A stretch of 64,000 nucleotides of DNA from an uncultured Chloroflexia bacterium. GTDB lineage: Bacteria; Chloroflexota; Limnocylindria; Limnocylindrales; CSP1-4. This document shows positions 1 through 64,000 of this stretch, piece by piece. The notes below the pieces were generated by a model. The model did not search any database, was not told the origin of the DNA, and saw nothing but the letters and a program-made list of their open reading frames with translations. The stretch's first letter is position 1. Every line of letters begins with the position of its first letter. The stretch lies in assembly GCA_963789865.1 (NCBI GenBank), contig CAWBMD010000001.1, forward strand, positions 129,095 through 193,094. Reading direction: 5' to 3'. A program made the translations under genes and the position numbers.

Positions 1-1381
1 CGGGCCCGACACGACCAGTCGCAGAGTCCGGCTGGAGTACCTCTTCCTCGTCATCGCTCTCGCCTGGGGCGTCGCCCAGGTGTTCATCGTCCCTCCCCTC
101 CAGGTTCCAGACGAGGGCGATCACTGGTTCCGGGCATGGGCGCTGACGGACGGGCAGCTCACCGCGGACAAGCAGGGAATGATCACGCTGCCGGGTGCAT
201 TCGCGCGCACGGTCGACCTGTACACGCGGTTGATCAACGACCGGGTGCCACTGCCGGTCTCGCTGGACGGGCAGGCGGGCTTCGCGGGCTACCAGGACCT
301 CTTCAACGGTCCCGGCCCGGCGGGCATGGTGAGCGTCGTTTCCCGGGTGGCGAACTACGGCCCGGTGGGCTTCCTGCCCCAGGCGCTCGGCATCGGCCTC
401 GGGCGGCTCGCGGGAGTCCCACCGCTTACCTCGTTCTACCTGGGGAGACTGACGAACCTTCTCGTGGCGGTCGCACTGCTGTTCTTCGCAATCCGCATTG
501 CGCCGTTCGGCAAGCAGCTCTTCCTCCTGGTGGCGCTGCTGCCGATGACGATGTTCGAGCTGGCCAGCCTCGCCCTGGACGCGCTGGCCATTTCGGGCGC
601 CATCTTCTTCATCGCGCTCGCCCTGTGGGCGAGCACCCGGGCGAGGCTGCGCGCGATCGATCTCGCGTTGATCCTGTCGACCGCCGCCATCCTCCTCAAC
701 GTGAAGCCCGGGTACGAGGCGCTGGTGCTGCTGGTATTCCTGGTCCGGCCGGCGCAGCTCGGAGGGCGCGCCAGGTATCTGCTCTTCGTGGGCGGCTGTT
801 CGCTCGCGGTGATCGGCGTGTTCCTGGTCACCGTTCTCGGCACGGCAACGGCGGGGCAAGTGCAGGCTGTCGGCGCCCCTCAGGGGCAACCGGTCCGGGA
901 TCCCCGGGAGCAACTGCTGTTCATCGCAGGTCAGCCTCTTGCCTTCATGGGGATCCTCGTGTCCAGCCTGCGGGACAACGGGCTTTCGTGGACATACGAG
1001 AGCATCGGTGCCCTCGGATGGGTCCAGATCTTCTTCCCACGCGCTCTCTACCTGCTCGTACTGGTGGCGGTTCCCGCGTTCATGCTTCGAATGCGAGAAG
1101 GGGTGCGTCTGCGGCTCGGCCAGCGTGCGCTGCTGGCCGCGGTGGGGGTCGCGGTCTTCCTCACCATCGCCGTCGCGCTCTACGCTTTCCTGGAGCCGGT
1201 CGGCAGTGATCAAGTTGTGTTCCAGGGTCGCTACCTGGCGCCGGTCTGGCTGCTGCTGTTGCTGTCGGTCTACGGCATCAGGTTCGCGCGGAAGCAGGTG
1301 GGCGTTGGCCTCCTGATCGCTGTGCTGCTCGTGGTCATGACGCAGAACCTGGTCACGCTCATGTCGCGCTACTACACCTGA
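1..1381 (+). CDS. DUF2142-family polytopic membrane protein (GT-C-like glycosyltransferase), copy 1; start probably at or before the window edge
   Basis: [12 protein letters not shown]-terminal motif, many TM segments, C-terminal QGRY motif; paralog of 3855..5183. Confidence 0.85.
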   Translation, partial: GPDTTSRRVRLEYLFLVIALAWGVAQVFIVPPLQVPDEGDHWFRAWALTDGQLTADKQGMITLPGAFARTVDLYTRLINDRVPLPVSLDGQAGFAGYQDLFNGPGPAGMVSVVSRVANYGPVGFLPQALGIGLGRLAGVPPLTSFYLGRLTNLLVAVALLFFAIRIAPFGKQLFLLVALLPMTMFELASLALDALAISGAIFFIALALWASTRARLRAIDLALILSTAAILLNVKPGYEALVLLVFLVRPAQLGGRARYLLFVGGCSLAVIGVFLVTVLGTATAGQVQAVGAPQGQPVRDPREQLLFIAGQPLAFMGILVSSLRDNGLSWTYESIGALGWVQIFFPRALYLLVLVAVPAFMLRMREGVRLRLGQRALLAAVGVAVFLTIAVALYAFLEPVGSDQVVFQGRYLAPVWLLLLLSVYGIRFARKQVGVGLLIAVLLVVMTQNLVTLMSRYYT

Positions 1382-1524
1382 AGTCGGGACTCGAGGAGGG
1401 TGAGCGCAGGCAGGACTCCTCCTTGCGCACGGGTGCCCGCTTGCCCGAGAGGCTCGCACGGCGTGCAGTATTCTCTCGGACCCAGATCCATCTCCCGCGT
1501 TAGAAGGGACGGAGGGACCGACGG

Positions 1525-1851
1525 TTGGCAGGGCTAGGACAGCTCGCGAGCGAGTTCGTCATCACCGTCTCCACCGGGGAGGTCTGGCTCTCGATCGGAG
1601 AGGCGCTCCCGTTCGGCGGCGTGGCGCTGCTGTTCGGGAACTGGGTTACGCGCACGGTCGGTCTCCTCAAGGCCGATGCTCCTGCCGGGGGGACCCTCGG
1701 CGTGGGCCTGGCGTCCGGGCTCATGGTGCTGGCCGCCTGGTGGGCTGCGAACTGGTCCGGCGGGCGGAGTTCCTTCACGCCGGTGATCCGCGACGCGCCA
1801 GCGCCAGTCGCCTCGCTGTGCGCGTGGTCGAAGGCATGCTTGCACGGATAG
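1525..1851 (+). pseudogene. Short hydrophobic ORF, probably a 5' remnant of a larger membrane-protein gene
   Basis: GGAGG RBS upstream of TTG; 2-3 hydrophobic segments, then the sequence degrades and overlaps the next gene start. Confidence 0.4.
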
Positions 1852-3504
1852 GCCGGCGGGACGCGCTCGCCATCGCGGTCCTCAGCTTGATCGGCGTCGG
1901 CATTCCCCTCTGGCTGGCGGCCGCGGCCGGCGTGATCGGTCTCCCCACCCTCGACGACTGGGTGTATATGCGGGGCGCGGAGAGCCTATTCCGCACGGGC
2001 AGCATCAACATGCCGATGCATTCGGCCGCAGCCGTCGGGCAGGTCGTGCTGGTGCAGCCCCTGCTCTGGTTGTCCGGCGGAAGCCCTTGGGCGTTCACCG
2101 CCTTCGGGCTTGTGATGGCGCTGATCGCGGTCGTAGCCACGTACCTCCTGGCCAGGCGCTTCGTCGAGACGGGCTCAGCGGTCTTGGTAGTCCTGGTGGT
2201 GGTGGCCTTCCCGGGGTTCGGTCGTCTGGAGGCGAGCTTCATGACCGATATGCCCGCCTATGCGCTCATCATGCTCTGTCTGCTGCTTGGCACGATATGG
2301 CTCCAGGGCGACGGTGGACGCGCGATGCTCGCAACATCGCTTGCGGCCGGCCTCCTCGCAGTTAGCATCCGGGAGTTCGCAATCGCCGCGCCCGTCGCGA
2401 TCCTCACTACTGGCTGGGCTCGGAACCGGGTGGACGAGCGGCTCTGGCTCGCTGCCGTGTCAGTCGCCTTCGCCGCCGGGGTGGCGTGGATCTTCCTTGT
2501 CGCCGCCTCGAGGCCTGACCGCGTCGCGCCCGGGACGCCTGACTACCCGTTGAGCTTCCTCGGGCCTGCCTTCGCGACTCTCGCTGTCGTCCTCCTGCCG
2601 GCGGTCGCATTGGGAATTGGCAGACGGATGCCGAACCTTAGCCCACAGCAGTTCATCGCCGGCCTCTGTCTTGTATGTCTCGTGTTCTTCCTGCCATACG
2701 GGGCGCCCGTTGGCAATGTATGGACGTCCCACGGGATTGGAGTCGACCTGCTCCTGGATGGCCTCCGGGACCCGGTCATCGGCGGGCCCGCCTGGGCGAT
2801 GGCAGGCCAACTTGCCATGGTTGCGGCCATCCTCGTCGCGGCGCTGGCTCTCAGCTGGGGACAGCGCACCCTCGACCAAACCCGTTCGCTCTCGACCGCC
2901 GGGGCGCTTGTGGTTGGCATCGCGCGCAATCGCCAGGCGCTCCTCATCCTCTTCCTGGCCGCCTACGCCGCGGAACTCATCCTGTACACGCCATTCGGCC
3001 CCACTCTGGACCGATATCTCTACCCGATGGTTCCAGTCGCCGCGATCCTGCTCCTGCGGGTCGCCTGTGCGGTCCACTCATCCCGGACGGAGCCGGCCGA
3101 TGGCTCACGCCGCCCTCGCGTGGCTTGTGGTCTCGGCCTTCGTCATCACTACCAACTCCGTCGCCTACGATGCGGCGCGTTGGCGTGCCGGTGAGGCGGC
3201 GGTGGCGATTGGCTACGATCCGCAGACTGTGGATGCCGGTTACGAATGGGTAGGCTCTCACGCCAGTGGGATCGGAAATTCCTCCCCAGCCAACTACGGC
3301 GTGACCTGGTACGACGACCTGCTGATCCCATCGAGGCCCTGTGCAGTCATCTCTAACAGTCCGCTGGACGGTGGCGAGTACAGGCTTCTTAGCGTGGACC
3401 GGGCGGCATACCTGCAGTACCTGTTCTTCGGCCCTGCCGAGCCGCTTTACCTATACGGCGCGCTGACGGACGCATGTCCGCAGCCTCTCCCGCCGCCGAG
3501 TTGA
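1836..3504 (+). CDS. ArnT/PMT-like (GT-C) membrane glycosyltransferase, frameshifted near 3070-3100
   Basis: DDWVY motif after the first TM, FMTD and DRYLYP motifs; joins ORFs 1740..3194 and 2617..3504. Confidence 0.75.
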
Positions 3505-3540
3505 CCGCGCCATAGTCCTATCACGGCTCAGGGGAGCGCG

Positions 3541-3714
3541 GATACACTGCGGCCGTCGTTCAGGGTTCGTCCCCTCCAGTAGCGGGAGCGTCGTGAAAGT
3601 CGTCATCCTTGCCGGCGGGCTGGGCACCCGCCTGGCGCACGAGGCCGCCTCCCGGCCCAAGCCCATGGTCGAGATCGGCGAGCGGCTGATCCCGTGGGCG
3701 CAGCCATCGTGAAG
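3541..3714 (+). pseudogene. Duplicated promoter/leader and 5' fragment of rfbF
   Basis: Near-identical to 5274-5442; reads [35 protein letters not shown], then decays. Confidence 0.85.
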
Positions 3715-3854
3715 GCGCCATGGCCGTGACCAGAGTCGAGGGCCTCGGCTGATGCGCGCTGCCAACGCAATGGACCCGTCCGGGATCCGTCCCGTCCGAC
3801 CGAACAACCGCGGTCGGGCGGTTCTGGAGTCGTGCTCGCAAGGCCGGTGCACGC

Positions 3855-5183
3855 ATGCGCTTCGAGCATCTGTTCCTTGCGATCGCGCTCGTGTGGGGGA
3901 CGGCCCAGGTGTTCATCGTGCCGCCTCTGCAGGTCCCCGACGAGGGGGATCACTGGTTCCGGGCCTGGGCGCTGACGGACGGCCAGCTCACCGCCGACCG
4001 GCAGGGCATGCTCACGCTACCGGGCGTCTTCGCGCCCACGATCGACATCTACAAGCGACTCGTCAGGCCCGGCCATCCCCTGCCGCTATCCCTGGCCGGG
4101 CAGCCGGGGTTCACGGGTTACGCGGACCTGTTCAACGGGCCCGGGTCCCCCGGCACAGTGCAGGTCGCCTCCCGGGTGGCGAGCTACGGCCCCCTGAGCT
4201 ATCTGCCCCAGGCCGTGGGCATCGGCATCGGTCGGCTCCTGGGGGCCCCACCGCTCACGAGCTTCTACCTTGCGAGGCTGACCAACCTCCTGGTGGCCGT
4301 GGCCCTGCTGTTCTTCGCGATCCGGCTGGCACCGTTCGGCAAGCAGTTCTTCGTGCTGCTCGCGCTGCTCCCGATGACGATGTTCGAGCTGGCCAGCGTT
4401 TCCTGTGACGCCCTGACCATCTCGGGCGCGATGTTCTTCATCGCGCTCCTGCTGTGGGCGAGCAGGCGTGAGACCCTGCGGAGCGTGGATGTCGCGCTCG
4501 TGCTGGCGTCGTCGGGCCTCCTGCTCAACATCAAGCCCGGGTACTGGGCGCTCGTGCTGCTGGTGCTGCTGCTGCGGCCGGCGCAACTGGGCGGCCGAGC
4601 GCGGTACGTGGCGTTCGTTGCCGCCAACACGCTCCTCGTGGTCGGCGGCTTCCTGATCATCTTCCTGCTGACGGCGACCGAAGGCCGAATCCAGGCCGCC
4701 GGAGGTCCTCGCGACCAGCTTCTGTTCATCCTGAACAAGCCCATTGCCTTCTTGAGGATCCTGTTCTTCAACATCCGCCGCGATGGGATCACCTGGCTGA
4801 CCGGGACCATCGGGAAGCTGGGTTGGCTCCGGATCAGCATGCCGACGGCCTTCTACGTGTTCGTCCTCGGCGTGCTGGGGTTGTCCCTCGGGATGCGGGA
4901 GGACGTGGGCCTGCGACTCCGGCAGCGGGCGCTGCTCGCCGCCGTGGCCGGCGCGGTGTTCCTCACGATGGCCATTGCCCTGTACGCCTTCATAGAGCCG
5001 ACCGGCAGCAGGCGGGTGTTCTTCCAGGGCCGCTACCTGGCGCCCGTGGGGCTGCTGCTGCTGCTGTCCGTCTACGGCAGCGGCTTCACGCGGCGACGCC
5101 CGGGGATGGTCTTCGTGGCCGGCGCGTCGCTGGTCATGGTGCTCACGAACCTCCAGACGCTGATCTCGGCCTACTACCCTTGA
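3855..5183 (+). CDS. DUF2142-family membrane protein (GT-C-like), copy 2
   Basis: Same PDEGDH and QGRY motifs; high identity to copy 1. Confidence 0.85.
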
Positions 5184-5325
5184 CCGGTGCCTCCGGCCGT
5201 CATCGCCGGTCACGGGCGCGCTCGTTGAGCTGGCTGCATCCCGGCCGGGTTGGCGGCACACGGGCACCCGGCCGATATACTGCGGCCGTCGTTCAGGGTT
5301 CGTCCCCTCCAGTAGCGGGAGCGTC

Positions 5326-6130
5326 GTGAAAGTCGTCATCCTTGCCGGCGGACTCGGCACACGCCTGTCGGAAGAGACCGCGTCGCGGCCCAAGCCCATG
5401 GTGGAGATCGGCGAGCGGCCGATCCTGTGGCACATCATGAAGACGTACAGCCACTACGGCTTCAACGACTTCGTGGTCTGCCTCGGCTACAAGGGCTACG
5501 TGATCAAGGAGTACTTCTCCAACTACTTCCTGCACATGTCCGACGTGACGTTCGACATGAGCGACAACTCCATGGTGGTCCACCAGAACGCCGCCGAGCC
5601 GTGGCGCGTGACGCTCGTGGACACCGGCGCCGAGACGCAGACCGGCGGCCGGATCAGGCGGGTCGGCGACTACGTCCGCGACGACACGTTCATGCTGACC
5701 TACGGCGACGGCGTCGCCGACGTGGACATCGCGAAGCTGCTCGACGTTCCATCGGGCGCACGGCAAGCTGGCGACGATCACGGCCGTCCAGCCGCTCGGA
5801 CGCTTCGGTGCGCTCCAGATGGACGAGGACAAGGTCGAGGGGCAGCTCTTCGCGCCTGCCGTGCGGGCCTTCCAGGAGAAGCCCGTGGGGGACGGCGCCT
5901 GGGTGAACGGCGGGTTCTTCGTGCTGGAGCCGGCTGTGCTGGACCGCATCGAGGGCGACGACATGCCGTTCGAGCGCGCGCCGCTCGAGAGCCTGGCCGC
6001 CGACGGCGAGCTGCGGGCCTATCGCCATCGCGGCTTCTGGCAGCCGATGGACGCCCTGCGCGACCTCCGCGCGCTCCAGGCCCTGTGGGACTCCGGCGAA
6101 GCGCCGTGGGCCGTGTGGGCCAGGACGTGA
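5326..6130 (+). CDS. rfbF: Glucose-1-phosphate cytidylyltransferase (frameshifted ~5750)
   Basis: [40 protein letters not shown] motifs. Confidence 0.93.
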
Positions 6131-7354
6131 CGGACCCGGTGGTCGGCGTCGAGGCGGCACCCGACGGACACGCCGGTGAGGCCATGCCCGGTCTGCGGCA
6201 GCGTGCTGCACGACGTCCTGTATCAGCAGCGATTCGAGCCTTTCGCCGCCGGCAGCATCACCGACGCCTACGACGTGGTCGCCTGCCGCGACTGCGGCAT
6301 GTGCTTCGCCTCCGGCCTACCCGACCAGCGGCGGTTCTCCGAGTACTACGACCAGTCGTCCAAGTACGACCTGAGCGCCGCGGGCGCCGAGCTCTCCTCC
6401 TTCGATGCCGAGCGATTTGCCGATGAGGCGCGGTTCATCGCGGACCACGTCGCCGACCGCGACGGGTCCCGTCCTCGATATCGGGACGGCGACCGGGGGC
6501 TTCCTGGTGGCGCTGCGGGACCTCGGGCTTCACGAGCGTCCACGGCGTCGAGCCATCGCCGGACGCCGCGCGCGTCGCGCGAGAGACGCACGGTCTCGAT
6601 GTCGTCGCCGGCGATGTGCGGACGGCGCAAGGAGTCGTGGGACCCGGTTCGCCGTCGTCAGCCTCGTCGCCGTTCTCGAGCATCTCGTGGACCCGGCCGC
6701 AGCGCTGCGCGAGATCGCCGGACTCCTCGCGGCAGGACGGCATGCTCTATCTCCACGTGCCCGACGCGGCGGGTTTCCAGGATCACGTCGACGCGCCGTA
6801 CCAGCAGTTCAGCGTGGAGCACATCAACTACTTCACGCCGCATCGCTCAGGAACCTCCTCGCATCCGTGGGCCTGGAGGTGGTGGCAGAGCGAGCCATCG
6901 TCGTCGAAGCAGAGCGACGACGCCGACGCTGCCGGGCGCCGAGGTGCTGTGCCGCCGAACCGATCGACACCTGGCCGTCGATCGCGACTCGGACGGGCGT
7001 CGCGGCCCTGCGTCGGTACATCGCGCGCAGTGCGGAGAAGGAGGCCGCGGTCCTGGCGACGGATCGCGGAGCTCGCGGACGACCAGACGCCCGATCTACG
7101 TGTGGGGCACCGGCACGCACGCGCTGCACCTGCTGGCCACGTCGCGGCTGGCGGACTGCAACATCGTCGGCTTCCTCGACTCGAACCCTCACTACGCGGG
7201 GCGACAGCTCGCCGGCAGGACCGTGATGGCGCCGCGAGCGGTCGCGAAGCTGGACGCGCCGATCCTCGTGACGTCGGCCGTCAGCCAGACGGCCATCGCG
7301 ACGGCGGCGCGCGGCCTGTTCGGGCCGGACGTGCCGCTCATCCTGCTGTACTGA
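6127..7354 (+). CDS. Class I SAM-dependent methyltransferase with N-terminal Zn ribbon and C-terminal Rossmann-like domain (sugar methyltransferase-like; several frameshifts)
   Basis: [38 protein letters not shown]. Confidence 0.75.
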
Positions 7355-8481
7355 ATGTCCGCCCTCGCAGACACCTACCGCGGCCGCACGGGTCTTCGTC
7401 ACCGGCCACACCGGGTTCAAGGGCGCGTGGCTCGCCGAGTGGCTCGGGACCCTCGGCGCCGAGGTCACCGGCTACGCGCTCGATCCGCCGACCCGAGCCG
7501 AGCCTGTTCGACGCGCTCGACCTCGGCGCCGCGCTCCGGCACGTCGTCGCCGACGTCCGCGACCGCGACCGCCTGGCGGCCGAGGTGCAGGCCGCGCAGC
7601 CGTCGGTGATCTTCCACCTGGCCGCGCAGGCGCTCGTCCGCCGGGCGTACGCCGAGCCGCACGAGACCTTCGAGACGAACGTCATGGGCACGGTCAACGT
7701 GCTCGAGGCGGCCCGCGCCTGCCCGTCGGTGCGCGGCGGTCGTCATCGTCACCAGCGACAAGTGCTACCAGAACCACGAGACCGGCCGCGCCTTCCGCGA
7801 GACGGACCCGATGGGCGGCCGCGACCCGTACAGCGCCAGCAAGGGCTGCGCCGAGCTGGTCACGGCCGCGTACCGCGAGAGCTTCTTCGCCGACGGCGCC
7901 GCGCGTCGCCTCCGTGCGCGCCGGCAACGTCATCGGCGGCGGCGACTGGGCCGCCGACCGGATCATCCCGGACTGCGTGCGCGCCCTGGCGGCCGGCGAG
8001 CCGGTCGTCGTCCGGAACCCCGACGCCGTCCGACCCTGGCAGCACGTCCTGGAGCCGCTGTCCGGGTACCTCTGGCTCGGCGCGCTCGCTGCTGCGCGAC
8101 GGCCGCCGCTACGAGGGGCCTGGAACTTCGGCCCGACCGACGAGGACGGCGACGCGGCCGGTGCGCTGGGTCGTCGAGCGCTTCCTCGAGGAGTGGGGCT
8201 CGGGCTCCTGGACCACGCCGGCCGATGCCGGCGGCCAGCCGCACGAAGCCCACCGGCTGAGCCTCGACAGCACCAAGGCGCGGGAGCAGCTCGGCTGGGC
8301 GCCGGTCTGGGACGCGCAGACGGCGGTGCGCCAGACGGCCTCCTGGTACCGCGAGTACTACCGGGCGCCGGCGACGGCCCGCGAGCTGGTCGAGCGATCA
8401 GCTGCAGGCCTACCAGGACGACGCCCGCGCCGCGGGGCTGCCCTGGGCCGGCAGCCGACGAAGGCGGGCCGACCAGCGTGA
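7355..8481 (+). CDS. rfbG: CDP-glucose 4,6-dehydratase (frameshifted)
   Basis: [46 protein letters not shown]. Confidence 0.92.
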
Positions 8482-9855
8482 CGGACGGCGCGACACGACG
8501 CGGCGGACACGCGCGACGAGATCCTCGAGCTGGTGGGCCGGTACTACCGCGAGCGCCACGCGCCGCCGCCGTTCGACCCCGACCGCGACCCGGTGCGCTA
8601 CGCCGGCCGCGTGTTCGGCGAGGAGGAGATGCGCCTCCTCGTCGACTCGAGCCTCGACTTCTACCTCACCGCCAGCCGCTTCACCGAGGAGTTCGAGGCC
8701 GGCGTCGCCGACTACCTCGGCCTCTCGGACGCCCTGTTCGTCAACTCCGGCTCGTCGGCGAACCTCGTGGCCCTCACCACGCTCACCTCGCCCAAGCTCG
8801 GCGACCGCCGCCTCAAGCCCGGCGACGAGGTCATCACCGTGGCCGCGGGCTTCCCGAGCACCGTGGCGCCGATCGTCCAGAACGGCCTGGTGCCGGTCTT
8901 CGTCGACGTCCGCCTGGGCGACTACAACGCCGACCCGGACCAGCTGCGCGCGGCCGTCTCGGCCGCGCACGCGGGCGATCATGCTCGCCCACACGCTGGG
9001 CGTGCCCTTCGACCTCGACACGGTCATGGAGCTGGTCGAGGAGCACGACCTGTGGCTCGTCGAGGACAACTGCGACGCCCTCGGCTCGCGCTACCGCGGC
9101 CGCCTCACCGGGCACGTTCGGCCACCTGGCCACGTCGTCGTTCTACCCGGCGCACCACATCACGACCGGCGAGGGCGGCATGGTGGTCACCGACGACGAG
9201 GAGCTCGCCCGCATCGCCCGCTCGATCCGCGACTGGGGCCGCGACTGCTACTGCGCGGGCGGCGAGAACAACACCTGCGGCAAGCGCTTCGGCCAGCAGT
9301 TCGGCAGCCTGCCGTACGGCTACGACCACAAGTACGTCTACAGCCACCTCGGCTACAACCTGAAGGCCACCGACATGCAGGCGGCCATCGGCTGCGCCCA
9401 GCTGGCGCGGCTCGACGGGTTCATCGCGGCGCGCAAGCGCAACCACGCCCGGCTGCTCGAGGCGCTGCGCCCGTACGAGGACCGCCTCATCCTGCCGGTC
9501 GCGCCGCCGCACACCGATCCGTCCTGGTTCTGCTTCGTGATCACCGTGCGCGAGGACGCCGGCTTCACGCGGAACGAGCTGACCGGCTTCCTCGAGGCCA
9601 ACCGCATCGAGACGCGCACCCTGTTCAGCGGCAACCTGCTGCGGCACCCGGCCTTCGAGGCCATCGAGCGCCGCGTGGTCGGCGACCTGGCGAACACCGA
9701 CACCGTCATGAAGCGCACCTTCTTCGTCGGCGTCTACCCGGGGATCGACGACGCCCGGATGGACTACGTGATCGACGCCTTCGGGCGCTTCATGGCCGGC
9801 GCGCGCGCCGGCGGTGGCCGCCGGCGACGGCGCGCCGGCGCCCGCGGAGCGCTGA
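8478..9855 (+). CDS. rfbH: CDP-4-keto-6-deoxyglucose 3-dehydrase (E1, RfbH/DdhC; frameshifted)
   Basis: VNSGSSANL; [14 protein letters not shown] (His at the Schiff-base Lys position); RDCYC..NTC Fe-S motif; YDHKY. Confidence 0.92.
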
Positions 9856-9862
9856 GGGACGC

Positions 9863-10557
9863 GTGGCCGTCGTCCGCAAGATCCCCTGCGTCGTGCGCGC
9901 GCGTGACCGATCACGGCGAGCGCGTCTACACGGTCGAGCTCGAGCCGTCCATGCGCGGTGCCGCGCTTCAAGCCCGGGCAGTTCCTGCACCTGGCGCTCG
10001 ACCCCTACGAGCCGGGCGGCTTCTGGCCGGAGTCGCGGGTGTTCTCGATCGCCAGCTCGCCCGCGCGACCGCGACCGGCTGACGATCACGTACGCGGTCA
10101 AGGGCGCGTTCACGACGCGCATGGAGCGCGAGCTGGCCCCCGGCGGCAGCGTCTGGGTGAAGCTGCCGTACGGCGAGTTCGTGGTCGACCCGGGCAGGGA
10201 CGCGGTGCTGTTCGCCGGCGGCACCGGCGTCACCGCGTTCACGGCGTTCCTGCAGTCGCTCACAGCCGGAGCGCGCGCCGCGCGTGCTGCTCTTCTACGG
10301 CGCCCGCACGCCGGACCTCTTCGTCTACGGTCGCTCGCCGAGGCGTGCGCGCGAGGTGCCGTCGCTGACGTGCAGCCTCGTCTGCGAGGAGACCGACGGC
10401 CGCCTGCAGGTCGACGCCGCCTGGCCGGCGATCGCGCCGCTGCGACGACCCGGTCTTCTACCTGAGCGGCCCGCCGCCGATGCTCGCCGCGCTCACCGCG
10501 CAGCTGCGCGGGCACGGCGTCCCGCCGGCCGCCATCCGCACCGATGCCTGGGAGTAG
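9863..10557 (+). CDS. FAD/NAD(P)-binding ferredoxin-reductase-like oxidoreductase, likely E3 partner of RfbH (frameshifted)
   Basis: [29 protein letters not shown]. Confidence 0.75.
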
Positions 10558-10592
10558 CGAGCTGGAGCGCGAGATCCTGGCGAGGTGAGCTC

Positions 10593-11488
10593 ATGCGCAT
10601 CCTGCTGACCGGCGGCAGCGGCTTCATCGGCCGCAACCTCGTCGAGTACCTGTCGCGCTCGCACGAGGTGCTCGCTCCGACGCACGCCGAGCTCGACCTG
10701 GCCGATCCGGACGCCCTGGACGCGTGGTTCGCCGAGCACGAGGTCGACGTCGTCGTCCACGGCGCCGTGCGACCCGGGCACCGGAACGCGTCCGATCCGT
10801 CCCGCCAGCTGTGGACCAACCTGCGGATGTTCTTCGGCCTCATGCGCAACGCACATCGCTTCGGCCGGCTCGTGTTCCTGAGCTCGGGCGCCGTCTACGA
10901 CATCGCGCGACCGCTCGATCGCGTCGCCGAGGACGCAGCTCGGCGCGTCGCTGCCGTCCGACGAGCACGGGCTGTCCAAGTACGCGATCGCCCGGTACCT
11001 GGAGCAGGTGCACCGCACCGGCGACGCAGACGTCGTCGAGCTGCGCCTCTTCGGCGTGTTCGGCAGGTACGAGGACTACGCCATCCGCTTCGTGTCCAAC
11101 GCGATCTGCAAGAGCCTCGTTCGACCTGCCGATCACCCTGCGCCAGAACCGCACGTTCAGCTACCTCTACGTGAACGACCTGGGGCCGATCGTCGAGCGG
11201 TTCCTGGCCGGACCCCATGCCGAGGCGGCGTACAACGTGGTGCCGGACTGGACGGACGACCTGTACGATGTCGCCGAGCGGGTTCGCACGCGGTCGGAGA
11301 GGGACCTCCCGATCATCGTCGGCGCACCCGGCCATGGCCTGCCCTACTGCGCGAGCAACGACCGGCTCCGGCGAGAGTTCCCGGACGTGAGCTTCACCCC
11401 GATGGACACCGCGATCGATACGCTGTACGACTGGTACGCGGCGAACCTTGGGTCGATCGACCGCTCGGCCCTGCTCAGCGACAAGTAG
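10593..11488 (+). CDS. NAD-dependent epimerase/dehydratase (extended SDR; frameshifted)
   Basis: ILLTGGSGFIG, SSGAVY, HGLSK. Confidence 0.85.
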
Positions 11489-11520
11489 CGACAGCTCAAC
11501 CGGGAAGGACAGGACCAGGC

Positions 11521-13354
11521 ATGAGGGTCGCCGACTACATCTTCGCGTTCCTCGCCGACCGAGGCGATCAGGGACGTGTTCCTGGTCACCGGCGGCGGTG
11601 CGATGTTCCTGGACGACGCGATTCGCCGGCAGGAGCGCCTCCGTCCCGTGTCCTGCCACCATGAACAGGCTGCGGCGATGGCGGCGGAGGCCCATGCACG
11701 GGTCTCCGGCCTGCCCGGCGTCGCCTGCGTCACGACCGGTCCCGGCGGGATCAACGCCTTGAACGGCGTCTTCGGAGCCTGGACCGACTCGATCCCGATG
11801 GTCGTCGTGTCCGGCCAGGTGAAGATCGAGACGCTCGCCGCGTCCTACCCGGGGCTCGGCATGCGGCAGCTGGGCGACCAGGAAGCGGACATCGTCGGCC
11901 TGGTGCGAGGCATCACGAAGTACGCCGCGACCATCGACGAAGCCTGAGCAGGTCAGGTACTGCCTCGAGCGCGCGTGGCACGAGGCCTTGGACGGCAGCC
12001 CGGGACCGGTCTGGCTCGATGTGCCGGTTGACGTGCAGTCGGCGCAGATCGACCCAGACGGGCTTCCGGGGTTCACCCCACCGCCCAGCGCGGCCGCCAC
12101 TGCAGGCGACACACTCGCGGCCACGGTGCGGGACGTGGTGGAGAGGCTGAGGGGCGCCCGCCGGCCAGTGCTGCTCGCCGGCACGGGCGTTCGCCTGGCC
12201 GGTGCGCTCGGCCCATTCGAGACGGTTGTGGAGCGCCTCGGCATCCCTGTCACCACGGCGTGGACCCACGATCTCATCGCAAGCGACGACCCGCACTTCT
12301 GCGGTCGCCAGGGCACGATCGGCACCCGGGCCGGCAACTTCACCGTGCAGAACGCCGACCTCCTGCTGGTCGTGGGTGCGAGGCTCACCGTCAGACAGGT
12401 CGGCTACAACTGGCAGGCGTTCGCGCCCAGGGCGTTCAAGGTCGTCGTCGACGTGGACGAGGCCGAGTTCCGTCGCCCCTTCGTGCGCATCGACCTGCCG
12501 ATCGCCGCCGATGCCGGCCAATTCCTGGCCGAGCTCACGGCCGCGCTGGACGCGGATGGATATCGCTGCGAACAACATGCCGAATGGCTCGCGTGGTGCC
12601 GTCGGCTGGTCGAGCTGTACCCGCCGCTCCGTGCGGAGCAGCGAACGAGTCGTCCCCCGATCAACGCATACCACTTCGTCGAGCGGCTGTTCGAGCACCT
12701 TGCCGCGGACGACGTGGTGGTTTGTGGCAATGCGTCGGCGACCATCGTGCCGTTCCAGGCGGCCCGCCTCCAGCGGGGTCAGCGCCTGTTCTCGAACTCG
12801 GGCTCCGCCAGCATGGGCTACGACCTGCCCGCGGCCGTGGGTGCCGCCGTGGCGCGGCGAGGCCGTCGCGTCGTCTGCCTGGCCGGCGATGGCAGCCTCC
12901 AGATGAACATCCAGGAGCTGGCGACTGTCCGCCAGCACCAGCTCCCGGTGAAGCTGTTCGTGATGGACAACCGGGGCTATCTGTCCATCCGGAGCACGCA
13001 GCAGAACTTCTTCGGCGCGACGATCGGATCCGGACCCGGCGGACGGCGTCTCGTTCCCGGACTACGCGGCGGTCGCGGCTGCTTACGGCATCCGGAGCCG
13101 TGCGCCTGGTCGAGCCGGGCGCGCTCGACGAGATCATCGCAGAGGTCCTCGAGGCCGAGGGGCCGGTCCTGTGCCACGTCATGCTGGACCCGGACCAGGG
13201 GTTCGAGCCGCGGGTGCGGTCGCGCGAGCTGCCCGACGGTACGATCGTTTCGCCCGCCCTGGAGGACATGTACCCGTTCCTCGATCGAGCGGAGCTGGCT
13301 CGAAACATGCCCTCGCTGAGCGACGACATTGACGCGGGCGCGGAGCCCTCGTGA
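11521..13354 (+). CDS. Thiamine-pyrophosphate-dependent enzyme (acetolactate-synthase-like, YerE-type; frameshifted)
   Basis: HHEQAAAMAAE, TTGPG, SMGYDLPAAVG, GDGSLQMNIQEL..DNRGY TPP motif. Confidence 0.88.
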
Positions 13355-14047
13355 ATCGCCGGCCACCCGGATCGGTGCGCTGGAGCGCAGTGCTGTTCGA
13401 CCTCGACGGGACGCTGATCGACACCCGGCCAGGCATGCGGGCGGCCTTGGAGGCGGCCTTCGCGGAGGTGACCGGGCACGATCCGGGCAGCGAGCGGGCC
13501 GACCTCAGCCTGCCCCTCGATGACATGATCCGTAGCGCCGACCCGGATGCGACGCCCGCGCGGCTGCAGCAGCTGTCCGCGGCATTTCGCAGGCACTACG
13601 ATGCCGCCTTCTGGAAGGCGGCACACGCTCTACCCGGGCGCCGAGGAGTGCCTGCGCGACCTGGCGGCCGCCGGCGTGCGCGCCTTCGTGGTCACGAACA
13701 AGCGGAGCAGCGCGGCCGAGCGACTTCTGGAACACTTCCACCTGGCGCCCTACCTCGAGGGCGTCGTCGGGCAGGCGGAAACGGGAGGACCGTTGCCCAA
13801 GTCGGAGCTGGCATCTCGCCTCGTGGCGAGCGCGACCATCGACCCCGCCGCGACGGTCGTGGTGGGAGACTCTGACAACGACGCCGCGATGGCGACGTCC
13901 TGGAACATGGCGTTCATCGCGATCATCTCCGGCGCAGGACCACTGAGCCCTGCGGCGGCCGGGACGGAACGAGTTGAAGTAGACAGCCTCGCGGACGCGG
14001 CGGCGGTCGTGCTAGTTCGCCCCCAAGGAGGACGTCGTGAACCGTGA
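13351..14047 (+). CDS. HAD-superfamily phosphatase (frameshifted)
   Basis: FDLDGTLID, VVTNK, VVGDS. Confidence 0.85.
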
Positions 14048-15121
14048 CATCTTCGAGGACCTGTTCGTTCTCGAGCTGGCCAACAACCACTGGGGCAGCG
14101 TCGAGCGCGGCCTGAAGATCATCACCGCGTACTCGCAGGATCGTGCGCTTCAACAACGTGCGCGCGGCGATCAAGCTGCAGTTCCGCGACGTGGACCGCT
14201 TCATCCACAAGGACTTCCGCGACCGCACCGACATCCGCTACATCAAGAAGACGCTCGACACGCGGATGCGCGCCGACGAGTACGGCACGCTGGTCGACGC
14301 CATCCGCAAGGCCGGCTGCATCACGATGGCCACGCCGTTCGACGAGGCGTCGGTGGACCTGTGCGTGGAGCTCGGCGTCCAGATCATCAAGATCGCCAGC
14401 TCCGACGTGCAACGACTGGTTGCTGATCGAGAAGATCGCGACGACCAGCAAGCCCGTCATCGTCTCGACCGGCGGCTCCTCGCTCAAGGACCTCGACGAC
14501 CTGGTCACGTTCTTCGAGCAACCGCAACATCCCGCTGGCGATCAACCACTGCGTCTCGCTCTACCCGCAGCGAGGACGGCGAGCTGGAGCTCAACCAGAT
14601 CGACTTCCTGCGTCGCCGGTATCCCAACCACACGATCGGCTTCTCGACGCACGAGTACCACGACTGGACCCCGTCGATCATGATCGCGTACGCGAAGGGC
14701 GCGCGCACGTTCGAGCGGCACATCGACATCGACGACGACGGGATCCCCGTCTCGCCGTACTGCTCGCTGCCGGACCAGGTCGACACCTGGTTCAAGGCGT
14801 TCAAGAAGGCCAAGGAGATGTGCGGGCCGCCGGGGACACGTGGAAGACGCAGCTCGCGCGCGCGAGATCCAGTACCTCGACGCTCTCGTCCGCGGCGTCT
14901 ACGCGACGCGCGACCTTCCGGCCGGCCACGCCCTGCAGGACGACGACGTCTACCTGGCCATCCCCCTGCAGAAGGGCCAGATCTCCTGCCGCGAGCTGAT
15001 GCGCGGCGAGGTCGTGATGACGGACGTGAAGGCGCACGAGGCCATCCAGATCGACGACATCGACAGCCCGTACGCCACCAACGACGATCTGAAGCGCCTG
15101 ATCATGGAGCGCGGGCTTTGA
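14037..15121 (+). CDS. N-acetylneuraminate-synthase-family (NeuB/SpsE-like) protein with C-terminal SAF domain (frameshifted)
   Basis: ELANNHWG, ATPFDE, KIASSD, VSTGG, GFSTHE, FERH. Confidence 0.85.
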
Positions 15122-16334
15122 CCGCCACGGGGCCGTCGGGCAAGGATGCCGTGCGCGACGCTCTCCTCGCGGAGTTGCACGGGATGCTCGACGAGCCGTT
15201 GGACGACGCTCGCGGACGCGAGCGAGCCCTGCTGGCAGAGCTCGTGGCGCAGCCGGACATGCCGATCGTCCTGTTCGGCGCCGGCAACCTTGGCCGCCGC
15301 ACGCTCTCACTGCTGCGCGCCCACGGGCAGGCCGCCGCCGCCTTCATCGACAACGCCAGCAGGCCTCTGGGGCACCGTGATCGATGGGGTCCCGGTGATG
15401 TCGCCGGCAGACGCCTCCGCTCGTTACGCGGCGCACGGGCTGGTGGTCGTCACGATCTGGCGGGCAGAAGGCGGCCACGACTTTCTCGTCACGCGTGAAG
15501 GCCTGCGGGCCCTCGGCTGGCACAGGGTCGAGTCGTTCATCCCCCTGTTCTGGGGGTACGGGGCTGATGCCCTGCCCTACATCACCATCGACCTGCCGAC
15601 CAAGGTGCTCCTTGCCAGGGACCAGGTGATCGCTGCTGCCGGGTTGTGGTCGGACGATCGTTCGCTCCGCGAGTATGTGCACCAGGTCCGCTGGCGACTC
15701 ACCGCGGACTTCTCCGCGCTGTCGCCGGCCGAGCCGGACCAGTACTTCGCCGAGGGCCTCGTGCGCGTCGGGCCGGACGAGGTGTTCGTGGACTGCGGCG
15801 CCTTCACCGGCGACACGCTCCTCGACGTGGCCCGACGCGTCGGGTCGTGGCGCGCGTACCACGCGTTCGAGCCGGACCCGGCCTCGTTCGCGGCGCTGCA
15901 GGCGGTTGTGGCCGCGCTCCCGGAGCCGTTGGCCGGTCGCGTCCACGTGCACCGGGCTGCGACGTCGGATCGCGCCGGGCACGGCGCGGTTCAACGCCAC
16001 GGGTCTGGGCTCGGCTCAGCTGTCGGACGCAGGCACGTACGAGGTCGACTGCGTGGCGATCGACGACGTCGTGACCGCGCCGCCGCCGACGTTCGTGAAG
16101 ATGGACATCGAGGGCGCCGAGTCGGCCGCGCTGGCCGGAGCACGTGCGGGCATTCGAGACGGACGCTCGCTGCTGGCCATCTCCGCATACCACAAGCAGG
16201 CGGACCTGTGGGAGCTGCCGCACCAGGTCCGCGACATGGCGGCGGACTATCGCATGTTCCTACGCCCACACGCAGGGGAGGGGTTCGACACCGTCCTATA
16301 TGCAATTCCGCAGGAGAGGCTCGCAGACGGCTGA
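15118..16334 (+). CDS. FkbM-family methyltransferase (frameshifted)
   Basis: FVDCGAFTGD, FEPD, FVKMDIEGAE. Confidence 0.85.
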
Positions 16335-16373
16335 GAGAGCTTGACCGCGCCTCGCTCCGGCCAGTTCGGTCGG

Positions 16374-17312
16374 TCAGTCGAAGTTGATCCGCTCCTTCTC
16401 CACCACCAGCGGCCGCTTGTGGACCTGGGTGTGGATCGAGCCGATGTACTCGCCGAGCACCCCGATGAAGAAGAGCTGCACGGCGCCGAAGAAGTAGATG
16501 CCGATCAGGAGCGGCGCCAGACCGAGCTGCAGCGTCGTTCCAGAACAGGAGCTTGGCGACCAGGTAGCCGAGGGCGACCAGCAGGCTGAGGATCGAGATG
16601 GCGAACCCGGCCATCGTGGCGATGCGCAGCGGCACCTTGGAGTGGTTGGTGATGCCCAGCATCGCGATGTCGTAGAGGCTGAAGAAGTTGTTCTTGGTCT
16701 GGCCCCGCGTGCGGGCCGGCTGCACGTAGTCGATCTCGGCGCGCTCGTACCCGAAGTCGCTGACCAGCCCCCGGAAGTACGGGTACTGCTCGTCCGTGTC
16801 GCGGAACTGCTCGACGACCTCCCGGTCGTACAGGCCGAACCCGGTGAAGTTGTGGACGAGCTCCACGTCCGACGAGAGCTTGCCGACGAGCCAGTAGTAG
16901 AACTTCCGCGTCGCGAGCCATGAGCCAGGATTCCTGGCTGCCCTGCCTTCACGCCGATGACGACCTTGTAGCCCTCCTCCCACTTCTCGACGAACTGGGG
17001 GATCAGCTCCGGGGGATCCTGGAGGTCGGCGACGCAGGTCATGACCGCATCCCCGCGCGCCTGCAGGAACGCGTGGTACGGCGAGCGGACCTGGCCGAAG
17101 TTGCGGGTGTTGACGATGACCTTGACGCGCTTGTCCGCCGCCGCGAGCTCGCGCAGGATCGCGACGGTCCCGTCCGTCGAGGCGTTGTCGATGAACAGGT
17201 GCTCGTAGTCGTAGCCCGGCAGGGTCGCCATCGCCGCCTTGACCTGCTGGTAGACCTCGCGGACGTTCCCCTCCTCGTTGAAGCAGGGCGTGAGGATGGT
17301 CAGCAGCGGCAC
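16374..17312 (-). CDS. GT2 polyprenol-phosphate glycosyltransferase (GtrB-like; frameshifted)
   Basis: PCFNEE, IDNASTDGT, RNFGQ, ADLQDPP, two C-terminal TMs with GEYIG. Confidence 0.9.
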   Translation of the reverse strand: MPLLTILTPCFNEEGNVREVYQQVKAAMATLPGYDYEHLFIDNASTDGTVAILRELAAADKRVKVIVNTRNFGQVRSPYHAFLQARGDAVMTCVADLQDPPELIPQFVEKWEEGYKVVIGVKAGQPGILAHGSRRGSSTTGSSASSRRTWSSSTTSPGSACTTGRSSSSSATRTSSTRTSGGWSATSGTSAPRSTTCSRPARGARPRTTSSASTTSRCWASPTTPRCRCASPRWPGSPSRSSACWSPSATWSPSSCSGTTLQLGLAPLLIGIYFFGAVQLFFIGVLGEYIGSIHTQVHKRPLVVEKERINFD

Positions 17313-17342
17313 TGCGGTTCCTTTCGGCCGTCGGACACGCGG

Positions 17343-17885
17343 TCAGTCCTCGAAGACGGCGGTGGGATCGTAGAGGGCACGGATCGCCGCCGTCCCTGCG
17401 TCGCCCGCCGCCGAAGCTGAAGTACTTGTGGGCCAGGTAGCTGCAGACGACCACCACGACCGTGAACAGCGCCTGGATCACGTAGATGTTGAACGGCAGC
17501 ACCCGCGAGGGCGATCGGGCAGCAGCGCGAGGTTCACGACGAGCGTCACGACGTAGACGAGCGAGAAGCGCGGGAGCTCCCGGAGCACCGGCCCATGGCT
17601 GCGGAACACGATGTAGCGGTAGCCGAGGTAGGCGTTCAGCACCGCGATCGGCCAGGCGAGCACGATGATCACGACGAAGTAGTGGAGGTAGTCGCCGAGC
17701 AGGAACTGGAGCGTCGCCCAGACGAGGTACCCGAACAGCGTGTTCCAGCCGCCGACCACCAGGTAGAGCAGCTGCTCCCGGTGGCCGAAGTAGAACCGGA
17801 CCGGTCGTCCGAGCACGCGATGGTCTCGCAGCCCGTCGAGATGCCGCTCGAGGCTGTTCGGAGTCCTGGACGCCGTCGGCTGCAT
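17343..17885 (-). CDS. GtrA-family protein (lipid-linked sugar translocase; frameshifted)
   Basis: YLVVGGWNT, YIVF, SYLAHKYFSF; 4 TMs; adjacent to the GtrB-like gene. Confidence 0.85.
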
Positions 17886-18070
17886 GGGCGCAATGCTACC
17901 TGCCGGCGTTCTCGCCCGGCACCCGGAGGCTCCGTGGGGCCCCATTCCGGTCTCGATGCCCTGCTATCGTCCGTCGCAGCCACGTGGGAGGGATCGACCA
18001 TCACTGACGGGGAAGCGGCAATCGCGGCCCACAGCGATCGACTCGCCGCCCGCAGGGCACGCAGGATCTG

Positions 18071-19461
18071 ATGCGCCTGAGCCTCGATCGCCTGTGGCTG
18101 TTCCTGGCCGTCGCGCTGCCGGCGCTCGTCTGCCTGCTGGTGCCGATCCCGGCCGTGGATCTCGCGTACCAGGTGCGCGCCGGCGACGAGATCCTGCGGA
18201 CCGGCCTGATCCCCGCGGTGGACACGTACACGTTCACCGTCGCCGGCACCGCCATGGATGGACCAGCAGTGGCTGGCGCAGGTGCTCCTGGCGCTGGGGT
18301 TCCGCGCCGGCGGCTGGGAGCTGCTGGTGGTGCTCCGGGCGGCGCTGGTCTCGCGTCTCGTTCGGGCTGCTGGCGGCCACGGCGATGGCCCGCGGCGCCC
18401 GCCCGCGCACCGCTGCGATCCTCTCCCTCGTGGCGTTCGCGCTGGCCGCGCCCGCCCTGGCGCTGCGTCCGCAGCTGTTCGCGATCGCGATCTTCGCCCT
18501 GCTCCTGCTCCTGGTGGCCCGCCGCCACCGGAACCCCCGTCTCGTCTGGCTGGCGCCGCTGCTGGTGGTCGCGTGGGCGAACATCCACGGCTCGTTCGTC
18601 CTGGCGCCGATCTGCTCCTGGGCTACGCCTGGCTGGACGACCTCGTCCGCGGCCGGCCGGCCCGCGCCTCGTTCGCTGCTGCTCGTGGTCGGCACCGCGG
18701 CCACCCTCGTCAACCCGTTCGGGGTCGGCGTCTGGGCGTACGCCGCCGGGATCGGCGCCAACCCGGCGATCTCCGGCCAGGCCACGGAGTGGCAGCGCAC
18801 GACGCCCTTCACCGTGCCCGGCCTGCTGTTCTACGTCTCGGCCGCGGCGGCGCTGGCGCTGGCGATCCGCGGGCGTGCCGCGCTCCGCTGGCCGGACTGG
18901 CTGTGGCTCGCGGCGATGTTCGCGATCGGTGTCTGGGCGGTCCGTGGGCTCGCATGGTGGCCGTTCGGGGCGGTGTTCGTGCTCGGCGGCCTGCCGGACG
19001 CGCTGTGGCCGGCGTCTGCGACTCGCGGTGCCGCCCGCGCGACCCGCCTCCCTGCGGTCGTGGCGGTGCTGCTCGGCGTGCTGGTGGTGGCGGCCCTGCC
19101 CTGGTGGCGCCCGGCCGACCCGATCACCGGCCGCACCGGGATCCTGTCCTACGCCCCGTCCGGGATCGCGGCGGAGCTCCGGACCCTGGCTCCCGCCGGC
19201 ACGCGGGTGCTGGCGGCCCAGACGTGGACGTCGTTCCTGGAGTGGGCAGTACCGGACGCGCGCTACTTCCTCGACTCCCGCTTCGAGCTGTTCCCCGCGG
19301 ACGTCTGGGCGGACCGCGAGACGATCGCCGCGGGCGGGCCCGCGGCGGATGAGGCGCTCGCGCGCCGCGGCGTGGATCTGCTGGTGCTCCCCGCTGGCAC
19401 GGACCTCGCACCTGACCGGCTGGACCGTGGCCTACGAGGACTGCGGACGGCACGATCCTGA
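18071..19461 (+). CDS. Polytopic membrane protein, GT-C-like (frameshifted)
   Basis: DLAYQVRAG, DQQWL, LRPQLF, WANIHGSF, VNPFG, FLDSRFELF. Confidence 0.65.
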
Positions 19462-19465
19462 CCCG

Positions 19466-20543
19466 TCAGGCCGGCGTCGTGACCCAGTAGCGCTCCGCAG
19501 CGCCGCCGGCGACGGAGCCGATGTCCGCCACCCGCGCCGCGTACCCGCGCACGGCGGCCGCGGCGGCCTTCTTGTCGTCGAACAGCCGCTCGATCTGGCT
19601 CTCGTAGAGCAGGATCCCGCGGATCTTGCGCTCCAGCACGTCGCCCACGTCCGCGAACTCCGCGGTCAGCGAGATGCCGCCCGGCAGCCCGGCGAGCGCG
19701 TCTGGCGGCATGTCCTCCAGGCGCCCGAAGTCCTCCCACCAGGCGTAGGGGAAGTCCTCGTAGAAGGCGATGCGGTCCGCGTAGGCAGGGCCCGGCATGA
19801 CCCATGCCGATGCGTCATGCAGGAGTGCGATGCCGGCGTCCCGTGCCAGCTGGTGGTCCACGTGCCCGCCGATGCCCAGCGGCAGGTAGAGCCGGGACGG
19901 CTCCAGGCGCGCGATCTCGCGGCGCAGCAGGTCCACGGGGGCCGGGTCGTCCGCGCGCGGCCTGCCCAGGAGCTGGTCGTCGCCCTCGTAGCCGCGGAAG
20001 ACGGCGTCCGGGAGGTCCAGCCAGACGAACGAGACCTCAGCGAAGGCGGCGTACCGCTCGTCCTCGAGGCGCCGCTGCGCCATGGTGTCGCCGGCCGCGG
20101 CGGCCTCGGTTCGCTCCGAGGTGAGCACCGCGCCCTGGGTGGCCAGGTCGTCGATGACCGGCTGGCCCGCGAGGGACTCGTTGTGGATCCTCGCCCGGCG
20201 ATACCACGAGGAGCGCTGCCAGAACCGCTTGGCGGCGGCGTCCGCCTCGCCCTGCGTGGCGTCGAGGCCCTCCCTGGTGGCCTGCCAGGGCGCCGCCGCG
20301 GCGTCCCCCGGGACAGTCCGCCTCCAGGTGCGCGCGGTTGAACGCCTCGGTGACCGGCCAGACGGCCTTCGACCCGAAGCCCAGGGCCTCGCGCTGGTAC
20401 GGGCTCAGCTGGTCCGCGCTCCCGGAGCCGGAGAAGAGCGTCAGGATCGTGACGTTCTGCCCGAGCTCGCGCAGGCTGGCGATGAGGCCGCCGCACGAGA
20501 GCGCAACGTCGTCCGGGTGGGGGGCAACGAACACGTGGGTCAT
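19466..20543 (-). CDS. PIG-L/LmbE-family deacetylase (frameshifted)
   Basis: VAPHPDD, GHVDH, YEDFPY, YESQ. Confidence 0.88.
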
Positions 20544-20623
20544 GGCCGGCCGAGTATATCCGGGCGGGATCGGCTCCCGGAAGGCCCGTGGCCGCGGTCG
20601 GTCGGCCGATCGTGAGCGGTCTG

Positions 20624-21283
20624 TCAGCGGTCCCACCCGCCGCGCCCGACCAGCGGCACGAACACGACCGGCCCCTCGGAGCGGTCCACCCACTCGTTCC
20701 CGTGCCGCTCGACGACCAGCAGCTGCTGCTGCCGCCGGGAACCCACCGGGATCACAAGGCGCCGCCCATCTCCCAGCTGCTCCCGCAGCGCTGCTGGGAC
20801 CGCGGGGGCCGCGGCCGCGACGACGATGCCGTCCCACGGGGCCCCGTCCGGCAGGCCCAGGCTCCCGTCGCCCGCGCGGACGTCCACGTGGTCCGCGTAC
20901 CCCAGCTCCGCGAGTCGGTGGCGCGCGTCGTCCGCGAGACCCGGGCTGCGCTCGATCGTCGTCACCCGACAGCCGATCTCTGCGAGCACGGCCGCGGCGT
21001 AACCGGAACCCGTGCCCACCTCCAGGACGCGATCCCCGCTCCCGACGTGGAGCAGCTCGGTCATGCGCGCGACGATCCACGGCTGGCTGATCGTCTGGCC
21101 GCTGCCGATGGGCAGCGGACCGTCGCGGTACGCGAGGTCACGTTCGTCCGCGGGCACGAACCGCTCCCGCGGGACTGTGTCCATGGCGGCGATGACCCGC
21201 TCATCGTGGATGCCACGGGCCAGCAGCTGGTCCGCCACCATCCTCGCCCGGGCACCGCTCGCGCGTGCCCGGACCTCGTCCAT
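20624..21283 (-). CDS. pcm: Protein-L-isoaspartate O-methyltransferase
   Basis: GQTISQP, VLEVGTGSGYAAA, GDGSLG, FVPL. Confidence 0.93.
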   Translation of the reverse strand: MDEVRARASGARARMVADQLLARGIHDERVIAAMDTVPRERFVPADERDLAYRDGPLPIGSGQTISQPWIVARMTELLHVGSGDRVLEVGTGSGYAAAVLAEIGCRVTTIERSPGLADDARHRLAELGYADHVDVRAGDGSLGLPDGAPWDGIVVAAAAPAVPAALREQLGDGRRLVIPVGSRRQQQLLVVERHGNEWVDRSEGPVVFVPLVGRGGWDR

Positions 21284-21293
21284 GACTGCCGGT

Positions 21294-21888
21294 CTAGCTC
21301 GCCGACGGGCTCGGCGAGGCGGCGCCACTGGGCGATGCCGCGGGGCTGGCGGACGGTGCGGCCGTCGGTGCGGCTGTCGCCGACGGGGCTCGCCGTCGCG
21401 GAGGGGCTGGCCGTCGGCGAAGGCTTCGGTGTCGGCGCTGGGGTGGCCGTCGGTGCAGGCGTGGCCGTGGGTGCGGGTGTCGGCGTGGCCGTGACGTTGG
21501 TCACGAAGCCGCCCTGCCCGAACAGCAGCGCAAAGGCGAAGATCGCCACGAACACGCCGATCGTCGCGATGACGAACGCCGCGGACGCGCGGTCTTCGAC
21601 CTTGACCGCCTTGTCGGACATCGATGGCTCGGCGGGCACGGTGCCCTTGGCGCGCCGATCGCGAGCGGGTGCACCCTTCGACGCTGCGGCAGCGGCCGAC
21701 GCTGGCACGGGCTCGTCGTCGTCGGCCTCGTCGTCGGCCTCGTCGGCCTCGTCGTCGTCGGGCGCGTCTGCCTCGTCGGCCGGTTCGCCGGCGGCATCGG
21801 TCTCGAGCGCTGCGTCGTCCGCAGCTTCGGTGTCGTCCGTCGCGCCATCGGGGCCCAGGGCCTCCGGGTCGCGCTCCTTGTCGGTCAT
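21294..21888 (-). CDS. Hypothetical single-TM protein with acidic N-terminus and Pro/Thr/Ser-rich C-terminal tail
   Basis: DEAD-type acidic repeats, one TM, PTATPA repeats; C-terminus frameshifted. Confidence 0.65.
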
Positions 21889-21988
21889 GCCGTGATCGGT
21901 CTCCTCTCCGCGGGCGACGCCTGCAGGCACCGCCTCACGCGGCCGTCAGTGTACCCAGCCCCGCCCGCCTCCGGCCCGTCCGCCTGCG

Positions 21989-24158
21989 TCATGCCTCCCG
22001 CAGCGCCTTGACGCCCAGCCCGGCAAGCCCGGCCGCCATCGACAGCAGGCCCCCCGCAGCGATCACCGGACCCGGGCCCGAAGATGCTCACCAGCAGCCC
22101 GCCGACCGCCATCGCCACAGACATCCCGCCGAAGACCAGCGCGAACCGGAGGCTCACCACGCGCCCCATCAGCTCGGGCGGGGTGCGCTCCTGGAACAGC
22201 GTCTGGCTGGGGATGACGAACGCCATGTTGGCGACGCCGACCCCGAACAGCAGCCCCAGGACGAGCGGGATCGAGTTCGCGAGCCCGACCAGGAACACGA
22301 ACAGGCCGAAGACGGTGTAGGCGGCGATGACCATCGGCCCCTTGCGGACACGCGAGGCCACGAGGCCGAGCGCGAAGCCGCCGATCAGGCTGCCGAGCCC
22401 GATCGCCGTCTCCATGAACGCATAGGTGGCGCGGTACTCGTCGCCCGGGGAGTTGGTGATCTCCCGGGCCAGGACGATGCTCGAGACCGTGACGATGCCC
22501 ACGGCGAACTGGCCGGCCGTACCCTGCAGGGTGTTCGCCAGCAGGACGGTCTCGTGGCGGAGGAAGGCCCAGCCGGCCTTGAGGTCGGCGCGGATCGAGG
22601 CCGGGGCCCCGTCGCCGGTCCCGTCGCCGGCGCCCGCACCATCGGCGCCCGCGCCGCCGTCCACGCTCGCCGTCCAGGTTTCCCAGCTGCGCGCCCGCCG
22701 GACGAGCGGCGGCACGACGATCGTGGACAGCAGCGCCGCAGAGGCGAGGTAGGTGGCGGCGTCGAACCAGAACGCGATCGGGAGCGAGCTCGCCAGGAAC
22801 ACCACGAACAGGCCCGCGATCGGGTAGAACAGCACATCCGCGAGCGTCTCGCCCACCCACATGGCCGAGTTGGCGGAGAGCAGGTCGTTCTCCGGCACCA
22901 GCCGCGGCAGGACGGTCACCCGGGCCGGGCGGAAGAAGATCGAGACCGTGGTGATGAGGAAGACCAGCGGATACGCCAGCCAGACGTTGATCAGGATGGC
23001 GACCGGGATCAGCAGCACCAGCGCAGCCCGCAGGATGTCCGAGACCACCATCACCTGCTTCTGGTCCCAGCGGTCCACGTAGGCGCCGGCGACCGGCGAG
23101 AACAGCAGGTTGGGGATCGTCCCGACGAGGAAGGTCAGGGCGACTGCGATGGGGGAGTCGGTGATCTCGTAGACGAACGCGCCGAGCGCGATCTGGTTCA
23201 CGCGGTCGCCGAACAGGCTGATGACCTGGCCCACCCAGAGCGCGGAGAACGACCCGTTCAGGGCCAGGCGGACGTACGGGTGGCGACGAACCCTCTGCCG
23301 GAGCGAGCGACGGCGGGCCCGCCGATGGGGGATCGCGATCCCGCCAGGCACCAGGACCGCGGCGCCCCCGCCCTCCATGGCCATCGACGTCTGGGACGGC
23401 GACGACATGCCCATGCTGCCGGCACCCATCATCAGCGGCCGCTCGAGCGCGGCGGCTCCCTCGAGGCCCGGCGTGAGACCGGTTCCGGCGCGGACGTCCA
23501 GGCCGCCGGCGTCGGGCTCGCCGTCCGGGCCCTCGTGACGTCGCGGGAGGCGGGCGGTGCCCGACAGTCCCAGGTAGCGGCCGGTCTTCGCCTCGTCGAT
23601 GGCCGCCTGCGTCTCGGCCGGCGTCCGCATCAGGGTGGCGAACAGGAAGAACGCGAGGCCGGCGGTCAGGAACACGTCCCCGATCGAGGCGACGTTCCGG
23701 ACCAGCGGCAGCGGGATCGGGATCATGTCCCCGAGCGGGACCAGCCGGAACAGGAAGTCGGGGCCCGTTCCCGCGACCTTCACATGCAGCACCGAGGTCA
23801 GCTCGGGCGGCAGGCCGGAGGCCGTCAGCGCGGGCACCCAGACCGGCATGTGCCCGGCATTCACCAGGATCACCAGCGCGTTCAGGGCAATCCCGATGAA
23901 CGCCAGCGCCAGGCCCGGGTAGGAGCGGTTCTCCCACAGCGTGAACAGCAACAGCATGTACGCGGTGGCCAGGAGCGGCAGGCGCAGCGTTTCCACGATG
24001 TCCACCCCGTACCCGAGCAGCGTTTCGGTCCCGAAGCGGAGGATCACGGCCAGGAACAGGAGCGGCAGGAAGCGCAGCCTGATGTTGGTCAGGTGCTCCA
24101 GCTTTCCGCCCAGGAGCAGGCCGAGCACGAGCCCGAGCGCGATACCGCCGATCAGCAT
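21989..24158 (-). CDS. DUF5317-MFS transporter fusion (frameshift near the C-terminus)
   Basis: N-terminal ~175 aa with GIALNALVILVNAGHMPV and LGD..SIGD (DUF5317 signature); linker; MFS with LWVGQVISLFGD, AGAYVDRWD, QERTPPELMGRV. Confidence 0.85.
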
Positions 24159-24251
24159 CCCGAGATTGTGGGGCCGAGGGATGAGGCCGTGCGGGGCGTG
24201 TCGTGCGGACGTGGCAGGCCCTGCGCGTGCCGCCGGTGCTGCGCGTGCCCC

Positions 24252-24305
24252 GGGTCCGGTGCGCGGCGCGGGTCCAGTGCGCGGCGCGGGTCCAGTGCGC
24301 GGCGC
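24252..24305. repeat. Tandem repeat, 3 x 18 bp (GGGTCCRGTGCGCGGCGC)
   Basis: Units at 24252, 24270 and 24288, between the HD-GYP and DUF5317-MFS genes. Confidence 0.85.
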
Positions 24306-24366
24306 TCTTCACCACGTCCGATACGCCGGACGGCTCCGCGCCCCGGGAGGGGCACGAGGTCCATGC

Positions 24367-25731
24367 TCAGTTGGCGTCGGTCGTTGAGGGGCCGGCGGTC
24401 CGGTTGACGTGCTGCGAGATCAGCGGGATCGGCCGAGGCTGCAGGGTCCGGCCCGGGTCGGGCACGTCCTGGACCCAGTCGGTCTTCACGAAGGCGTCCA
24501 CCACCTTCGGGTCGAACTGGACCCCCGCGTACTTCCGCAGCTCGCCCAGGGCCACCTCGGGCGTGAGCGGGGTCATGCGGTAAGGACGGGCTGCCGTCAT
24601 CGCCTCGAACGCATCGGCAACGTGGAGGATCCGAGCGAGGAGCGGGATCTCGTCCCCGATGAGCCGGTCCGGGTAGCCCGAGCCGTTGAACCACTCATGG
24701 TGATGCCGGATGATCGGCACTTCGCGCGCAAGCCGCCTGACCGGGAAGATGATCTCGGCGCCCAGCACGGGGTGCGAGTTCATGATCTGCCGCTCTTCCC
24801 GGGTGAGGCGACTCGGCTTCTTCAGGACGTCGTCCGGCACGCCGATCTTGCCCACGTCGTGCAGCAGGCCGCCCCACTCCAGGGCCTCGAGGTCGCCCTC
24901 GCCGAGACGCATGACCCGCCCGATGTCGACGGAGATGTCCTTGACTCGCCTCGAGTGCATCGCGGTGGTCGGATCCCGCTTGTCCACGGCCCCAGCCAGC
25001 GCGGTGATGGTCTGCGTGAACATCTCCCGCATCTCGATGAAGTTGTGATAAGCGAGCCGCGTGGTGTAGAGGGGCAGGGCGAACAGCAGGCTGGACCACC
25101 AGACCACGGTGTACATCTGCGCCATCAGCCAGCCGAGAGGCGCCAAGCCGAGCAGGTTTGTGGTAAAGCCCCGAGGATCGCCGAGAGCAGCTGCGCGGAA
25201 CGGCTGTCCCGTTCTCAGTGCGAGACCGACAGCGGTCAGGTAGCATTGATGAGGAAGAAGAGCGCCGCGCCGGCATGGCTGCCGAGAAGTGCCGAGCGGT
25301 GTCATTCGCGCCGCGGATACGCCGGTGCGCGCATCAGAGCCCTGCGGCGATGCAGGGATGACAATTGCGGCGTGATTGGCGAGCGTGCCATACCAGGGGA
25401 TCCGGCCGCGCAGTTCGCGCAGTTCAGTCGTGCCAATCAGGGCGACCCACGCCCCCGCCGTCGGGCCGCCGAGGAACGTGGCGGCAATGAGCGGTGCGAG
25501 CGAGACACGCCACCATCGTTCCGCGGGGCATCCGCACGGGCAGCGCCGACGCGAGGAGGGTGACATACGCACCAGAAGGCGAGGCCGAGCTTGAGGCGGG
25601 TCCAATCCAAACGGCGACCCCGGCGAGGCTCATCGCGATCCCAGATCGGGAATCAAACGAGTCGTGGCAATCAGCGCAACCGCACCCACTACCACGACTC
25701 CAATGATGTAGAGCTTCAGCTTCGTCGGCAT
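24367..25731 (-). CDS. Membrane-anchored HD-GYP phosphodiesterase (multi-TM, MASE-type N-terminal sensor; sensor part frameshifted)
   Basis: ATG at 25731 after GAGG (MPTKLKLYIIGVVVVGA); LLHDVGK, HPVLG, HHHEWFNGSGYP, ADAFEAMTAARPYR. Confidence 0.9.
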
Positions 25732-25814
25732 TCGTCCTCAGCTCCGCGGTCGGTGGGACTCCAGCCCTCTTCGCCTCGGTGAACAGGACTTGCGTACTGA
25801 GGCTAGTGCTGCTC

Positions 25815-25967
25815 CTAGAAGCCCCTGAGTGACGCCCCGCCGGCCAGCGCCAAGGCGGCGACTGCGCCAAGGGCCGCCAGGATCGCTGAGGCGATCCTGA
25901 TCGCATCGGTCGATTCTCCCTGCGACCTTGACCTACCAGCCCTTGAGGATGCCATTTCCGGTGCCAC
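25815..25967 (-). CDS. 50-aa peptide precursor MAPEMASSRAGRSRSQGESTDAIRIASAILAALGAVAALALAGGASLRGF (absent from the ORF track)
   Basis: Perfect SD AAGGAGGT 7 nt before GTG; open frame to TAG; charged N-region, ~18-aa hydrophobic core, GGA plus short tail; first gene behind the riboswitch. Confidence 0.8.
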   Translation of the reverse strand: MAPEMASSRAGRSRSQGESTDAIRIASAILAALGAVAALALAGGASLRGF

Positions 25968-26003
25968 GCTCGCTACCTCCTTGCGGCCTCCGTGTCCGCA
26001 AGG

Positions 26004-26040
26004 AACACGAAAACCGACCTGACTCGAAAGTCGGTCGGTT
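26004..26040 (-). terminator. Intrinsic terminator (riboswitch expression platform)
   Basis: AACCGACC-GACT-TTCG-AGTC-A-GGTCGGTT followed by TTCGTGTT; its 5' arm is the 3' end of the aptamer. Confidence 0.8.
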
Positions 26041-26116
26041 GCACTATTCGCTCCGCCTCCACCCTAAGTGCCCAATTCAGGTGGTGGCATCAGCGCGTCC
26101 GAGCGTTTCCTTGACT
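26029..26116 (-). promoter_or_regulatory. c-di-GMP-II (class II) riboswitch-like aptamer
   Basis: GGAAAC..TGATG-CCACCACCT-GAATTGGGCACTT-AGGGTGG..TAGTGCAACCGACC: matches the class II core as I recall it (AAUUGGGCACUU / AGUGCAACCGACC), with a CCACC/GGTGG pseudoknot; lies upstream of an HD-GYP gene. Confidence 0.82.
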
Positions 26117-26147
26117 GCACAGTACGTAAGTACTAGTGCAGGGCCGG

Positions 26148-26177
26148 ACTATAGGGAGCCCTGTCCACACCGGTCAA
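26148..26177 (-). promoter_or_regulatory. sigma70-type promoter for the riboswitch-peptide-HD-GYP operon
   Basis: TTGACC-N18-TATAGT, followed by a 5' hairpin (TGCACTAGTAC/GTACTGTGCA) and the aptamer. Confidence 0.7.
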
Positions 26178-26463
26178 TACGCAACCCTACCTATGCCCAC
26201 TAGGCATGATGGCCCCTTCGGGCTCAGCTGGGAGCCATTCAGGTCAGGAGCGTCATCACCACGGCCCGGTGTCGGGCCCCGTCGGTCTCGTGCCGGCGAT
26301 CCCACCACGAGAGGAGTAAGACTTCGTCGCTCGCGCCACCGGGATCGACGGCCGCAACTCCCTTTGGCCGCGGCCAGCGCTGTGACAGTCCTTGGTGTGC
26401 GACGGGCGCTCAACTGCAGCAATGGCTCTCGGTTTGGGCCTTCGAAGGGATAGGACCCAGCTC

Positions 26464-29400
26464 TTACAGATCCTCGATCCTTGGGGGTTCCAGACCCAAT
26501 TGATCGCGAAGCACGGACGCGTAGTGCGCATACTGCTCAGCCGCTGCGGCCGGGGCGCCGAGCAGTCGATACAGACGAACGACCTGAGCCTCGATTTGAT
26601 CAGCCTCAGGGTCGATCAGGAGGGCTTGCTGACCGACCCACAGCCTCCAGCGCAGGTCGGACCCCTGTCGATCGCCCACAATCGCGCTTTCGACCTCGCC
26701 AAGGTACCGAGCGTGAAGGTTGTCGCGATAACTGGATGCCCAATCCTCGTACGGAAAGTCGGACGCAAAGCGCCCGCGGTAGTTCGCGACCAACTCCTCC
26801 ATCAAGGCAGGCGTAGCGGGGCGCGCGTTGAGGAGTATCTGGCAGCGCCAACTGCGGCATGAGATGAGCTCCGAGTCGAGCCAGATGACCTCGCTGTCGA
26901 AGTGCACGTATTCAGGCGACACTCCAGCTCGATACTCCGAATCAATGACCCGTCTGAGGAAGTAGATGGTTTGATGGATCGAGTTGCTGCCCTGTTCCGG
27001 ATCTAGTTCTGGCCATAGGGCATCCATCACCCGGTCCGGCGTGGCGGCTCCATTCGGCTGGCTCGCGAGAAATGCCAGGAGGGCGAGCACTTTGCGCCGT
27101 ATGCCGCGCCCGTCAACGAGTCGGTCGCCGAGGATGATCGAAATGGGCCCGAGGTCCTCGACCATGGCTCGCGGTGCAAGCCGCCGCGCCAGTTCTCCAC
27201 CCCAGTTGCGAGTCGATCGCCGACCAAGGCGCCCGTATTCACGCAAAGTCTGAATGTCCGCCGACTCCCCGATGAGCTCGAGCAGCGCCGCGGCGTGGTC
27301 GGATCGCCCGGGTTGGATGGCGCCCCGGAGATCATTCCTGAGCGGGCCGCGCCAGCGATGCGGTGATCCTTTGGCAGCACGAATTACGACATTAAGTGCC
27401 TGCTCAGACATCTCGTTGAGGCTTCCGGCGATCTCCGATGCGAATACGCCTAGAAAGGCATCAACCTGAGGCGTCCAAGACTCGATTATCCTCGAGGCTT
27501 GGACGGGATCAGTTCCAAGCCCGCGCAGCAGGGATGCGAGGCGTCCCTCAACGGGCGACCTTTGCTCCGCGGCAACTTCCTCGGCTTTCGAAACCTCGGC
27601 CACGAACTTGTGCACGGCGCCCGTCGCGAGGTATGAGCGGGCCTTTGTGAGGTGCCATCGGAAGGTTGCCCCGACCTCCAGCGACTGAGTCGGGGCGTCC
27701 GGCAGCCGATCCAAGATCTCGCCGCGGAGCCGCGGGTCTTTCTCGAGCCACAGGTCGAGGACTCTCCAGTGCAGCTCCCAGTCCGCTGGCAGGGTCTCGC
27801 GACGCACGCTCGAGAGGATCCGGTTTGGCAAATCCTGTGGGCCAAACCATGCCGCGAGGCTGGCTGCCTCGAGCACTGCCTCAGCTTGGCCTTCGGGGTG
27901 CGTGGTGCCCAGGGCAAAATCGAGGATCACCTGAGCGCGGGTCCAACGGCCGAGATGCGCCTCCGCACGCGCCTGCACGAGTCGAACTGAGACAAGTTCG
28001 TAGCCTTGCGACGAGCGGGCGAGCAAGTGTTCTGCATCGCCCGCGAGCCGAAGCGCCTCCGTGTCTCGGTCAAGGAGCACTAGTACCTGCGCCAAGTTCA
28101 GACTCGTGATCGCCGCGTGGTGCCAGTGTGCCTGCTTGCGCTGGGCTGTCAGCAGTCGCTCAAGCTGGTGGGCCAGGGCCGGGAGACTGCCGGTGCCGGA
28201 TCCGCCGAGAATCGCAACGTAGGCGCTTGCCAGTTCCCGATCTCGTCCACTAGTACTCTCCGCCAGCGCCCTGTGAGCGTAGACGAGGGCTTCCTCATAC
28301 TGGCGAGCACCGAGCGAAATTGTCGCAGCGTTCTGTAGTGCGATGGATATGCAGTCGGGGCGCAGTATCTCGGCCGACCGGACGGCCGCGGCGGCTGCTT
28401 CTCGAGCCTCGATGGCCGCCCCTACCTGCAGCAGCAGCCGTGACCGGAGAACCTCCCCGACCACCGCGACCTCGTCGGTGCCAGCGAGCAGGTCGGCAGC
28501 CGCCCGGTACTGACCACTGCCCAGGACCTGACTGAGAGCGCGCTGAATGACTTCGCCAGCTAGGTTGGGCTCGCAAGCCTCCCGGTAATGGTGAGCGGAG
28601 AGTCGCCACGACACGAGCGCGAGCGAGGCCCCAATGGCTAGATGCTTGTCACGGATCCATGCGGTCCCAACCTCTCGCTCGGAGGCGGGCAAGTAGGTAC
28701 TCTTGGACGAGCGGCACAAAACGTCGCCCGCCCTCGATGTCGGATCCGACGAGAAGGCCCAAATCGTCGGCGGCGCGAATGAGCCGGACGCAATCGTCTC
28801 TGCTTCCCGCGCCGAGCATCGACGCAGTCTCGGGCTCAATACACTCGAGGATCGAAGCCTTGATCAAGAAGTCCGACAGGGGTAGAGGAACGTGATCGAG
28901 GACTTCCTCGGTTAGGTAGTCCCTGAGTTCGCCAGCCGCGCCCGATAGGCTCCTGACGAGTCCTCGAGTCTCGTTTGCACCCCGGCCTTCCAGGCTCGTT
29001 TGGACCAGCGAGAGGAGGGCGGGCCAGCCCTGCGTGCGGTCGATCAGGTCCGTGACGACGTCCGGGTCGAGTGGCTGGTGGTAGGCGTCGCGGAACAGGC
29101 GCTCGGCCTCGGGGACGGTGAAGCACAGAGCGTCACCGTCGATCCTGGAGACCGCGCCGCGCGACCGCATCCGGCCCAGCGGGAGGGACGGCGTCATGCG
29201 GGATGCGAGGACCATCGAGAACCCGGGTCCGGTCCGCTCGAGAAGCGCACGCATGATTGGCTCGGTCTCGGGGCTGCCATCGACGCTGTGGTAGTCGTCG
29301 AACAGCAGGCTCAGCCCGTCCGGGAGAGATGAGGCGAGCTCGCTCATCTCTCGCGCGACGCTCATGGTCAGCTCGTCACGCGTCGGTCCACCCGGTCCGA

Positions 29401-29992
29401 GGGCGAGCAGCAGGTCATAGGTCTCGGGCGCAAACCCCGGATCGATCTCGCGGCCCGTGGCCACCAGGTGCCGGATGAAGGCAAGCCAGTCACGGTCATC
29501 GGGCTCCAGCCGGTACCACGCCGTCGCGCGACGAGTGTGGCGGGCCCAGTCGGCGAGCATCGTGGTCTTCCCGAAGCCAGCCTCTGCAATGACGAGTGCG
29601 AGCCGCCCGCCGACCGCTCCGTCCAGCCAGCCGTTGAGGCGCTCACGCGACAGGACGTCGTGCCGCAGGAGCGGCCGGTGGATCTTGACCGGCTGGATCG
29701 GCAGCGGGTTCATGCCGATCCGCCCGAGCGGACCCGCGAGCAGGATCGAACTGGCCGTCCCCGGCCCGACCGCGACCAGCGCATGCCCCTCGTGCCCAGT
29801 GGTCGACGGTCTCGGCCGGGATCTCCTGCCGCTGACGGTGCCGTCTGACGATGCGAACGATACAGAGTCTTCCGCGACGTCAAGGGCGTCCTGCGCCGAC
29901 GCGCCGGCCTGGCTCATGGCGGCCGAGGGCGTTCGGGAGGTCGCGGCCCGGTGGCGATCCTGCTTGCCGGTGATCGATGGCATGCCCGGCAT
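26464..29992 (-). CDS. Large MalT-like STAND regulator: P-loop NTPase + TPR region + winged helix + BTAD (frameshifted ~28650-28840; start uncertain)
   Basis: KIHRPLLR..RERL, AEAGFGKT, LLFDDYH, TQGWPA, DYLTEEVL; C-terminal LLAFL..LWPE..YFLRR and YRGRF..YEDW..ALLIDP (BTAD). Confidence 0.85.
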
Positions 29993-30028
29993 GGTGCCGG
30001 GTGCCGCTCATCCGCGACTTATCCCGGA

Positions 30029-30232
30029 TCAGCCCTCGTATTCGAAGCCGAGCTTGAGCTGGACCTCGTACTGGACGATCTCGCCGTCCTCGATCTGGGC
30101 GGTGGACTTCACGACCTCGATGGTGCGGATGTTGCGCACGGTCTTCGAGGCGGTCGCCACGGCCTGGCGCGCGGCGTCGCTCCACGATCGGGGGCTCGTC
30201 CCCACCATCTCCCGGATGATGATCACGCCCAC
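30029..30232 (-). CDS. Dodecin-family protein
   Basis: 67 aa; EMVGTSPRSWSDAARQAV..KTVRNI..YEVQLKLGF. Confidence 0.85.
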   Translation of the reverse strand: MGVIIIREMVGTSPRSWSDAARQAVATASKTVRNIRTIEVVKSTAQIEDGEIVQYEVQLKLGFEYEG

Positions 30233-30364
30233 TGGGCTCCTCCTTGTGACTGGGCCGTGCCCAGCATAGGGCTCGGGGGCGCGGAGCGTCGTCCACCGAT
30301 CCGCTCGTGGAGCAGCTGAGGGCCCCTCCCGCGCTCGCGCCGAGAGGCGGTCTGAGACCGGGCG

Positions 30365-30679
30365 TCAGGCCGGTGGGCCGGGTGCGATCGTGTCTCCGGC
30401 GCGAACCTTGTCGAAGCAGCTGCTGCAGTAGACGGGACGATCGTTCCTGGGCTCGAAGGGGACCATCGCCTGACCACCGCACCCATTGCACACGGCTGCG
30501 TGATACTCGCGACCGCCACCCGTGGCGGCACTCCGGGTGCGTTTCGCGGCCGCCCGGCAGCTAGGGCAGCGCTGCGGCTCGTTGGTCAGCCCCTTGCTGG
30601 CGAAGAAGGCCTGTTCGCCCGACGAGAACACGAATGGCTCGCCGCAGTCGCGGCAGGCCAGCGACCGATCCTCGAACAC
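30365..30679 (-). CDS. Zinc-ribbon protein with CxxC-x17-CxxC domain
   Basis: CRDCGEPFVF..EQAFF..PQRCPSCR; CNGCG..VPF.P...RPVYCSSCF. Confidence 0.88.
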   Translation of the reverse strand: MFEDRSLACRDCGEPFVFSSGEQAFFASKGLTNEPQRCPSCRAAAKRTRSAATGGGREYHAAVCNGCGGQAMVPFEPRNDRPVYCSSCFDKVRAGDTIAPGPPA

Positions 30680-30887
30680 CCCTCGACCCCTCTCGTGGTG
30701 ACGCGGGCTGCGTCCGACCCTGACACGGGAACGGATACAGGTTCCCGTGGGTCCGCGGGCGCGGCCGATCCGGGCGCGTGGCCCGGAACTCTTGCGCGGA
30801 GGATACGCGCGGCGTCAAGGGATCCCTCGCGAATCAGGGATCCCGGGCGAACAGCGTCCGGCGCCGACGTCAGCGTCAGGGTGAGCG

Positions 30888-32250
30888 TCAGCCGACGCCC
30901 TCGTAGCGCTCCCCCGCGTAGCTCACGAAGCGCGTCTGCGCCTTCTTGAACCACAGGTCGATCTCGCCGGTGGGGCCGTTGCGGTGCTTGGACAGCTTCA
31001 GCTTGACCACCTCGCCGTCGGTCTGCTGGTCGTCCGACCCGCGCTCCTTCTCGCGCCACAGGAACATCACGAGGTCCGCGTCCTGCTCGATGGAGCCCGA
31101 CTCCCGGAGGTCCGACAGGCGAGGCTCCTTGGACTCGCGCATCTCCGGCTGCCGCGACAGCTGGCTGAGGGCGATGACCGGGACCTTCAGCTCGCGGGCG
31201 AGGGCCTTGAGCCCGCGCGAGATCTCCGAGACCTCCTGGACGCGGTTGGCGTCACGCGTGGTGGTGGAGGACTGCATGAGCTGCAGGTAGTCCACGATGA
31301 CGAGGTCCAGGCCGACCTCGGCCTGGAGGCGCCGGGCCTTGGTTCGCAGCTCCATCGTGGTGATGTTGGGCGTGTCGTCGATGTAGATCGGCGCCTCGGA
31401 CAGCGCGTTCATCGCCGGGGCGATCCGGGCGAAGTCCAGCTCCTCCAGGAAGCCGGTCCGCAGCCGCTGCGAGTCGATGTTCGAGACCGACGACAGCAGG
31501 CGGAGCACGAGCTGCTCCTTGCTCATCTCGAGGCTGAAGATGCCGACGGACTTGCGTCCGTGACGGCCGCGTGCTCCGCGATGTTGAGCGCGAAGCTGGT
31601 CTTGCCGACCGAGGGCCGGGCCGCGAGGATCACGAGGTCGCTCTTCTGGAGCCCGGTGGTCAGCGTGTCGAGGTCCCCGAAACCCGTCCGGATGCCGCTG
31701 ATCTCGCCGCGGTGGGCGTGGAGGTAGTCCAGCCGGTCGTAGGCGTCGTGGAGGAGGCTGCGCAGCGACCGAGAACCCGGCCGAGACGCGCCGCTCGCTG
31801 ACGGCGTAGAGCTCCGACTCCGCCCGGTCGATCGCCTCCTGACCTCCGCCGGGTCCTCGTAGCCGATGCCGGCGATCTTGCCCGCCGCGCCGATGAGGTT
31901 CCGCAGGACGGACTTCCGCTCCACGATGCGGGCGTACTGGGCGGCGTGCACGGCGGTCGGCGTGGAGTTGGAGAGCGTGGCCGAGGTAGGCGCGGCCGCC
32001 GATGCTCTCGAGGTCCCCGGATCCGCTCCAGCGCCTCCGACACGGTCACGATGTCGATGGGCTCCCGTCGCTCCGACAGGTCCAGCATCACGGCGTAGAT
32101 GCGACCGTGGGCCTGGCGGTAGAAGTCGTCCGGCTTGAGGAAGTCCGCGATCTCGATCATCGCGTCACGGTCGATCAGGACCGCACCGAGCACGGACTGC
32201 TCGGCCTCGATGGATTGCGGCGGAAGGCGGTCGATCATGCGGTGCGGCAT
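30888..32250 (-). CDS. dnaB: Replicative DNA helicase (frameshifted)
   Basis: [56 protein letters not shown]. Confidence 0.96.
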
Positions 32251-32357
32251 CTCCGGCAGGGCGTTGCGTGACGTCCATGCATGGTGCGGCCATGCAGCCG
32301 GTGCCCGATCAACGAGGTGCGTGTCCCCGAGTCGCCCGTCGACCGTTCACCGGACCG

Positions 32358-32390
32358 TGTGGACACCTGTGGACAACGCGGTGTGGACAC
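32358..32390. promoter_or_regulatory. Cluster of three DnaA-box-like sites upstream of dnaB
   Basis: TGTGGACAC (32358), TGTGGACAA (32368; = TTGTCCACA), TGTGGACAC (32382). Confidence 0.65.
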
Positions 32391-32409
32391 TGGTCGCAGG
32401 CCGCCGGCG

Positions 32410-33080
32410 TCAGTCCAGGCGGCGGATGACGCCGATCAGCTTCCCCTGGATCCGCACCGACGGGTAGAACTGAGGCGCGTAGTCCGGGTTGGCCGGCTGG
32501 AGGCGCACGCGGTCCTTCTCGCGGAAGAACCGCTTGAGGGTGACCGCGTTCTCCTCCACCTGGGCCACGACGATGTCGCCGTCCCGCGCGGTCTCCTGCG
32601 GCCGGATCACCACGAAGTCCCCGTCCGCGATGTGCGCCTCGATCATCGAGTCCCCGCGGACGCGCAGCACGTAGGCGTCACCCGCCGGGAGCGAGGATGT
32701 CCGGCACGGCGAGCGTCTCGGACGCGTCCTGGTAGGCCTCGATCGGGCCCGCCGGCGGCGATCTCGCCCGATGATCGGCAGCGTGTGCGAGTTCGCCGGG
32801 GATGCGTCTGGGGCGTCAGCTCCGAGGCGAGCCCCAGCCGCAGTGCGGCCGTCGGCGTGAGGCGGATGGCCCGGGACTGGGACGTGCCGTCCTCCGAGAC
32901 GCCGCGCTCCAGGTAGCCCTCCTTCTCGAGGATCTGGAGGTGGTGGTGCACGGCGGACGTGGAGGCGAGCCCGACGGCCTTGGCGATCTCGCGCACGGAC
33001 GGCGGATAACCGCGAGCGCGAATGGTCGCCGCGATCACGTCGAGGATCTTGCGCTTGCGTTCGGCGTCGTGACGGGTCAT
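32410..33080 (-). CDS. lexA: LexA repressor (frameshifted)
   Basis: [14 protein letters not shown] cleavage site, VRGDSMI, VTLKRF. Confidence 0.95.
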
Positions 33081-33103
33081 CGGGCGCCTCCTTTCCAGGC
33101 TGC

Positions 33104-33132
33104 CATGATACCGAACGGACGTTCGATGTCAA
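33104..33132 (-). promoter_or_regulatory. lexA promoter with an SOS box in the spacer
   Basis: TTGACA-N16-TATCAT enclosing CGAACGTCCGTTCG (33112-33125). Confidence 0.85.
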
Positions 33133-33232
33133 ACCGAGAACGGAATCGTCGCGCGTGCCGTGCCTTCGCCCCCTGATAGACTCGCGATTCCCGGCAGCCG
33201 CAGCAGCCGTGGATTTCGACGTGAGGAGCAGG

Positions 33233-33773
33233 GTGGCGCGAGCATCGCGGGTCGACCGCCGAGGACCGGCAACAGGCACGACGGGGACGCCGCGACCAGC
33301 GGATCGGCCTCCGAAGGCTGCTGGCCCTGGCGGCGTTCCTGCCGCTCGCGAGCCGCGCGCCGGTGTACGGACGCCTCTTCTGGGAGCTGATCCGCGACGA
33401 CCGGACGCCCATGGGCCGCAAGGCGATGCTCGCGGCGGCTCTCGGCTACCTGGTGGTCGGGCGGGATCTCGTCCCGGACGACCTGCCGATCATCGGTGGC
33501 CTCGATGACCTCGTCGTCGTGGTGCTGGCGGTGGACCTGTTCCTGGACGGGGTGCCGGAACCCGTTCTGGACGAGAAGCTGGACGAGCTGGGCATCGATC
33601 GTCGCGCGTTCCGCGAGGACGTGAACCGGATCCGGCGCTTCACGCCGGGCCCGCTCCGGCGCATCATGCGACGTGCGCCCGAGCTGATCTCGTTCGCGGG
33701 CGATACGCTGCACAACAGCCGGCTTGGACCGAGGGTCCGGACCTGGATCAACAAGGAGGGTTCGATCGCGTGA
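33233..33773 (+). CDS. YkvA/DUF1232-family protein (5' part frameshifted)
   Basis: [21 protein letters not shown]. Confidence 0.8.
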
Positions 33774-34217
33774 AGGTGATCCTGACGAAGGACGTCGCGA
33801 AGCTCGGCAAGACGGGCGAGATGAAGACGGTCGCGGACGGGTACGCCCAGAACTTCCTCATCCCGCAGAAGCTCGCCGTGTCCGCTTCGGGTGGCGCCTA
33901 TCGCGCGTACCAGCACGACATCGCGAGCCGCGAGGACAAGCGTCAGCGCGAGCGCGCCGACGCCGAGATCGCCGCGACCCGCATCGGCGAGCACCACGCT
34001 GACGATGGGCGTCAAGGTCGGTGAGGGCGGCAAGCTGTACGGCTCGATCAACAACCAGGACATCGCGGAGGCCCTCGGCCGGCGCGGGATCGTCGTGGAC
34101 AAGCACAAGATCGAGCTCGACGCGCCGATCAAGTCCCTCGGCACCTACAAGGTGGCGATCAAGGTGTACGCGGGCATGACGCCCGAGGTCACGATCGTCG
34201 TCGAACCGAAGGGCTGA
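33770..34217 (+). CDS. rplI: 50S ribosomal protein L9 (frameshifted)
   Basis: [29 protein letters not shown]; GKLYGSI; PIKSLG. Confidence 0.96.
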
Positions 34218-34260
34218 CGGCTCGCGGGCCCCGCGCCCGCCCGCTCGAAGCACGGGGACT

Positions 34261-34298
34261 CGCCCGGCCCGTTCGCGGAGCCGGGCGTTTCTGTGTTT
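34261..34298 (+). terminator. Probable intrinsic terminator after rplI
   Basis: CGCCCGGC/GCCGGGCG stem followed by TTTCTGTGTTT. Confidence 0.6.
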
Positions 34299-34601
34299 CG
34301 GGCGTTTCTGTGTCCCGGGCGCTCTGGTCCAGCCTGCGACGCGCCCAGATTGGTTCGCCTGCAGGTCGTTCCATCCAAGCGGAACGATCCGGCGCCACCA
34401 CTCCCGATCTGGCGCGACCGCCGCCATCCAGTTCAGGGCGGGTGACCACACGACCAGGCCGGGGTCGCGCAAGGTCATGCCGCTTGAGTGACACGATCGT
34501 GCCGCATCGCATGCTGCCATGCCCGACCGCGCCAGCCGCGGCCCGGCCCTGCGGGCGCGCGTGACAAGACGTCGTCGCGCAGCGGGCGGAGAATCGCGCA
34601 C

Positions 34602-35897
34602 GTGAGCACCCGGACCATCCTGCACGTGGATCTCGACGCTTTCTTCGCGTCGGTCGAGCAGCGCGACCGGCCAGAGCTGCGCGGCAGGCCGGTCATCGTC
34701 GGCGGCGGGGGCCCGAACCAGCGGGGCGTGGTGTCGGCCGCCAGCTACGAGGCTCGGACGTTCGGCGTCCATTCGGCGATGCCGCTCAGGACCGCCGGCC
34801 GCCTCTGCCCCCAGGGCGTGTTCCTGCCCGTGGACGGGCGCAAGTACCAGCAGGCGAGCCGCGAGGTGATGGCGATCCTCCGCCGGTTCACCCCCCAGGT
34901 CCAGCCGATCTCCATCGACGAGGCGTTCCTGGACGTCACCGCCTCACGGGCCCTGTTCGGCGACGGACCCGTGATCGCGCAGCGGATCAAGGACGCGGTC
35001 CACGATGAGGTCCGGCTCACGGCCTCGGTCGGCGTCGCCGCGACGAAGCTGGTCGCCAAGATCGCCTCCGACCTGCGCAAGCCGGACGGGCTGGTCGTGG
35101 TGGCGCCGGGCGAGGAGGCGGCGTTCCTCGCGCCGCTCCCCATCTCGCGCCTGTGGGGCGTCGGCGAGAAGACCGCCGCGTCGCTGCTGGACTACGGGGT
35201 CCGCACGATCGGCGATCTCGCGGCCCTGGACCCGGCGGTGCTCGAACGGCGCTTCGGCAAGCACGGGGCGTCGCTGGTGGCCCGCGCCCACGGTATCGAC
35301 CCGGACCCGGTGGCGACGGGGGAGCCCGCGAAGTCGATCGGACACGAGCACACCTTCGACGTGGACACGTCCGAGGCCGAGGTCATCGAGCGCACCATCC
35401 TGGGCATGGCCGACGGCGTCGCCTGGCGCCTGCGCGCCTCCGGGCTCAAGGCCGTGACGATCACGATCAAGCTGCGCGACAGCAGCTTCACCACGATCAC
35501 CCGCCAGGTGGGCCTGGACGTCCCGGCCGACCTCACGGAACCGATCTACGAGGCGTCGCTGGCGCTGGTGCGCAAGGAGCTCCACGGCCAGCGGATCCGG
35601 CTGGTCGGCGTGACGGCGTCGAACTTCCGGGACCGCGACCAGCTGGCGTTGTTCGGCGGCGAGGATCCGAAGCGCCACCGGGCGGCCGAGGCGCTGGACA
35701 CCATTCGCCGCAAGTACGGGGACAGGGCCGTGACGCGCGCCCGGCTCGTCCGGGCGGCGCTCCCCGCGCCGTTCGAGCGGGACCCGATGACCCCGGTCGA
35801 GCACCGGCAGGGCCTCAGGCGGTCGGTCCCTCGGCCCGAGGATCGTGACAGCCAAGATGGCACGGACGTCGCGGAGGATTTCGATACAGACGCTTGA
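34602..35897 (+). CDS. dinB: Y-family DNA polymerase IV
   Basis: HVDLDAFFASVE, ASYEAR.FG, SIDEAFLD, KIASDLRKPDG; QLALF clamp motif. Confidence 0.95.
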   Translation: MSTRTILHVDLDAFFASVEQRDRPELRGRPVIVGGGGPNQRGVVSAASYEARTFGVHSAMPLRTAGRLCPQGVFLPVDGRKYQQASREVMAILRRFTPQVQPISIDEAFLDVTASRALFGDGPVIAQRIKDAVHDEVRLTASVGVAATKLVAKIASDLRKPDGLVVVAPGEEAAFLAPLPISRLWGVGEKTAASLLDYGVRTIGDLAALDPAVLERRFGKHGASLVARAHGIDPDPVATGEPAKSIGHEHTFDVDTSEAEVIERTILGMADGVAWRLRASGLKAVTITIKLRDSSFTTITRQVGLDVPADLTEPIYEASLALVRKELHGQRIRLVGVTASNFRDRDQLALFGGEDPKRHRAAEALDTIRRKYGDRAVTRARLVRAALPAPFERDPMTPVEHRQGLRRSVPRPEDRDSQDGTDVAEDFDTDA

Positions 35898-35946
35898 CAT
35901 CGAACGCATGTTCGATCTAGTGTCCATCGAAACGAACAGACGTTCG
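35894..35946 (+). promoter_or_regulatory. Promoter with two SOS boxes
   Basis: TTGACA (35894)..TAGTGT; CGAACGCATGTTCG (35901-35914) and CGAACAGACGTTCG (35933-35946). Confidence 0.85.
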
Positions 35947-36001
35947 CATCCGGAGTGCCCCCGGGTGACGCACGACCCCGCCGCGTGAAGGAGATACCAC
36001 C

Positions 36002-36271
36002 ATGGCGATGGTTCGCGTCGCACCGGTCACCGTCCAGGTCCGTACCGACTGGTTCAACGGCATTCCCCGCGAGATCACCTGGGGCGAGGATCGCCTCACC
36101 GTCACCCGCCTCGTCGCCGTGCGCGACGAGCGGAGGGCCTACCCGGCGATCACCGGACCCCGCACGGTTTTCGAGGTGGACACGGCCGAGCTGCGGCTCG
36201 CGCTCACCTATCAGCACCGGTCCAGGCGCTGGACCATCGACGGGCTGGACGGCCTCGATCGGGCCGCCTGA
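36002..36271 (+). CDS. 89-aa beta-rich protein, predicted SOS-regulated (DUF6504/ImuB-C-like)
   Basis: AAGGAG RBS; P..I.W, VFEV and RW.I.G pattern; directly behind two LexA boxes. Confidence 0.7.
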   Translation: MAMVRVAPVTVQVRTDWFNGIPREITWGEDRLTVTRLVAVRDERRAYPAITGPRTVFEVDTAELRLALTYQHRSRRWTIDGLDGLDRAA

Positions 36272-36451
36272 CGCCCGCCCACCACACGCGGGGGTCGCGG
36301 CTCCTCTCCGTGGGCTCCCCGGGGTCGGCTGCGGGGCGGGCGTCGATTCGCTCGCCCCGCGGGCCACGCGTCGTCCCGTGGGCTGGTCGGCATGGTGCAA
36401 CCCGGCCGCTCGGGCCCACTCGCGCCGCCCTCGCGTCTCTACAATCGCAGG

Positions 36452-37096
36452 GTGGAACCACATGACCGCTTCCGCGACCTGACGGTCGCGACCTTCGTTG
36501 AGCGGCTCGCGTCCGGTGAGCCTGTCCCCGGGGGCGGCAGCGCCGCCGCGATCGCCGGGAGCCTTGGGGCTGCGCTGGTCGCGATGGTCGCGACGCTGTC
36601 CGAGGGCCGCCCGAAGTACGCGGAGCACGCAGCCCTCCATGCCGAGGCCGGTGCTGCCGCACACGACCTCTCGGATCGTCTCCTGGCTCTCGCGGACGAG
36701 GACGCCGCCGCGTTTGCCATCTACGGGGCCGCTCTCAGGATGCCGCGAGACACGGACGAGCAGCGCGATGCCCGCAGCACCGCGATCCGTGAGGCGGCCC
36801 GGGGGGCGTCCATGGTCCCGTTCCAGACGGTCGAGGCCTGTCTCCAGGTCGTCATCCTCGCCGAGGCACTCGCGGGACGGAGCAACAGGAATGCCTCGTC
36901 GGACCTCGAGGTCTCGAGCCTGATGGCCCTCGCCGCCGCCCGGTCCGCCGCGGCGAACGTGTACATCAACCTGCCGTCCATCGGCGACCCGGACACCGAG
37001 CGCGACCTCTTCCGGCGCACCGAGGAGCTGGCCGACACGATCGAGCGCGTTGCGAACGAGACCCGGGAGGTCGTCCGGAGCGGGAGACAGCCGTGA
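36452..37096 (+). CDS. Formiminotetrahydrofolate cyclodeaminase (FTCD C-terminal family)
   Basis: LASGEPVPGGGSAAA, ADEDAAAF, NVYINL. Confidence 0.88.
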   Translation: MEPHDRFRDLTVATFVERLASGEPVPGGGSAAAIAGSLGAALVAMVATLSEGRPKYAEHAALHAEAGAAAHDLSDRLLALADEDAAAFAIYGAALRMPRDTDEQRDARSTAIREAARGASMVPFQTVEACLQVVILAEALAGRSNRNASSDLEVSSLMALAAARSAAANVYINLPSIGDPDTERDLFRRTEELADTIERVANETREVVRSGRQP

Positions 37097-37117
37097 ACCG
37101 CTCGAGCGCGGCAACGG

Positions 37118-38046
37118 GTGACGCCCTCGCTGACCGACGACGGCCCGCGGCTCCTGCGCGGCGGCCCGATCGCGTCCGGGATCCGGGAACAGGTCGCCGC
37201 CGACGTCGCCTCGTTCCGGGCGGAGTTCGGCTACGCCCCCGCGCTCGCCGTGCTCGTCGTGGGCAAGGACGCGCCCTCGGCCGTCTACCTCCACAAGATC
37301 CTCGACGGCTGCCGGCTGGTCGGGATCGAGGACCGCCTGGTCGAGCTCGCACGCGGACGCCACCGAGGCCGATATCGCCGAGGCCCTGCGCGACCTCCAG
37401 CGGGACCCGCGCGTCGCCGGGATCATCACCCAGATGCCGCTGCCGCCGGGCATCCCCCTGCGCGCGGTCATCGACGTCCTGGACCCGCTGCGCGACATCG
37501 ACGGCATCCACCCGCTCAATGCCGGGCTGCTGTCGCTCGGCTTCGACGGCTTCCTGCCCGCCACCGCCCACGCCGCGGTCGAGATCCTGACGAAGTCGGG
37601 GATCGAGCTGTCGGGCAAGCACGCCGTGGTCATCGGGCGGTCGAACGTTGTCGGCAAGCCAGCGGCCCTGCTCCTCCTGCGCGAGAACGCCACGGTCACC
37701 ATCTGCCACAGCAGGACCGTGGACCTGGCGTCGGTCATCCGGACCGCGGACATCGTCGTGGTCGCGATCGGCCGGGCGGGCTTCGTCACCGGCGACATGC
37801 TCAAGCCGGGAGCCGTCGTCGTGGACGTCGGCATCAACGTGGTCGAGGGCAGGCTCGTCGGGCGACGTGGACTTCACGTCCGCGAGCCTCGTCGCCTCGG
37901 CGATCACCCCGGTGCCCGGCGGGGTCGGGCCGCTGACCAACGCGATCCTGCTCACCCACCTCGTCCAGGCCGCCCGGAACCAGGCCACGGGCCTGATCCC
38001 GCTGGGCGCATCCTCGCTCGCCGTCGCCATGCCGGAGGCCCGCTGA
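37118..38046 (+). CDS. folD: Methylenetetrahydrofolate dehydrogenase/cyclohydrolase (frameshifted)
   Basis: [41 protein letters not shown]. Confidence 0.93.
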
Positions 38047-39755
38047 TGTCCTTTCCGTCCGATCTCGAGATCGCCCGCTCGGTCACGCCGCGCCCCATCG
38101 CGGAGATCGCCCACGAGCTCGGATACCGAGACGACGAGATCGAGCTGTACGGCAGCACCAAGGCGAAGATCACCCTCGAGGGGATCGGACGGCTCGAGGC
38201 CGAGCGCCCCCGCGGCAAGTACGTCCTGGTGACGGCCATCAGCCCGACGCCCCTCGGCGAGGGCAAGAGCACCACGACGGTCGGCCTCGCCCAGGGCCTC
38301 GAGCGCATCGGCAAGCGGGCCGCGGTCGCCCTCCGCCAGCCGAGCCTCGGCCCGGTGTTCGGGATCAAGGGCGGCGCCGCGGGCGGCGGGTACTCGCCAG
38401 GTCATCCCGATGGAGGACTTCAACCTCCACCTCACGGGCGACGTCCACGCGATCGGTGCCGCGCACAACCTCGCCGCGGCGTTCATCGACAACCACATCC
38501 ACCACGGCAACGCCCTGGGCATCGACGCCAACGCCATCCTCTGGCCGCGCGTCCTCGACATCAGCGACCGCGCGCTGCGCGACATCGTGGTGGGTCTGGG
38601 CGGCAGGGAGAACGGCTACCCGCGCCAGGGATCGTTCGTGATCACGGTCGCGTCCGAGGTCATGGCGATCCTCGCCCTCGCCCGGGACCTGCGCGACCTG
38701 CGCGCCCGCCTGGGCAGGATCGTCCTCGCGACGAAGAAGGACGGCACCCCGATCACCGCCGAGGACCTGCAAGGTCGCGGGGTCCATGGCGGTCCTGCTC
38801 AAGGATGCCCTCAAGCCCAACCTGCTCCAGACCCTCGAGGGCGGTCCCGCCTGGGTCCACTGCGGCCCGTTCGCCAACATCGCCCACGGCAACAACAGCA
38901 TCCTCGCCGACCGCGCGGCCCTGGCCACCAGCGACATCCTCGTCACCGAGGCGGGCTTCGGGGCCGACATGGGCGCCGAGAAGTTCTTCGACATCAAGTG
39001 CCGGGCCAGTCGGTCTCACCTGTGACGCCGCGGTGATCGTGGCCACCATCCGCGCGCTCAAGATGCACGGCGGCGTGGGCCGGATCGTCGCCGGCAAGCC
39101 GCTCGACCCCGCGCTGCTCGAGAGCAACCCCGAGGCGGTCCGCGCCGGCGGCGTGAACCTCGCCAAGCAGATCGAGAACGTGATGGCCTACGGCGTGCCG
39201 GTGGTCGTGGCGATCAACGTGTTCCCGACCGACACTGCCGACGAGATCGAGGCGGTCCGCGAGGTGGCGATGGCCGCCGGGGCGCGTGATGCGGTCGTCG
39301 CCCGCCACTTCACCGACGGCGGCGCCGGGGCGGAGGACCTCGCCCGCGCGGTCTGGGCGGCGGCCGAGGCGGGCAGCCCCGACTTCCAACTGCTCTACCC
39401 CGACGACATGCCGCTGCGGGACAAGATCGAGACGATCGCCACCCGCATCTACGGGGCCGACGGCGTGGACTACCTCCCGGCCGCCACCAAGAGCCTCAAG
39501 CTGTACGAGGACATGGGCTTCGGGCACCTGCCGGTCTGCGTCGCCAAGACCCAGTACAGCCTGTCCCACGACGCGAAGCTGCTCGGCCGGCCCACCGGGT
39601 TCCGGCTGCCGATCCGCGAGGTCCGCCTGTCCGCCGGGGCCGGCTTTGTCACCCCGATCGCCGGCGACATGCGCACGATGCCGGGGCTCAACTCCCGACC
39701 CGGCGGCGAGCGCATCGACCTCGACGACGACGGCAACATCGTCGGGCTGTTCTAG
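38046..39755 (+). CDS. fhs: Formate--tetrahydrofolate ligase (frameshifted)
   Basis: [55 protein letters not shown]. Confidence 0.95.
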
Positions 39756-39803
39756 CCGGCGGGCACCGGGTGGCGTCCCGGGTCGCCGGACGTCGCCGCG
39801 ACC

Positions 39804-40043
39804 TCAGGCGTTGAAGGCGAAGCTCGTTGCGACGACGAAGCCGGCGGTGACGATCAGGGCCGCAACCACGCCGAGCACGCCGACGCCCCACATGCGCCAG
39901 TCGATCGGGCCGAGCGCCTCGCCGCCGTGGGCGTCGTGGCCGTGCCCGCCATCGCCGTGGTCGTCCGCCGTCGAGTGGCCGTCCGCCGTCGCGTCGGGTA
40001 TGCCGTGCTGGTCGGGAACGTGGGTGCCGTGCGTGTCGCTCAT
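39804..40043 (-). CDS. Small His-rich membrane protein
   Basis: His/Asp-rich N-terminus, LGPIDW, C-terminal TM. Confidence 0.55.
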   Translation of the reverse strand: MSDTHGTHVPDQHGIPDATADGHSTADDHGDGGHGHDAHGGEALGPIDWRMWGVGVLGVVAALIVTAGFVVATSFAFNA

Positions 40044-40106
40044 GGCCGAGTGGTCGCCACCTCCATCGGCCATTCTCCCACGAGCCGGCCGTTCTAGACT
40101 TGCATC

Positions 40107-40815
40107 GTGCTCACCCTCGTCCTCACCCGCCACGGCCTCACGGAACGCTCACTGCCCGAGCAGCACCTCGGGCAGCACATCGACATCTCCCTGAGCGATG
40201 CCGGGCGCCGTCAGGCGGAGGCGCTCGCGCGGCGCCTGCGGAGGCGTGCGTTTCGGCCGCGTGATCAGCAGCCCGCTGTTCCGCGCGCAGGAGACGGCCG
40301 AGATCGTGTCGCGTGGCGCGCGCGCCGAGACCGACCCCCGCCTCAAGGAGATGGACTACGGCGGCTGGGAGGGCCTCACCTACGAGCAGATCGACGGACG
40401 CGACGGCGCGGCGCGGCGGGAATGGGAGCTGGCGCCGGATCGGCTGGCCTGCCCGGGCGGCGAGTCCGGCAATGACGTCGCACTCCGCGTCCGCTCGTTC
40501 CTCGACGACCTCATTGCCGAGCACAAGGCCTGGACCGCGCGGGCGTCGTTTCGCGCGGCGACGTCCGGGGCCGGCTCGGCAGCTGACCTTGGCGACCGAC
40601 CGGTCCTGACCGTGGCCCACAGCTCCACCAACCGGGTCCTCATGTGCATCGCGCTCGGCACAGACCTGCGCGACTACCGGAAGCGCTTCGTGCAGGCCCA
40701 GGCGAACCTGACGGTGTTGCGCTGGGAGACGGGCGACGGACCGGAGGACGCGAAGCTGCTCGTCGCGAACGACACCGAGCACCTGCGGGGCGCCCACGAG
40801 GTGCCCTGGGGCTAG
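40107..40815 (+). CDS. Histidine phosphatase (phosphoglycerate-mutase family; frameshifted)
   Basis: LTRHGLT, SSPLFRAQET, EMDYGGWEG, GGES, VAH. Confidence 0.88.
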
Positions 40816-40931
40816 CCGCCGCGGGCGCGCGCCGCGATAGCGGTTCCCGGCGCGATGGCGGGGGGCGCCGGGTTCGTTCAATTGCGCGCAGACGCGGGGA
40901 GCATGCACTGGCGCGCAGGCGCTGCGGCGCG

Positions 40932-41619
40932 TCAGTCTGCGGCGGGGTCCGGGTCCGGGTCTGCGGCCTTCTTCGGTCGCCCGGGCGTGCCCAGCCGCCA
41001 CCAGAGCAGGGCGAGCAGGACGACCACGACCGCGATGGCGATCAGGAGATCGAACGGCTTGAGCATCTCGCGGATCTGCACCCAGTTGGCCCCCAGCTGC
41101 TCGCCGGCCCAGACCAGGGCGGTGGACCACAGGAACGCGCCGGCGGTGGAGAACGACGATGAACGTGCGGAGCGGCATCCGGGTGACGCCTGCCGGGAAC
41201 GAGATGAAGGTCCGGACGATCGGCAGGAGGCGGCCGATGAAGACGGTGGCGGCGCCGTACTTGCGGAAGAACTCGTCGGCGATCTCGATCTCGTGGGTGC
41301 GGATCAGCAGGTACTTGCCGTAGCGCTCGAGGAACGGTCGCCCGCCGTACGCGCCGATGGCGTAGGCCACCAGCGAGCCGATCGTGTTGCCCAGCGTGGC
41401 CACGATCACCACGATCCAGAAGTTCCAGGGCGCGTTCGTGATCGGCTCGACCTGGCCGGGGTCGGAGACCATGAAGCCGGCGAACGGGAGGATCAGCTCC
41501 GACGGCAGCGGGATCATCGCGGACTCGATCGCCATGGCCAGCATCACGCCGAGATAGCCCACGGCCCCGTAGAGGGACTGGAGGAACGGGAGGACGATCT
41601 GGTCGATGAAGGCGAGCAC
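40932..41619 (-). CDS. DedA-family membrane protein (frameshifted)
   Basis: ESAMIPLPSELILPFAG, GRLLPIVRTFISFPAG. Confidence 0.9.
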
Positions 41620-41723
41620 GGGTCGAGCGAGGCTCCTGTCGGGATACTGCCCGGGCTGGCGCGGGCGTGCCCGGCTGCGGCCGGAGGGCACGCGTCCGAG
41701 GATAGCCGACTATCCTCGGAACG

Positions 41724-43368
41724 GTGACCGACGTCCATCCGCTCCCCGAACGATCCCCCGTCCACGGACCGCGCGACCTCGTCGTGCTGACCGGCGCCGA
41801 CATGTCGGTGGCGGACGTGGAGGCCGTCGCCCGCGCCGGCGCGCACGCCACCCTGGACGATGCCGCCCGGGGCGGATGCAGGAGGCACGCGACGTCGTCG
41901 AGACGCTCGTGCGCGCGGGGCGAGGTCGTCTACGGGGTCACGACCGGGTTCGGCGACCTGGCGACCACGTTCATCCCGCCCGCGGACGCGGAGCGGCTGC
42001 AGGAGAACCTGCTGGCGTCGCACGCGGCCGGCGTCGGGCGCCCGTTCCCGCGCGAGGTGGTCCGGGCGATGCTCCTGCTTCGCGCGAACACGCTCGCCCT
42101 CGGCCATTCCGGCTGCCGGCCCGTGCTCGTGGACCGGATCTGCGAGTTCCTCGAGAAGGGCATCCACCCGGTCGTGCCGGAGCAGGGGAGCGTCGGCGCG
42201 TCCGGGGACCTGGCGCCGCTCGCGCACCTCGCGCTGCCGCTCATCGGGCGCGGGCAGGTGGAGCTGGACGGGCAGATGATGCCCGCGCTGGTGGCGCTCC
42301 GGGAGTTCGGCCTGGAGCCCCTGGTGCTGCAGGCGAAGGAGGGCCTGGCGCTCCTCAACGGGACCCAGCTGATGAGCGCACTCGGCGCGCTGCTCGCTGG
42401 CCGATGCGGATCGCCTGACGCGGACGGCGTCGGTGGCGGCGGCGATGTCCCTGGAGGCGCTGCTGGGGACGGAGGTCGCATACGCGGCGCCGTACCAGCT
42501 GGCGAGGCCGCACCCCGGGCCAGGTCATGGTGGCGGCGGAGCTGCGATACCTGCTGCGCGATTCCGGTCTCCAGACGGCCCACCACGGCAGCGCCCACAA
42601 GGTCCAGGACCCGTACTCGCTGCGCTGCGTGCCGCAGGTCCACGGGGCCGTGCGGGACGCGCTGGACCACCTCCGCCGCGTGCTGGACGTGGAGCTCAAC
42701 TCCGCCACGGACAACCCACTGGTCTTCCCGTCGGGCGGCGAGGTGCCCACCGATGCGCTTGCGACCGGTGGCGGCCTCGTGATCAGCGGCGGCAACTTCC
42801 ACGGCGAGCCGATCGCGCTGGCGCTCGACTTCGCGAAGCTCGCGCTCTCGGAGCTGGGCGCGATCTCCGAGCGGCGGACGGCGCTGCTGATGGACCCGCG
42901 GCTCAACGGCGGGCTGCCGGCGTTCCTGACCCCGGAGCCCGGCCTCAACAGCGGCCTGATGATCGCGCAGTACACGGCCGCGGCCCTCGCGTCGGAGAAC
43001 AAGGTCCTGGCCCACCCGTCCTCGGCGGACTCGATCCCGACGTCCGCGAACCAGGAGGACCACGTGTCGATGGGCGCCTCGGCGGCACGCCACGCCCGGA
43101 CGGTCCTGGGGCACGTCCAGCAGATCGTCGCGATCGAGCTGCTGTGTGCCGCGCAGGCGCTCGACCTGCGGCTCGCGGCGCTGGCCGCGGTGGGCGAGGC
43201 CGGGCGACGAGCCCGCAACCTGGCGCCGGCGTGCGTCGAGGCGCTGCGGACGGATCCGCGAGCGGGTGACGCCGCTGCTCGACGACCGTGAGCCCGGCCC
43301 GGACCTGGCGGCGACGCTGGCGATCGTCCACGAGGGTCTGCTGGCGGACCTCGTCGTCCACGGGCTGA
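41724..43368 (+). CDS. hutH: Histidine ammonia-lyase (frameshifted; end approximate)
   Basis: [22 protein letters not shown] (MIO-forming ASG), [23 protein letters not shown]. Confidence 0.94.
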
Positions 43369-43419
43369 CGTCCGCTCCGGCCGGTCGCGCTCCCGCGTCG
43401 CTGCGGCCGATAGACTCCG

Positions 43420-44189
43420 GTGATGGGCATCCGAATCCTCGACGTGACCGACGAGGCCGGGCTTCGCGCTCGTGCCCCCGTGCGCGGACGCCGGGTTCGA
43501 CCACCGGTCCTGCAACTACTGGGAGGACGCGGACCACGGCTCGAAGGCCGCGCGCGCCTCCTGGCTGGGCCCGTCGCCGGCACCTGCTCCTGCCCGGACG
43601 AGGCCGCGGAACCCGTTCGCGCTGGACGATGACGACGAGCCGGTGGTGAACCCGTTCGCTGCCGGCCGCCGGCCGGTCCGTGGCCAACCCGTTCCTGGAC
43701 CGCGACGACGAGCCCGCCGAGAACCCGTTCGCGCCCCGGCCGCCGGCCCGGCCCACCGTGGCCGCGGACGCGCCCCCCAAGCTCCGGCTCCTCGCCCGCG
43801 GCCTCGCCGTGTTCGGGTCGTATGCCAAGGTGCTGGAGGAGGACGGGGTCCCGGCGGCCTACGTCCAGTTCGGGCCGCTGTCCGCGTACCCGCGGGCGCT
43901 GCGGACCCGCGAGCTGTACCCGAGGCTGCCCGTGTCGCCGCTCCCCGCGGTGATCACCTGCATCTCGACCACCGCCGAGGGGCGAGGACGCGGCCACGCG
44001 GCCACGCTGGTCGCGGCCGTCTGCGACGACCTCGCGGCCCGGGGCTTCGCCGCCGTCGAGGTCTACCCGGAGGTCGGGGCCCGCCTCGAGGCGACCAGCG
44101 CCGCGCGACCCGGGTTCTGGGAGCGGCTCGGGTTCCACGTCGCCGCGCCCGACGACCGCTTCCCGGTCCTGCGCCGGGAGCTCGCGTGA
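43420..44189 (+). CDS. GNAT-family acetyltransferase-like protein with an NPF-repeat insertion (frameshifted)
   Basis: YVQFGP, VITCI, RGRGHA, VEVYP, FWERLGF. Confidence 0.7.
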
Positions 44190-44884
44190 GGCTCCGCGGC
44201 GCGCGGTCGCGCGTGCCGCGATCGTCGTCGACCGGCCCTCGTCGCTCACAGGCTGCGGCAAGGCCGAGGTCTCGCTCTCGCCCGCCACCGCCACCCCGAC
44301 CAGCCGCCGCCGCCGGTCCGTCCGCCCGGCGCCCGCCGCCACCGCGAGTCCCGCCGCATCGGCGACGGCGGCCCAGGCGCGTCCACCGCGCCGCCGCGTC
44401 CATCCTCCGGACTGCCATCGGCGGCCCCGGGCGACGGACGTCGTGATGGACCCGACGCTGCTGCAGATCCTGCCCGTCGGCCATCGGGACCGCCAAGGTG
44501 GGGATCGAGCCGGACTCGTTCTCCGAGGCGGTCCGGGACCCCTCGTTCGTGGCCAGCGTGGACTCGGCCGCGTTCGCGGTCGTGACGGAGCGGCCAGGAC
44601 CTGGCGTCCGGCGTCGTGGCGCACCTGCGGCCGGACGTGTACTCGGACGCGTTCTTCCGGGACTGGCGCGACTCGTACGACGAGGGTGCCTGCGCCCAGG
44701 CCGACGGGCGTCGCGGCGCACGCCGAGGTCACGCTCGGCGGCCGGCCGGCGTTCATCACGACCTGCACCGGCGGCCTGCGCGTCTACCACGCCTACGTGC
44801 CGGAGCGCGAGGTCATCGTCTCGGTGTTCTCGCTCGGGGAGCAGCCGGTTCGGGGAGCAGCTGATCGCCGGCATCCGGCCCTGA
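44186..44884 (+). CDS. Hypothetical secreted/lipoprotein (multiple frameshifts)
   Basis: Signal-like start, Pro/Ala linker, domain with [12 protein letters not shown]. Confidence 0.5.
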
Positions 44885-44960
44885 CGGGCGTCCCGACCGC
44901 CACGTGACGGGCGTCCGCGCCTGTCCGCGCTCCTCGCATCCCCGTCGTAGACTCCGTCCC

Positions 44961-46649
44961 GTGAGCATCGAGACCCCCGGCGCCGCGCCCTCGGGCCCGC
45001 GCCCCGTCCGCGCCCCGCGCGGCACCGCCCTGTCCACCCGTGGCTGGCAGCAGGAGGCCGTGCTGCGGATGCTGATGAACAACCTGGATCCGGAGGTGGC
45101 CGAGAACCCGGACGAGCTGGTCGTCTACGGCGGCACCGGGCGCGCGGCGCGGAGCTGGCCCGCCTTCGACGCGATCGTCCGCGAGCTCCGCGCCCTCGCC
45201 GACGACGAGACGCTGCTCGTCCAGTCCGGCAAGCCGGTGGCCGTCTTCCGCACCCACGAGTGGGCGCCCCGCGTGCTCATCGCCAACTCGAACCTCGTGG
45301 GCAAGTGGGCGAACTGGGACGTCGTTCCGGGAACTCGAGCGGAAGGGCCTGATGATGTACGGCCAGATGACCGCGGGGTCCTGGATCTACATCGGGACGC
45401 AGGGGATCCTGCAGGGAACGTACGAGACGTTCGCGGAGCTCGCCCGCCAGCACTTCGGCGGGACCCTGCGCGGACGCGTGGTCCTCACGGCCGGCCTGGG
45501 CGGGATGGGCGGCGCCCAGCCGCTGTCCGTGACGATGAACGAGGGCGTCTGCATCGCGATCGAGGTGGACGAGACACGGGCGCGCCGCCGCCACGAGATC
45601 GGCTACGTGGACCGGTTCACGCACTCGCCGCAGGAGGCGCTGGCGATGGCACGCCAGGCGGCGGCCGCCGGCGATGCCGCTCTCGATCGCGCTCATCGGC
45701 AACGCCGCGGAGATCGAGCCCGCGTGGGCGAAGGCCGGCGAGTTCTTCGACGTGGTGACGGACCAGACGTCTGCGCACGACTCGCTGGGCGGCTACGTCC
45801 CGGCCGAGCTCACGCTCCGCGACGCGCACGTCCTCCGGATCACGCAGCCGGACGTGTACATGCAACGCTCGATGCGATCGATGGCGGACCACGTCCGCGC
45901 GATCCTGGCCTTCAGGGAGGCCGGGCGCCATCGCCTTCGACTACGGCAACAACCTGCGCGCCCAGGCCCAGGAGGCGGGCGTCGCGAACGCCTTCGACTA
46001 CCCGGGGTTCGTGCCGGCCTACATCCGGCCGCAGTTCTGCGAGGGTCGCGGGCCGTTCCGCTGGGTCGCGCTGTCCGGGGACCCGGCGGACATCCGGCGC
46101 ACGGACCGGGCGATGCTGGAGCTGTTTCCCCACGACCGCGGCCTGCGCCGGTGGCTGGAGCTGGCTGAGGCCAAGGTCCCGTTCCAGGGGCTCCCCGCCC
46201 GGATCTGCTGGCTGGGCTACGGCGAGCGCGCGAAGGCCGGCCTCCGGTTCAACGACATGGTCGCGTCCGGCGAGGTGTCCGCGCCGATCGTCATCGGGCG
46301 AGACCACCTGGACGCGGGTTCGGTGGCGTCCCCCAACCGCGAGACGGAGGCGATGCTCGACGGATCCGACGCCATCGCCGACTGGCCCCTGCTGAACGCT
46401 CTTGTCAACACCGCGGCGGGCGCGACCTGGGTGTCGATCCACCACGGCGGCGGCACGGGCATCGGGTATTCGCAGCACGCCGGGATGGTCGTGGTCGCGG
46501 ACGGCACCGAGCTGGCGGCGCGCAAGCTCGAACGGGTGCTGACCTCGGATCCGGGGATGGGCGTCGTCCGGCACGTCGACGCGGGCTACGAGCACGCGAT
46601 CGAGGTGGCCCGGGAGCGCGGCGTCCACATCCCGATGCTGGACGGGTAG
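44961..46649 (+). CDS. hutU: Urocanate hydratase (frameshifted)
   Basis: [52 protein letters not shown]. Confidence 0.96.
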
Positions 46650-46844
46650 ACCTCTCCCGCCGGCCACCCACGCCTGGGTACGTCCGCGCGTCTCGATCCT
46701 GCTGGGTGCTCCCGTCGATCACGTTCCCGTCGATGCCGGATGCGAGCCTCGTCACCCGCGCACCCACCCATGGAGCGAGTGGCACCCGCCGACATGCCCA
46801 GGTCCCGGTCGTCCGGGGCGAGCACAGGCACCGACCCGGTCCCT

Positions 46845-46875
46845 GGACGGCCCGAGGACGGCCCGAGGACGGCCA
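46845..46875. repeat. Short tandem repeat (~3 x 11 bp GGACGGCCCGA)
   Basis: Seen directly in the intergenic gap. Confidence 0.7.
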
Positions 46876-47191
46876 GGACATGGTCCCCACTCGCCAGGAG
46901 GGTGCTCGCGCATCCCGGGGGAGCGTGGTCCTGCTCCTGCACCCATCCCAGGAGTGTTTGGGCAGCCCGGGGAGTGTTCCCGCCGACGAGGACTCCCCTG
47001 ACGGGTGTCTGCGCATCTGGGCCGACAGAGGCACCGCTTGCACTCGCGGCGCGAGTGAGTGGGGAGTTGCGGACGGATACGGACGGGCTCGATCACGCCG
47101 AGCCGCCGACACACCGCCTCGAATCGCGCCGAGGCCCCGGGCCGTGCGTCACGCCCGCGATCGGGCTCGCGTCCCAGGTCGCGCCCGCTCG

Positions 47192-48489
47192 TCAGCCCGC
47201 GCCGCCGTCCGCCGCCATCTCGCCCGCGACCTGCTCGGGCATCACCCGGATGTAGCGCACGGGCGACAGCAGGGGGAAGAGCACCGGTGTGAGGCCCAGG
47301 ATCGCGCCGATCCAGATCGCCTGGTGGACCCCGATCACCGTCGCCAGGACGCCGCCGATGATGCTGCCGATCGGCATGGTGCCCCACACGAGGAAGCGGA
47401 TCGTCGCGTTCATCCGGCCCTGCATCCGCGGCGGGCAGATCGCCTGCCGGTAGCTGACCTGGTTGATGTTGTAGGCCATCTGGCTGAACCCGCCGAGGAT
47501 GCCGCCGGCCACGAGGAACGGAATCGGCATTGCGGCGGGCGCAACCGCGATGAACAGCGGGCTGAGGCTGCCGAGGGCAAGGGTGCCGATGATCGTCGGA
47601 CCCACCCCGAACCGCGCGGCAATCCTGTTCGCCGTCAGCGCGCCCACGAGCGCCCCGATGTTGCCGATCGCGAACACGACGCCGATCGTCGCGGGGCTGA
47701 GCCCGAGGTAGGCCGAATCGGCGAGATAGACGATCGCCGTGGCGAACGCGATCGAGTTGAACAGGTTCGAGGTCGCGGTGCCGCCGGCGATCGCGCGCAG
47801 CGACCGGTTGTGGAGGACGAACCCGAGACCCGCGCGGATGTCGCTCCAGATCGACGGGCGCCGCTCGTCCGACGCGTATCGGCGGGGTGGATGACCGGCG
47901 GTTCAGGTCGCCGGATGAGAAACACGAAGAACGCCGACACGACGAACGATGCCGCGTCGAGGAGGATCGCGACCGGCGCCGTCAGGGCCCCCACGAGGAA
48001 GCCGGCGATGCCCGGGCCGGCGATCTGGGCCGCCGACTGGCTGACCTGGAGCTTGGAGTTGCCCTCGACCAGCTCATCGTGCTCGATGATCGACGGCAGG
48101 TAGCTCTGGTTCGAGACGTCGAAGAAGACGGTGAGGACCCCGGTGACGAAGCCGACCACGTACAGCTGCCAGATGGTGAGGGCGCCGAACGCGTACGCGA
48201 GCGGGATCGTCGCCAGTGCGGCGGCCCGGCCGAGGTCCCCGGTGATCATGATCGGCCGCCGCCGCAGGCGGTCCACCCACGCCCCGGCCGGCAGCGTGAA
48301 CAGGATGAACGGCAGCATCTCGATCGTGCCGAGGAGCGCGACGTCGAACGGCGAGACCTCGAGCGTCAGGACCGCGATCAGGGGGATCGCGAGCGCGCTG
48401 ATCTGGCTGCCGAAGACCGAGACGGTCTCCGCCGTCCACAGCTTGAGGAAATCGGGGTGGCGAAGGAGGCTGCGACTCGGTCCTCTCAT
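47192..48489 (-). CDS. MFS transporter (frameshifted)
   Basis: DFLKLWTAETVSVFG, AGAWVDRLRRR, RQAICPPRMQGR. Confidence 0.9.
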
Positions 48490-48663
48490 GGATGATCGAG
48501 TCTACCGGCGCGGTCGGAGGTGAGGGGCGCGGATGCCCCGCGCCTGGCGGCCCACCCAGCCGGTGGGTCCGGGGCGCACGGCACCGGGCGCGACGCTGCG
48601 GCGACGGGACAGAGACCGCGCGACCGCCTGAACCTGGCCATCCCGGGCAGGTAGCATCGAGCC

Positions 48664-49638
48664 GTGCTCGTCGAAGCCGTTCCCAACATCTCCGAGGGCC
48701 GGCGCCTGGACGTGGTCGAGCGTTTGGCCGACGCCCTCACCTCGTCGCCGGGCGTCTACCTCCTGGACCGGACCTCGGACGCCAGCCACAACCGGTCCGT
48801 GTTCACCGTGGCGGGTGGGCACGAGGCGGTCGGGATCGGGCTGGAGCGGCTGGTCGCCCTGGCCATCGACGAGATCGACATGGAGGCTCACAGGGGCGAG
48901 CACCCGAGGATCGGTGCCGTGGACGTGGTCCCGTTCGTGCCCCTGGGTGACACCACGATGGACGCCTGCGTGCAGCTGGCCCGCGAGTTCGGGGCACGGA
49001 TCGCCGCCCGGTACGGCCTGCCCGTCTACCTGTACGCGCAGGCCGCCACGCGATCGGACAGGGTGAAGCTGGCGGACGTGCGCCGGGGCCAGTACGAGGG
49101 CCTCAAGGCGGAGATCGCCCAGAACGGCCGCGAGCCGGACTTCGGGCCATCGCGCATGCACCCGCGGGCCGGCGCCCTGGCCGTGGGAGCCCGCCCCTTC
49201 CTCATCGCCTGGAACATCAACCTCGATTCGGACGACGTGGAGCTGGCGAAGCGCATCGCTCGACGTGTCCGCGAGTCCGGTGGCGGCCTGCCGCGCGTCC
49301 AGGGCAACGGGTTCCGCGTCGAGGAGCCGGAGCGCGGGCACCCCGTCCGGGCCCAGGTCTCGATGAACCTGCTCGACTTCAACGTCACGCCGCTCTGGCG
49401 GGCATGGGAGGTCGTCGGCGAGCTCGCGGCCGAGGACGGCGTGACGCTCGCCGAGTCGGAGCTGATCGGCCTCGCGCCGCTGGCGGCGTTCCTGAACGTC
49501 GCTGACCATGCGGGCGCGCCGTCGGATGCCCCGATCCCCGAGCGCCTGGCGGCCGCGGCGGATGCGATCCGGCTCCGCGACTTCACGCCCCAGATGGCGC
49601 TCGAGCTCCGGCTCGCGGCCGCCCGCGACAGGGCATGA
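48664..49638 (+). CDS. ftcD: Glutamate formimidoyltransferase
   Basis: VPNISEGR, DASHNRSV, HRGEHPRIGAVDVVPF, QVSMNL. Confidence 0.92.
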   Translation: MLVEAVPNISEGRRLDVVERLADALTSSPGVYLLDRTSDASHNRSVFTVAGGHEAVGIGLERLVALAIDEIDMEAHRGEHPRIGAVDVVPFVPLGDTTMDACVQLAREFGARIAARYGLPVYLYAQAATRSDRVKLADVRRGQYEGLKAEIAQNGREPDFGPSRMHPRAGALAVGARPFLIAWNINLDSDDVELAKRIARRVRESGGGLPRVQGNGFRVEEPERGHPVRAQVSMNLLDFNVTPLWRAWEVVGELAAEDGVTLAESELIGLAPLAAFLNVADHAGAPSDAPIPERLAAAADAIRLRDFTPQMALELRLAAARDRA

Positions 49639-51002
49639 CGCTCCGCGTCATCGAGGGTGGCCGCGGTCACGCGGATGCCCCCGGCCTGTTGATCCACGGC
49701 GCATCGCAGGTCGCCACGCTGGCCGGCGGGATCCGTCGCGGGGCGGCCCAGGGAGACCTCGCCCTGCTCGACGCCACGACCTCCGGCGGCCTCGATGCCG
49801 CGGGTGCACCGGTCGTCGCCTGCTGGGAGGGCCGGATCGTCGGGGTCGGGCCGCGCGACCTCGTGGAGCGCGGGCTGGAGGCGAATGGGTACCCGCTCGC
49901 CAGGTTCGTCCGTCTCGACGCGGATGGTGGGGTGGTGACGCCGGGGCTCGTGGATCCGCACACGCACCTGCTCTTCGCCGGCAGCCGGGAGCGGGAGCTG
50001 GTCCTGCGGCAGCAGGGCGCCGGGTACATGGAGATCCTCCACGCAGGTGGCGGGATCCTGTCCACGGTCGCCGCCACCCGCGCGGCGTCCGAGGAGGACC
50101 TCGCCGCGCACGGACGGCGCTGGCTGGACGAGATGCTCCGCCACGGCGTCACGACGATCGAGGCGAAGTCGGGCTACGGCCTGGACGTGCCGACCGAGCT
50201 CCGGCTCCTCCAGGTCGCACATGTGCTCGGGGCGGAGGGACCGGTCGACGTGATCCCCACGTACCTCGGGGCGCATGCCGTCCCCGCCGAGTACCGATCC
50301 CGCCCCGACGGCACCGAGGCGTATGTGCGCAGCGTCATCGAGGAGCAGCTGCCCAGCGTGGCCGCCCAGGGCCGGGCGCGCTCGTGCGACGTCTTCTGCG
50401 AGGAGGGCGTGTTCACGGTCGACCACAGCCGGCGGATCCTCCTGGCCGCCGCCGCGTACGGCATGGCCATCCGCCTCCACGCGGACGAGCTGGTCCCGTC
50501 GGGCGGTGCCGAGCTGGCAGCTGAGCTCGGCGCGCTGTCCGCGGATCACCTCCACGTGCCCAGCGACGAGGGGTTCGCGGCGCTCGCGGAGGCGGCGCGG
50601 GGCCCGCGCCCGGTCGTGGCCACGCTGCTGCCCGCCACGACCTGGTTCCTGATGACCGACGAGGCCGCGCCTGCCCGACGGTTCATCGATGCGGGGGTCC
50701 CGGTCGCGCTCGGGACGGACTTCAATCCCGGCACGTCGCCCACGCCGAACCTGCCGCTCGTGATGACGGTCGCGTGCCTCGAGATGAGGCTCTCGCCCGC
50801 GGAGGCGCTCGCAGCCGTGACCGTGAACGCCGCGCACGCGGTGGGCATCGGCGACGAGGCCGGCTCCATCGAGCCCGGCAAGCAGGCCGATCTCGTGATC
50901 TGGCGGGCCGCGACGGTGGAACAGCTCCCCTACTGGGTGGGCGCCGATCTCGTGGACGTCGTCGTGAAGCGCGGCCGGGTCGTCCACCGCCGGGGCGACT
51001 GA
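49635..51002 (+). CDS. hutI: Imidazolonepropionase
   Basis: PGLVDPHTH, EAKSGYGL, DVFCE, LHADE, ADHL, TDFNPG. Confidence 0.94.
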   Translation: MTLRVIEGGRGHADAPGLLIHGASQVATLAGGIRRGAAQGDLALLDATTSGGLDAAGAPVVACWEGRIVGVGPRDLVERGLEANGYPLARFVRLDADGGVVTPGLVDPHTHLLFAGSRERELVLRQQGAGYMEILHAGGGILSTVAATRAASEEDLAAHGRRWLDEMLRHGVTTIEAKSGYGLDVPTELRLLQVAHVLGAEGPVDVIPTYLGAHAVPAEYRSRPDGTEAYVRSVIEEQLPSVAAQGRARSCDVFCEEGVFTVDHSRRILLAAAAYGMAIRLHADELVPSGGAELAAELGALSADHLHVPSDEGFAALAEAARGPRPVVATLLPATTWFLMTDEAAPARRFIDAGVPVALGTDFNPGTSPTPNLPLVMTVACLEMRLSPAEALAAVTVNAAHAVGIGDEAGSIEPGKQADLVIWRAATVEQLPYWVGADLVDVVVKRGRVVHRRGD

Positions 51003-51064
51003 GCTCCCGTCCGCCGTACGCCCTCGAGGCGTTGTCCGATCGATCCTCCTCGAGCCTGCCCGGC

Positions 51065-51730
51065 CTACCCGACCAGGGCCACCACCAGCAGCAGCTGGCC
51101 GACGTGGTAGGTGACCAGCACCGCCACCCGGAGCGTTGCGGGGCCCCTGGGCGACGCGGGCGACGGTCCACCGAACCTGCCCCAGGCGAGCATCGCGTCG
51201 GAGGCGACGAACAGCCATGCACCGATGATCGCCGCCGGCAGGCCCGTGCGGGTTGCAGCGACCGCCATGCCGCAGATCGCGACGAGGTACGCGCCGACCG
51301 GCGCCCCGAGCCCGTCCCGGCGTGCCGCGGCGACCAGCACCCGGCCCACGGTCGCGACGACAACGGCCGCGATCACGACCCCCGCGAGGAACCAGGGGAA
51401 CGTCCCGGGCAGCTGGGTGAACGCGACCAGGTAGGCCAGGTGAGCGAGGAGGAACGCGACCAGCCCCGCGATGAACCGCCCGGGCGGCAGCAGCAGCACG
51501 TCGCCGGCGAGGGACGCCGCCAATGCCGCGATCAGCCAGGGCCGCACCGCTGCACCCTCGCCCGTGCCCACGGGCCAGACAACCGCCGCGGCGAGCAGCG
51601 CCACGAGCACCAGCGGCTTCGCGACCCGCTCGACTGCCAGGGAGCGCCGTCCCTCCAGCCCGACCGCGATCCAGTCGACGACGGCCGCGCCCACCGCGAC
51701 CGCGAGCAGCGCCCCGACGAGCGGCGTCAC
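51065..51730 (-). CDS. YhhN/lysoplasmalogenase-family membrane protein
   Basis: AKPL, SLAGDVLL, FLLAHLAY, FVASD. Confidence 0.85.
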   Translation of the reverse strand: MTPLVGALLAVAVGAAVVDWIAVGLEGRRSLAVERVAKPLVLVALLAAAVVWPVGTGEGAAVRPWLIAALAASLAGDVLLLPPGRFIAGLVAFLLAHLAYLVAFTQLPGTFPWFLAGVVIAAVVVATVGRVLVAAARRDGLGAPVGAYLVAICGMAVAATRTGLPAAIIGAWLFVASDAMLAWGRFGGPSPASPRGPATLRVAVLVTYHVGQLLLVVALVG

Positions 51731-51734
51731 CCGT

Positions 51735-52406
51735 TCAGGCCTTGCCGCGCGACTCCAGGACGACGGTCGTCGTGTCCGACGGCAGGCTCGACACCGTGAT
51801 CGACAGCTTCTGCTGGACCGTGGGCTCCGCGCCCATCTCGTGCAGGAACCTCTTCAGCGCGTCCTCGCAGTCCGCCTCCTCCTCGCAGACCGGCATCGGC
51901 ACGACGATCTTCGGGTCCAGCTGGGCGACCAGGGCCGCCGCCGTGGTCGCCGAGAGCGCGCCGCCGATGGGGACGCAGACGATGTCGACGGGGCCGACAT
52001 CGCCGAGCTTCTCCTGGGTCAGCTCGTGGCCGATGTCGCCGAGATGGATCGTGTGGATCCCGTCCAGCTCCGTGACGAACGCCGTCTGGCGGCCTCGCTC
52101 CGCGCCGCGCACGGAATCCCGGTAGGTCCGGACCCCGGTGACGAGGGCGTCGTGGACCTCGTACTCGCCCGGACCGTCCAGCACGAAGGCCGACTCCAGG
52201 CTCGTGGGGATGGCGGTGCCGCCGTCCCGCGAGAGCTTGCCCGTCCTCCTGCCGGCCGGGCTGTCGTCGGGGTGGCTGAACGTGACGACGTCCCCGGTGA
52301 TCCCGCGGCCGGTCGGCCCGACGATGGCGGGATAGGGGTCATTCACGACGACGGCGTCCTTGCCGCGCAGCCGGATGCAGGTTCTTCCGTACCAGGTGAG
52401 CTCCAT
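51735..52406 (-). CDS. MBL-fold metallo-hydrolase
   Basis: MELTWYG, NDPY, DGPGEYEV, HLGDIG, IVVPM. Confidence 0.82.
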   Translation of the reverse strand: MELTWYGRTCIRLRGKDAVVVNDPYPAIVGPTGRGITGDVVTFSHPDDSPAGRRTGKLSRDGGTAIPTSLESAFVLDGPGEYEVHDALVTGVRTYRDSVRGAERGRQTAFVTELDGIHTIHLGDIGHELTQEKLGDVGPVDIVCVPIGGALSATTAAALVAQLDPKIVVPMPVCEEEADCEDALKRFLHEMGAEPTVQQKLSITVSSLPSDTTTVVLESRGKA

Positions 52407-52480
52407 GCCCCGATTCTCGCACAGGCCGCTGCTCCGCGGCCCACCTGCCCGCGCCGAGTCCGAGACCGGGGAGATTGCGG

Positions 52481-52565
52481 GAAAAGAGAAGGACCGGAGA
52501 CGCCTGCCCAATCGGCGCCCCCGGTCCCGAGGGAGGGAGGATGGAACGTGAGGGGTGTTCCGAGA
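52481..52565 (-). ncRNA. Candidate ~80-nt sRNA or attenuated leader
   Basis: TACCTT -10-like element; GGAAC/GTTCC hairpin with a CCCCUC loop; CCUCCCUCCCU; 14-bp stem needing two G-U pairs on the minus strand; TTCTCTTTT tail. Confidence 0.5.
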
Positions 52566-52685
52566 TGAAGGTAGATCGCGGCGGATTCAGCGGTGAGTCG
52601 CCTAACGGTTAAGAAACGCACATCTCGGGCCCGGAACCGGGCGGTTGGCAGGGTCTGTCCGCACGGCATGGCAATATCCACCGTC

Positions 52686-54080
52686 ATGACCATCCGATCG
52701 CGCCGTTCCGGGGGCCTGCTCGCGCTCGTGGCGGCGCTTGCCGTCGCCGCCTGCGGCTCTTCCGCCCCGACCAACCCGCCCGCCTCCCTCGGCCCGGCCC
52801 CGTCGGCGACCACGGAGCCAGCCGGCCCCGCGGCCACCCCGAGTCCGTCGGCCGTCGCGTCACCGGTCCTCACGCCGGCCCCGTCCGCCGCGACCGCCAG
52901 TTGCGCGGACACCGGTGACGCGGTGCCCCAGCCCACGTCGGACGCCGGCGATCCCAACGCAGCCCTCTACGCGAAGATCGAAGGCCAGGTCTCGGCTCTC
53001 CGCGGCCTGACGGCGACCACGCCCGTCGCCCGCAGCGTGTTCGACCTGGCCGGGCTGTGCGCCTACCTGAAGAAGAGCCTCGCCGAGGACAACCCGCCGG
53101 CACTGATGACGGCCACGGAGACTCTCTACAGGGAGCTGCTGCTGCTCCAGCCCGGCCAGAGCCTCGAGAAGCTCTACCTCGACCTCCTGGGGAGCCAGGT
53201 CGCCGGCCTCTACGACGACAAGACCAAGCACATGTACGTGGTCTCGAGCACGGGAGCGATCGGGCCCGTCGAACAGATCACCTACGCCCACGAGTACACC
53301 CACGCCCTGCAGGACCAGGCATTCAACCTCCGGAAGCTGGTCGGCGAGGACCACGACCAGAGCGATCGGTCTCTCGCGCGCTCGGCGCTCGTCGAGGGGG
53401 ACGCCACCCTGCTCATGAGCCTGTGGGCCCAGCAGAACCTGACCGCCGCGGAGATCGCCAAGGCCGCCACCGCGTCCGATCCCGCGGCCACGGCGGCCCT
53501 CGAGGCGGCGCCGGTGATCCTCAAGGATTCGCTGATGTTCCCCTACACGTCGGGCCTCAACGTCGCGCTGAGCGCGTATGGGTCGGGTGGCGGGTTCGCC
53601 GGCGTCGACAAGCTGTTCGCCAACCCGCCCGATTCCACGGAGCAGGTGCTGCACCCGGAGAAGCTCGCCGCGCGCGAGGCGCCCGTCAAGGTCGCGTTCC
53701 CCGCGGATCTCGCGAAGCGCCTCGGGCCCGGGTGGACGGTCCCGCTCCAGGACACCCTTGGCGAGATGCAGCTCGAGATCCTGCTCCGCGAGGGCGGCGC
53801 CTCCGACTCGAAGGCCGCCGCGGCGGGCTGGGGCGGAGACCGCGTGGCGCTCCTCGAGGGCCCGGACGGGGCCGTCGGCGTCGTGCTGGACACCGCGTGG
53901 GACACGCCCGCGGACGCCACGGAGTTCGCGACGGCACTCGATCCGCTCGTGGCCAAGCTCAAGGCGTCGGGGCGCAGCGCCGGGGTGCTGACCCCGGAGC
54001 CCGGTCGCGTGGTCCTGGTCACCGGAAGCTCCAGCGACGTGCTGGGGCGCGTGACGAACGTCCTCGGCCTCGCGCAATAG
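52686..54080 (+). CDS. Lipoprotein with an HExxH zinc-metallopeptidase motif
   Basis: Lipobox VAAC, Pro/Ser/Thr linker, AHEYTHALQDQ..EGDA. Confidence 0.8.
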   Translation: MTIRSRRSGGLLALVAALAVAACGSSAPTNPPASLGPAPSATTEPAGPAATPSPSAVASPVLTPAPSAATASCADTGDAVPQPTSDAGDPNAALYAKIEGQVSALRGLTATTPVARSVFDLAGLCAYLKKSLAEDNPPALMTATETLYRELLLLQPGQSLEKLYLDLLGSQVAGLYDDKTKHMYVVSSTGAIGPVEQITYAHEYTHALQDQAFNLRKLVGEDHDQSDRSLARSALVEGDATLLMSLWAQQNLTAAEIAKAATASDPAATAALEAAPVILKDSLMFPYTSGLNVALSAYGSGGGFAGVDKLFANPPDSTEQVLHPEKLAAREAPVKVAFPADLAKRLGPGWTVPLQDTLGEMQLEILLREGGASDSKAAAAGWGGDRVALLEGPDGAVGVVLDTAWDTPADATEFATALDPLVAKLKASGRSAGVLTPEPGRVVLVTGSSSDVLGRVTNVLGLAQ

Positions 54081-54100
54081 GCGCCGGGGGCGTCGCGGAC

Positions 54101-54313
54101 GTGACCGAGCCGCAGGTCCGGGAACCCGGCAGCGTCCTGTCCTGTGGCCACTGCGGCTGGCAGGGGTTGGAGACGCTGAGGCTCGTGTCCGGATCGTCGG
54201 ACGAGGATCCCGATCCCCTCGGGGCAGAGTGCCCGAGGTGCCACGAGCCGGTTGGGGCCGGCATGCCGTCGTTCGAGGAGATCCTCGCAGCCCGACGGGC
54301 CCCGAACACCTGA
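54101..54313 (+). CDS. Small 2 x CxxC (zinc-finger-like) hypothetical protein, 70 aa
   Basis: CGHC..CPRC; fills the gap between genes. Confidence 0.55.
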   Translation: MTEPQVREPGSVLSCGHCGWQGLETLRLVSGSSDEDPDPLGAECPRCHEPVGAGMPSFEEILAARRAPNT

Positions 54314-54351
54314 TGGGCACGGCAGCGAGGCGGGCCCCCGGGGCCTGACCC

Positions 54352-56063
54352 CTACATCGACTCCGGTGCGGAGATCCCCAGCAGCGCCAGCGCGTTGGCG
54401 AGGGTCGTCATGGCCGCGAGCGCGAGCGCCAGGCGCTTGGAGGAGCGTTCGGGCTCGGCGACGTCCACCACGCGCGCATCCCGGTAGAAGGCGTGGAACT
54501 GCGTGGCGAGCTCCGTCGCGTACGCCGTGATCCCCTGCGTCTCCTCGGCCAGGACGGCGTCCTCCAGGACCTCGGGGAAGCGGATGATCTCCCGGGCGAG
54601 TGCCGCCTCCGCCTCCCCGGCCAGCAGCCCGTCCACACCCGCCGCCGGCGCGAGGCCGGCCTCGGCTGCCTTGCGCAGGATCGAGGCGATCCGGGCGTGT
54701 GCGTACTGCACGTAGTAGACCGGGTTCTCCGCGGACTGCTTCTTCGCGAGCTCGATGTCGAAGTCGATCTCCACGTGCGCGGCGCGCGAGGCGAAGAACC
54801 AGCGGGCGGCGTCCGTCCCCACCGCGTCCAGCAGGTCGTCGAGGGTCACGAAGGTGCCGGCCCGCTTGGACATCGAGACCTCGACACCGTCGACGACGAA
54901 CCGCACCCAGCCGATGAGCAGCACCTGGAAGTGCTCGCGGTCGTAGCCCATCGCCTCCGCGGCGTTCCGGTTCCGCGCGACCGTGCCGTGGTGGTCCACG
55001 CCCCAGATGTAGATGAGGTGGTCGAACCCGCGGCTGAACTTCTCGGTGACGTACCCGATGTCGGCCGCGAAGTAGGTCGGCCGGCCGTCGGTGCGGTAGA
55101 TCACGCGGTCCTTGTCGTCGCCGAATGTCGTCGAGCGGAACCACAGGGCGCCGTCCTGTTCGTAGACGTGGCCGGCCTCGCGCAGGCGGTCCACGGCACG
55201 CGCGACCCAGCCCTCGTCGTGAAGCGAGGCCTCGCTCTTCCAGACGTCGAAATGGACGCCCAGGCGGGCGAGGGACGCCTCGATCATGGCCCGCACACGG
55301 ACCGCGGCCCAGCGGCCGACGATGTCCGGCGCGTCCGCGCCCGGCACCGACGCGGCTGCCCAGACATCGTCCGGGACTGCCCTCGCCAGGTCCTCCACGT
55401 AGGCGCCCCTGTAGCCGTCCTCGGGGACGGGCTCGTCTCGCCGGACGGCCGCCACCGAGGCGCCGAGGTGCTCGACCTGCGCCCCCGAGTCGTTGAAGTA
55501 GTACTCGCGCGTGACGTCCTGGCCGCCGGCCTCGAGGACCCGGCAGAGCAGGTCGCCGACGAAGGCGCCGCGGGCGTTGCCCACGGTGAGTGGCCCGGTG
55601 GGGTTTGCGGACACGAACTCCACGTTGACGCGGCGCGGTTTCACGGCCGGGATCCGGCCCCAGGCGTCCGGCGCAGCGAGGATCCCCGCCATCACGCCCG
55701 CGATGGCATCGTCGGTCACCCGCAGGTTGAGGAACCCCGGCCGGGCGACCTCCGCGGAGGCGATCAGGGACGAGGCCGGGCCCTCCCGCAGCGACGCCAC
55801 GAGGGCCTCCGCGATCTCCATGGGCGCCCTTCGCAGCGGGCGCGCCAGCTTCATCGCGAGGTTCGTGGAGAAGTCCCCGAACGCGGGGTTGGCCGGTCGT
55901 TCGATCTCAACCGCCGCCGCCGCGGCGCATCCTCCGGCGCGGGCAGCCGGCCGGCCACGACGGCCTCCGCCCACGCCTGCTCCACCGCGGCCTTGACCCG
56001 GGCACGGACGGCCGCGGGCATGGCGGCTGGATCGGCGGAGCTGGGCACCAGGGCCTCCTGCAT
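54352..56063 (-). CDS. argS: Arginine--tRNA ligase (frameshift ~55930)
   Basis: EFVSANPTGPLTVGNARG, MSKRAG, NPVYYVQYAHARI, LGISAPESM. Confidence 0.96.
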
Positions 56064-56187
56064 GGTTGTTGTCGAGGCTGCGGCGGCCATCGTAGCGGGT
56101 CCGCTCCGGCACACGGGCGCCGGCGCCCCGAGCGTCCACGGGCCCTGCAGCCCCGACGCCGTGGTGCCCGCGCCTCGCTCCCGGACG

Positions 56188-56931
56188 TCAGATGTCGATG
56201 CGCGTCCCCGGCCAGACGAGCTCCACCGGCCCGCCGTAGGAGGCGCGTACGGACGCGATCGTCGCGTCCGGGTCCCGGCCCATCAGCAGGTGGGTGAGGA
56301 GCACCCGTCCGGCGCCGGTGGCGGCGGCCAGTCGACCCACGGCCGGCCCGTCGAGGTGGAGGACGCCCGCGGGACCTGGGCCCGGACCGAACGAGACCTC
56401 CGCCAGCAGGACGTCGCCCGGCCGGATCAGGGGCACCAGGTCGTCGGCCCGGCCGCAATCGCCGCTGTAGACCAGCCCGGGTCCGCCGGCGCTCGCGACC
56501 CGCACGCCGTAGCTCTCCTCCGTGTGGGAGACGAGGTGGGCCTCGAGGCGGAGCGCCCCGATCCGGTCCGGCGCCTCGCCCAGCCATTCCATGTCCAGGG
56601 CCCCGGCCGAGAACCCCGGTTCCGCGTGCAGCGCGTCCAGCCGGTCGGCGAGCGCGCGCGGCCCGACCACGCGCATGCGCCGCGGCGGCTCGAACTCATA
56701 GCGCAGGTAGTGCCGCAGCGGCACGAGGTCGATGAAATGGTCGGGGTGGAGATGGCTCACGACCACCGCCTCGAGGTCCGCTGGCGCCAGGAGGGGGAAG
56801 ATCCGGGGGAACGAACCCTGCCCCAGGTCGAGGAGCACGTGCGTGCCCCCTTCGGAGACCAGGTAGCAGGCCCCGGACGCCCCCTGCCGGTCCGTGTAGG
56901 CCGGGCCGGCGCCCAGCACCGTCAGCCGCAT
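56188..56931 (-). CDS. MBL-fold metallo-hydrolase (RNase Z/cyclic phosphodiesterase-like)
   Basis: SHLHPDH, YSGDC, LLTH. Confidence 0.85.
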   Translation of the reverse strand: MRLTVLGAGPAYTDRQGASGACYLVSEGGTHVLLDLGQGSFPRIFPLLAPADLEAVVVSHLHPDHFIDLVPLRHYLRYEFEPPRRMRVVGPRALADRLDALHAEPGFSAGALDMEWLGEAPDRIGALRLEAHLVSHTEESYGVRVASAGGPGLVYSGDCGRADDLVPLIRPGDVLLAEVSFGPGPGPAGVLHLDGPAVGRLAAATGAGRVLLTHLLMGRDPDATIASVRASYGGPVELVWPGTRIDI

Positions 56932-56955
56932 CGCACGCTCCTCCTCCGCCCTGGG

Positions 56956-57924
56956 TCAGGGTCGCTCCGGCCGGTCAGGCCCTGTCGGCCCGGTGTCGTA
57001 GACCGGGTTCGGGATGGCGATCCGCTCGCCGCCGCGCCGGAAGGCGAGATCCTCGAACCCGGCGCTCGCCGCCTGGTGGTACGCCTGCTCCAGGCCGTAC
57101 GCGAACCATTCTGCCCGGTGAGCGTCCGAGCCGATGGTCACGAACCGGCCGCCCAGCTCCCGGTACCGGGCCACGATCGCAGCCGATGGATAGGTCTCGC
57201 GCGGCAGCTGCCGCAGGCCCGATGCGTTGACCTCGAGGGCCGTCCCGGTCTCGACCAGCGCGGCCAGGACGGGCTCGTACAGCTCGGGTGCCCGCGCGAG
57301 GTCCGCCGGCATGACGTGCGGAACGAGGTACCGCTTCACGAAGTCCAGGTGCCCGATGGTGTCGAACAGGCCGGAGCGCGCCGCCCCGACGACCTCGTCG
57401 AAGTACGGCGCCACGACGTCCGCGAGCGAGCTGCCGGCCACGAACGAGGCGACGTTCGACGCCTTGTACGGTGAGTCCTCGCCGATGTGCACGCTGCCGA
57501 TGGCGTAGTCGTGCGGGTGGCGCCCGAGCCAGCCGCGAATGTCCTCCTCGAACGCACGCTCGTAGGTCACCTCGACGCCGAACCGGATCGCGAGCCCCCG
57601 GTCGGCCCAGCGCGCCGCCGCCTCGCGGACGTCCCGCTCGCGGTCCGCGAATGACGAGAACCCGTAGGCCGGCATCGTGGGGTCGAAGTCCACGTGGTCG
57701 GTGATCGCCAGCTCGGGGATCCCGCGCTCGACCGCGAGGGCGCAGTACGCGTCCAGCATGGCGTTGGCGTCCGGCGAGCGGACGGTGTGGAGGTGCGAGT
57801 CGAGCGGCAGGTCCCGCGAGTCGCCGAGGCCGGCGGCAACGCCCGCACGCCAGACGTCGAGCTCGACCTCGGCGCGGGGCCGGGTGTCCGCCGGGTCCGG
57901 GGTCCCGAGGTGGCGGTGGCTCAC
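56956..57924 (-). CDS. PHP-family histidinol-phosphatase (HisJ/HisK-like)
   Basis: DSHLHT, ITDHVD, GSVH, GHLD, EVNASG, GSDAH. Confidence 0.85.
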   Translation of the reverse strand: MSHRHLGTPDPADTRPRAEVELDVWRAGVAAGLGDSRDLPLDSHLHTVRSPDANAMLDAYCALAVERGIPELAITDHVDFDPTMPAYGFSSFADRERDVREAAARWADRGLAIRFGVEVTYERAFEEDIRGWLGRHPHDYAIGSVHIGEDSPYKASNVASFVAGSSLADVVAPYFDEVVGAARSGLFDTIGHLDFVKRYLVPHVMPADLARAPELYEPVLAALVETGTALEVNASGLRQLPRETYPSAAIVARYRELGGRFVTIGSDAHRAEWFAYGLEQAYHQAASAGFEDLAFRRGGERIAIPNPVYDTGPTGPDRPERP

Positions 57925-59150
57925 CCGGCGATCACGCCCAGCTCGCGTCCGACGCGGTCGAACGCGGCGAGGGCCTGGTCCAGCAGGTCGTCCGTGTGCG
58001 CGGCGGTCACGATCGTCCGGATCCGGGCGCGGTCCAGGGACACGGTGGGGAACACGACGGACGTCCCGAACACGCCCTCCTCGAACAGGCGGTTGGAGAA
58101 GCGGATCGTCGTCTCGCTGTCGCCGAGCATCACCGGCGTGATCGGGGTCTCGCTCCGGCCGATGTCGAAGCCGAGGCGAACCAGCTCCGCCTTGAAGCGG
58201 CGGGTGTTCGCCCACAGCCGTTCGATCAGCTCCGGCTCCTCCTGCATGATCGCGATCGCCTCGCGGCAGGCCGCGGCCACTGCGGGCGGGTGGCTGGTGG
58301 AGAACAGGAACGGACGGGCGCGCTGGACGAGGACGTCGCGCAGGGACTGGCTGCCGGCGACGTAGCCGCCGAGGACGCCCACCGCCTTGGACAGGGTGCC
58401 GACCTGGATCGCGACCCGTCCCTCCAGGCCGAAGTGGCTGACGGAGCCCCGGCCGTCCCTGCCCAGGACGCCCGACGCGTGGGCGTCGTCCACCATGACC
58501 GCGGCACCGAACGCCTCGGCCGCCTCGACGATCCCGGGCAGCGGCGCGATGTCGCCGTCCATGCTGAACACGCCGTCGGTGACCACCAGGATCAGCCGGT
58601 ACGGGGCGCCGTGCGCCATCGCGGCCGGCCGCTCGTCGCCTCCGCCAGCACCTCGCGCAGCGAGTCGACATCGGCGTGCCGGTAGACCTTGCGCGGCGCC
58701 TTCGACAGCCGCATGCCGTCGATGATGCTGGCGTGGTTGAGCTCGTCCGAGACGATCAGGTCGGTCTCGCCGGTGATCGTGGGGATCACGCCGGTGTTGG
58801 CCGTGAACCCGCTCTGGAACGTGAGCACGGCCTCGGTGTGCTTGAAGGTCGCGAGGTCCGCCTCGAGGGCCTCGTGAAGGGTCATCGTGCCGGCGATCGT
58901 CCGGACGGCACCCGAGCCCGGCCCCGTACTGCTCCACGGCCTCGATCGCCGCCCGCTTCATGCGCGGGTGGTGCGACAGGCCGAGGTAGTCGTTGGAGGA
59001 CAGGCTGATGACGCGGCGGCCGTCCAGGGACACGATCGGGCCCTGGGCCGACGACATGATCCGCAGGGGCCGGTAGAGGTGCCGCTCCCGGAGGGCGGCG
59101 AGCTCCTCGTCCAGGAACGCGAGCGGGTTGGGGCGGGATGCGCTGCCCAT
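57921..59150 (-). CDS. kbl: Glycine C-acetyltransferase (2-amino-3-ketobutyrate CoA ligase; frameshifted)
   Basis: [35 protein letters not shown]; adjacent to tdh. Confidence 0.88.
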
Positions 59151-59169
59151 GGTCAGGCCTCCGTGCCGC

Positions 59170-60200
59170 TCACGCGGTCCAGTCCAGGATGACCTTGCCG
59201 GAGTCGCCCGAGCGCGCGGTGGCGAACGCCGCCTCGAACTCGCGGAACGGGAACCGGTGCGTGATCGCCGGCGTGATGTCGAGGCCGGACTGGAGCATCA
59301 CCGTCATCTTGTACCAGGTCTCGTACATCTCACGGCCGTAGATGCCCCGGATCGTCAGCAGCTTGAACACGATCTCGTTGACGTCGATCGCTGATGTCCT
59401 GGGTCGGGATCCCGAGGATCGCGATGGAGCCGCCGTGGGCCATGTTGTCCATGGCGCTCCGGATGGCCGCCGGGTTGCCGGACATCTCGAGGCCCACGTC
59501 GAAGCCCTCGACCATGCCCAGCTCCCGCTGGACGTCGTGGAGGTCCCGCTGCCGCGGGTCCACGGCGATCGTGGCGCCCATGCGGGTCGCGAGCGCGCGC
59601 CGGACCGGGTTGGGCTCGGACACCACGACGAACCGGGCGCCGGCGTGGCGGGCGACGGCGGTGGCCATGAGGCCGATGGGTCCGGCTCCCGTGATCAGCA
59701 CGTCCTCGCCCAGCACGGGGAACGCGAGCGCGGTGTGGACCGCGTTGCCGAACGGGTCGAAGATCGCGGCGACCTCCTCGTCGATCCCCGGCCAGTGGTG
59801 CCAGATGTTGGTCATCGGCAGGGCCACGTACTCCGCGAAGGCGCCGTCGCGCCCCACGCCCAGGCCCACGGTGACGGCGCACAGGTGGCGGCGCCCGGCC
59901 AGGCAGTGGCGGCAGCGGCCGCACGTGACGTGGCCCTCGCCGCTGACGATGTCACCCGGGTGGTAGTCGGCGACGTTGGAGCCCACCTCCACGATCTCGC
60001 CCACGAACTCGTGGCCGACGACGAGGGGCGGCCTGATGGTCTTCGCGGCCCACGGGTCCCACGACTCGATGTGGAGGTCGGTGCCGCAGATCCCCGTCCG
60101 GCGGACCCGGATCAGGACGTCGTTGATGCCGATCACCGGATCGGGGACGGTCATCGAGGCTGAGCCCCGGACCGGGTGCCGTCTTCACGAGCGCGAGCAT
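59170..60200 (-). CDS. tdh: L-threonine 3-dehydrogenase (frameshifted)
   Basis: [40 protein letters not shown]. Confidence 0.94.
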
Positions 60201-60244
60201 GGCCGCCTCCTGCTTCGTCGGCGTCGATTCGGCCGCCGCGGGCG

Positions 60245-61238
60245 TCAGAGGTCCTGGCGTGGGTCGTCGGTCCAGTCGACGATCGGATTCTCCACCGCGC
60301 CGATGCCCTCGATCTCGCACCGGACGCGGTCGCCGGGCTCCAGGAACACCGGCGGGTCGCGGAACACGCCCACGCCCGCCGGGGTGCCGGTGGCGATGAG
60401 GTCGCCGGGCTCGAGCGTGACCTGGGCGCGAGATGAGGCTGACCAGGGCAGGCCACGTCGAACAGCATGTCGGCCGTGGTCGCCGTCCTGCATCAGGACC
60501 GGCGTGCCGGCGCTCGGGGCCGCGAGCCGGGGATCCGCCAGCTGCGGATCGCGAGGCCGGCTCCGGGTCCACCTCGTCCGGCGTGACGAAGACGGGCCCG
60601 ACCGGCAGGAAGGTGTCGCTGCCCTTGGCGCGCAGCCACTGGCCGTCGCCCTTCTCGCCCTCGCGGAGGGCCTGCGGGTTGCCCTGCCAGTCGCGGGCGC
60701 TGACGTCGTTGACCACCACGTAGCCGGCGACGTGGTCCATCGCCCGCTCCGCGGTCACGCGGCGCGCCGAGCGGCCGATCACGACGCCCAGCTCCACCTC
60801 GAGATCCAGCGCATGCGTGCCCGGCGGCCGGACGATGGCGTCGCCGTCGCCGATGATGGCGTTGGCGAACTTGGAGAACAGCAGGGGGCGTTCCGGCGCC
60901 GTGCGCCCACCCTCGGTCGCGTGGTCGCGCGTAGTTGAGCCCGACGCAGACGATCTTCTCGCCGAGGCCGCCAGGCGTGACGCCGGCGCCGGGCGCCTCG
61001 TCTCGGGGTCGATCAGCGGGCGCTCCGCGCTTCAGCGCGCGCTTCGCTGCGCGCGCCGACGGCTCGCGCAGCCAGCTCGCCTCGAATGCGAGCTGGTAGC
61101 CGATGCCCAGGTGCGTGTCGACAGTCGGGTCGCAGCCCGCCGCGCTTCTCCAGCTGGCTGCCCGTCAGGAGGCGACCGTCGCACCAGGACGCCGAAGCGC
61201 TCGTCGCCGAACCGGTCGTCGTAGGCGTACAGGCGCAT
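60245..61238 (-). CDS. Fumarylacetoacetate-hydrolase-family protein (multiple frameshifts)
   Basis: [42 protein letters not shown]. Confidence 0.85.
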
Positions 61239-61250
61239 GCCGGTCTCCTG

Positions 61251-62243
61251 TCAGCCGCCGGCCGGGCTGGCGCTGCCGCCGACGCTCCGGGCGACGCGCT
61301 CGGGGCAGGGGGCCGCGCACTGCGGCTCCGGCGGCGCGATCCAGGTGCCCGTCGCTGACGACCCGCTCGCCGTAGGCGAGGTAGAAGTCGTAGATCTTCT
61401 GGGCGTCCAGCGTGTCGAGGTAGAAGACGCGGTCCCAGACGAGGGCCGCGAACCTCGTCGGCATCTCGTCGAACTTGGCGACGACCGGCCCCACGACGCC
61501 CGCCGGGATGCTCGCAGATGGCGCTCGCCGGGAAGCCGGCTCGAGAACGGCCCGCAGGGCGGCGATCGAGGCGTCGTCGCAGGCGCCCTTCGTGCAGGAG
61601 TAGAGCAGCACGAGGCCGCCGTGCTCCAGGTTGTGCACCCAGCCGTTGGGCAGCGCTCTGGTCGTCCGGCCCGTAGACCTTCGGCTGCAGCGGGCCGTAG
61701 CCCGTCTTGTTGATGTGCTTGCCGGACGCCGGCGGGCAGACGGCGTAGGTGACCTTGTCGCCGGGCTGCACGTGCTGGTTGCCCATGTCGGGCTGCACCT
61801 GGCCGACCTGGCCGTCCGACGGGTGCCTGCACCGTGTCGATGGTGGTGCACGCGTACGCGGGCGCGGTCGCCGAGGTGAAGACGAACAGGCCGATCCCGA
61901 CGACCGCGGCGACGACGACGAGGGCGAGCACCGGTGTCCGCAGGCGCTCGAGGGTGGACACCTCGTCGTGCCGGCGACGGTCCGTGCTCGCGTCGGCCGG
62001 CGCGCGAGCTGCCCGACGGGCCCGAGCTCCGGGCGGAGCCGCGGCTCCCGCGCGGCCTGGAGTGGTCGGTGCCGCCGGGCTTCGACGGGCGCTTGGGTCG
62101 GGCAAGGTCGGGGCTCCAGATCGGCGGCGGGGTCGGGACGGGTGCATCGCCACCGGCGCCGCGACGGGCTGCGGCGCTGCGCGAAGCGTAGCGTCAGCCG
62201 GCGGCGCACCGCCCGCAGGCGCGTCGGGCAGGCCCAGCCGCAT
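61251..62243 (-). CDS. DUF3105-family membrane-anchored protein (frameshifted)
   Basis: One TM; PPASGKH and VHNLEHG motifs. Confidence 0.75.
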   Translation of the reverse strand: MRLGLPDAPAGGAPPADATLRAAPQPVAAPVAMHPSRPRRRSGAPTLPDPSARRSPAAPTTPGRAGAAAPPGARARRAARAPADASTDRRRHDEVSTLERLRTPVLALVVVAAVVGIGLFVFTSATAPAYACTTIDTVQAPVGRPGRPGAARHGQPARAARRQGHLRRLPAGVRQAHQQDGLRPAAAEGLRAGRPERCPTAGCTTWSTAASCCSTPARRAPATTPRSPPCGPFSSRLPGERHLRASRRASWGRSSPSSTRCRRGSRPSSGTASSTSTRWTPRRSTTSTSPTASGSSATGTWIAPPEPQCAAPCPERVARSVGGSASPAGG

Positions 62244-62254
62244 CGGCCGAGCGG

Positions 62255-62624
62255 TCAGGGCTCGTTGAGCCAGGCGCGGACGGCAGGCCGCGTCAGGCCC
62301 GAGAACAGGAGGATCGCGAGCGCGGCGACGAAGACCGCGAATACCGGCTGCGCCGCCAGCAGCGCGAGCGGCACGGCCGGGATCGTCAGCGTGGACAGTC
62401 CCAGCGCCAGCCCGCGTCCCGCCTCCTTGCGCTGGATGACCAGCGTCGTCGTGAAGATCGTGTACGCGAGCAGCACCATGACCACCACGCCGGGCAGCGA
62501 GATGGGCGCGCTGATCGCCTGGTCCACGACCCAGCGCAGCGAGAGGCCGATGACGCCGAGCACGAGGAAGGCGTAGCCGAGGAAGATGCGGATGCCGGGG
62601 GGCATCGCGCGCAGCTGGGTGAGC
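62255..62624 (-). CDS. Hypothetical 4-TM membrane protein
   Basis: Hydrophobic ORF MPPGIRIFLGY..WLNEP. Confidence 0.65.
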
Positions 62625-62702
62625 ACGGGGAGATGATGCCACCGTCGCGCGGGACGGCGGGTCCCCGCGCCGTGCGCGAGGTGCACCTCCGGCGCAAGGT
62701 AC

Positions 62703-62760
62703 TTGACATCGGGCACGACGCTGGCCTAGTCTCGCTAAACCGGTTTGCTAAACCGGTTTT
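62703..62760 (+). promoter_or_regulatory. Promoter with two tandem LacI-type operators
   Basis: TTGACA-N18-TAGTCT followed by GCTAAACCGGTTT x2 (palindromic core AAACCGGTTT). Confidence 0.8.
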
Positions 62761-62865
62761 GGCTCACGAAGGCACCTGCGCGGGGCGTGCGGGCGCGGCT
62801 GGCCCGAGATCCGGAGCCCGCTGCGCGACCCAGCGTCCGTCCAGGCGACCGGCTGCGAGGAGACC

Positions 62866-63935
62866 GTGGAGGAGCGGAACCCGCGACGGCCGCGGATCGC
62901 CGACGTCGCTCGCGAGGCGGGCGTGTCGAAGACCGCGGTGTCGTTCGCATTCAACAGCCCTGATCGGCTGGCGCCCGAGACGGCCAGCCGTATCCGCGAT
63001 GTCGCGGATTCCCTCGGCTATCGACCGCACCCGGTCGCCCGCATGCTCACCCAGGGCTCCACCCACACGCTGGGAGTGCTCACCCCCCAGGCGCTCTCGG
63101 TCATCTTCTCGAACCCGTTCTTCGGCGCCTTCTCGGAGGGTGTCGCCCTGGCGGCCGAGCAGGAGGGCTACGCGCTCCACTTCATCTCGCCGCTGCAGGG
63201 CTCGCTGGCCCGCGCGATGGGCCGCGCCACGGTGGACGGCGTGATCGCGATCGGTCTGTCCGCGAGGCACCCCGAGGTGGAGCAGATCCGGGCCGCCGGG
63301 CTGCCGCTCGTGATGGTGGACTCCAGCGCGATGCCGGACCAGGCCGGCATCGAGATCGACGACGAGGGCGGCGCCCGTGCCGCCGCGGAGCACCTGCTGG
63401 ACCTGGGTCACACCGAGATCCTGGTCGTCGGCGTGGAGCCGCCGACGATCGGCGCCCAGCTGGAGCCGGAGGGCGTCATGGGCGGCCGGCTCCGCGGCTA
63501 TCTCGGTGCCCTCGCGGCGCGGGGCGTGCACCCCCCCGCCGCAGGCGATCTGCGTGGGCCCGGCCAGCATCGAGGGCGGCATCGCGGTGATGCGCCGCGC
63601 CTTCGAGGACGGGCTTCGTCCCGACGGCCGTCCTGGCGATGTCGGACGCCATGGCGATCGGCGTCCTGCGCGCCGCCCGGGAGATGGGCCTGCGCGTGCC
63701 GGAGGACATCTCGGTCGTCGGCTTCGACGACATCGACATCAGCCAGCACACGAACCCCCCGCTCACGACCGTGCACCAGCCGATCCGCCGGAAGGGCGAG
63801 AGCGCGGTGCACCTTCTCCTGGCCGTCGTCGAAGGACGGGATCCACGTCCCGAGCAGCTCCGGCTCGAGACGCGACTCATCATCCGCGGGTCGACCGGTC
63901 CGGTGCCGCTGGCGAGCGGAGCCGGCAGCCGATGA
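62866..63935 (+). CDS. LacI-family transcriptional regulator (frameshifted)
   Basis: RIADVAREAGVSKTAVSFAFN HTH; VPEDISVVGFDD, PLTTVHQP. Confidence 0.93.
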
Positions 63936-64000
63936 GGACCAGACTCCGGTTTGCGGCGCTGCTGGCAATGGCGGCGGTCGCCGCCGCCGCATGCGGCGAC
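63932..64000 (+). CDS. Start of a lipoprotein, probably an ABC solute-binding protein (partial)
   Basis: MRTRLRFAALLAMAAVAAAAC lipobox, overlapping the LacI stop codon. Confidence 0.55.
   Translation, partial: MRTRLRFAALLAMAAVAAAACGD

What the first reader, a model, noticed from the sequence alone, without database searches (positions are those of the whole stretch)
21989..29992. Candidate undescribed peptide-signalling system wired to c-di-GMP
Seen, all on the minus strand and in order: STAND/TPR/BTAD regulator; sigma70 promoter; c-di-GMP-II-like aptamer plus terminator; 50-aa hydrophobic peptide gene; multi-TM HD-GYP; DUF5317-MFS fusion. Known: HD-GYP domains hydrolyse cyclic dinucleotides, and peptide quorum-sensing loci such as agr cluster precursor, processing enzyme and membrane receptor. 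Inference: the precursor is cleaved by DUF5317, moved by the MFS and sensed by the HD-GYP membrane domain (or the TPR regulator), which changes c-di-GMP and feeds back on the riboswitch. That would be quorum-sensing logic with a phosphodiesterase as receptor instead of a histidine kinase.
Basis: partly seen in the sequence, partly recalled or inferred. Interest (0 to 1): 0.93.

Follow-up and report, generated by a model that had tools for sequence, protein, structure and literature searches.

The report
Riboswitch operon with conserved small peptide
A cyclic-di-GMP riboswitch in an uncultured Chloroflexota bacterium switches on an operon holding a tiny conserved membrane peptide, a membrane phosphodiesterase and an uncharacterised membrane protein fused to an exporter, and the peptide and that protein travel together across the phylum.

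Summary
All six elements are present, with corrections. The window comes from an indel-rich MAG of Ca. Limnocylindria (Chloroflexota). In this assembly the regulator is one gene split by a frameshift and the HD-GYP N-terminus is frameshifted.

The 50-aa ORF is an artefact. It fuses two conserved small ORFs: a 10-codon leader (uORF1) and a 29-aa signal-peptide-like gene (sORF2).

Main results:
- Of 88 distinct homologous leaders, 79 keep uORF1 and 77 keep sORF2.
- sORF2 shows clear protein-level selection.
- The regulator, c-di-GMP-II riboswitch with terminator, small ORFs, MASE9-HD-GYP and DUF5317-MFS stay linked across two families.
- In 40 distant Chloroflexota DUF5317 loci, 24 have an HD-GYP gene nearby, against 0 of 20 controls.
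- In the same 40 loci, 23 have an upstream small ORF of the same build, against 2 of 120 control windows.
- Other neighbours of DUF5317 are MASE9 histidine kinases and STAND/TPR/BTAD regulators.

Most likely this is an ON riboswitch driving a c-di-GMP-degrading feedback operon. Its core is an undescribed peptide-plus-DUF5317 membrane pair.

Nothing shows cleavage, export or cell-to-cell signalling. DUF5317 resembles no known peptidase or solved fold. The module is new and worth experiments.

The parts
26464..29992 (-). STAND (MalT-like NTPase) / TPR / winged-helix + BTAD regulator. It is one gene, broken by a frame change near 28675 in this assembly.
   Evidence: Pfam AAA_16, Trans_reg_C and BTAD. 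Intact 1140-1195-aa orthologues in relatives. NCBIfam MalT-like N-terminus, E 1.2e-50, in the orthologue of L071. Frame change mapped by tblastn. Present upstream on the same strand in 75 of 76 loci.
26148..26194 (-). Conserved promoter: an ~18-nt conserved block, then -35 TTGACC (26177-26172), an 18-nt spacer and -10 TATAGT (26153-26148).
   Evidence: Consensus scan. The block and both hexamers are conserved in all 15 same-genus sequences aligned. The 22-nt block occurs once in the held genome.
26115..26144 (-). Conserved inverted repeat or 5' stem-loop between the promoter and the aptamer.
   Evidence: Conserved in the 15-sequence alignment. Pairs in the minimum-energy fold.
26026..26109 (-). 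c-di-GMP-II riboswitch aptamer.
   Evidence: RF01786, 61.6 bits against a gathering score of 53.5. Found at the same place in relatives.
26005..26036 (-). Intrinsic terminator. Its 5' arm overlaps the 3' strand of aptamer stem P1.
   Evidence: stem 26036-26012, then the T run. Overlap read from the alignment. Forms in the ligand-free fold. The arrangement is kept in 84 of 88 leaders.
25933..25967 (-). uORF1: a 10-codon leader ORF in relatives (start, P at 3, K at 8, W or F at 10, stop). Here it is 35 nt and frame-shifted.
   Evidence: Found in 79 of 88 leaders, 61 of them exactly 10 codons.
25815..25906 (-). sORF2: a small signal-peptide-like membrane peptide gene, 29 aa in relatives. Here it is 92 nt, so its ATG is out of frame with its 3' part.
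   Evidence: Codon-position entropy 0.81/0.48/1.45. Synonymous share 0.50 against 0.10 and 0.055 in the shifted frames.
25729..25814 (-). Conserved spacer between sORF2 and the HD-GYP gene. It holds a conserved TAGAGT-type block, either a small hairpin loop or an internal -10 box.
   Evidence: Structure not supported by covariation.
24367..25728 (-). MASE9-HD-GYP phosphodiesterase gene. The HD and GYP motifs are intact. The N-terminal MASE9 part is frame-broken in this assembly.
   Evidence: Pfam HD_5, 133 bits. Frames. Intact 455-498-aa orthologues. MASE9 in 36 of 45 orthologous N-termini. hhalign 95.6% to a MASE9 kinase.
21989..24158 (-). DUF5317 (aa 1-190, 23589-24158) fused to a DHA3-type MFS exporter. 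There is a frame change near 22050-22078.
   Evidence: Pfam DUF5317 88.7 bits and MFS_1 75.4 bits. TIGR00900 E 1.5e-61 in the orthologue. tblastn frames. AlphaFold model of the DUF5317 part, pLDDT 93.6.

Best explanation
This is a riboswitch-gated feedback operon for c-di-GMP, built around an undescribed membrane pair: a small peptide and DUF5317.

Transcription and gating:
- Transcription starts at a conserved sigma-70-type promoter. The adjacent STAND/TPR/BTAD activator probably serves it (inferred).
- The c-di-GMP-II aptamer and the terminator share bases. Bound c-di-GMP should hold stem P1 closed, prevent the terminator and let RNA polymerase read on. That makes it an ON switch (inferred from the sequence overlap).

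Products:
- A 10-codon leader (uORF1).
- A 29-aa peptide (sORF2) with a basic N-terminus, one hydrophobic helix, a conserved AGGAS junction and a five-residue tail ending in (K/R)G(F/W).
- A MASE9-HD-GYP phosphodiesterase.
- DUF5317 fused to a DHA3-type MFS exporter.

Proposed action:
- The phosphodiesterase lowers c-di-GMP and so shuts its own operon. This is negative feedback, inferred from the known HD-GYP activity.
- The peptide is a real protein whose evolutionary partner is DUF5317 (shown by comparative genomics).
- I think it most likely acts in the membrane of the producing cell, as a partner, ligand or substrate of DUF5317. Through that it would tune the membrane-embedded MASE9 sensor of the phosphodiesterase, or of a histidine kinase in other lineages (inferred).
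For: Riboswitch and gating:
- Aptamer above Rfam's gathering score.
- Aptamer and terminator overlap, kept in 84 of 88 leaders.
- The terminator forms in the ligand-free fold.

Operon conservation:
- Kept in 14 same-genus loci.
- Aptamer found in 12 of 17 other-genus loci of the family and in 12 of 16 loci mostly of a second family.
- Aptamer-like sequence found in 58 of 80 further loci. The 22 misses all lack enough upstream sequence.

sORF2 is a real gene:
- Found in 77 of 88 leaders.
- Third-position entropy 1.45 against 0.81 and 0.48 at positions 1 and 2. Synonymous share 0.50 against 0.10 and 0.055 in the shifted frames.
- It has its own ribosome-binding site.

Peptide-DUF5317 pairing beyond the class:
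- 23 of 40 loci against 2 of 120 control windows.
- 21 of 29 chosen loci against 2 of 400 control windows.
- The pairing holds in loci without any HD-GYP.

Links between the modules:
- DUF5317 and HD-GYP: 24 of 40 loci against 0 of 20 controls.
- Alternative fusions occur: DUF5317-MFS here, HD-GYP-MFS next to a free DUF5317 elsewhere.
- MASE9 kinases lie next to DUF5317.

Other points:
- The HD and GYP motifs are intact.
- The DUF5317 model is confident and has two invariant Asp and three invariant Asn.
- By the positive-inside rule these residues lie on the outer face, where the peptide's conserved junction should also lie (inference).
Against: - No experiment or expression data.
- No binding test.
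- The ON logic is read from sequence only.
- The window's own copy has broken frames, so if the indels are real this particular locus is decaying.
- The riboswitch is missing or undetected in one genus that keeps the peptide, and at Rfam's gathering score in 14 distant loci. c-di-GMP gating is therefore a lineage feature, not part of the core.
- K/R plus W/F at a helix end is also what any membrane anchor looks like, so the tail need not be a signal.
- The strict small-ORF rule was written after seeing examples.
Confidence: 0.5

Rival explanations
1. True cell-to-cell peptide signalling. The 29-aa product is a precursor. DUF5317 cuts it at the conserved G-A junction. The MFS exports the short tail. 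The tail is sensed from outside by MASE9 (HD-GYP or kinase output) or, after re-entry, by the TPR regulator.
For: - The peptide has the build of a signal peptide with a very short cargo.
- The junction is conserved while tails differ between lineages.
- One distant locus has two tandem copies behind a riboswitch.
- An exporter is fused either to DUF5317 or to the HD-GYP.
- Sensor domains with two kinds of output lie next to DUF5317.
- TPR-bearing regulators are linked in 75 of 76 loci, and in three distant loci without HD-GYP.
- In several lineages Pro follows the junction. By recalled knowledge this blocks signal peptidase I and would call for a dedicated enzyme.
- DUF5317 has two invariant Asp in LxD and SxGD settings.
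Against: - DUF5317 matches no peptidase: hhalign 1.3% to LspA and 0.7% to an A24 prepilin peptidase. No PDB sequence hit. Best Foldseek E-value 4.5.
- The tail is almost invariant across species of the genus.
- No importer or kinase in the window's locus.
- Production depends on internal c-di-GMP.
- Nothing shows secretion.
Confidence: 0.2
2. The small ORFs are only cis-acting leader peptides. Their translation, stalling or termination sets how much of the HD-GYP message is translated or transcribed, and the products have no role of their own.
For: - uORF1 has a fixed length (61 of 79 are 10 codons), a variable middle without codon periodicity (entropy 1.00/0.88/0.90) and invariant ends. That is typical of regulatory leaders.
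- Both ORFs end in (K/R)-x-(W/F)-stop.
- In the genus a stem can pair the region after the sORF2 stop with the HD-GYP ribosome-binding site, with 87% of cells paired.
Against: - sORF2 is under amino-acid-level selection along its whole length.
- Small ORFs of the same build stand before DUF5317 in distant loci with other downstream genes and no riboswitch.
- The stem has no covariation support: 45 of 500 shuffles reach it, and RNAalifold finds no consensus.
- The stem is absent in other genera.
Confidence: 0.12
3. The genes are neighbours by inherited gene order only. The riboswitch controls the HD-GYP, and the DUF5317-MFS, regulator and small ORF have unrelated jobs.
For: Within the genus the whole region from LexA/DnaB to PCMT is syntenic, so linkage there says little.
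Against: - In the second family the upstream DnaB/LexA synteny is lost, but regulator, riboswitch, small ORFs, HD-GYP and DUF5317-MFS stay together.
- The pairings recur in distant families in other orders and with other fusions, against clean controls.
Confidence: 0.05

Closest known systems
c-di-GMP-II riboswitches (Rfam RF01786) in front of c-di-GMP-related and surface-protein genes
   Same: The aptamer is above the family's gathering score and is followed by a terminator that competes with P1. It lies upstream of a c-di-GMP-degrading enzyme. Other copies in the same genus lie before secreted or membrane protein genes.
   Different: Here two conserved translated small ORFs lie between the expression platform and the enzyme gene. 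None of the 13 other riboswitch loci looked at has them. That class II examples can act as ON switches is recalled, not read here: my search for it found no paper.
MASE9-HD-GYP proteins (Galperin and Chou, bioRxiv 10.1101/2021.11.05.467447; passages read), e.g. T. maritima TM1467 and S. venezuelae HdgA
   Same: Same domain architecture. That paper proposes that MASE9 binds its ligand within the membrane.
   Different: The paper's main text does not mention DUF5317, MFS or riboswitches (0 occurrences each). Its supplements could not be opened. The link of MASE9 proteins to DUF5317 and to a small peptide gene is not in it.
Short hydrophobic peptide (SHP)/Rgg and Phr/Rap-type pheromone systems of Bacillota (PMC7564271 and others; search listing and abstract starts only)
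   Same: A very small hydrophobic precursor with a basic N-terminus is encoded next to a repeat-domain transcription regulator. A membrane enzyme and an exporter take part in maturation.
   Different: - Other phylum.
- The regulator is a ~1160-aa STAND ATPase with BTAD, not an RRNPP protein.
- The exporter is an MFS, not PptAB.
- There is no Eep-like metalloprotease.
- The neighbouring sensor is a phosphodiesterase.
- Secretion is unproven.
Small membrane proteins that tune membrane sensors, such as MgrB with PhoQ (recalled, not read here)
   Same: A single-helix protein of a few dozen residues is co-expressed with a membrane sensor and forms a feedback loop.
   Different: Here the conserved partner by gene neighbourhood is DUF5317, not the sensor. 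The output is c-di-GMP hydrolysis.
agr quorum sensing
   Same: The precursor, a membrane protein of unknown chemistry, and a membrane receptor are clustered.
   Different: - No AgrB-like or AgrC-like protein.
- No Cys in the peptide for a thiolactone.
- No response regulator in the locus.

Membership tests
c-di-GMP-II riboswitch (RF01786) | Covariance-model score at or above the curated gathering score | tested here: met
   61.6 bits against 53.5, full-length match 1-84.
c-di-GMP-II riboswitch (RF01786) | Binds c-di-GMP and changes expression | not testable with these tools
   Only the aptamer-terminator overlap could be read.
HD-GYP phosphodiesterase (Pfam HD_5) | HD_5 profile above cut-off, with the HD and GYP motifs present | tested here: met
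   133.4 bits against 27.2. Both motifs are seen in the window's translation and in 11 orthologues.
MASE9 sensor domain (PF20972) | Profile match of the N-terminal membrane part | tested here: met
   36 of 45 orthologous N-termini match at E up to 1. The first reaches 30.7 bits against a cut-off of 24.3. hhalign 95.6% to a MASE9 kinase. The window's own copy is frame-broken and was not scanned.
DUF5317 (PF17248) | Profile above cut-off | tested here: met
   88.7 bits against 25. 92.1 bits in the six-frame search.
DHA3-type MFS exporters (TIGR00900) | NCBIfam subfamily cut-off | tested here: not met
   208.8 bits against a cut-off of 319.6 in the orthologue of L071. Pfam MFS_1 and MFS_3 are above their cut-offs. 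It is an MFS of that kind, not a curated member.
STAND / MalT-like NTPase with BTAD output | NTPase, TPR and BTAD profiles above their cut-offs | tested here: inconclusive
   BTAD is met (28.1 against 22.1 in the window, 41.3 in L071). AAA_16 (25.5 against 32.6), Trans_reg_C (22 against 26.2) and MalT (172.5 against 537) are below their cut-offs. TPR profiles hit only the distant relatives.
Signal peptidase II (Peptidase_A8) as a model for DUF5317 | Detectable profile or fold similarity | tested here: not met
   hhalign probability 1.3%. No Foldseek match, best E 4.5. No PDB sequence match.
GxGD-type aspartyl peptidases (Peptidase_A24) as a model for DUF5317 | Detectable profile similarity | tested here: not met
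   hhalign probability 0.7%. Only a 20-column local match at the first Asp motif.
agr-type quorum sensing | AgrB-type peptidase, Cys-containing precursor, histidine-kinase receptor | tested here: not met
   No such Pfam families in the locus. No Cys among the most frequent residues listed at any of the 29 positions for 56 distinct sORF2 sequences.
RRNPP / SHP-type peptide signalling | Secreted and processed peptide that binds a repeat-domain regulator | not testable with these tools
   Only the gene-level likeness was seen.

The most novel reading that the evidence does not exclude
A phylum-wide, undescribed peptide system.
- A signal-peptide-like precursor of 24-48 aa is cut at its conserved G-A junction by DUF5317, which would be a new kind of outer-face membrane aspartyl peptidase.
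- The product is exported by a DHA3-type MFS.
- It is read by the intramembrane MASE9 domain, whose output is either c-di-GMP hydrolysis or a histidine kinase.
- In Limnocylindria a c-di-GMP-II riboswitch closes the circuit, so second-messenger level and peptide production control each other.
Probability: 0.17. Interest if true: 0.9.

Novelty: new variant of a known kind. Interest (0 to 1): 0.72.

Why it matters
- DUF5317 has no function, and no paper in the searched library mentions it (0 hits).
- MASE9 has no known ligand.
- Public pipelines name the small ORFs only "hypothetical protein": 7 of 10 exact sequences are on record. The fusion protein is named only "MFS transporter".
- The comparative data give all of these a testable partner: a small peptide gene that travels with DUF5317, beside sensors that set c-di-GMP or kinase output.
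- If the peptide proves to be a ligand or a processed signal, this would be the first input known for a MASE9 sensor. It would also be a link between peptide signals and c-di-GMP in a large, uncultured soil and freshwater lineage.
- If it is only a membrane subunit, it is still a clean new small-protein family with a riboswitch-driven feedback loop.

Tried and rejected
1. DUF5317 as a relative of signal peptidase II or of GxGD prepilin peptidases.
- Motif likeness led me there.
- The profile comparisons gave 1.3% and 0.7%.
- Foldseek against the PDB gave nothing below E 4.5.
- An HMM search of PDB sequences gave nothing.
- Rejected as homology. Kept only as a motif-level lead.

2. A stem that hides the HD-GYP ribosome-binding site, for translational coupling to sORF2.
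- 87% of cells pair in the main helix.
- 45 of 500 shuffles reach the observed pairing, and RNAalifold finds no consensus.
- It is absent in other genera.
- Left as unproven.

3. The conserved TAGAGT-type block before the HD-GYP gene, as an internal promoter or as a hairpin loop. This could not be decided without RNA data.

4. Riboswitch control as a general property of the module. Rejected:
- None in 20 distant loci with short flanks.
- None at the gathering score in 14 distant loci.
- One sub-threshold case, L230, at 52.7 bits.

5. uORF1 or sORF2 as a usual part of c-di-GMP-II platforms in this genus. Rejected: none in the 13 other riboswitch loci.

6. A regulon for the promoter block. It has one site only in the held genome, which is half complete.

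7. Binding of the peptide to DUF5317 or MASE9 could not be tested.

- Earlier findings.
- Protein atlas.
- The search of protein representatives.

10. The search for related loci with alignment A1 found no stretch conserved enough. I then used the single protein.

11. The literature searches gave nothing on DUF5317 or on this arrangement. The supplements of the MASE9 preprint could not be opened and may list neighbours.

12. The tally (117 of 401 genomes) includes the unpublished genome G242. No locus of it was fetched, and no other claim rests on it.

Full report
**What is in the window**

- Pfam finds AAA_16 in the ORF 28649-29992. It finds Trans_reg_C and BTAD in 26464-28839, HD_5/HD in 24367-25605, and DUF5317 followed by MFS_1 in 21885-24158.
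- Rfam finds one family in the whole window at its gathering score. It is the c-di-GMP-II aptamer at 26026-26109 with 61.6 bits against 53.5.
- A promoter-like TTGACC-18-TATAGT lies at 26177-26148.
- A hairpin with a T run lies at 26036-26012. The promoter scan found 1 site against 0.5 expected. The terminator scan was at chance level overall (3 against 2.8), so the terminator rests on position and conservation, not on the scan.

**The assembly is rich in indels**
- The genome is a 2.48-Mb, 9-contig bin scored 51% complete.
- Record titles of the nearest relatives name uncultured Chloroflexota of Candidatus Limnocylindria/Limnocylindrales.
- tblastn with intact relatives shows frame changes at four places: in the essential DnaB gene, in the regulator near 28675, in the first ~480 nt of the HD-GYP gene, and near the end of the MFS gene.
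- I therefore read the broken frames as assembly errors, and I judged the locus by its relatives.

**The 50-aa ORF is a fusion of two small ORFs**

Downstream of the aptamer, relatives have two small ORFs.
- The first is a 33-nt ORF of 10 codons. It mostly starts with GTG, has Pro at position 3, Lys at 8 and Trp or Phe at 10, and then a stop.
- After 2-33 nt in most genomes comes a 90-nt ORF of 29 codons with its own GGAGG-type ribosome-binding site.
- In the window these stretches are 35 and 92 nt long, and that joins them into one 50-codon frame.

Among 88 distinct leaders collected from 97 loci, the first ORF is found in 79 and the second in 77. Most misses are in sequences with evident indels.

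The second ORF is a real gene.
- In 56 distinct 29-codon sequences the entropy at codon positions 1, 2 and 3 is 0.81, 0.48 and 1.45.
- Half of all codon differences are synonymous, against 10% and 5.5% in the two shifted frames.
- The product has a basic N-terminus, about 18 hydrophobic residues, a nearly invariant AGGAS junction and a tail ending in (K/R)G(F/W).

The first ORF behaves differently.
- It has no codon periodicity (1.00/0.88/0.90) and a free middle.
- Its length and ends are fixed, as in regulatory leader peptides.

**The operon is conserved**
- In the genus, 14 loci have the aptamer 1.8-1.9 kb upstream of DUF5317. The order is regulator, aptamer, small ORFs, HD-GYP (455-498 aa), DUF5317-MFS.
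- Rfam finds the aptamer in 12 of the 17 other-genus loci of the family that I scanned (3 of 20 were left out for size). It also finds it in 12 of 16 loci, mostly of a second family of the class.
- In 80 further loci an HMM of the aptamer hits 58. The 22 misses all have less than about 1.85 kb upstream of the match.
- The regulator gene lies upstream on the same strand in 75 of 76 loci.
- In the second family the DnaB/LexA neighbours are gone, but regulator, aptamer, small ORFs, HD-GYP and DUF5317-MFS stay together.
- The promoter hexamers and an ~18-nt block just upstream are conserved in all 15 genus sequences aligned. The block occurs once in the held genome.

**Riboswitch logic**
- The 3' strand of aptamer stem P1 (to 26026) and the 5' arm of the terminator (from 26036) share about 11 bases.
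- Without ligand the minimum-energy fold forms the terminator.
- The same arrangement is seen in 84 of 88 leaders.
- Ligand binding should therefore favour read-through. This is an inference.
- With an HD-GYP enzyme downstream, whose HD and GYP motifs are intact, the result is negative feedback on c-di-GMP.
- The 13 other c-di-GMP-II sites of this genus that I looked at sit directly before the ribosome-binding sites of secreted or membrane protein genes. They lack the small ORFs.

**What the proteins are**
- The membrane part of the HD-GYP is a MASE9 domain. 36 of 45 orthologous N-termini match the Pfam model. A profile of them aligns to the N-terminus of a MASE9 histidine kinase with 95.6% probability.
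- MASE9-HD-GYP is a described architecture with no known ligand. Its describers propose binding within the membrane (passages read).
- The MFS is nearest to DHA3 exporters but below NCBIfam's curated cut-off.
- The regulator's N-terminus resembles MalT (E 1.2e-50, below the equivalog cut-off). Its C-terminus has a winged helix and BTAD.
- DUF5317 folds with high confidence (pLDDT 93.6) into five helices and a small four-stranded sheet between helices 4 and 5.
- Nine columns of the DUF5317 alignment are invariant in 59 sequences. They include two Asp, in LxD and SxGD settings, and three Asn.
- DUF5317 matches no PDB sequence and no PDB fold (best Foldseek E 4.5).
- It matches neither signal peptidase II (1.3%) nor an A24 peptidase (0.7%) in profile comparison.

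**The wider pattern**
- DUF5317 occurs in 117 of 401 sampled genomes of the phylum. It is fused to an MFS only in the two Limnocylindria families.
- I fetched 40 free-standing DUF5317 loci with 5-kb flanks and 20 control regions from the same genomes.
- An HD-GYP-type gene lies within 5 kb in 24 of 40 loci and in 0 of 20 controls. It is nearly always adjacent and on the same strand.
- Some of these HD-GYP proteins have MASE9. Others have PAS and GAF domains. In one family the HD-GYP itself is fused to an MFS_3 transporter, next to a free DUF5317.
- Where no HD-GYP is present, the neighbours take three forms:
  - MASE9-GAF histidine kinases.
  - ~1070-aa NTPase-TPR-BTAD regulators directly upstream (three loci).
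  - In one family, an M20 peptidase and FtsH.
- A small ORF with a basic start, one hydrophobic helix, a G-A-type junction and a short tail, often with a Trp, lies upstream of the unit in 24 of 29 chosen loci.
- By a stricter rule it lies within 3 kb upstream of DUF5317 in 23 of all 40 loci, against 2 of 120 control windows. The other comparison gave 21 of 29 against 2 of 400. The rule was written after I had seen examples, so the size of the contrast matters, not the exact numbers.
- One distant locus (L230) has a c-di-GMP-II-like aptamer (52.7 bits, just under the cut-off), then a terminator, two tandem copies of such a small ORF, a MASE9-like HD-GYP and DUF5317.
- No c-di-GMP riboswitch was found at the gathering score in 14 other distant loci.
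- The constant pair is therefore the small peptide gene plus DUF5317. The sensor, exporter, regulator and riboswitch are frequent additions.

**Reading**
- The best-supported account is a c-di-GMP-induced, self-limiting operon. Its membrane part centres on the peptide and DUF5317.
- By the positive-inside rule and the model, the invariant polar residues of DUF5317 lie on the outer face. The peptide's conserved junction should lie there too. This fits a partner, a ligand or a substrate.
- For a processed, exported signal speak the lineage-specific tails, the tandem copies, the exporter and the two kinds of sensor output.
- Against it speak the lack of any peptidase likeness and the near-invariant tail within the genus. 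A Lys/Arg plus Trp/Phe at a helix end is also ordinary for membrane anchors.
- No tool here could test cleavage, export, binding or expression.

**Novelty**
- Riboswitch control of a c-di-GMP phosphodiesterase is a known kind of circuit, and MASE9-HD-GYP is a known architecture.
- I found nothing in print on DUF5317 (0 papers). The MASE9 preprint does not mention DUF5317, MFS or riboswitches (supplements not seen).
- Public records call the small ORFs hypothetical proteins and the fusion an MFS transporter.
- The peptide-DUF5317 pairing and its wiring to MASE9 sensors and to a riboswitch are therefore new observations. They are firm at the level of comparative genomics and open at the level of mechanism.

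Noticed in passing
window 30888-32250 (-): The replicative helicase DnaB is read in at least two frames in this assembly (aa 1-72 in one, 73-449 in another, with low identity inside). This points to assembly indels rather than gene decay.
   Followed up: partly
G000:C1:123008-123091 (about 6 kb before the window) and other contigs; loci L044-L059: The genus carries up to 9 c-di-GMP-II-like sites per genome. The 13 I looked at sit directly before the ribosome-binding site of genes for secreted or membrane proteins, which suggests a sizeable riboswitch regulon.
   Followed up: partly
L132:141-221 (-): A c-di-GMP-I-GGC riboswitch (61.1 bits) lies next to a second, divergent DUF5317 gene in a genome of the sister family.
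   Followed up: no
L116 and L120 (genus g5): These loci keep the small peptide ORF upstream of HD-GYP and DUF5317-MFS. Rfam finds no riboswitch there, and a related locus (L114) gives only a weak c-di-GMP-II-GAG match.
   Followed up: no
L258, L259, L261, L263, L264, L266: In one Chloroflexota family DUF5317 sits between an M20 peptidase gene and ftsH, with no small ORF and no HD-GYP nearby. This may be a separate subfamily with another role.
   Followed up: no
L244:5603-8161 (-), and five similar loci by size: HD-GYP is fused to an MFS_3 transporter (853 aa) next to a free DUF5317. This mirrors the window's DUF5317-MFS fusion.
   Followed up: partly
window 25000-29000: G+C falls to 0.61-0.66 over the regulator and leader, against 0.70-0.75 on both sides.
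   Followed up: no
L252:8593-8729 (-): A c-di-AMP riboswitch (97.7 bits) lies 3 kb from a regulator, small ORF and DUF5317 unit, on the other strand.
   Followed up: no
window 21061-21930 (-): A low-complexity acidic and Pro/Thr/Ala-rich ORF with no Pfam match follows the MFS gene. It has weakly similar counterparts in relatives, followed by the PCMT methyltransferase gene.
   Followed up: no
window 25933-25967 and 25815-25830: Both small ORFs end in the same three-residue pattern before the stop (basic, small, aromatic). In some genera the two ends match exactly. The cause is unexplained: shared recognition, gene conversion or a termination effect.
   Followed up: partly

What the first reader, a model, noticed from the sequence alone, without database searches (positions are those of the whole stretch)
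23620..24158. DUF5317 looks like a signal-peptidase-II-like aspartic intramembrane protease
Seen: GIALNALVILVNAGHMPV followed by LGDMIPIPLPLVRNVASIGDVFL, with two Asp residues 17 apart (codons 23727-23729 and 23676-23678). Known: LspA (peptidase family A8) has GAxGNxxDR...VxDF...FNxAD, with two catalytic Asp about 18-19 residues apart followed by a TM helix. Inference: the motif order and spacing match, and the neighbouring peptide has a lipobox-like LAG-G, so DUF5317 may be its dedicated maturase.
Basis: inference. Interest (0 to 1): 0.82.

Follow-up and report, generated by a model that had tools for sequence, protein, structure and literature searches.

The report
DUF5317 membrane module with partner micro-peptide
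The two-aspartate membrane domain is real but is not a lipoprotein signal peptidase; it is fused to a transporter and travels across phyla with an unannotated 25-40-residue signal-peptide-like peptide gene and a c-di-GMP phosphodiesterase, which makes it a candidate new peptide-processing or peptide-sensing cassette.

Summary
Window 24158..23620 (-) encodes a DUF5317 domain (Pfam E 5e-26).

It is not an LspA (peptidase A8) member:
- no Pfam or PDB sequence match;
- five TM helices, not four;
- Foldseek and VIA-align found no LspA, whereas the genome's real LspA hits 5DIR/6RYO at E 1e-10 to 3e-11.

A local likeness remains. In both AF2 models the first Asp sits in a strand pair and the second in the first turn of the last TM helix. 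A weak profile alignment puts both Asp pairs in register (score 27.5; 16 nulls reach at most 17.0).

- The domain is fused in frame to an MFS_3 transporter.
- It follows a membrane HD-GYP gene.
- The operon starts with a c-di-GMP-II riboswitch.
- The "neighbouring peptide" is a conserved coding micro-gene with a Cys-less, lipobox-like [LIVM]-A-[GSA]-G-A motif. It lies beside DUF5317 in 31 of 52 loci and occurs once in the 2.48-Mb genome.

Best reading (0.4): DUF5317 is a dedicated outer-face peptidase for this peptide, in a c-di-GMP-linked cassette. No cleavage has been shown.

The parts
26148..26177 (-). sigma-70-like promoter (TTGACC, 18 nt, TATAGT) ahead of the riboswitch
   Evidence: 10 of 12 matches; 1 site found against a mean of 0.1 in shuffles. 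This is a consensus match only.
26026..26109 (-). c-di-GMP-II riboswitch aptamer, 5' leader of the operon
   Evidence: RF01786, 61.6 bits (gathering score 53.5), E 4.8e-12, full model 1-84. Found at the same position in relatives: L085, L086, L094, L162, L164 and L165 at or above the gathering score; L084 at 51.1 and L093 at 38.8 bits, both below it; L087 as the GAG variant at 40.9 bits.
26012..26036 (-). terminator-like hairpin plus T-run; its 5' arm overlaps the 3' end of the aptamer (candidate expression platform)
   Evidence: 9 pairs, 7-nt loop, T tail. The fold shows the same hairpin (z -2.55). Which way the switch acts is not determined.
25815..25967 (-). micro-peptide gene: basic N-terminus, about 18 hydrophobic residues, L-A-G-G-A-S, then tail LRGF and stop. 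In the window it is readable only from the GTG at 25967 (50 aa). Relatives start at an ATG that corresponds to window 25906-25904 (27-29 aa).
   Evidence: AAGGAGG lies 8 nt before the GTG. In 12 genus-level orthologues a GGAGGA box precedes the ATG in 11; variable sites by codon position are 16/8/25; 720 pairwise codon differences are synonymous against 372 non-synonymous. One contig of run X1 lacks 2 letters at 25899, which would put that ATG in frame.
24367..25731 (-). membrane HD-GYP (c-di-GMP phosphodiesterase) gene, broken by frame changes in the window (pieces 25731..25630 and 25605..24367)
   Evidence: HD_5 at E 8.9e-39. Intact 459-477-aa orthologues begin with the 33-aa piece at 25731..25630. 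Their N-terminal 5-7 TM region gives a weak MASE9 match, E 1.3e-4, 22.4 bits, below the 24.3-bit cut-off.
23620..24158 (-). DUF5317 domain (residues 1-180): 5 TM helices, N-terminus out and C-terminus in, with a four-strand segment (residues 104-158) on the outer face
   Evidence: Pfam. AF2 model with pLDDT 94.7, pTM 0.87. K+R density is 0.21, 0.25 and 0.16 in loops 1, 3 and the C-terminus, against 0.09 and 0.06 in loops 2 and 4.
23727..23729 (-). codon of D144, first residue of strand 144-148
23676..23678 (-). codon of D161 (S-x-G-D), first turn of the last TM helix (159-177)
23290..23619 (-). Arg-rich linker (about residues 181-290) between DUF5317 and MFS, with no stop codon
   Evidence: The same fusion is called in nearly all of the best 120 'longer' homologues.
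21885..23289 (-). MFS transporter domain (MFS_1/MFS_3, DHA3-like). The frame departs from a 94%-identical relative after residue 697.
   Evidence: Pfam MFS_1 5e-21 and MFS_3 1.1e-13; NCBIfam TIGR00900 2.3e-57, below its cut-off. P0255 comparison. Contigs of runs X5 and X10 lack 1 letter at 22074.

Best explanation
Window 24158..21885 (-) encodes one protein: an N-terminal DUF5317 domain fused to an MFS_3/DHA3-type transporter.

DUF5317 is a 5-TM module with its N-terminus outside and its C-terminus inside. An invariant polar cluster sits at the outer membrane face: N93 and N100 at the end of TM4, M104-P105, D144 at the start of a strand, and S158-x-G160-D161 at the start of TM5.

I read it as a dedicated juxtamembrane aspartyl peptidase. 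It is convergent with LspA, or only very remotely related to it, and is not a family A8 member.

Its proposed substrate is the micro-peptide encoded at the head of the same operon. That peptide would insert with its N-terminus inside and its C-terminus outside. This places its conserved [LIVM]-A-[GSA]-G-A motif (a lipobox with Gly in place of the lipidated Cys) at the same membrane face as the two Asp. Cleavage there would release a 4-8-residue C-terminal peptide, usually containing Trp or Phe, and leave the TM stub in the membrane.

The cassette also holds a membrane HD-GYP c-di-GMP phosphodiesterase and an MFS_3 exporter. In this lineage it is transcribed behind a c-di-GMP-II riboswitch.

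Shown here: domain identity, conservation, predicted topology, gene fusions, synteny, that the peptide gene is coding, and the riboswitch. Inferred: catalysis, the cleavage site, and the roles of the HD-GYP and the MFS.
For: 1. Both Asp are invariant: 24 of 24 and 33 of 33 in HMM-picked domains.

2. They lie on the outer face. K+R is enriched in loops 1, 3 and the C-terminus. The C-terminus is joined to an MFS domain in nearly all of the best 120 longer homologues. That MFS N-termini are cytoplasmic is established knowledge.

3. The local architecture is shared. DUF5317 has E144-148 (D144), E155-158 and H159-177 (D161). The genome's own LspA model has E156-164 (D158), E167-172 and H174-191 (D176). 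Each has four strands in all.

4. hhalign of DUF5317 (163 sequences) against LspA (29 sequences) scores 27.5 (P 0.0018, probability 15%) over 57 columns. It aligns D144 with the LspA V-V-D Asp and D161 with the N-x-A-D Asp. Sixteen null comparisons (reversed profiles, MFS windows) scored 10.2-17.0.

5. The peptide gene is real. It has a ribosome-binding site, third-position-biased variation (16/8/25 variable sites by codon position) and 720 synonymous against 372 non-synonymous codon differences in 12 orthologues.

6. The peptide gene travels with DUF5317.
- A peptide HMM gave 54 hits at E<=0.1 among 16,220 frame tails of the loci; 21 of them were the seeds.
- It gave only 1 hit below E 1 among the 42,680 tails of the whole 2.48-Mb genome, the window's own peptide.
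- 31 of 52 loci with +-5 kb of flank have a hit; 32 of 34 hits are on the DUF5317 strand and 29 are upstream.
- The gap to DUF5317 is 47-300 nt in the loci where the peptide gene lies directly upstream.
- 18 of 20 upstream-only, class-level loci have a hit.
- It is also found in Gaiellaceae, an Actinomycetes MAG, Dormiibacterota and Roseiflexaceae (E<=0.001), and more weakly in Bipolaricaulota (E 0.14) and Gaiellales (E 0.22).

7. In 27 diverse peptides G-A is invariant and the Ala two residues before it is nearly so. The tail after the motif is 4-7 residues in 44 of 49.

8. The cassette is linked by fusions and synteny.
- An HD-GYP lies within 5 kb in 28 of 52 Chloroflexota loci, and on the same strand within 2 kb in 14 of 18 cross-phylum loci.
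- DUF5317::MFS_3 occurs here, and TM-HD-GYP::MFS_3 (844-847 aa) lies next to a stand-alone DUF5317 in L095, L106, L109 and L114.
- The riboswitch is documented.
Against: - There is no global fold or sequence link to any peptidase. Foldseek's best E was 2.3; the VIA-wide top 50 were generic helical bundles with Z<=8.9; no PDB or Pfam match appeared other than PF17248.
- The hhalign probability is only 6-15%. The tool's own hhalign on the smaller alignments preferred a different 16-column match (DUF residues 10-25 with LspA 134-149, probability 26%), which is inconsistent with the topology.
- I could not see model coordinates, so strand pairing and the Asp-Asp distance are inferred from DSSP strings only.
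- 21 of 52 loci have no peptide hit at E<=0.1. No peptide was found in the two Bacillota loci or the Sumerlaeota locus.
- The four loci with cytosolic PAS/GAF-HD-GYP (L089, L090, L097, L098) have no peptide hit.
- A basic N-terminus, a TM helix, small residues and Trp at the interface are also what an uncleaved single-pass subunit would look like.
- The LspA residues other than the dyad (D and K in H1, N and G in the cradle, G-N-x-x-D-R) have no counterpart.
- In the window itself the peptide start, the HD-GYP and the MFS C-terminus are out of frame relative to relatives.
Confidence: 0.4

Rival explanations
1. DUF5317 has no catalytic role. It is a membrane adaptor or sensor. The micro-peptide is an uncleaved single-pass subunit or intramembrane ligand, and the two together modulate the membrane HD-GYP (MASE9-like TM domain) and the MFS transporter. 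The invariant Asn/Asp/Ser cluster would bind the small A-x-G-A face of the peptide, or a cation.
For: - The same synteny and fusion evidence applies.
- The peptide looks like a small TM protein: positive N-terminus and aromatic residues at both interfaces.
- Passages of the HD-GYP census preprint (10.1101/2021.11.05.467447, read with 'find') propose that MASE9 binds its ligand within the membrane.
- The four loci whose HD-GYP lacks TM segments also lack a peptide hit.
- No peptidase fold was detected.
Against: - Twelve invariant or near-invariant residues, including two Asp, three Asn and a Ser, across sequences about 25-35% identical are more typical of a catalytic or ion site than of a docking surface.
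- The best-conserved part of the peptide is a short small-residue motif at the membrane exit followed by a variable tail. That is the pattern of a cleavage site.
- In several loci the peptide lies directly beside DUF5317 with no HD-GYP within 5 kb: 11 of 24 such loci.
Confidence: 0.3
2. DUF5317 is an accessory or ion-coupling module of the MFS_3 transporter, for example a cation or proton site or a substrate gate at the outer face. The micro-ORF would be mainly a translated leader that helps regulate the operon downstream of the riboswitch.
For: - The domain is fused in frame to MFS_3 in hundreds of sequences.
- An MFS_3 is fused to the HD-GYP where DUF5317 stands alone.
- Relatives carry a second 9-10-codon mini-ORF ending F/V/I-K-G-W between the terminator and the peptide gene, which suggests leader-type regulation.
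- The Asp/Asn/Ser cluster could bind a cation.
Against: - Most DUF5317 genes outside this class stand alone. In the 52 loci I did not see an adjacent MFS beyond the two fusion types, but my MFS scan worked poorly, so this point is weak.
- A mere leader would not keep a protein-level motif across phyla, nor occur in two tandem copies each with its own ribosome-binding site, as in L087.
- The riboswitch is lineage-restricted while the peptide is not.
Confidence: 0.12
3. DUF5317 is a true, divergent paralogue of lipoprotein signal peptidase (family A8) that processes lipoproteins.
For: Two Asp 17 apart followed by a TM helix, and the weak hhalign register.
Against: - No PF01252 match.
- 5 TM helices, not 4.
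- No LspA in the structure searches, while the positive control worked.
- The genome has a canonical LspA on contig C5.
- The partner peptide has no Cys.
Confidence: 0.02

Closest known systems
Lipoprotein signal peptidase II, LspA (MEROPS A8, PF01252; PDB 5DIR, 6RYO, 6RYP)
   Same: - Small polytopic membrane protein of about 170-190 residues.
- Two invariant Asp 17-19 residues apart at the outer membrane boundary.
- The first Asp lies in a strand pair and the second in the first turn of the last TM helix.
- Four strands on the outer face.
- A polar residue at -3 and a small residue at -1 of the second Asp: N-x-A-D in LspA, S-x-G-D here.
- The candidate substrate has [LIVM]-A-[GSA] before the putative scissile bond.

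   Different: - 5 TM helices (N-out, C-in) against 4 (N-in, C-in).
- All strands lie between TM4 and TM5 rather than partly in the H1-H2 loop.
- None of the other conserved LspA residues is present.
- No Pfam, PDB or fold match.
- The substrate has Gly-Ala where LspA needs diacylglyceryl-Cys.
- The domain is fused to an MFS here.

AgrB/AgrD/AgrC peptide quorum sensing of staphylococci (recalled, not tested here)
   Same: A short precursor peptide with a membrane-associating N-terminal part, a dedicated polytopic membrane peptidase of about 190 residues encoded beside it, and a multi-TM receptor in the same operon with autoregulation.
   Different: AgrB is a Cys/His enzyme with no relation to DUF5317. 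The output there is a histidine kinase, whereas here it is an HD-GYP c-di-GMP phosphodiesterase and a riboswitch. No thiolactone chemistry is implied. None of the 24 DUF5317 members matched any Pfam family other than PF17248 at E below 0.001.
Enterococcal sex pheromones and SHP/XIP-type pheromones cut out of signal-peptide-like precursors (recalled)
   Same: The active peptide is a 5-8-residue piece at the end of a signal-peptide-like sequence, released by membrane proteases.
   Different: Those systems use the housekeeping LspA plus the metalloprotease Eep and an ABC exporter, and cytoplasmic RRNPP receptors. Here the candidate protease is dedicated and the partners are an MFS and an HD-GYP.
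MASE9-HD-GYP proteins (T. maritima TM1467, S. venezuelae HdgA); census preprint 10.1101/2021.11.05.467447 (passages read)
   Same: The neighbouring gene has the same architecture: a multi-TM N-terminal domain plus HD-GYP. The census proposes ligand binding within the membrane.
   Different: The MASE9 match here is below the cut-off (22.4 against 24.3 bits). The census text holds 0 occurrences of DUF5317 or MFS.
c-di-GMP riboswitch-controlled surface protease/adhesin switch of Clostridioides difficile (ZmpI, CD2831) (recalled)
   Same: c-di-GMP riboswitches govern a protease-substrate pair at the cell surface.
   Different: That protease is a secreted metalloprotease and its substrates are large adhesins. 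The gene families differ.

Membership tests
DUF5317 (PF17248) | Pfam profile match above the gathering score | tested here: met
   E 5e-26, 92 bits against 25; profile positions 1-150 of 151.
Peptidase A8 / LspA (PF01252) | Profile match to Peptidase_A8 | tested here: not met
   0 of 24 members match at E<=10. The genome's real LspA matches at 4.7e-32.
Peptidase A8 / LspA (PF01252) | Four TM helices with both termini in the cytoplasm | tested here: not met
   The AF2 model has 5 TM helices. Charge counts and the MFS fusion give N-out, C-in. The LspA definition comes from PMC6952399 (passages).
Peptidase A8 / LspA (PF01252) | Two catalytic Asp at the outer membrane boundary, about 18-19 apart | tested here: inconclusive
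   Two invariant Asp 17 apart are present at the predicted outer face, in equivalent secondary-structure elements. Catalysis and juxtaposition could not be tested.
Peptidase A8 / LspA (PF01252) | The other 12 highly conserved residues (D, K in H1; N, G in the cradle; G, N, D, R in H3; V; F, N, A) | tested here: not met
   The LspA invariants in A2 (D62, K66, N93, G95, G142, G145, N146, D149, R150, V156, N173) have no aligned counterpart in the hhalign output beyond the dyad region.
Peptidase A8 / LspA (PF01252) | Fold like 5DIR/6RYO | tested here: inconclusive
   No LspA chain appears among Foldseek hits at E<=10, the VIA-wide top 50, or the VIA second look. The control LspA model hits 5DIR/6RYO/6RYP at E 3e-11 to 2e-10 with TM 0.80-0.87.
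Peptidase A8 / LspA (PF01252) | Substrate lipobox with a diacylglyceryl-Cys at +1 | tested here: not met
   The partner peptides have Gly-Ala at +1/+2. Only 1 of the 50 anchored peptide hits has a Cys after the motif (L107, GCGWW).
GxGD intramembrane aspartyl proteases (presenilin / prepilin peptidase type; features recalled) | Both Asp inside adjacent TM helices of a core with 6 or more TM helices; second Asp in G-x-G-D | tested here: not met
   D144 lies in a strand of the outer loop. The second motif is S-x-G-D. The domain has 5 TM helices. No such chain appears in the fold lists, which alone would be inconclusive.
Major facilitator superfamily (MFS_1 PF07690, MFS_3 PF05977) | Profile match above the gathering score in the C-terminal part | tested here: met
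   MFS_1 at 75.4 bits against 33.4; MFS_3 at 50.9 against 27.
c-di-GMP-II riboswitch (RF01786) | Covariance-model score at or above the gathering score, in a 5' leader | tested here: met
   61.6 bits against 53.5, full length, followed by a terminator-like hairpin and the operon.
HD-GYP (HD_5 PF13487) neighbour | Profile match above the gathering score | tested here: met
   133.4 bits against 27.2. The gene is out of frame near its 5' end in the window.

The most novel reading that the evidence does not exclude
The cassette is a peptide signalling loop wired to c-di-GMP, with these steps:
1. The c-di-GMP-II riboswitch sets transcription of a micro-peptide precursor.
2. DUF5317, a new family of juxtamembrane aspartyl peptidases, cuts the precursor at the Cys-less lipobox.
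3. Either the released 4-8-residue Trp/Phe peptide or the TM stub left in the membrane is sensed within the membrane by the MASE9-like domain of the HD-GYP phosphodiesterase.
4. The phosphodiesterase changes c-di-GMP and so feeds back on the riboswitch.
5. The MFS_3 partner exports or clears one of the products.

This would be an Agr-like autocrine or quorum circuit whose output is a second messenger rather than phosphorylation. It would be present in Chloroflexota, Actinomycetota and several candidate phyla.
Probability: 0.15. Interest if true: 0.92.

Novelty: new variant of a known kind. Interest (0 to 1): 0.78.

Why it matters
- DUF5317 has at least 2,357 representative clusters, and two full-text searches found no paper naming it.
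- This work gives the family a topology, an invariant outer-face Asp pair and a conserved gene partnership. The partners are an unannotated micro-peptide family, membrane HD-GYP phosphodiesterases and MFS_3 transporters, plus a c-di-GMP-II riboswitch in one class.
- If DUF5317 is a peptidase, it is a new family of membrane aspartyl proteases with a dedicated ribosomal peptide substrate.
- If it is not, the cassette still offers a first candidate ligand or partner for MASE9-type HD-GYP sensors, whose signals are unknown.
- Either outcome is directly testable with a 190-residue domain, a 30-residue peptide and two Asp-to-Asn mutants.

Tried and rejected
- Sequence search of PDB with the protein and with the A1 profile: 0 matches at E<=10.
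- Foldseek against PDB, VIA-wide and VIA second look on the DUF5317 model: only generic helical matches and no LspA chain listed. This absence does not show that the folds differ.
- Tool hhalign of A1 against A2: the top match was DUF residues 10-25 with LspA 134-149 (G-L-L-L-G-G), probability 26%. I rejected it because that segment is at the cytoplasmic end of TM1 in DUF5317 but at the outer end of H3 in LspA.
- Weak PF01252 hits in G068, G056 and G079 were followed in case they were DUF5317. They are a separate family of 125-133-aa LspA-like proteins.
- Complex prediction (TM domain of the L096 HD-GYP, residues 1-232, with its DUF5317): 'no answer', score 0.00. This is no evidence either way.
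- The look-up of sequencing runs: no RNA holder listed; the holders have small shares (0.14-0.18).
- Read laying: only short contigs of relatives. They were used for the indel notes and nothing else. Parts of 25180-25770 had little or no cover.
- Peptide family look-ups: no Pfam or NCBIfam family for 5 peptides at E<=10, apart from one chance 0.14 hit.
- A heuristic small-ORF scan of L157, L159, L160, L168, L171 and L172 found nothing.
- c-di-GMP riboswitches were not found at the gathering score in 14 further Chloroflexota loci, nor in the non-Limnocylindria cross-phylum loci.
- My jackhmmer scan for MFS neighbours returned almost nothing, even for known fusions, so I draw no count from it.
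- Single-linkage clustering of neighbours merged unrelated frames and was used only to pick proteins for Pfam.
- Literature: 'DUF5317' and 'PF17248' gave 0 papers each. 'MASE9' gave 2 papers, one of them irrelevant. I read passages only of PMC6952399 and of 10.1101/2021.11.05.467447. Supplements were not opened, and the census's supplementary figure S5 on MASE9 may bear on the neighbour claim.
Full report
**What is at the coordinates**

The minus-strand ORF 24158..21885 gives 757 residues. D144 and D161 fall on codons 23729-23727 and 23678-23676, as stated.

Pfam places DUF5317 (PF17248) on residues 25-172 at E 5e-26. It places MFS_1 and MFS_3 on residues about 302-682. NCBIfam's best model for the C-terminal part is the DHA3-type TIGR00900, at 2.3e-57 but below its cut-off. 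There is no stop between the two domains.

The fusion is not an accident of a GC-rich frame. A search among longer proteins found 942 with E<=0.001. Nearly all of the best 120 are 580-760-aa proteins carrying PF17248 + PF05977 + PF07690; five (P0324, P0333, P0347, P0004, P0360; 336-360 aa) carry PF17248 only. Several are labelled Limnocylindrales or Chloroflexota.

The finding is therefore a domain of a fusion protein. The genome is a 51%-complete, 9-contig assembly with one DUF5317 copy.

**Is the motif more than chance?**

A whole-library phmmer run found 2,357 representative proteins at E<=0.001.

In a 24-sequence alignment these residues are invariant: N93, N100, M104, P105, D144, P149, P151, V156, S158, G160, D161 and G167.

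In 33 Chloroflexota domains chosen only by an HMM, about 25-35% identical to the query:
- D144, D161, N77, G89, N93, M104, P105, G160 and G167 are 33 of 33;
- S158 and G102 are 32 of 33;
- N100 is 29 of 33.

The larger 163-row table is partly circular. 131 of its rows had been picked with a regular expression that demands N-x-G-x-M-P and x-x-G-D. I do not lean on it for those residues.

**Tests of the LspA reading**

Sequence. No member of A1 matches Peptidase_A8 even at E<=10. No PDB chain matches the protein or its profile at E<=10. The genome has a canonical LspA on contig C5, with G-N-L-I-D-R, V-V-D-W and N-I-G-D.

Structure. The AF2 model is confident (pLDDT 94.7, pTM 0.87). It has helices 2-15, 31-49, 59-76, 81-99 and 159-177, and strands 104-107, 125-128, 144-148 and 155-158.
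- Foldseek against PDB gave nothing below E 2.3.
- VIA-align against 48,161 chains gave only generic helical matches with Z<=8.9.
- The second look at Foldseek's own matches gave nothing.
- As a positive control I folded the genome's own LspA (pLDDT 83.5). It hits 5DIR, 6RYO and 6RYP at E 3e-11 to 2e-10 with TM 0.80-0.87.

LspA is defined by four TM helices, a beta-cradle, a dyad at the outer surface and 14 conserved residues (PMC6952399, passages). DUF5317 has five helices and lacks the other conserved residues. It is not a family member.

**What survives of the LspA idea**

Topology. K+R density is 0.21, 0.25 and 0.16 in loop 1, loop 3 and the C-terminus. It is 0.09 and 0.06 in loop 2 and the long loop 4. 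The C-terminus leads into an MFS domain, whose N-terminus is cytoplasmic by established knowledge. So loop 4 and the start of TM5, which hold both Asp, face outward, as in LspA.

Local architecture.

| | strand 1 (first Asp) | strand 2 | last TM helix (second Asp) |
|---|---|---|---|
| Own LspA model | 156-164 (D158) | 167-172 | 174-191 (D176, first turn) |
| DUF5317 model | 144-148 (D144) | 155-158 | 159-177 (D161, first turn) |

Both models have four strands in all. I could not obtain coordinates, so strand pairing and Asp proximity are inference.

Profile comparison. My hhalign of 163 DUF5317 sequences against 29 LspA sequences scores 27.5 (P 0.0018, probability 15%). It aligns D144 with the V-V-D Asp, and D161 with the N-x-A-D Asp plus the last helix. 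Sixteen null comparisons scored 10.2-17.0. These were reversed LspA, reversed DUF5317, 7 MFS windows and their 7 reversals. Seven comparisons of LspA against MFS windows scored at most 16.1. This is above background but far from proof. The tool's own hhalign on the smaller alignments preferred another, topologically inconsistent 16-column match.

**The surroundings change the picture**

The upstream gene (25605..24367) is an HD-GYP phosphodiesterase (HD_5, E 8.9e-39).

A c-di-GMP-II riboswitch lies at 26109..26026 (-), at 61.6 bits and E 4.8e-12. A promoter-like site precedes it. A terminator-like hairpin follows, and its 5' arm overlaps the aptamer's 3' end. The same riboswitch is found in the same place in relatives:
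- L085, L086, L094, L162, L164 and L165, at or above the gathering score;
- L084 (51.1 bits) and L093 (38.8 bits), below it;
- L087, as the GAG variant (40.9 bits).

It was not found in 14 other Chloroflexota loci, nor in other phyla.

HD-GYP adjacency is wide.
- It occurs in 28 of 52 Chloroflexota loci with +-5 kb of flank. I chose 12 of those loci partly knowing the answer. The other 40 were all remaining full-length, phylum-level hits except those of unpublished G220, one I overlooked (G148), and partial matches.
- It occurs in 14 of 18 loci from other lineages fetched with one distant member, on the same strand within 2 kb. These lineages include Caldatribacteriota, Sumerlaeota, a Bacteroidota-labelled MAG, Bipolaricaulota, Gaiellales, Actinomycetes, Eubacteriales and Limiplasma.

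Most of these HD-GYPs have 5-7 predicted TM segments before the catalytic domain. One gives a sub-threshold MASE9 match.

Fusions tie three modules together:
- DUF5317::MFS_3 here;
- TM-HD-GYP::MFS_3 (844-847 aa) directly upstream of a stand-alone DUF5317 in L095, L106, L109 and L114;
- TM-GGDEF-HD-GYP beside DUF5317 in L107, L113, L115, L116 and L117.

Two metagenomic fragments (P0122, P0107) carry HD_5 and DUF5317 in one called ORF. This fits adjacency. As a true fusion it would contradict the topology, so I treat it as read-through.

**The peptide**

Between the riboswitch and the HD-GYP gene lies the ORF 25967..25815 (-), which ends ...AILAALGAVAALALAGGASLRGF.

Genus-level relatives have a 29-codon gene, M-K-D-R-L-M-R-x-L-A-A-L-x-A-V-A-A-x-A-L-A-G-G-A-S-L-[KR]-G-F. 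A GGAGGA box lies 7 nt before the ATG in 11 of the 12 orthologues compared; L139 has AAGGAG instead. Variable sites by codon position are 16, 8 and 25. Pairwise codon differences are 720 synonymous against 372 non-synonymous. It is a coding gene under purifying selection.

More distant loci have the same kind of gene, for example L087 with two tandem copies, and L092, L109, L114, L125, L118, L169 and L173.

Aligned, 27 diverse peptides share:
- a basic N-terminus;
- about 18 hydrophobic residues;
- a nearly invariant Ala, then [GSA], then an invariant G-A;
- a tail that mostly holds Trp or Phe.

The tail is 4-7 residues long in 44 of 49 unique hits.

An HMM built from 21 seed peptides gave these results:
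- 54 hits at E<=0.1 among 16,220 frame tails of the loci;
- 1 hit below E 1 among all 42,680 frame tails of the 2.48-Mb genome, which is the window's own peptide; the next best E is 2.9;
- a hit in 31 of 52 +-5-kb loci, with 32 of 34 hits on the DUF5317 strand and 29 upstream;
- spacing of 47-300 nt in the loci where the peptide gene lies directly upstream of DUF5317, about 1.4-1.8 kb with an HD-GYP between, and about 2.65 kb with HD-GYP::MFS between;
- a hit in 11 of the 24 loci without an HD-GYP;
- a hit in 18 of 20 upstream-only, class-level loci.

The misses: 21 of 52 loci, including the four with cytosolic PAS/GAF-HD-GYP. Outside Chloroflexota 9 of 18 loci have a hit at E<=0.25 and 7 of 18 at E<=0.01. 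None was found in the two Bacillota loci or the Sumerlaeota locus.

No Pfam or NCBIfam model covers the peptides. Database look-ups for existing annotation could not be made.

**Mechanism**

The peptide's charge distribution predicts N-in, C-out. That puts A-[GSA]-G-A at the outer end of its helix, on the same face as the DUF5317 Asp pair. The residues before the invariant Gly fit lipobox positions -3 to -1 ([LVI]-[ASTVI]-[GAS], recalled consensus), with Gly-Ala replacing the lipid-modified Cys.

I therefore commit, at 0.4, to DUF5317 being a dedicated outer-face aspartyl peptidase for this peptide. Its active-site module is LspA-like by convergence or by very remote descent.

The main rival, at 0.3, is an uncleaved TM peptide that docks on a non-catalytic DUF5317 and signals within the membrane to the MASE9-like HD-GYP. 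Lesser rivals are a transporter-accessory or ion site (0.12) and a true A8 paralogue (0.02).

**State of the window copy**

Compared with relatives, the window is out of frame in three places:
- at the peptide's ATG; one X1 contig lacks 2 letters at 25899;
- near the 5' end of the HD-GYP gene; the first 33 codons, 25731..25630, are in another frame;
- after residue 697 of the MFS; relative P0255 differs from there on, and X5 and X10 contigs lack 1 letter at 22074.

I cannot tell assembly error from decay. The conclusions rest on the family, not on this copy.

**Verdict**

The LspA membership claim is rejected. The 'dedicated maturase of the neighbouring peptide' idea is upgraded to a well-founded but unproven hypothesis. 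A cross-phylum cassette of micro-peptide, membrane HD-GYP, DUF5317 and MFS_3, with a c-di-GMP-II riboswitch in one class, is described. I found nothing in print on it.

Noticed in passing
window 24367-25731 (-): The HD-GYP gene is split. Intact 459-477-aa orthologues start with the 33-codon piece 25731..25630, and part of the next stretch matches another frame (25424..25906). Either the assembly has indel errors or the gene is decaying.
   Followed up: partly
window about 22074 (-), residue about 697 of the fusion protein: The last 60 or so residues of the MFS domain differ completely from the 94%-identical relative P0255. Contigs of runs X5 and X10 lack one letter at 22074, so the window carries a frame change at the C-terminus.
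   Followed up: partly
L084 8220-8635, L085 8420-8830, L086 8430-8845, L093, L094 (leader regions); window 25930-25967: Relatives have a second, 9-10-codon mini-ORF with a strong ribosome-binding site between the terminator and the peptide gene. It ends F/V/I-K-G-W and stop, echoing the peptide's own K/R-G-F/W end. In the window a frame difference fuses it to the peptide frame. It may be a regulatory leader or a leaderless copy of the tail.
   Followed up: no
window 24159-24366 (-): The spacer between the HD-GYP stop and the DUF5317 start holds three head-to-tail copies of an 18-nt unit (CGCGCCGCGCACTGGACC-like). Relatives' contigs are diverged over 24237-24309.
   Followed up: no
L052 (G068:C65), L053 (G056:C163), L054 (G079:C2): A separate family of short (125-133 aa) LspA-like proteins with G-N, D-W and T-N-[VI]-A-D motifs. 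They score below the PF01252 cut-off (E 1e-4 to 7e-4) and occur in genomes that also have a normal LspA.
   Followed up: partly
window 26464-28839 (-): The BTAD/winged-helix regulator upstream is 791 aa here. It aligns only to the C-terminal two thirds of 1,168-1,195-aa orthologues, which carry an AAA_16 ATPase and TPR part. The N-terminal third may lie in another frame.
   Followed up: no
window 21061-21930 (-) and 20624-21328 (-): Downstream genes are conserved in synteny within the genus: an acidic, Thr/Pro-rich single-TM protein with no Pfam family, and a protein-L-isoaspartate O-methyltransferase (PCMT, E 6.8e-57).
   Followed up: no
L004, L005, L006, L016, L079, L074 (same genus or family): A second, stand-alone DUF5317 paralogue (motifs L-T-D and S-[VI]-G-D, with Y-S-N-S in loop 4) exists in relatives. 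It was not found in this half-complete genome. The two paralogue loci in the peptide scan (L134, L135) gave no peptide or HD-GYP hit.
   Followed up: partly
L108 8593-8729 (-): A c-di-AMP (ydaO-type) riboswitch lies about 3 kb from a DUF5317 gene in another Chloroflexota genome.
   Followed up: no

Follow-up and report, generated by a model that had tools for sequence, protein, structure and literature searches.

The window, by which we mean the whole 64,000-nucleotide stretch of DNA analysed here, comes from a Limnocylindria MAG of 2.48 Mb in 9 contigs, with an estimated completeness of 51% and a G+C content of about 70%. The features described below all lie on its minus strand and are given in window coordinates. 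Read in the direction of transcription, they comprise a promoter, a leader with a riboswitch aptamer and a terminator-like hairpin, two micro-ORFs, a structured spacer and a gene for a membrane HD-GYP phosphodiesterase. Upstream lies the gene of a large regulator that combines winged-helix and BTAD domains, and in relatives, too, a coding region with a similar end is seen by eye upstream of the promoter. A scan located a sigma-70-type promoter, TTGACC-18 nt-TATAGT, at 26148..26177 (10 of 12 matches; one site found against 0.1 expected). Its -10 hexamer is conserved in a leader alignment of 19 species, made up of the window and 18 of the 19 fetched loci (L006-L024; L020, which is cut off, was omitted). 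Directly upstream of the -35 element lies a conserved box, CATAGGTAGGGTTGCGTA (26178..26195), near-invariant by eye among 20 upstream stretches, which may be a site for the neighbouring winged-helix and BTAD regulator. Between promoter and aptamer there is a palindrome, GCAC-TA-GTAC-TTAC-GTAC-TG-TGC (26117..26139), whose inner four pairs do not vary in any of the 19 species and whose outer four are 92% paired around a variable 4-nt centre. It is present as a hairpin in the minimum-energy fold of the leader, and could be an operator or a leader hairpin.

The earlier note on this DNA had placed genes for a peptide and a phosphodiesterase downstream of the riboswitch. Such genes do follow on the same strand, and what the note took for one peptide corresponds in relatives to two micro-ORFs. 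The first, a uORF of 10 codons, spans 25933..25982 together with its preceding Shine-Dalgarno sequence AAGGAGG (25982..25976), starts with GTG at 25967 and ends with TAG at 25935..25933. In relatives it follows the pattern M-x-P-x-x-x-x-K-[GPS]-W-stop. Among 59 usable loci, 46 have a 9- or 10-codon uORF ending in K-x-W-stop, eight have one that ends in K-G-F or K-G-Y, one (L043) carries the motif three times and four are frame-broken. The 39 distinct decapeptides all share M1, K8 and W10, and P3 is present in 33 of them. Since the proline, glycine and stop codons of the uORF vary synonymously, the peptide itself is under selection. The second micro-ORF (25815..25920) has a Shine-Dalgarno-like GGGAGAA at 25920..25914, an ATG at 25906 and a stop at 25817..25815. 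In relatives it encodes 29 amino acids, MKDRLMRLLAALSAVAALALA-GGASL(K/R)GF, with a signal-peptide-like front; none of the 30 aligned sequences departs from GGA or from the final F. A search of Pfam and NCBIfam at E values up to 1 found no family for it.

A few bases past the stop of the second micro-ORF begins a structured spacer (25736..25802), in which RNAalifold pairs CCTCAGT (25802..25796) with (A/G)CTGAGG (25742..25736). This seven-pair helix takes in GAGG, the Shine-Dalgarno sequence of the HD-GYP gene. Its pairs, some as G-U variants, hold in 18-20 of 20 sequences; none of the seven changes on both sides in this set, and the support for it is therefore one of conservation. Since the ribosome-binding site of the HD-GYP gene lies buried in a helix just after the micro-ORF stop, translation is probably coupled down the operon. 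The gene itself (24367..25731) begins with MPTKLKLYIIGVV and was identified by Pfam and PDB matches: HD_5 (PF13487, 8.9e-39), 5z7c (9.5e-33) and 4mcw (2.7e-26). Compared with 4mcw and 5z7c, the motifs HSrRV, HDvGK, HP, HHE, GsGYP and ADafEA are kept, covering the metal-binding H, HD, H, HHE and D residues and the GYP motif. The orthologs of relatives are membrane proteins of about 453 amino acids (453 in L025) whose HD-GYP domain is C-terminal. The N-terminal part of the enzyme is a membrane domain with multiple passes; in the intact ortholog it weakly resembles MASE9, below threshold (2.7e-4). The substrate is only tentatively c-di-GMP, since the best solved relative, 5z7c, is specific for 3'3'-cGAMP. 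With 9 GGDEF, 3 EAL and 2 HD_5 matches, the host genome has the gene content to make and to degrade c-di-GMP.

A scan with Rfam 15 matched the covariance model RF01786 (c-di-GMP-II) at 26109..26026 with 61.6 bits (E 2.8e-11), above the gathering score of 53.5 bits that served as cut-off; it was the sole match at or above any gathering score in the whole 64-kb window, and such a score lies well outside what chance would produce. The alignment spans positions 1-84 of the 84 in the model, and a whole-genome search returned the same score. When the variant covariance models were also considered, RF01786 was significant and was chosen over them in clan competition. The proposal of the earlier note, a c-di-GMP-II-like riboswitch recognisable by its core strings, is thereby confirmed. 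Read on the minus strand, AATTGGGCACTT is found near 26076..26065 and TAGTGCAACCGACC near 26046..26033. The model structure gives a P1 stem (26109..26099 with 26034..26026), a P2 stem (26097..26095 with 26051..26049) and a P3 stem in which GCCACCAC (26088..26081) pairs with GUGGAGGC (26062..26055). The CCACC/GGTGG pairing, which had been read as a pseudoknot, is this nested P3 in the structure line of the model. A better candidate for the pseudoknot is GCAC in the P3 loop (26071..26068) with GUGC (26044..26041). The complement extends to GCACU (26071..26067) and AGUGC (26045..26041), the latter 5' of the ACCG core, and is invariant in 19 of 19 species, which makes it uninformative on pairing.

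The 5' half, which had been described as atypical, proved regular. Model positions 1-29 align without insertion or deletion, with posterior probabilities mostly '*', and the supposedly odd alternative register GGACGC is canonical, GGA-CGC-GCUGAU corresponding to GGA-ggC-gaUGAa of the model. The only irregularity in this half is a 3-nt internal loop in P1 (CGC, vvv in the alignment). An altered ligand specificity, which had been suggested from an unusual 5' strand, is not supported, the fit being gapless and the score above the curated threshold. The segments GGA, UGA, GGAG, UGGGCAC and GUGCAACCG of the window element all agree with the consensus, and we take the GGA/UGA/GGAG internal loop to be the kink-turn region. 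A kink-turn is attributed to class-II c-di-GMP riboswitches in a review (PMC9495366). The window departs from the model by an A in place of the well-conserved G of 'AGU', and at three loop positions 5' of UGGGCAC. In the genus alignment the 'AGU' position is G in 16 of 19 species and A in 3 of 19, and two relatives with A, L012 and L014, score 65.6 and 65.0 bits on RF01786. P3 of the window carries an A-A mismatch, which is seen in 7 of the 19 species. As judged by model and consensus, the element at 26109..26026 is a canonical class-II c-di-GMP riboswitch aptamer, and binding of c-di-GMP is predicted.

The aptamer is conserved across the genus. Of 61 related genomes, 27 gave an RF01786 match above the cut-off. 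At E<=0.001 the matches were confined to the genus of the window (31 of its 36 other genomes), with none in the 24 genomes of the small-genome sister family. When the phylum was sampled evenly, the cut-off was passed in 26 of 151 Chloroflexota genomes (25 of 150 without the unpublished G204). The class is thus common among the sampled Chloroflexota and the host taxon is not exceptional in having it; a literature search on c-di-GMP-II riboswitches in Chloroflexi found no paper. Across the 19 species the leader is near-invariant, with a mean identity of 84%. In the aptamer (19 nested and 5 pseudoknot pairs counted), 97.3% of pair cells hold standard pairs, against 31-46% when the partners are slid, and the middle of P1 is unpaired. 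Two P3 pairs are changed on both sides, a number reached by 44 of 500 shuffles. Covariation is this modest because the leaders are 84% identical and the aptamer and the terminator almost invariant within the genus.

A different picture emerged in sister genera. None of 20 HD-GYP loci lacking the strict core gave a Rfam match at the gathering threshold; a relaxed search returned weak matches of 28-41 bits in 7 of the 8 such loci tried. These aptamers occupy the same position ahead of the same downstream genes and are coherent but diverged: ACCG is replaced by ACCC or ACCU, and GGAG and UGA are altered. In the sister-genus leaders, a set of 16 loci, the aptamer is followed by a Shine-Dalgarno sequence at a distance of at most about 20 nt, and there is no U-tract. 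The diverged aptamers might constitute a new variant class with another ligand.

In the window, the aptamer overlaps a terminator-like hairpin with a tract (26004..26039), which was recognised by consensus scan, folding and conservation. ACCGACCGACT (26039..26029) forms the stem with AGTCAGGTCGGT (26024..26013), after which comes TTTTCGTGTT (26013..26004); in RNA letters, ACCGACCGACU pairs with AGUCAGGUCGGU around a UUCG loop, and UUUUCGUGUU follows. The arms read ACCGAC(C)GACT and AGTC(AG)GTCGGT, with TTCG as the loop in DNA letters, and the U-tract is short, UUUU and then CGUGUU. A terminator scan found one such site (26036..26012 plus tail), where 0.5 would be expected from shuffled sequence. 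The terminator's left arm and loop are at the same time the ACCG core and the 3' strand of P1 in the aptamer, the common stretch being 26039..26026. Because the 3' strand of P1 is common to both, the aptamer and terminator folds are mutually exclusive. Here the earlier note was right on two counts: the aptamer's 3' end is the left arm of a terminator, as both the pairing and the scanned site have it, and the shared strand gives the layout of an ON switch.

The energies and the conservation point the same way. On its own the terminator hairpin folds with -16.7 kcal/mol, and the leader reaches -41.7 kcal/mol with the terminator versus -29.5 with P1 enforced. As the terminator fold is the lower in energy, termination would be the default state, and read-through would need rescue by the ligand. 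All 10 terminator pairs are 100% paired in the 19 species, and 9 of them never vary. In the set of 60 loci the outer stem and the T-run are found in nearly all (as judged from the printed list), with a variable upper stem and loop. Taken together, the common strand, the energies and the conservation predict a transcriptional ON, or anti-termination, layout. ON logic is usual for class II c-di-GMP riboswitches according to the same review (PMC9495366). Just 3' of the terminator lies a second small hairpin, CGTGTTC...GGACACG (25991..26009), with 7 pairs that are 98.5% paired in the 19 species, one of which has changed in both partners. In the minimum-energy fold of the window's leader there is also an alternative stem between CCTTGCGG (26003..25996) and CCGCAAGG (25986..25979), which covers part of the Shine-Dalgarno sequence. 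As a general mechanism this stem, CCUUGCGG/CCGCAAGG, was dropped, since it is not conserved in relatives.

We therefore favor, with good though not full confidence, the reading that the locus is a c-di-GMP-II ON riboswitch at the head of a conserved operon of micro-ORFs and an HD-GYP gene, with a predicted negative feedback. Transcription would start from the TTGACC/TATAGT promoter. Without ligand, ACCGACCGACU would pair with AGUCAGGUCGGU, and the hairpin with its U-tract would halt RNA polymerase near 26005. With c-di-GMP bound, ACCGACCGACU would be kept in the aptamer core and P1, no terminator would form and the polymerase would read through. High c-di-GMP would thus turn the operon on, and the HD-GYP enzyme would degrade c-di-GMP. 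Negative feedback on c-di-GMP through an induced phosphodiesterase is plausible on these grounds. Contigs from three RNA libraries of two studies begin within the aptamer and extend over the terminator into the uORF (X11, 25933-26084; X12, 25951-26066; X17, 25956-26107). They are a weak hint of read-through, as they carry neither ends nor strand and may stem from DNA carry-over; the stretches that they leave uncovered carry no meaning. Sequencing runs with any of the stretch contained only 0.11-0.14 of the sampled words, and no habitat or strain was inferred from them.

We then considered whether the switch might be dual-acting or act mainly on translation, the 5' strand of P1 also masking the uORF start when ligand is absent. 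In such a scheme ACGCUCG (26106..26100) would pair with CGAGCGU (25972..25966), a segment made up of the 5 nt preceding the start codon and the first 2 nt of that codon. Transcripts that escape termination would have a masked uORF start as long as ligand is absent; with ligand, P1 would take the strand and the start would be freed. The minimum-energy fold of the 186-nt leader does pair both segments, and the 7-bp duplex (-13 kcal/mol) is found in 28 of 42 distinct leader types. One further type, L056, is compensated on both strands (ATATCG/CGATAT), and three others pair more weakly. Moreover, this duplex gives pairing partners to the CGC left unpaired inside P1, and the sister-genus leaders, with a Shine-Dalgarno sequence close to the aptamer and no U-tract, would suit a translational mechanism. 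However, the pairing is lost in about 10 of the 42 leader types, L012 and L023 having changed both strands without compensation, and in most species both strands are simply invariant and hence uninformative. The terminator is also better conserved than the duplex. A translational layer is consequently possible, and we hold it to be clearly the less probable account.

We give rather little credence to a broader idea, that the riboswitch is the gate of a new c-di-GMP-controlled peptide module and that the sister-genus aptamers possibly form a new variant class. It draws on a likeness between the two micro-ORFs, whose C-terminal tails match within loci (SVKGW/SVKGW, TVKGF/TVKGF, TLKGF/TLKGF and SIKGF/SIKGF). 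Six distinct pairs carry the rarer I or V at position -4 of the second ORF, and in five of these the uORF shows that residue as well; two loci, L043 and L061, have triplicated motifs. The module would combine a decapeptide that stays in the cytoplasm with a 29-mer that is exported or anchored in the membrane, both with a co-varying hydrophobic-K/R-G/P-aromatic C-terminus. A single partner might recognise both tails, such as the HD-GYP protein through its membrane sensor domain or a C-terminal-peptide binder, and the peptides would then tune the phosphodiesterase. Alternatively, the common tail might pause the ribosome at the stop codon and so relay translation down the operon. A complex prediction for the second micro-ORF peptide and the N-terminal 245 residues of the HD-GYP protein gave 0.17 and 0.13 against a mark of 0.32; made without controls, it bears on neither side.

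The window copy has breaks in its reading frames, which raise the question whether the operon is a decaying remnant in this strain, an intact riboswitch in front of pseudogenes with no present function. Two extra bases in the uORF, at about 25950..25949, put it out of frame past the TAG, so that it runs on as a 50-aa ORF (25967..25815), and a 1-base shift separates the ATG of the second micro-ORF from the frame of its conserved part. Comparison with the 453-aa L025 ortholog, by tblastn and by pairwise alignment, places an in-frame TGA at 25632..25630 in the HD-GYP gene and many 1-nt indels in clusters within its first 180 or so codons. These breaks are what decay would produce, but several observations speak against it. 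The uORF extra bases are absent both from an RNA-library contig with 0 mismatches over 25933..26084 and from a DNA contig, and without them the uORF reads MAPEMALKGW*, identical to that of L025. Other frame-broken uORFs (L034, L036 and L039) also come from MAGs of the 'MFD' series, which presumably are long-read assemblies. The HD-GYP indels occur in frame-restoring sets, the catalytic half is free of them, and the genome is itself a 51%-complete MAG in 9 contigs. The indels in the uORF, the second ORF and the HD-GYP N-terminus are probably assembly errors, and decay of the operon is improbable.

Still less likely, to the point that we set it aside, is an aptamer for another ligand such as 3'3'-cGAMP or another dinucleotide: the G to A change in 'AGU' and the three deviating loop positions, the cGAMP specificity of the nearest solved relative of the controlled enzyme (5z7c), and a Rfam clan that includes variant families, with four GAG-variant copies in this very genome, would be in keeping with one, but the element scores above the curated cut-off with a gapless 5' half and matching GGA, UGA, UGGGCAC, GGAG and GUGCAACCG, RF01786 beat the variant models, the 'AGU' change is polymorphic in the genus and occurs in relatives that score well, and no class-II variant known to us has been proven to bind a different ligand.

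With the reading as a c-di-GMP-II ON riboswitch thus preferred, the riboswitch itself adds one member to a curated class and has the ON architecture usual there, and little changes through it. It does mark a tightly conserved operon of an uncultured lineage, abundant in soil and peat, as c-di-GMP-responsive by prediction, and the predicted loop is homeostatic: c-di-GMP would induce the phosphodiesterase that degrades it. The leads to novelty may lie in the co-varying pair of micro-ORFs and the diverged sister-genus aptamers rather than in the window riboswitch. The micro-ORFs, the helix that hides the ribosome-binding site and the sister-genus variants could reveal a peptide layer of c-di-GMP signalling or a variant for a new ligand.

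The class II c-di-GMP riboswitch was reportedly described by Lee et al. in 2010, and its structure is said to have been given by Smith et al. in 2011. The window element resembles the RF01786 class in its P1-P2-P3 layout, its GGA/UGA/GGAG loop, its UGGGCAC loop and its GUGCAACCG core. It differs from the class in the 3-nt internal loop of P1, the A-A mismatch in P3 and the A at the G of 'AGU'; in addition, its host is a 70%-GC Limnocylindria MAG and there is no group I ribozyme fusion. The c-di-GMP-II-GAG family (RF03169) shares its clan and its helices with the window element. Four copies of it, with 61.9-75.0 bits on their own model and only 28.8-41.6 bits on RF01786, are found in the same genome. 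They read UGGCGAGACCG, with a CGCC loop and GGCG, whereas the window has GUGCAACCG, with GCAC and GUGC. The CGCC/GGCG complement lies at about the same place with other letters, which would fit the proposed pseudoknot if its columns correspond to those of GCAC/GUGC in the window. The GAG copies are followed by an acyltransferase and by three ORFs of secreted or lipoprotein-like type, not by a phosphodiesterase, whereas the window element precedes the HD-GYP gene. A literature search on the c-di-GMP-II-GAG variant found only unrelated papers.

As regards the controlled enzyme, its C-terminal 170 residues align with PmGH (4mcw) and V-cGAP3 (5z7c), with HD, HHE and GYP kept; in contrast to these two, its N-terminus is a multi-pass membrane domain. 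A regulatory parallel is reported from Clostridioides difficile, where class-I c-di-GMP riboswitches cause premature termination ahead of genes for very small membrane-associated proteins (PMC13724677). The likeness is that of a c-di-GMP riboswitch with termination in front of very small protein genes. The C. difficile switches are of class I and OFF, c-di-GMP being repressive, whereas the window element is of class II with a predicted ON layout; and the C. difficile proteins are unrelated and act on sporulation, while the peptides of the window share their operon with an HD-GYP gene (PMC13724677).

The two micro-ORFs that precede the HD-GYP gene (uORF and second ORF, 25967..25815, minus strand) were compared across the loci of relatives L006-L104. 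The ten-codon uORF ends in …K-G/P/S-W/F/Y-stop and the 29-aa second ORF in …GGAS-x-K/R-G-F-stop; these C-terminal tails are alike and co-vary inside loci, both ORFs carrying SVKGW in L031 and TVKGF in L042. No known family includes either peptide. In two loci the uORF motif is triplicated in frame, as ITKGW x3 in the uORF region of L043 and as PERINKPWS x3 at L061:2078-2170. Since the motif is repeated in this way, the sequences suggest that a short C-terminal motif would be the functional unit.

At the HD-GYP gene, the Shine-Dalgarno sequence is buried in a conserved helix, CCUCAGU/ACUGAGG (25802..25736, minus strand). Because the 5' strand of this helix begins a few bases past the stop codon of the second micro-ORF, its position suggests that this ORF and the HD-GYP gene are translationally coupled. 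The window's own copy of the operon shows several irregularities: two extra bases in the uORF (25950..25949), a one-base shift in the second ORF (at about 25898) and, in the HD-GYP gene, an N-terminal half (25646..25185, minus strand) with many single-base indels and an in-frame TGA. Near-identical public contigs lack the two extra uORF bases, and the source genome belongs to a MAG naming series that we take to consist of long-read assemblies; these irregularities look like assembly noise of such a MAG. Behind the HD-GYP gene, a single 757-aa frame (24158..21885, minus strand) joins DUF5317 (5.1e-25) to an MFS_1 transporter domain.

In the promoter region (26195..26117, minus strand) a conserved box, CATAGGTAGGGTTGCGTA, adjoins the -35 hexamer; 3' of the -10 there is a palindrome, TAGTAC-N4-GTAC. 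Sister genera have a similar TAGTAC…GTAC motif within the promoter spacer. The upstream neighbour (26464..29992, minus strand) encodes a large regulator with AAA_16, winged-helix and BTAD domains; a frameshift at about 28839/28649 may divide this gene.

Besides the canonical aptamer, the same genome holds four c-di-GMP-II-GAG variants (RF03169, 61.9-75.0 bits), all outside the window (C1:123008-123091, C5:147726-147809, C7:79912-79996 and C7:103299-103383). The ORFs behind them are an Acyl_transf_3 membrane protein and, lacking a Pfam family, three that are signal-peptide or lipoprotein-like. In the sister genera, the orthologous leaders of L054, L055, L058-L061, L063, L068, L069, L072, L075, L080, L088 and L095-L097 hold a coherent but diverged aptamer, at about 1950-2130 in each full-length locus. 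No U-tract terminator lies behind the aptamers of these loci, and a Shine-Dalgarno sequence follows shortly 3'. On 7 of 8 loci tried, RF01786 scores only 28-41 bits. In these aptamers ACCC or ACCU stands in place of ACCG, and the positions of GGAG and UGA are altered too; these leaders may represent a translational variant class, or an aptamer with an altered ligand.
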